61,147 nt of DNA from positions 1 through 61,147 of the forward strand of contig FLMG01003106.1 of the NCBI GenBank assembly GCA_900088475.1, written 5' to 3'. The position numbers and the translations under genes are program-made. Shown here one piece after another: positions 1 through 61,147 of this stretch (within the stretch, counting starts at the first letter, position 1; each line of letters begins with the position of its first letter). The notes under the pieces are model-generated. The model was not told where the DNA came from. It saw only the letters and a list, made by a program, of their open reading frames with translations, and searched no databases. The stretch is from Hyphochytrium catenoides. Its lineage: Eukaryota > Protista > Hyphochytriomycota.

Positions 1-13092: not shown

Positions 13093-14227
13093 GTCTATGT
13101 GTGTGTGTCTCTCTCTCTCTTTCTTTCTGGCTTCAGCCAATTGCTCAGTTCCTCTGGCTGGCTTTGCTCAAAACTTCTCTCTCTCTCCGTCTCTCTCCTT
13201 TGATGTCACTTTGCTGCAAGCAGCGCCTGCGGCTTCGATGTGTCTCTCAGCGCCCCTACTCTTCCTGAAAGCTTCACACCGTGTCCTTAGCTCTCAACGC
13301 CTGCTTCTGCCGCTGCTCTAGTTCTTGCGTTATGTCTCTCTAACCAGGAAGAAGGAAGGTAGAATGGTAGACCGGCAGACCGGACCTGACGGTATAGAAG
13401 AGAAGAAGGGGTATAAGAAGAGGGAGAGAGAGAGAGAGAGAGAGGGAGGCAGAGAAAGGGAGAGGAAGAGGGAGAGAGAGAGAGTGAGAGAGAGAGAGAG
13501 GGAGGCAGAGAAAGGGAGAGGAAGAGAGAGGGAGAGAGAGGGAGAGAGAGGTTCTGACGGTGAGAAGCTTCTGATCAACTTTTCCTCATAAAGATTGTGA
13601 ATTTTAGCTCTGTTGCCTGTCAAAGCTCGATAATTTACAAGTAATTAACACCAAAGAGTCCGCTAACCCCTACCACAAATGTAAATTGACATAATTTACC
13701 GTTTCTTACCTCGTCTATCAATAAAAGGTAAGGGGAAGTGGCCAAAAGGGAAGGGAAGTTTCGAATTCTTCACAGCACGTCTACTTTGACAGGCATGTTT
13801 ACACCTCACTGTCAATAATGGCTGATAATTTACAGCGGAGCTAGACAAAGGGGAAGGGAAGGTACAAAATTGGTCGAAGCCTCTTGGGCGCCTGCAGATC
13901 GGAGCGGCAGCCCAAACGAAGCTCGAAGATCCTCCTACGTCTCGCTTCTGACCCATTGAGCTCTCGTCCTGGTCGTTGCACCACGCTTCTCATAGGAGTC
14001 TCAGCTGTATGAGTGGTTTGGCTTATGTTGACAGCCGTCTAGAGCCACCTGATAGGGACGTAGACAAGTGACAGTCAGTGGTGGAGAGAGATACGCACAC
14101 CTTCAGGCATTGGCTGTGGACATCTGAAGTCATTGACTGAGCTCCTTGCGGAAGGACTTTCAACCTGAAAGCCAAGATTCCCTACTAAGCAAGGGCTGAT
14201 CCGTGGGGACGACCTGAGTGTGGAAAG

Positions 14228-15797
14228 ATGTCAGCAGCCGCTCGGATTCTTAAGAATCCTGTTACCTCTGTGAGGCTGCCGCCGGCCTTTGGACCTAGCA
14301 TCCAGAGGTCTTCCTACAGTTCACTCGCTTCCAGTCTTAAGAGACACAGCCGTCTTCCTCCATCAAGGAGTGGGGCTGTGGTTCCCCCTCGTCGATCCTT
14401 TTGGAATTTAGCGGAAGACGAGGAGCGCGATGAGCCTCCAGCGCGTTCCAAGGCGGCCCCTGTCTGGGGCCTGGTAGACACTGACTCGCGCGACGACCTC
14501 ACGTTTTGGTCTGAGAAGGTTAAGGAAGGGATACAGAGCGACCAGGGGGTCAAATACATCCTTAATTGGGTTACATCCTTTCTGCTCAAGGCTGGCCTGG
14601 GCATCGAGAAGGAAGAAGAGTTCAACAGAGGTAATGAGAGGGACTATGAGCTGATGTTTGTCTCCTTACGCCGTTCCGGGTCTCTGTCCGTCACTGCCTG
14701 ACCTCAGTGCGCCTTGACCTTTCTTGGTCTTTAACTCCGTGCCAACCATAGAGGCTTGTCCGCCCCTCCGACACTGTCTTTCTTTGTAAATTTTCTAGGA
14801 TGTAATGAACCTATCAAGCGCCCTGACTGCTCCTCTTCTTCTTCGTCCCCGTGTAGGCAGCGAACTTGCTTATCGACGAGTAGTAGAGCTCTTTAATGAG
14901 GGCGCAGACTTCACTGACTGTGAGCATATTCTCCATCCCGAACTCTGTAAAGCCCTTTCAGATCAGGTGCAGGAGTATAAGCGACGGGGACTGACCCCGC
15001 GGCTGGAACTGGAGGACGTGAAGGCTCAGATCCTGCAGTTCCGCCTAAATCTAACCTTTCGCTATATCTTTCATTTTTTCCGCGGAGACGTGGACAGCTT
15101 TGATCAGACGTTGGCCATGTTTCAAAGATCCAACTCCCCTAATGTGAGTGCATTAAGATAGAAGGAATAACACTAAGGACGATTGTTCGCGGGTCGACGG
15201 AACAGCGGGGATGAGGGCTAAAGGAGAGAGCGGAACGAAGAACTGCTATTAAATGACAGAGAGAGCGGCATAAGGTGCCCTGGGGATAGCAAAATGGCTG
15301 CGAAGGAGAGAGTTGTTGCAGAAGAGGATAGAAGAGGGAAGAAACGGAGGGTAAGGAGCGCAAGTAGTAACTTCCTGGACAATTGCGGCCCTGGCTCCGC
15401 TTCTTCAGTCTCACGACTCCACCGCTAACTGCAACATCCCTGATGCTCTCTCCATATCTTTTCTCTCCTCGTGCGGACGTAGGGATACCTGGCGTTGAGC
15501 GTAGAGCTTAAAGTGAAGGAGCAGCTAAAGCTGATTGACAGTGAAGGCAATGAGACGATAGAAAGCAGCCCCAAGCCCCTTCCTGATGGTTATACAACGC
15601 ACTACTGGTACTTTAGGGTCTACCCTGGGCCTCAGGACGCTCAGCCGCCAAGACTCAATCGCATTGTGAAGCTTCGAGACATCAACGGACTTTGCGGGCA
15701 GTGGCCATTTAATGCAGATTGGAGGGGCATGGTCAGGACTGCCAGGAAGGTGCTTTCCGATAGGGCGCCACAGCGCACCGAGGAAGACAGCAAGTAG
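14228..15797 (+). CDS. Putative mitochondrial Tim44-domain / MAIP1-like protein, 3 exons
   Basis: Arg/Ser-rich, acid-free N-terminus resembling a presequence. EEFNRGSELAYRRVVELF, HPELCKAL and a C-terminal beta region (HYWYFR..KLRDING) resemble the Tim44-like fold. Exon phases join through GT-AG introns. Confidence 0.55.
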
Positions 15798-17026
15798 TAG
15801 AACATAGTGGTGGACTATGGTGCTGAAGGTCTATTTACGACAGAGAAGAGTCCTTCTCTTAAAGTTACCGCAGATGTGGGGTGCAGGGACCAATTTCTAA
15901 GGCAGGGCCACAACGAATTGATGCAAATCTTTTCGAGAGGTATGACTATCACGGAACAGCCGTGACAGCTGCTCTACAGCTCCTAGCGGCCGTAACCTAC
16001 CGCTCTTCACTATGGCTTAAGTCGGGAATTGGCCTCATAAGCTTCTAGCTCAAGCGGCTGTGTAGAAAGACAACCATCTAGTAAACAAACCATAACGGAC
16101 GCAGACATGTGGTTATCAACCCCTCGGGGTGACTCAATTCGGCTTCTGATGACTGTGGAACCAGGCCTCCTACCTTGTTTCTATTCTCATAGACTATCGA
16201 TCATCATGGGACTGGGTGCCTGTCGTATACCAACTGTCATCTGTCCACTCCTATTGCTCACCAATTAGCCAATTGTCATCGGTCCAGTCAGCAGATGTTC
16301 TTCTCATCTGCCGCTGGGCCCGACACCCAAAGCACGTTGGCACTGGCGTCAAGCCTGACGACTCACGACTCACGACCAAAGCAATCACTCTTCATCAGCC
16401 CGTTCTAGAGCTTCAGCGGTCTGTGGACGATGAGATAGAAGGAGAGTTGACAGGCAGAAGTGCAGGCCGATGATGAGGGCATCAGAACCAGGCCGAGAAG
16501 TGACCAAAAGATCGAAAAAGATACACCTTCCTTCCTCCATAATAATAAGAGACCCAGCCATCTCTTTACCTAAGTCTTTAACTGGAGCCGTGTCGTGGTA
16601 ATACACCCCCGTTTTGAAAGATGACCGCTCAGCTGACGTGGTTTCCACTACTGGGGTAGATCTCAAAGTAGCTTCTACCCCTTATCCTAAGGATTAGCCG
16701 TATTCTCTATTTCTTGTGGAACAGCTTAGAAGCACTGCCTCGATAATTAGCCGCTCCTGGGGGAGGGCAGGTGCGAGATAGGCCATCAAGGAGGTTGCGA
16801 GACATTTCTCTGCCTTGCGCCGCTGCCTCTTGGTTTTCTCGGGTTTCCTGCTGTTCGACGCTGTTCTTCGACTCTGGAAGCTGCATAGAAAGCCCGAGAT
16901 CCTAGTGCCTCTCTGCCAGGATCCAAGCGCTCTGTGTGCCCAGTTCCTAATCTCCGAGAAGCTTCCTAGTTCAGTGAGATCCGAAGATTATTGGCAAAGA
17001 ACTCTTTCTGTATCTGATATCGCACC

Positions 17027-18109
17027 ATGGCGAGTGAAGTAGAAGCTAAGCCATCTGAGGCTCCTGCGGTAGTTGCAGAGGAGATACCAAAGGAGACAAA
17101 GACTTTGTTTTATCGCAAGTTTGGCGGGCCAGACGTGGTTGAGCTTGGTCCTCTACCTGTCTATGATATGGCTGACGACGAAGTGCTTATCAAGGTCCAC
17201 GCGGCCAGCTTTAACCCGATAGATTACAAGCGCAGAAAAGGTGACCTGCGCGCGCTTAGCAGCGAGACTTTTCCTGTTCGCTTAGGGTATGACTGTGCCG
17301 GAGTCATTGTCAAGGTGGGCTCAAAGGTAACCCAATGGTCAGTGGGCCAAGAAGTATTCTCTAGAGTGAAGGACTCGAAGACTGGGACAGCCTCTGAATA
17401 CATTCCTGTACATGAGAGTGTGGTCGCCCTCAAGCCTAAGAATCTTTCCTTCGAGGAAGCTGCCTCCATCCCTCTTGCAGGGCTCACCGCCTACCAATCA
17501 CTCCTTCGCGCTGGCGTAACGGAGGGCTCCTCCGTCCTGATTACTGGCGGGGCTGGAGGAGTTGGCACTTTGGCCATTCAGTTAGCTAAGCATGCCCTCA
17601 AGGCTGGCCGCGTTGTCACAACGGCGAGTCCAGGAGCAAAGACCGATCTCGTCAAATCTTTGGGTGCAGACGAGGTGATCAACTACAGAGAGGAAAAGTG
17701 GGAGGAGAAATATCAAGGTGGCGAGTTTGACGCCATCTTTGACACTGCGGGGGACGCGGCAAAAGCTGTTCGTCTAATCAAGTCTGGAGGGAAGGTGGTC
17801 TCCGTGGCTGACAAACCGACCTCAACGGAGATCAAGAAGATCTTTCCAAAGCTGAACTTCCTGATCTCGTGGTACCTAGACTTCAGCGCGAGCAGCCTTA
17901 CCCGGGGAGCTTCCAAGCGTGGAGCCACGTATGAGTACCTCTTCATGAAACCGAACACTGAGGATCTGAGCAAGCTTGGTGCTTTTTGTGAAGAAGGCAA
18001 GCTGAAGCCAGTCATTGACTCAACCTACTCGTTGGATCAGGCTGCCGAAGCGCTTCAGAAGGTCGAGTCGGGTAGATCGACGGGTAAGGTGGTGGTGAAG
18101 GTAATCTAA
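17027..18109 (+). CDS. NADPH-dependent MDR-family oxidoreductase (quinone/alkenal reductase-like, zinc-free), intronless
   Basis: 360-aa ORF with EVLIKVHAASFNPIDYK, LGYDCAG, EAASIPLAGLTAYQ, VLITGGAGGVG, LGADEVINY, LKPVID and GRSTGKVVV. Confidence 0.93.
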   Translation: MASEVEAKPSEAPAVVAEEIPKETKTLFYRKFGGPDVVELGPLPVYDMADDEVLIKVHAASFNPIDYKRRKGDLRALSSETFPVRLGYDCAGVIVKVGSKVTQWSVGQEVFSRVKDSKTGTASEYIPVHESVVALKPKNLSFEEAASIPLAGLTAYQSLLRAGVTEGSSVLITGGAGGVGTLAIQLAKHALKAGRVVTTASPGAKTDLVKSLGADEVINYREEKWEEKYQGGEFDAIFDTAGDAAKAVRLIKSGGKVVSVADKPTSTEIKKIFPKLNFLISWYLDFSASSLTRGASKRGATYEYLFMKPNTEDLSKLGAFCEEGKLKPVIDSTYSLDQAAEALQKVESGRSTGKVVVKVI

Positions 18110-18371
18110 GGGGTCATTCCTATATCGGGTCTGGCTTGTTTGTATCAATGCAAAGACTAGAGTATCAGTCCTCAAATAAGTAGTATCTTAGGCACAGAGA
18201 GAGAGGGAGGCGCGTGAGAGAGAGAAAGAGAAGACAGTGCGAAGAACTTCACGTACAGGGATAGCGTTTATAAATAATAAGATCAATATGACACTACAAA
18301 TCCCAAGCAATGACAAGAAGGAACAGTCGCCGCACAAGCTAAGCAACAGCTCAGTAGAGTATTGAGAACCT

Positions 18372-21300
18372 TTAACTCCTTTGACCTAGGCGGGGCCCAG
18401 GGTTGAGCTTTGCAGCGCTCCAAATGTTAGCGCTGCGAAGTTGCTGCTTGTAGAGAGGGGGCGGGTCGTTCTCAGTAGCTCCTTCGCCCAGCTGGTGTAT
18501 ACTCAACTCTTGTAGAGCAGGTCTTGAGGGTTTAGAGGTGGGCCTAGGGTTCATTTCCTGCACCCGCGACGAAAGCCGCATTTGCTTGACTCTCTGTACA
18601 GAGGAGCGTGCTTTAGCTTAGGATAAGGGGCCTAAAAATCAAAACGCTCGACAGCGCGATGGGGACAGCGTAGCAATAGATTACGAACAGCGAGGAGATC
18701 GCAGAGGAAAACAAGAGAGAAAGAGAGGATTGGAAGGAAAATAAGAGAACAAAGCATGGTCAAAAGAAGGAGCACGTTTGACTATCGGAAGATACAGGTG
18801 ATAGCAAACTCGTGGTAAGTTGCTAAAACAAACACCTGGAGAAGCTTTGAGAGCTCAAGGTCACTCTCGTCAGGGTGCTGCCGCACGTAGTCCAGCATCC
18901 TTGTCACTTCTTCAGCTGTAAACGTTCCCTCTTTCCGTTCCTGAAGCTCCTTGGCTGGGTTTCTTGAGTCAGCTGTAAGTTTGTTTCTTGGCACCAGGAA
19001 TGGGTGATTGAGGAGGCCGTTCTCTCCTGTGATAGGGGGTCTGAAGAAGGACTAAGCACTGAGCTCTCTGTAGGATTTAAGAAATGTATCGTGAAGTGCA
19101 CGCGGAAGAGTTCCAAAACCTACGAGGAGGTTCTTCACAATAGGGCTTCCAAGGACCCTGTAGCGGGAAAGGTGCAGAAGAGCGGTGTAGTTGGAGGAGG
19201 ATTAGTCAATCATACTCACCGCTTGCGTGGGTCCCTCTGCAGGCACTGCCTCATCACGTGGAGGAGCTCCTGATTCTCGATGGGCGGGAAGGGAATCTCA
19301 TACTTGGGATCCGTAATGCACTGGAGCTTGTAGAAGAAAGTGAGGTCTGCAAAAGGTGCCTTTCCGTAGACCAAGAGATAGAGAATGCAGCCCAGAGACC
19401 AGATGTCACTGGCACGTCCCAGCTGCAGAACGAGTATTGTTCAGTCAAATGAGAGGTGGTTGGAGGCAAGAAGGTACAGATGTCTAACATAAGAAGACAC
19501 GCTGATCCATTTACCTTCATCTTGGGGGTCCTTCTGCCCTGTGGTCCCCCACCTTGTGCGGATGTATCAATCATTGCCTCGGGCGACATAAAGTTGATGG
19601 TTCCAATCTTTATGGGACATAAATGGACAGAGAAACGGAAAGCAAAAAGAAAAAGAGTCCTTAGCCACCGTCTTCAACTTCATCTGGTAGAATTTTTCCA
19701 AGCTATTCCTAACTTCTAGAACGCAGTCTACCCTAAAACCATGGCCCTTTCTTTCGAAACTCTGTCCAATCCATCTCTCTTCGACGACCACAAACCTTAG
19801 TTGTTAACGCGAAAGTTTCTTCCAACTCTTGCTTAGGGTTAGGGTTACCTGGCTTTCTCTCTCAATATTAGTGGTGTCATTTGATATGGCCTTCGCTATC
19901 CCAAAGTCAATAAGCTTTAGCTGTCCAGAAACCGAGAGAAAGTTGGCAGGCTTTAGGTCTCCATGTATAATTCGCAGTTGATGAATTGCATCCACGGCTC
20001 GCAGCATTTGCTGCCAGAGGAGCCGGACGGCATTCTCGTCCAGCTCATGGCAGGAGCGCAAGCGCTTGAGAAGGTTGTTAAGGTCTATCTCACCATATTC
20101 CATAACCTGACATATGGACCAAAGCAAGTGGAAGGGTCAAACGTCAAAACCTCTTAGAGACTTCAGTTTTCAACAGCTAGAGAACGGAAAAGGACGGTGA
20201 CCGGAGGATGCGGTTCTTTCTTTTATCACCCAAAGACAGGATAACGGAAACGAAAGACAGTGCAGAACAGAAAGTGGTCCATGAAGAAGCGCAGCAAGAT
20301 TACGCTGTTCAGATAAGGATAGTAGGAACGTGGCCATGCTGCTAACCATATGAAGATATTTTCGCCCTTGGTCCATCTGCGCTCCCTTAAGCTCTATAAT
20401 GTAGGGGTTCCCGCTGAGTCTTTGAAGCATGTTCACTTCGTTGCAATAACTTTCCACCACAGAGCGCTCAAGGCCTTGTAGCTTCACTCTCTTCAGTGCA
20501 TAATGTCGCCGATCTGCACCCAGGACCCGGTATACCTTGGAGCTACCTCCTCGTCCTATCAGTTCTAACTTCAGATATGGAGCGCCGGCCACCTGAAGAA
20601 GCACAAAGAGCATGGAGCGAGGGTGAGCGAAGTGCGGGAAGCGTCCTATGGTACTGCTTGCCTTCTTTATGAGCGGCATAAGTGATACTACTCTTGATGT
20701 CTCCCTCCAACCCTATCTAAATCTTCCGTCTATACTTACGAGCTTTTCTATCACTCCCGGATCACCAGAACTGGAGGAGAAGACACTTACCATGATGACG
20801 TTCTTTGGATCGCATAGGGAGATGAAGGCAGGAGGAATTGAAGAAGGAGAGCTATCCTGCGGACTCAGAGACTCTTTGCGTATACCCCCGAACTAATGAC
20901 CACAGCGGTAGTTAATACAATGCAGTTATAGAGAAACTAACAAGATATACAAGGGCTTCGTACGCTGGTGCGTTAAAGAATGACAGAGAAAGTTTCCCTA
21001 GATAATCAATAGCGATCGAGAGAGCGCACTAAAAAGCATTCGGACCTACCACCGCTGACTCAGCCTTGAAGTCGATTGGCACTCGATTGGGAGGCGAATG
21101 TGCTTGAACTACATTGTCTTCAGCATCCAGTGCCGTTGGGAAGTTGGGGGCCGGACAAAGGACTGTCGGGGCATCGTCATCCAGCTCCATCTACCAGAGC
21201 AAGTCCAGGAGTAAGCGTTCAGTACCAGTAGGTGAAGGTGGAAAGCTAAAGGGAACAGGGAGCAATCCGCTTAGAAAGCCCAAGGAGGCAACGAGAGAAG

Positions 21301-24058
21301 CCGATACTTTTGTGTCTTCGTTGTCAGTCAGACTTGCGCCGCTCTTTGCCTCGTTATTATTCGTTTTGAAGGTTATCGTTTCTTCCTGCTTGTCAGGGCT
21401 GTTCCTACAGACTGGAGCTCTGTTCTCCTTGCTGCCATCTTCTGCTTCCTCGTCACGTCTCTGATTGAATGTTATTGTCTCCTCCTCTTTTCCTGATGTG
21501 ACGGTGAAATTTTGGCGTCCTGCTCAGTCTCGTGGCCGTTTCTTACCTGAAGGACTATACTCTGGCGTAGGGCTTCTACCTTTTGTTTGGTCGGCTTGAG
21601 CGCTACTATCCCTTTGATTACGAGCATTGTCCGCTGGGACAATTGTTCTGTCCTCTGCTTCACCTTCATCGTCCTCCTGGACGGGACTGAGCTTTGAGCT
21701 TCCGACCTCAAATTGTGAGCCTGTCAAAGGCTTCCTGGAGTTTTGGGTGGTGCATAAGTGGAGAAAGTTACTTAGAAAGAAAAAAAGTGCCAGCAAGGGA
21801 CTACATAGCTGACGCTTGGCGAGATTTTATCACACTCTCTGTTAATTTGTCTGAACTCTGTTCATTTGGGCCCTATTTGCACACTTACATCTGGTTTAGG
21901 AGCGGAGTTCTATACTCTGTGGACCTGACTATACCCTGCTGAGGGGTTGACGTGGGCGTTGAACGCTGAGGCTGAGCAAGAGTAGGAGTTGCTGCGGTCT
22001 TGCTAGCAGGAATAGGGGAAGGTTGCCATTTTTTTATATAATCCAGATCCAAGCCCAGCCGTCCGTTGGAAGTATCGGAAGATCGTTCCGCCGAGGTGCC
22101 TTGATGAATCTAAGACAAGAAGAGGAGCAAGGAGGGTTAAGTATGGCCCAGTGGTCCGGAGAAGACAGTTGCTACATGGAAGGTAGAAGGAGTAAGGAGC
22201 AGGAGAACACGTCCAAGCTGAGTCCTGTTGCAAGAGGCGGAAGGTATCAGACTGAAGAAACGTACCGGAGGAGGTGCAGATAGTGCTCTAGGCGTCTGAG
22301 GAGCTATCTCGGCATCATCTTTGGTGTCCGCTGTCTCTGAATCTGATGCTGCTGCAGGTATTCTGACCGCCCGGGAGGCTAGCCCTATATGAGCGGATAA
22401 ATATCAGGAGAGACTAACCAGAAAGGAAGGGGCAGGTGGCAGTGCGCGACAAAGCAAAAGGGAGTTACCAAGTCCTCTCAACGGCACTCGTTTTCTCTGC
22501 AGAGCAGTTCTCGAGGGCGGGTCCTTTGTAGTCGGTTTGGGCACTTCAGCTCGTCGTGTGGTGGCAGTAGAGATGGTAGTTCCACTGACAGTGATAGGAT
22601 TAGGAAGAGAAGTATAAGCAGAGGAAGGGGAGAGGCTTATTTGATAGGGTGGACAAGGAGGTGGAGACGACAAGGAGAGAGAGTTCTTCACGTCCCTGCG
22701 TTCATTGGTTGAGTCGCCTTCTGAGGTGAGGGAGCCATTGACTGAGAGGTCAATACTTTCCTCTCCCGAAGCATTTTGGATGGGTGAGAGGGAACACTGG
22801 GACGCAAGCTGACGGGTGGACCGTACGCCATTCACCGATGCTATAAATTACGACAAAAAATAAATTAGAGGTCGCAGAGTAGTGAAGAGGTTAAGGGTGA
22901 GGGTGAACCAAAGGCCACAACCAAAGGCCACAAACTTTAATAACTGCCACTCCCAATCGTTAGAGTCTCAAATGAGGAATAGGGTGAGGATTAAACAAGA
23001 AGAAAGGGAGAGAAAGAGTGTTTGAGAAAGAGAGAGAACAGTAGAGGAAGAGCATGCCTGAGCTTGGAATGTCTCCCTTGAAGCGTGCTATTTCTGCTTC
23101 TGCTAGTACTTTCTTGTCCAGAGCCAAGCGGAAAATTTCGGCCGCCTCGTCCTGGGAGCCTTGGTCCATACAAAGTTAGGTTAGTGGGCGGACAGAGAGG
23201 TAGGCAGTTGCCGATGAGAAGAGGACTAGCGAAAGTCAAGAGGGATGATGCATTAGCACGACCAGCAAGCGGAGGGCACGGTAAAACGAGGAAGTGGCGA
23301 AAGAGACGAAGAGAATAAGGGACCTTCTTTCGTTCTCTTAGTCTTTTCTTCCTACTTTCCCCTTATCCTGTCTTATTACCATGTTTCAGCTCGAATGCGG
23401 CCCATTCTGTGTAAAAGCGGCGGTAGGTCTCTCCAATCCTGCAGTTCTTCATGAACTTGAAGATTGATCGCGCCTCCGACACTGATAGAAGGCTGGACGG
23501 TAAGCAAGGTAAGCACCAGATAAAACTGCCCGTAGTTACTTCCAATCCTTAGTATTTTCTTTCTCCACTGGTCACTAGGGTTCCCTTTGCTCTCGCACCT
23601 CTCCGCCCAATCTTTTGCGTATTTGTCGCTCTTCTCGACCTTACACTCACACTACCATCTTTCTTTGTCATCTGACCCAGCCAACTTAGCTCAGTGCCTC
23701 TCTACTCTGCAACTTACGCTTGCACCTGGGCAAAACCAAGGTAAATATCTGCAAAAGTTTGAAGCTGGGAGTTCTGTTCTCTGGGTAAAATATTGATGGC
23801 CCTGCGATAGAGCCGGAGAAGGGCCGTAGCGGTATCTGAGCCAACTGGGATGTTTGACAAGACACGGAACCAAGCCGCGGGGTCTTCGGGTTGGTCCTTT
23901 AAAGTTTTAACTAACTCCTCATGGCCAGATGGAGCGGCCGGGATCATGAAGAATTCATCCTCCTGCTCGCCGAAGCGAGTGATTGTGCGGACCTGACGAT
24001 ACTAGAAGTGAGCGTGTCTTCACTTTATAATACTTCGTTGGCAGCCTACCTCCGACAT
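18372..24058 (-). CDS. MPS1: Mps1/TTK spindle-checkpoint kinase with N-terminal TPR domain, about 17 exons
   Basis: TPR-like exons ([32 protein letters not shown]). Kinase exons [84 protein letters not shown] and [16 protein letters not shown]. The start codon (24058) is inferred. Confidence 0.93.
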
Positions 24059-25026
24059 TGCCTTTTCTGACAGTAATCTAGGATCCCTAGGTCTTACATC
24101 GAGTGCCCATCTTCATAGCTTTATAAAAAGGTCAAGATTTAGATCAGGCAGAGGATGACTAACTGATGATGAGAGGAGGATCCCAAATTATTGTACTTAG
24201 CCCCGACGTCCGCAGTATACTATAGTGGTTGCAGGCTGCAGAAGGGGGAGTTTAGCAGACCAAGGTCGCCGAAGGGAGGCTTTTCTTGGGGATCGTCTTG
24301 GGAGGAGAAGTAGTCTCGGTAAAGGATCCCAATCTTTTCTCTCCCTCCTTGTCTCTGCTTCTCTGAGACATTCAATGGTGTTACAGAGGAGACACACCCT
24401 TTTTCTCTCTCCCTCTCTCCTCTCCTTCTACAATCTCACATTCTCTCACTTCCAATCCAAGCAAAGTCAAGAACTCAGACGATTATCAAGCCTCAAATCT
24501 CCGCCTCCTAATCCGAAGTCTGCAAGAGTCTTCAGCTGGGAGTTTCTACAGATTCTTGCAGCCCCAAAAGCTCTGAAGAGCAGCTGAATTTTTGAACTCA
24601 AACGGCTTGATATATATCCGATAACTACTCCTACTAGCCATTCGGTTATCAGAAAGAAGGATCCTTGATTTCTTTGATTGATTTTTGTTGGAGAGTTCAT
24701 AGGTGCGATCTGTGTGTCTTGTCTTCGGGAAGATTCATCCGAGTCACTGCAGAAACTTCATTGTCAGATCAATAGCGAGCGAGCCTTGTCCCTCTTGCCT
24801 TGAAGTCTCGACCGTGCCAGGGCACAATCAAAGGCCCCAAGAGCAGCAAAGCTGCTCTATATTTCCCCGTTGTTGGCTGCCTTACTTCTGAAACAGCACA
24901 GGTGGAGTGACACGGACTAAGTGGCAGTATCTATATATCCGTCTCCATAGGCCCTGGAGGATCCGTCCTCCGTCAGTGAAGGACGGTACTAAAGGCCTTG
25001 TAGCAAGGAATTGTGGACGACTAAGC

Positions 25027-25862
25027 ATGGTAGGACAGGCGTTTACCTTCATGAAGAAAGAGGAGCCAGTCTAACTCTGCCTCTCAGGCGAATACCCTAA
25101 GGCCCTACCTGGACTGTATTCGCTCCACATTGGAGGCCGCTATGTGCATTAGAAACTTTCCCTCACAGGTGGTTGAGCGGCATAATAAGCCAGAGGTAGA
25201 AACCAAGTAAGGGCGACTTGTCTCGACAATCTTGATCAGGCAAACACTAAGACTACCGACCAACAGGACCAGCAAGGAGCTGTTGTTGACTCCTATAATC
25301 ATCTGCAGAAATGAGAATGAACGGTGCATGATCGAAGGCTCCGTTAACTCTTTGCGAGTAAGCATCTCCATCAAGCAGGTAACGTTAGGACGTCCTACTT
25401 CGCAAGGGACTCAGAGAGACTTCTCTTCCTGAATTTCCCGTTTGACATTGCGATGCCATCCTTCTCCCGTCTCTTCGCTGAACGGCTTCTCCTGATTCTC
25501 CACTCTCACTCCGCCCTACAATTTAGGCGGATGAGATGGAGGCCATGTTGACACAGAAGTTCTCCAGATTCTTGATGCAGAGAGCGGAGCAGTTTCACGT
25601 CATGAGGCGAAAGGCAGTCGAGGTATATTTTGTGCTATATCGATTCTCTACCCAGACTTCTCACGTCATTCAACCATAGGGATATAGCATCAGCTTCCTC
25701 GTGACGCACGAGCACCTGGAGACGATGTGGAAGCACAAGCTTATCGACTTTATCATCCAGTTCATGGAAGATATCGACAAGGAAATTAGCTCCATGAAGA
25801 TCTCCATTAACGCTCGGGCTAGAGTCGTGGCTACAGAGTTCATGAAGCAATTTGTCAGCTAG
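25027..25862 (+). CDS. ARPC4: Arp2/3 complex subunit 4 (p20), 5 exons; the first exon contributes only the ATG
   Basis: M|[122 protein letters not shown]. Confidence 0.97.
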
Positions 25863-26183
25863 CAAGGGCAGTAGACCAGCGCTCCTTCTTCTTCACTATC
25901 CTCTTCCCAATACTTCTCTTCCACCATTCGAGGTCCACTTGTTTATCTTATAAGCCTAACCCTACCAAGCACTATAATAAAGGAAGGTTGGGAGCCACCC
26001 AGGAGCAGACAAGCTTCGCATAAGCATTGACCTTGCTCACCGCGACGTGACGCTCACCAACTCCCTAGCTTCATCTTGGCTTACCGCGCTCCGCCTATCT
26101 CTTCCTACTACCCAGACCTTTGCTGTCCGCATCGGAGGAAAAGTAGCCGAGCGCCTAGTCCCAAAGCAAACAGAGGGATAAGA

Positions 26184-26197
26184 TAGCCGTTAGCGGC
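26184..26197. promoter_or_regulatory. Myb-like motif about 190 nt upstream of lpxC
   Basis: TAGCCGTTAGCGGC. Its reverse complement matches 52113-52124 (12/12) and 44312-44325 (13/14). Confidence 0.4.
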
Positions 26198-26383
26198 ATG
26201 TTGGCCGAGCCCAAGATCTCTGTGGGATCTCTCATCAGAATCTCTGCCTTTTCACAGACGAGAATCTGCGGTTTGAAGCTACAGCTTTATTTATAGGACT
26301 CAAGGATGCTTGCCAGTCGATGAAAGGAGGTCTAATAACTGCCCGCTGGAGGAGCTGCGATGGCTAGTGGCAGCTGGGTTTAG

Positions 26384-27138
26384 ATGCTGAAGATGCTGTT
26401 GGCCACTAGGCCGAAGGGCCTCTATGTTGTCAGAGGTGTATCTCTAGGAGGACGGGCGAGCTGCTCCAACTTTGGAGGCTGTGGACAGCGAGCCATCCAT
26501 TCCGTTCAAAGGACGGTGGCACGGCCAGTGGAGCTGTCTGGGGTGGGCATCCATTCTGGACTAAAGGCATGCTCGCTTTTTCTTGACTTCTTGCCCGGGC
26601 ACAAGCCCAGCTAACCATTACCTTAAAATGTGTCTCTATTCGTGGTACAGTCCTCCATCCGAATTGAGCCTGCCGGCATCCACAGCGGGATCAAGTTCAT
26701 AAGGCAAGGGCAAGTTATTCCAGCAGCATGGGATCATGTCTCAGATACACAGCTTTGTACCAAGCTCTCTGCCAGGTGAGTGCTTCTTTCCTGCTTCTTC
26801 TCCGTCTTGGCACTTTTCTCCAGCCTGACTTCTACCTAGCCATCAAACAGTCCACACCGTGGAGCACCTCATGGCAGCAATGGCAGCCTGTGGACTTTCT
26901 AACGCACTCATTCACTGCTCGAGCAGCGAGATGCCTGTCATGGATGGTGAGATGGTTTGTCCACGCCGTCCTGGTAGTCTCTTCTATCTACCCCCTTTCT
27001 CTAAGGTTCTCTCGCTCCTCTCTGTATTTTCTCTCAGTCGTCTTTCGCCCTTGATGTCTTATCTTCTCTTTCTCAGTTTCTGTCTCTATTTCCCTACCTG
27101 TCTTTATAATCTCCTACCTTCCATCCTCCTCGTGTTCC

Positions 27139-27177
<39 letters not shown>

Positions 27178-53531: not shown

Positions 53532-56500
53532 ATGGGCGGAATGGCTCTTGTCGACGGAGAGAGAGAAACGGCTGCGTCTCTCTCGGTCTCTCCCCCAGCC
53601 GTCGGTCCATCTCTGTCTCTATCTACTGCCGGTGAGCTGCAGAGACACGGGAGCTTCAAAAGGTTCAAGAGCTTAGGAGAGATGTCTCCCGCAAGTAAAC
53701 AGCCTGTCTTAGCGCTGGAAGAGAAGAGAGAAACGAGAGAGAGAGGTTCTCTCTCTTTCTCTCCTTCTCCCTCTGGCCTGATCACTGGTAGTCTAAGGTG
53801 TACTATAGAGCGTTATCTATGCCAGACTGCGGCCATTGCTGCTCAACTCTATGGGAGAGACTGCGTGGCTGTTCTCTCTCTCTCTCTCGGCAATGGTCTC
53901 TCTCTCTCTGGCTTCTCAGGAATGACAGAAGATGATGCAGAGGTCGTGGTGGAGAGACTGAAGGATTTACAGGGAGACACTGGTCCTTCTGCTCTCTCTT
54001 CTCTTGCATCTTCTCTCTCTAAAGATGGGAAAGGAGTGTTCAGGCCGGGTGCTCTTCTTTCTTCCTCTTCTAGTGAGGAAGAGGGGGACACCTCTCTTCT
54101 CTCTCTCACGGTTCGGCTTCTTATCCTAGAAAAGGAAGAGGCTATAAACCTTTCTGCCTCGTCTCATGAGAAAGAGAGAAGAATTGTAGAGACATTGGAG
54201 CTTCTCCTCAGTCAGTCTCTCTCTTACACTCGTCTCCAGCTATGTGAAGCGCAAACGAGAGAGAGAGAACGCTGTCAGAAAGAGAGACTGGAAGCTGCTA
54301 TGCAAGCTATTCCCATGGGCTTCTGGGAATGGAGGAGAGAAGACGACTCTCTCTCTTGGGAAGAGAGTTGGTTCTCCCTCTATTCTCTCTCCTATGAAAG
54401 ATTCAAAGACATGAAGAAAAGCCATAGGTTGGACGCTTGGATGAGCTTGCTTCACCGGGAAGACGTAGAGAACTTCAGGCGTCTTTTCCAGAATGCTGTC
54501 AACTCTTCAGAGGGCGACTTTGCAGCGTCTTTCCGGCTGAAGAGAGAGAAAGAAGGAGAGACTGGTGCTTCTCTCTCCTCTCCCGGCTTCCAGTCTGCAG
54601 CTAAGATTTATAGAGATGAGACAGGAAGAGCGGTGCGAATGATAGGTGTCGACTGGCGTGCAGATGGGAAGAAAGACTGCTTAACCGCAGAACAGGTGTG
54701 TCCTCGGAGTTGTTAGCTATCTGCTAGATGGTGCTTTTGCAAAAGCTCTCTCTCTCTCCCTCTCCCTGTCTTATCTCCGCTCCCTTTCATCTGTCTCTCT
54801 CTCTCTCTTTTCTTTTCGTATCCCTTCCTCCTTTTCTCTCTCTCTCTCTCTATCCACACACACACGCACACATACACACAAATTCATTCCGTCCGTCTCT
54901 CTTCTCTCTCTTTCTCTCTCTCTCTCTCTTTCGCACCCACGCAAAACCTCACTCCGTCATTCTCTCCCTCTCTCGCCCTTTGTTCCACAGGAACATTTTC
55001 TCCGCGCCATTATCATGCACCTGCCTGTAGCTGTCTGCATTAAAGACATCAACAACAGCCTGCGCTTCGTGATGATCAACAAGAAGGCGGAAGAACTATG
55101 GGAGAAAAAGTCAGAAGAGGTTATCGGCCACAGTTGCATGGAAATCTGGCCTCCAGAACAAGCGGTAAACTTCGCAGAGAAAGACAAGCGGCTCCTAGAG
55201 CGAGGCGAAGGCTGCATCATCGGTATAGACACGATGGGTATGCCAGACGGCAGCTGCCGATATATCAAGAGCAAGAGAGTGCTGGTGGATAATCGGTACA
55301 TCTTAGGCGTAACCGAGGATGTGACAGAGAGAATAGAACTGGAAAGGCAGCTCATTGCGTCGAGAGAAGCGGAAAGAAGTGCTAATCAAGCAAAGTCAGC
55401 CTTCCTTGCCAACATGAGCCACGAGATACGGACACCTCTCAACGGAATCATAGGGATGTCGGACCTTTTGCTCAAGACAGAGTTGTCGGCAGAGCAGCAG
55501 GACTGTGTGGAGACGATTGCGACCTCTGGTTCCATTCTCCTCACACTGATCAACGACATACTGGACTTCTCTAAGATAGAAGCAGGGAAGATTGACCTCG
55601 TGATGGGAGAATTCGATCTGTCTCGCTTCTTAGGGGACTTATGCAAGGCTTTCGCCTTCGCAGCTGAGCAGAGGGGCATCGCTTTCACTGTCGAGCTTCC
55701 TCAGCCGCGGTATAAGCTGCTGGGAGACAATGGAAGAATAGGTCAGATCATCAACAACTTGGTAGGAAATGCTATCAAGTTCACGGCAGAAGGACAGGTC
55801 ACGCTGCAGGCCAGCTTGAGGGAAGAAGCGGCCGAGAACGCCGAAGAAGAAGAGAGAAAGCATGGGCAGGAGCACGAGAAAGGAGAAGCGAAAGCGGAGA
55901 GAGTTTGGGTCTCTCTCGAGGTGACAGACACTGGCATTGGCATCCCTGAGAGTTCGAAGTCGAAGCTTTTTACCTCCTTTACGCAAGCGGAGAAATCAAC
56001 AAGCAGAAGATTTGGAGGCACGGGACTGGGCCTCTCCATATGCAAAGGCTTGTTAGAGGTGATGGGCGGATCTATTAGCTTTGAGAGTAAGGAGGGCGAG
56101 GGCAGCACCTTCAGAGCTACGTTCCCTCTCTTAAAGGGCAGTTTGCTGCTTCCTGACGAAGAGGAAGGGAGAGAGAAGAGGAGAAAACGCGCCGGCGAGA
56201 CAAGGCGGAGTGAGATAGAGAAGAGAGAAGCTATGCAAACGATAAGCAAGAGCCAGCAACGCGAAGGGAGAAGGGCCGGAGAGGAAGAAAGAGAAGGAGA
56301 AGGGAGAATCACCATCTTGGTCGCCGAGGACAACCGGATCAACCAGAAGATCATCGGCAGAATGTTAGACAAGCTGGGGTATGACTATGCCATTGCTGCC
56401 GATGGAAGACAGGCGATAGAGAGACTGTCAGAAGATCCTCTCTCCTTCTCTCTCATCTTGATGGACTGCATGATGCCCGTTATGGACGGGTATGAAGCCA

Positions 56501-56715
56501 CAAAGAGAATAAGACAGAGTGGCGATCCTGGTATCAGAGATAAGCCCATCATCGCCGTCACAGCTAACGCTATCCGAGGAGACGAAGAGAAGTGTCTTCA
56601 GTGCGGGATGGACGGTTATATTGCCAAGCCAATAACGCTGCAGAGTCTCTCTTCTCTCTTGAGGAAGTTTCTTGTAGTTAATAGTTCTTCGAGAGAGAAG
56701 GCCTTAGCGGCATGA
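53532..56715 (+). CDS. Hybrid histidine kinase: PAS(3)-PAS(4)-HisKA-HATPase_c-REC, one intron (about 54696-54990)
   Basis: MGFWEW..LHREDV..VRMIG (PAS), H-box FLANMSHEIRTPLNGIIG, N-box NLVGNAIKFT, DTGIGI, GGTGLGLSIC, and receiver ILVAEDN, LILMDCMMPVMDG, IAVTA, DGYIAKP. Confidence 0.95.
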
Positions 56716-57859
56716 GGCTGCTATTGTCTCTCTCTCTCACCCTCTTTGTTCCCCTTTCTTTCGGCATGTTTGTCCTGTCATTACCCTGATCTTGGCTCTA
56801 AAGCTAGCGCCTGCTGTCTGAAGTGTAATATTACGGAGCACTCGTCATCCAGACATGTGGCATCAATTAATCACCAGCCGCCTTCTGGTGATCCCATCTG
56901 TCTTTCTCTCTTGCAACCCCTCTCTCTTAAGTTCTTTCACAAACTCACCTTCTAAACGATAAGGGCAGTCCTTTAGACGAGAGACAGTCTGCACAAAGGA
57001 GGTAGCGAGGATCTAGTCTTTCCTCTGAGAGTCTCTACACCTTCAGTAGCCGCAGCGGACGCACGAAAGGCACTCTTATCACATGGCTCCAGAGCTCAGG
57101 AGAAAGGGAAGGCCCCAAAATGGACAGAAAGGAGAAGAGCCGGACTTGGATTACTCTTCATCTCGCTCTATCTTTCGCTCCCCTTCCTCTAGCATATCTT
57201 CTCCTGCCCTTCTTAATGTTTGTCTCTCTCTCGTCATGCTCCTTCTGTACATTATCTGACGTCCTTTCATTCACTTGATGAGTAGGATTCAGCACAGAGG
57301 GCAGCTCATACGTCTTCACCTCTAGACCTGAGTCAACCCAACTTTGCTGAGGAGACAAAGGTTTATCTCTTGTTTTCTGGCAAGAAGCCCCTAGATTCGC
57401 TGTCATACTTATGAAAAGTGACTAGTTCTTCCTCGTCCCGAGATAGTGCTCAGCCACTGACAGCAGAGGCCATTGACCGTCTTAACAGTCTTCATGACGC
57501 TTCTCAATTTTCTCTGGCTTTGTCGTTGAATATGCCCCTTAGCTGTAAAGGGGCATATATAAGTCATCTAGAGCCCTTCGTCCCTTGATGATAGAGAGGG
57601 AGAGTGGGATGATCAAGGAAGTAATTGACCTCCATTGCAATCAATAAGGACAAAGAAAGAGAACAGGGCGATGACCTCGTGGAGAGCCGAGAGATGGTGC
57701 GAGCGCGAGTGTGAAAGGGAGAGAGAGGAAAAGAGCCAGAGAGAAAGAGAGAGAGAANNNNNNNNNNNNNNNNNNNNNNNNNNNNNNNNNNNNNNNNNNN
57801 NNNNNNNNNNNNNNNNNNNNNNNNNNNNNNNNNNNNNNNNNNNNNNNNNNNNNNNNNNN

Positions 57860-60419
57860 GTCACAGCTACGGCAGCTGCCCCCTCGAGCTCGCTCAGAAA
57901 TGCACTGGTGTGCAGCGGGCCTTGGAGAAGTTGGGGCCGGGCGGTGAGAGCAGAAAGTGGCTGAGCATAATGTGGGATAAGCCGAGAGAAGAAGCGCCTA
58001 ACCTTGCCCTAAAGAGGAATGCGATAAGTCAATCAAGAGACATTGACTCATCCGATGAGCAGAGATCGATAGAACTTCTAGAATCGAGACGAGTAGAGAA
58101 ATAAGAGGTGGGGCGGACAGAGTCAAGGCATAGAGGGAATAACGTGCGAATAAAATATTAAGAGCAGCAAAGGCGGGAAAGATATGAGAGTGCCGCCATA
58201 GATGTGCCACAAAGGGGAAATGCAGCTTATCAGAGGCTAGAAGATTAGTAGACAACAAGGTGTGATTGGCCCCTGCCTGCTCTTGATTGACTTGCCTGGC
58301 ACATCTCTGGTGCGAAGATGAAGACGGGCTTCCCACTGCTGGCAGCCTCAGAGATCATTGAGATGGAGTCTGGCGTGACAACGATGACATCGCTCTCAGC
58401 TAGCAAGCTCAAATAAGGGTTCACTTCGGTACTCTCCTGTCCCAATTCCTCGGAGGGCTTTGCAGTGGGATCATAAATGAAGATCCGCTCCTCTGAGAAT
58501 TCCTTAGCAAGGGATGAAAGAGAAGAGCGCAACTGTAGTTGGTGTTAGGACAATGCAGCTGACGGTAGTCAACGCAGAATACAACGCGGAAAAAGCTCAA
58601 ATGTAGAGAAGAGAGTGTGCAAGGTGAGTCCAGTTTGCTGGAGTGAATGGCCATTGGGCTGGGCAATGAGAACGTAGTTCTAGCTGACAGATTGTCTAGC
58701 TATACTCTCACTGAATAGATTCAAGCGACTTAGAGAAGACAGCAAAGAGAAAGAGATAGACTTTCCCGACCAGTAGTGCCACGTCCAATCACTGTGGAGG
58801 GCACTATGAAGCGACGTACAGATCACAAGGGACAGTGAACAGCGCTGAGTCTCACCATTGGGTCCGTACGACGAGAAAAGGTGATGAGCAGACTTGCTTT
58901 CCCTCTTCTTGCAAGCTTCACTAGCTCCGCCCTCAGAGCTTCAGAGGTCCTAGCGTCATAGCGGATCCAACCACACGAACCGCCAACGAGCACTGCTACC
59001 TAGACGGATGGAAGGGGCGCAGAAGCCTTATGGCAACCTCTTCTTTCTCCTTGAATCTCTTCTTCTCTGTCTCTTTCCGTCCTCCCGTCATATCTTCTAA
59101 TTGCCTCTATGAATGCTGCTCCTCCCATCTTTTCCTCGGTCTCCATCACCCTCTCTCTCTCCTCCTCTCGTTCAGTCTTTCTCTCTAACCCTTACTATTT
59201 TGGAACTGTCCTTCCGTCCGCACTCACTCTTGGCGCTCTATACTTTTTGAACTCTTGCTGGCCTTTTGCCTCTAGTAAGAGAGAAGGATTCACGTCGTGT
59301 AAGGTCCCAACCGTCAGGTGAAGATTCGGGTGTGCTTCCATCTCGTGGCTGGGAGAGATGAAGTCATGCTGAGGTGTGATGACGAGATCAAAGTGCTTCA
59401 GCGAGGTCCTGATAGCCCAAATTGGTAAGGATTAGAAGTGTAAAGTGGGCCGTGGACCGATAGATAGTAGCTGAACCAAGAGCTGAGCTTAGGGTTTTGG
59501 CCTGCCTTGAAGCCAGGACTGCATAGGGCAAAGCCCGAGGGATACGATGGAGAACGTGGATCTGATAGATAGTAGCTGAAGCAAGAACTGAGCTTGGGGC
59601 TATGGCGACGAAGCTAAGATTATATTGGCAGCACGAGAGATAGGGCGGAGGACTTTATAAGCAGGGAAGGCATAGCGCAGGAAGACCCTAAGCGGGCGAC
59701 AGTTATAGAAGAGCAAAGACGCTAAGAGGTTGGAGCCTCTTGCCTTGGATGCTGAATCTGTATGTTGACGATATCTTTCCCATATCGTCTCTTATACTCT
59801 GCACACAGGCCCACTGTCGTGCGCCCAGAGCCTATGACTATTGCAGGCTTTCCACGCTGTATAAGCTGAGAGAAAGGAATAGCACGATAGCCAGTCCATC
59901 TGCCCCGTGTGAGACGGCTGAGAGTGAGCTGAGCAAACGGAGGGAGAGCTATATTTGAGTCAGTGAGGCCGTTCATCAAGGAAAGCTGCGGAGAGAAGCC
60001 GCTGCACTCAACAAAAGGACTGGTCTTCACTCACATGTACAAAGAGGGACCCTAGCAATAGTCACAGGCAGGCCAAAATGCCGTCCGAGCTTCTCAGCTA
60101 AGCTCAGAGCTTGCTTTTCGGCCCCTGCCGCCCCATTGCCGAGCACTAATATGTGGCTGTCAACGCTTTTGACAAAGGAGCTCTAATAGACAGAGAGAAG
60201 TAAGGATCCTTCTCCAAGTGCAATATCTAAAGGCATACATTATACACAATGAAGCAATAAGCATGAGTCGTGCGGACGAGATTGGCAGACCTTACTTCTC
60301 TGTAGAGAGCGTCTATTATGAAGATACCCTGGCCTCGCAAGCCTCTCTGTGCGAGCCTCCACGAAGAGACTCCAGACCCGTCGATGGCAATTGTGCTGCC
60401 ATTGAATAGCCCAGGTCAT
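57860..60419 (-). CDS. ELM1: ELM1 (mitochondrial fission ELM1 / GtrOC1 family, GT-B-like) protein, about 7 exons; 3' end runs into the N-gap and the first exon is ambiguous
   Basis: ILVLGNGAAGAEKQALSLA, VIGSGRTT, IQIQHPR, FDLVITPQHD, GTLH, VAVLVGG, ITFSRRT, NPYLSLLA..IVVTPDSISMISEAASSGKPVF and GKVRRF. Two introns are GC-AG. Confidence 0.92.
59451..59606. repeat. Imperfect ~50-bp direct repeat (59451-59501 and 59555-59606) inside an ELM1 intron
   Basis: CGTGGACC-GATAGATAGTAGCTGAACCAAGAGCTGAGCTTAGGGTTTTGGC versus CGTGGATCTGATAGATAGTAGCTGAAGCAAGAACTGAGCTTGGGGCTATGGC. Confidence 0.9.
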
Positions 60420-61102
60420 CCTGCTGCCGACTCCCGCGCTTCGAGTCTTCAACCCTTAGGGACGCAATCGTCCAACAGAGTCTACGAACCCTTGACCAAC
60501 ATATGAACCTCTTCCAGCCAAACGAGGAAGCAAAATGAAGCTAAGCGTCTTCTGCTGCAGGCAAGGAAAGAGGGGCCACACACGATGAGCAACGGTGCCC
60601 AAGTCAAAGGTCGTCAGGAGTCTGGAAGTCTGGCATCAGAAATCTCGGACGCAGATCTTTCAGAGATTTTACGAGCACCAAAAGACTAGAAGCACCTATA
60701 CTGATTATCGATTCCAGAGCCAAATTGATCTTAAAGTCTGATATAGCTTTATCGAGTCTTTCGAATAGAAATCTATTACATTCACATGAAGGAATTGTTT
60801 CTTTCATTTTGGAGGAGGGGCTGAAGGTGTTGACTCTGTGATGGAGGTTGAAGCTTTCGTATCCATGAAACATTTCTCTCAAGGTTGAACTTAGGCTGGG
60901 GGTGGTTTTTGGCTTTGTTGGAGTTGTCCCCCCCCTTTATCTTCTGTCTCTCTCTTTCTCTCTCTCTCTCTCACTCTGTCTCTCTCTCTCTTTGTCTTTC
61001 TCCCTCTTGTTTTTCTTTCTCTCACTTGTTTTCCTCTCTCGCTCTTTTGTGCTCTCTCTTCGTTGCTCTAGCTATGTATTATCTATCTTTCCTTGTCTCT
61101 CG

Positions 61103-61142
<40 letters not shown>

Positions 61143-61147
61143 TCTCT

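Follow-up and report, generated by a model that had tools for sequence, protein, structure and literature searches.

We found that a 61,147-nucleotide stretch of Hyphochytrium catenoides DNA, referred to here as the window, carries intron-containing nuclear genes for LpxC, a zinc deacetylase (UDP-3-O-acyl-GlcNAc deacetylase) of the Raetz pathway, and for ELM1, a member of a GT-B glycosyltransferase family. A third gene encodes a RapZ C-terminal domain (RapZ-C). That all three are real nuclear genes, as the original prediction proposed, is borne out by Pfam matches and by collinear exons with in-frame joins. Our overall reading, which we hold with slightly better than even confidence, is that LpxC and ELM1 are separate genes acting in one organellar pathway, with LpxC upstream and ELM1 performing a downstream transfer of a sugar, most likely Kdo.

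The LpxC locus lies on the forward strand (26384-28488), and its predicted splice product is an intact enzyme of 332 residues. In a Pfam search, seven collinear exon pieces spanned positions 1-267 of the 268 positions of the PF03331 profile, while our local model, based on GT/GC-AG splicing, has eight exons that add up to 999 nt and an open frame of 332 aa. Exon 1 (26384..26566) encodes a 41-residue basic leader and the start of the LpxC domain, and is followed by an intron of the GC-AG type (26567-26650). Exon 2 (26651..26775) covers profile positions 20-63, exon 3 (26840..26946) contains VEHLMAAM with the catalytic Glu-His pair, and exon 4 (27192..27286) covers profile positions 103-135. The profile is silent at positions 136-159, a stretch filled in the model by exon 5 (27556..27654), which has weak similarity (ITVQVDFQ) and borders set from the reading frame and GT-AG sites only. 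The ARTFAF motif of the Thr191 region is found in exon 6 (27849..27941), profile positions 187-222 in exon 7 (28053..28156), and HKALDCAGD with its zinc and catalytic residues in exon 8 (28296..28488), along with PGH and the stop codon.

All of the zinc ligands (His79, His238, and Asp242, E. coli numbering) and the catalytic residues Glu78, His265, Thr191, and Lys239 (same numbering) are present in the predicted protein. Structures of P. aeruginosa LpxC align with the VEHL motif (E-H pair), with the HKxxD...D block, and with the histidine of PGH; the L004 LpxC and solved LpxC chains likewise align at VEHL, ARTF, HKALDCAGD, and PGH. The model is 44% identical to a bacterial LpxC, the latter's closest exon match being of the alphaproteobacterial type. 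A metagenome scan with the last exon of LpxC recovered one bacterial contig only, which served as a full-length reference, and no eukaryotic relative. Judged from its predicted exons, LpxC is a complete nuclear gene in which the catalytic residues are kept.

In plants, AtLpxA/C/D/B/K and KdtA constitute a mitochondrial Lpx pathway (Li et al. 2011, as cited in PMC5741210). The window LpxC resembles the LpxC of this pathway and of bacteria in its complete domain with zinc and catalytic residues, and it differs from them by one GC-AG intron. It also has an N-terminal leader, as an organellar enzyme of the plant mitochondrial Lpx pathway should, and the first 41 residues include six K/R and no D/E. 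This basic leader of mitochondrial type suggests that LpxC takes part in a lipid A-like pathway located in an organelle, of the kind known from plants.

The ELM1 locus is on the reverse strand (60161-58296) and comprises at least five exons. Three of its ORF pieces matched PF06258 in a Pfam search (2.6e-17 to 4e-7), and a local HMM of the ELM1 family recognized five collinear minus-strand exons that cover HMM positions 7-279 of 338 and can all be joined in frame. Exon a (60045..60161, HMM positions 7-36) encodes LGNGAAGAEKQA; exon b (59740..59877, positions 63-108) can be joined in frame to exon c only via GC donors; exon c (59222..59407, positions 108-165) encodes FDLVITPQHD; exon d (58850..58999, positions 164-212) encodes LVGG and the SRRT motif, here as FSRRT; and exon e (58296..58514, positions 215-279) encodes NPY, DSISMISEA, and GKPV. 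These exons keep 19 of the 19 near-invariant columns of the family, S-R-R-T included. Protein Atlas look-ups with single exons re-confirmed the families and gave nothing further.

A Met exon upstream of exon a was not located, and the start exon placed by the original prediction at an ATG at 60419 was not confirmed. For the C-terminal ~55 residues, all GT/GC-AG joins downstream of 58296 were enumerated, and none rose above noise. Downstream of the recognized exons lies an assembly gap at a (GA)n repeat (57758..57859), which is bridged by independent contigs of DNA runs X1 and X3; these have 198 letters between 57729 and 57860, where the window has 130. A match beyond this gap (57298-57221) was weak and unconvincing, and was rejected as the last exon of ELM1. 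The protein may be truncated, since neither the start exon nor the C-terminal ~55 residues could be placed. We regard the genes as intact, with a complete LpxC and all invariant residues kept in ELM1.

It is hardly credible that these genes are bacterial contamination or dead pseudogenes. The LpxC and ELM1 families are mainly bacterial, which together with the missing ends of ELM1 would be in line with such an origin. However, predicted splicing gives both genes multiple introns of spliceosomal type with in-frame joins, their exons have no internal stops and contain all invariant residues, and the same scaffold carries typical eukaryotic genes. Contamination was ruled out by the introns and the flanking genes.

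As judged from its motifs and its place in the phylogeny, the window ELM1 belongs to the ELM1/GtrOC1/KdoT family of GT-B proteins and lies within a eukaryotic ELM1 clade. It shares only about 34-38% identity with its nearest relatives. One side of the branch that defines this clade holds the window ELM1, plants, Mortierellomycota, and a haptophyte-containing group with fusion proteins, and the opposite side holds 47 bacterial sequences. The support for this all-eukaryote branch is only moderate (UFBoot 94/SH-aLRT 88), and the branch of the window sequence is long (1.47). A sister position of this long-branch sequence to plant ELM1 in the careful tree is weak (92/57). Plant ELM1 (Arabidopsis At5g22350, Marchantia MpELM1) shares with the window protein the eukaryotic side of the tree and the conserved residues; it is a mitochondrial fission factor that has been called plant-specific and acquired in the land-plant ancestor, whereas the window gene is found in a non-plant protist. 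Of the ~300 PF06258 family proteins checked, a large majority carry the SRRT motif. The idea that plant ELM1 lacks this motif came from one Nepenthes sequence (SEKT) and was abandoned, as SRRT is kept in 8/9 plant sequences. For the comparison with GT-B enzymes, a check proposed in the original prediction, we used P0007, which is the closest full-length relative and is 36% identical to the window ELM1. The AlphaFold2 model (pLDDT 89) has a GT-B fold and matched GT-B enzymes in Foldseek with a probability of 1.0, the matches being generic members of this class: MGD1, MurG, PseG, and WaaG.

The 'ELM1-like' protein of Acinetobacter is KdoT (PMC10936431, PMC12856342), a proven CMP-Kdo:Kdo2-lipid IVA transferase (PMC12856342) that requires Kdo2-lipid IVA as the acceptor. 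The SRRT motif of its C-terminal domain is essential, with R180 as an essential residue (PMC12856342). Like KdoT (A1S_2903 of Acinetobacter baumannii, GtrOC1-type, with a Rickettsia homolog), the window ELM1 belongs to PF06258 and keeps SRRT and the family invariants, and the likeness would extend to the fold, given the GT-B fold predicted for its closest full-length relative. The window protein is ~30% identical to family members of the Rickettsiales type. Unlike KdoT, it is eukaryotic, split by introns, placed in the eukaryotic ELM1 clade, and encoded outside any LPS locus.

Fusion proteins from other organisms connect the family to the same pathway. Two proteins of uncultured eukaryotes (P0057 and P0336) consist of an N-terminal ELM1 fused to a C-terminal WaaA, an architecture that is conserved, with 46% and 56% identity over the two domains. 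Both are encoded on eukaryotic contigs, one beside Mito_carr and TFIIS genes and the other with an intron in the WaaA part, and their clade includes ELM1 of Prymnesium parvum (P0380). Their ELM1 domain and the window ELM1 belong to one eukaryotic clade, and P0057 has the same N-terminal stretch as the window gene, LGNGAAGAEKQA; unlike the two fusion proteins, the window ELM1 is not fused. A word search from P0336 for more fusions yielded none, probably because it was swamped by low-complexity words. In addition, an LpxL::ELM1 fusion (P0040) is encoded in a bacterial operon with the order waaA-lpxK-[lpxL::ELM1]-GT4/GT9. The original prediction had named a putative glycosyltransferase of lipooligosaccharide loci (GtrOC1) among the bacterial relatives of ELM1, and the tie of the family to lipid A and Kdo is stronger than was apparent there, owing to KdoT (PMC12856342), the eukaryotic ELM1::WaaA fusions, and the retained SRRT motif. 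The two types of fusion lend indirect support to CMP-Kdo as the donor and Kdo2-lipid IVA as the acceptor of the window ELM1, and the database and literature evidence suggests that ELM1 is in fact a sugar (Kdo) transferase of the lipid A pathway.

The proposed pathway would run as follows. LpxC would act in an organelle-located, lipid A-like pathway, as in plants, and a catalytically competent ELM1 would transfer a sugar, with Kdo donated by CMP-Kdo the likeliest candidate, to a Kdo-lipid IVA-type product of that pathway. The two proteins would then be coupled in function, LpxC acting upstream and ELM1 downstream. The localization, the donor, the acceptor, and the tie to mitochondrial fission are inferred; the step from a glycolipid to mitochondrial division, which the original prediction had included, is pure inference. 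In Arabidopsis, the mitochondrial outer membrane is the site of both ELM1 and the CMP-Kdo synthetase KDSB (PMC5100019). Our literature search found no paper on a link between eukaryotic ELM1 and Kdo.

Two other functions of ELM1 were weighed against Kdo transfer. The protein could lack enzymatic activity and serve as an adaptor in the recruitment of a dynamin-related protein to mitochondria; it would then have nothing to do with LpxC, and its conserved residues would serve only fold stability or ligand binding. Recruitment of DRP3 in plants is the only tested function of a eukaryotic ELM1, albeit without enzymology, and is backed by plant genetics and localization (PMC5496855, PMC13650779); the weak grouping of the window ELM1 with plant ELM1 (92/57) points the same way. 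We nevertheless think such a role unlikely, while giving it appreciable weight, because the window gene and 8/9 plant sequences retain all donor-site residues and family invariants (SRRT among them), members of the eukaryotic clade are fused to WaaA, and bacterial members of the family are proven enzymes.

Alternatively, ELM1 could be an active GT-B enzyme with a different donor or acceptor (some other glycolipid or a protein), uncoupled from the LpxC pathway. The generic nature of the Foldseek matches is compatible with this, as are a fusion of ELM1 to an inositol monophosphatase-family domain (P0396) and the homologs of free-living alphaproteobacteria, which have housekeeping surroundings and no LPS genes close by. 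At 80 alphaproteobacterial ELM1 loci, waaA, lpxL, and lpxC were found within 10 kb in none (0/80), which counts against the Kdo-pathway reading; the conserved neighbors are carB, greA, lrp, a 2OG oxygenase, and trxB. The 2OG oxygenase is similar to prolyl hydroxylases rather than to KdoO, a Kdo hydroxylase. On the other side, the sole biochemically defined member of the family acts specifically with CMP-Kdo and Kdo2-lipid IVA, and both fusion types that indicate a pathway involve Kdo/lipid A enzymes, so that we consider an unrelated substrate improbable. Sugar transfer downstream of LpxC, most likely of Kdo, is the preferred reading here.

LpxC, ELM1, and RapZ-C are three separate nuclear genes that do not form a cluster. 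LpxC and ELM1 are ~30 kb apart on opposite strands, and both this spacing and the linkage itself rest on scaffold joins, as five assembly gaps are present between 40.9 and 50.5 kb; none of these gaps touches LpxC, ELM1, or RapZ-C. Unrelated genes in between include an eEF1A/HBS1-type translation GTPase (28647..30548, reverse strand, three ORF pieces), an AGC-type protein kinase (33192..36058, forward strand, Pkinase ... Pkinase_C), and a hybrid histidine kinase (53532..56715, forward strand, PAS-PAS-HisKA-HATPase-receiver), which is convergent with ELM1. No WaaA, LpxL, or further Lpx gene was detected by tblastn within the window. That the three genes share one 61-kb window could be taken as the trace of a physically linked, co-regulated relic cluster, and we estimated post hoc that a given single-copy pair would lie at most 32 kb apart in ~0.1% of cases, assuming a genome of ~69 Mb or more (1138 windows of 61 kb). 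However, the pair was itself chosen post hoc among many windows, at least three unrelated genes, five gaps, and a change of strand separate LpxC from ELM1, and RapZ-C is 15 kb away past further unrelated genes. Moreover, ELM1 forms an old clade that spans eukaryotes, which makes retained operon synteny unlikely. A relic cluster is thus very improbable, and the proximity of LpxC and ELM1 is probably due to chance, a caution that the original prediction had voiced.

RapZ-C (10266-10986, forward strand) is located on the other side of LpxC, with a longin SNARE, a zinc ADH, and a kinase in between. PF22740 matched two exons, the first part of the domain (10266..10412, SFGHRHGLP...DVRSVPN) and the last part (10846..10986, IGCASGKHRSV); in alignments, these match residues 160-202 and 242-279 of E. 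coli RapZ. E. coli RapZ is an RNase adaptor and GlcN6P sensor (PMC7073468, PMC5737377). The window gene has in common with it the motifs of the C-terminal PFK-like domain, whereas the N-terminal P-loop kinase-like domain was not detected: the N-terminal region is coiled and charged, and an upstream ORF of 177 aa had no Pfam match. The GlmY/GlmZ/RNase E system of E. coli RapZ is bacterial. Nothing supports the role in a lipid A/ELM1 system that had been suggested for RapZ-C, and the gene is most likely unrelated to LpxC and ELM1.

For nearly two decades, ELM1 has been regarded as a plant-specific adaptor of mitochondrial division. To our knowledge, nobody knows the biochemistry behind its requirement in plant mitochondrial fission, nor the purpose of the mitochondrial lipid A precursors that plants make. 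Current reviews describe ELM1 as plant-specific and host-derived. The locus adds putative ELM1 orthologs outside plants, alongside Lpx genes, in a family that has eukaryotic clade members fused to WaaA and a bacterial member that is a proven Kdo transferase. The two questions can thereby be merged into one hypothesis, for which assays have been published: ELM1 may modify or read a mitochondrial Kdo-lipid. In its fullest form, which we put forward tentatively and think somewhat more apt to fail than to hold, ELM1 would be a eukaryotic ortholog of KdoT, still enzymatic on the outer mitochondrial membrane and extending the Kdo-lipid IVA of an organellar Lpx/KdtA pathway. H. catenoides, some haptophyte-related algae (ELM1::WaaA), and plants would each have kept this ancestral module, and, if this is true, the elusive mitochondrial 'lipid A-like' lipid would be linked to dynamin recruitment and organelle fission. 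Should the hypothesis that ELM1 modifies or reads a Kdo-lipid fail, the locus would remain a clean new case of endosymbiont-type envelope genes kept in a heterotrophic protist.

The LpxC gene lies on the + strand, where the Pfam profile PF03331 matches seven collinear pieces (26384-28485) that cover profile positions 1-267 of 268. To build a splice model, in-frame GT/GC-AG joins were enumerated with a bacterial LpxC from a metagenome contig (L004) as the guide. The best in-frame joins gave exons 1 to 4 at 26384-26566, 26651-26775, 26840-26946 and 27192-27286, and exons 7 and 8 at 28053-28156 and 28296-28488, while the borders of exons 5 (27556-27654) and 6 (27849-27941) follow frame and splice signals more than similarity. 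The eight exons total 999 nt without an internal stop and encode a 332-residue product that is 44% identical to L004 over 279 aligned positions. GC-AG is the sole option for intron 1 (26567-26650), as a GT donor is impossible there. All catalytic motifs are kept, namely the Glu-His pair (VEHL), the threonine of ARTF, the HKALDCAGD block and the histidine of PGH, and they align with solved LpxC structures. The domain is preceded by a 41-residue leader with six basic and no acidic residues which, we infer, may be compatible with a mitochondrial-type presequence.

On the - strand, PF06258 matches three ORF pieces of the ELM1 gene. To locate the exons, the most conserved one was used in an exhaustive HMMER search, and a local family HMM was then made from 84 full-length relatives. 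This HMM placed five collinear exons at 60161-60045, 59877-59740, 59407-59222, 58999-58850 and 58514-58296, corresponding to HMM positions 7-279 of 338. In-frame joins are possible throughout, those between the second and third exons (59743-59409) by GC donors only, unless a micro-exon is missing. Judging from the sequence, GC-AG introns appear to be in use in both the LpxC and the ELM1 genes. The Met-bearing first exon of ELM1 was not identified, the ATG at 60419 being one candidate, and the last ~55 family positions were not located; the protein may either read through to a stop 16 residues past the last exon or continue into one more unrecognised exon. A family alignment of 72 sequences has 19 near-invariant columns, and the window exons keep every one of them, including S-R-R-T, NPY, DSxSMxSEA and GKP. 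The joined LpxC and ELM1 models were used for alignment and tree building, with X at ELM1 junctions lacking a firm join.

The third gene of interest encodes a RapZ C-terminal domain (PF22740) in two + strand exons, 10266-10412 and 10846-10986, matching residues 160-202 and 242-279 of E. coli RapZ. Upstream of them, a 177-residue ORF gives no match in Pfam, and the P-loop half of RapZ is therefore missing; in its place, the gene (9470-10995, +) has a charged, coiled N-terminal region. No eukaryotic RapZ-C-only protein was found in the literature.

The whole window is nuclear DNA of a eukaryote, at ~50% G+C and with many (GA)n/(CT)n microsatellites, short introns and typically eukaryotic genes (a Wntless-like membrane protein, pantothenate kinase, a longin SNARE, protein kinases and an eEF1A/HBS1-type GTPase). 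The recognised exons of LpxC, ELM1 and RapZ-C are all free of the seven N runs in the window. The gap adjoining ELM1 (57758-57859, in a GA repeat) is spanned by contigs from two DNA runs, with 198 letters from 57729 to 57860 versus 130 in the window, so that the sequence is continuous there and the gap slightly under-sized (a true content of ~170 letters versus the 102 N written). Both runs belong to one study, and the assembly's own source data may be among them. Microsatellites of the (GA)n/(CT)n type flank the assembly gaps that were inspected (3926-3956, 40887-50499 and 57758-57859). Substitutions and small indels, e.g. at 59491-59501, are scattered through the DNA-run contigs relative to the window, which suggests heterozygosity or strain differences.

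The original prediction had joined LpxC, ELM1 and RapZ-C into a candidate relic system for an organellar lipid A or glycolipid. The genes themselves are confirmed, as multi-exon models on eukaryotic nuclear DNA; as a physical grouping, the proposed system is wrong. The LpxC stop lies 29.8 kb from the last recognised ELM1 exon, a distance that is an estimate because it spans five gaps (40.9-50.5 kb), and the linkage thus rests on scaffold joins. Unrelated genes lie between the two: a translation GTPase (28.6-30.5 kb, -), an AGC kinase (33.2-36.1 kb, +) and a PAS/histidine-kinase/receiver gene (53532-56715, +). LpxC and ELM1 are on opposite strands and form no cluster in the operational sense. 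Nothing was found to connect the RapZ-C gene to LpxC or ELM1, and that part of the proposal is unsupported. No WaaA-like or further Lpx sequence was found within the 61-kb window. The hybrid histidine kinase at 53532-56715 is convergent with ELM1 and consists of an upstream PAS_3 exon followed by one 566-aa ORF (PAS, HisKA, HATPase, receiver); unlike its neighbours, it is mostly without introns.

What may stand of the proposal is its functional core. ELM1 has been described as a host-derived adaptor, specific to plants, that recruits DRP3 (PMC5496855, PMC13650779), and as missing from Chlamydomonas, Volvox, Chlorella and Cyanidioschyzon (PMC5496855 for Chlamydomonas). Work on Acinetobacter changes this picture: the "ELM1-like" protein A1S_2903 is the Kdo transferase KdoT, a GT-B enzyme of the inverting type that adds the third Kdo to Kdo2-lipid IVA with CMP-Kdo as donor, and the Acinetobacter mutant is complemented in part by a Rickettsia homologue (PMC10936431, PMC12856342). 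The activity requires the arginine of the conserved SRRT motif (PMC12856342). Apart from these Acinetobacter papers, a full-text literature search for ELM1 together with Kdo gave two unrelated hits, and it found no link between eukaryotic ELM1 and Kdo.

A word search seeded with the window exons and eukaryote-like relatives returned three eukaryotic ELM1 groups: land plants, Mortierellomycota, and a mostly metagenomic, intron-poor group that includes a Prymnesium parvum protein. The last group contains two fusion proteins, P0057 (737 aa) and P0336 (840 aa), in which an ELM1 domain at the N-terminus is followed by a WaaA/KdtA Kdo-transferase domain at the C-terminus. They share this architecture at 46% identity in the ELM1 part and 56% in the WaaA part, and it is therefore no artefact of assembly. 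Both fusions are eukaryotic, since P0336 has neighbours encoding a mitochondrial carrier, a bestrophin and a TFIIS/RPB9-type zinc ribbon, and the P0057 contig has an intron-like break of ~60 nt after which the WaaA part resumes. The N-terminal stretch LGNGAAGAEKQA is identical between P0057 and the window ELM1. In bacteria, P0040 fuses LpxL, a lipid A late acyltransferase, to an ELM1 domain within an overlapping-gene operon, waaA-lpxK-[lpxL::ELM1]-GT4/GT9 (Logan SRR13394437), the clearest genomic-context tie seen between the ELM1 family and lipid A/Kdo.

Other family members differ in architecture or motif. The unfused P. parvum protein (P0380) bears the automatic UniRef name "Lipid-A-disaccharide synthase", which is probably wrong in detail yet points to the lipid A pathway. 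The Mortierellomycota ELM1-domain proteins (P0144, P0305-P0326) group in a well-supported clade; they are ~450-540 aa long, with N-terminal extensions and SQRT in place of SRRT; fungal ELM1 is not mentioned in the ELM1 literature examined. Among P0002, P0003, P0005 and P0006 there are proteins with two ELM1 domains in tandem (665-798 aa), several of which have SART or SSRT motifs, and in P0396 an inositol-monophosphatase-family domain is fused with ELM1.

No such help comes from the alphaproteobacteria: across 80 of their genomes, the gene of the ELM1 family has a housekeeping neighbourhood, with no waaA, lpxL or lpxC within 10 kb of it. Azospirillum and related alphaproteobacteria show a conserved synteny of carB, greA, divergent lrp/asnC, ELM1, a prolyl-hydroxylase-like 2OG oxygenase (in 52 of the 80 loci) and trxB (e.g., L044, 2735-12528).

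In an IQ-TREE phylogeny of 87 sequences (LG+C20+F+G4), one branch separates 47 bacterial sequences from the window ELM1 together with 12 plant, 7 Mortierellomycota and 20 haptophyte-group sequences, the last including the fusions (UFBoot 94/SH-aLRT 88; SH-aLRT 98 in a quick tree). The window ELM1 is a long branch within the eukaryotic clade, weakly sister to plants (92/57). An ancient eukaryotic ELM1 clade is the simplest reading but stays short of proof, because the bacterial sequences were chosen by similarity and the tree is unrooted.

The fold was modelled on P0007, the closest full-length relative (36% identity to the window ELM1). Its AlphaFold2 model is confident (pLDDT 89) and matches GT-B enzymes such as MGD1, MurG, PseG, WaaG and UDP-GlcNAc 2-epimerase at a Foldseek probability of 1.0. 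The main rival explanation is that ELM1 is solely the classical adaptor described in plants; SRRT, however, is present in eight of nine plant ELM1 sequences, so the very lineage in which ELM1 is seen as an adaptor has kept the catalytic signature. Evidence for co-occurrence in eukaryotes is thin: both ELM1 and the pathway are present in land plants, and Chlamydomonas, the one overlapping negative case, lacks ELM1 (PMC5496855) and likewise the lipid A/Kdo pathways (PMC5741210). The best-supported reading, towards which we lean slightly, has ELM1 acting on the product of LpxC's pathway; more speculatively, a glycolipid of the Lpx pathway may thereby be tied to mitochondrial division.
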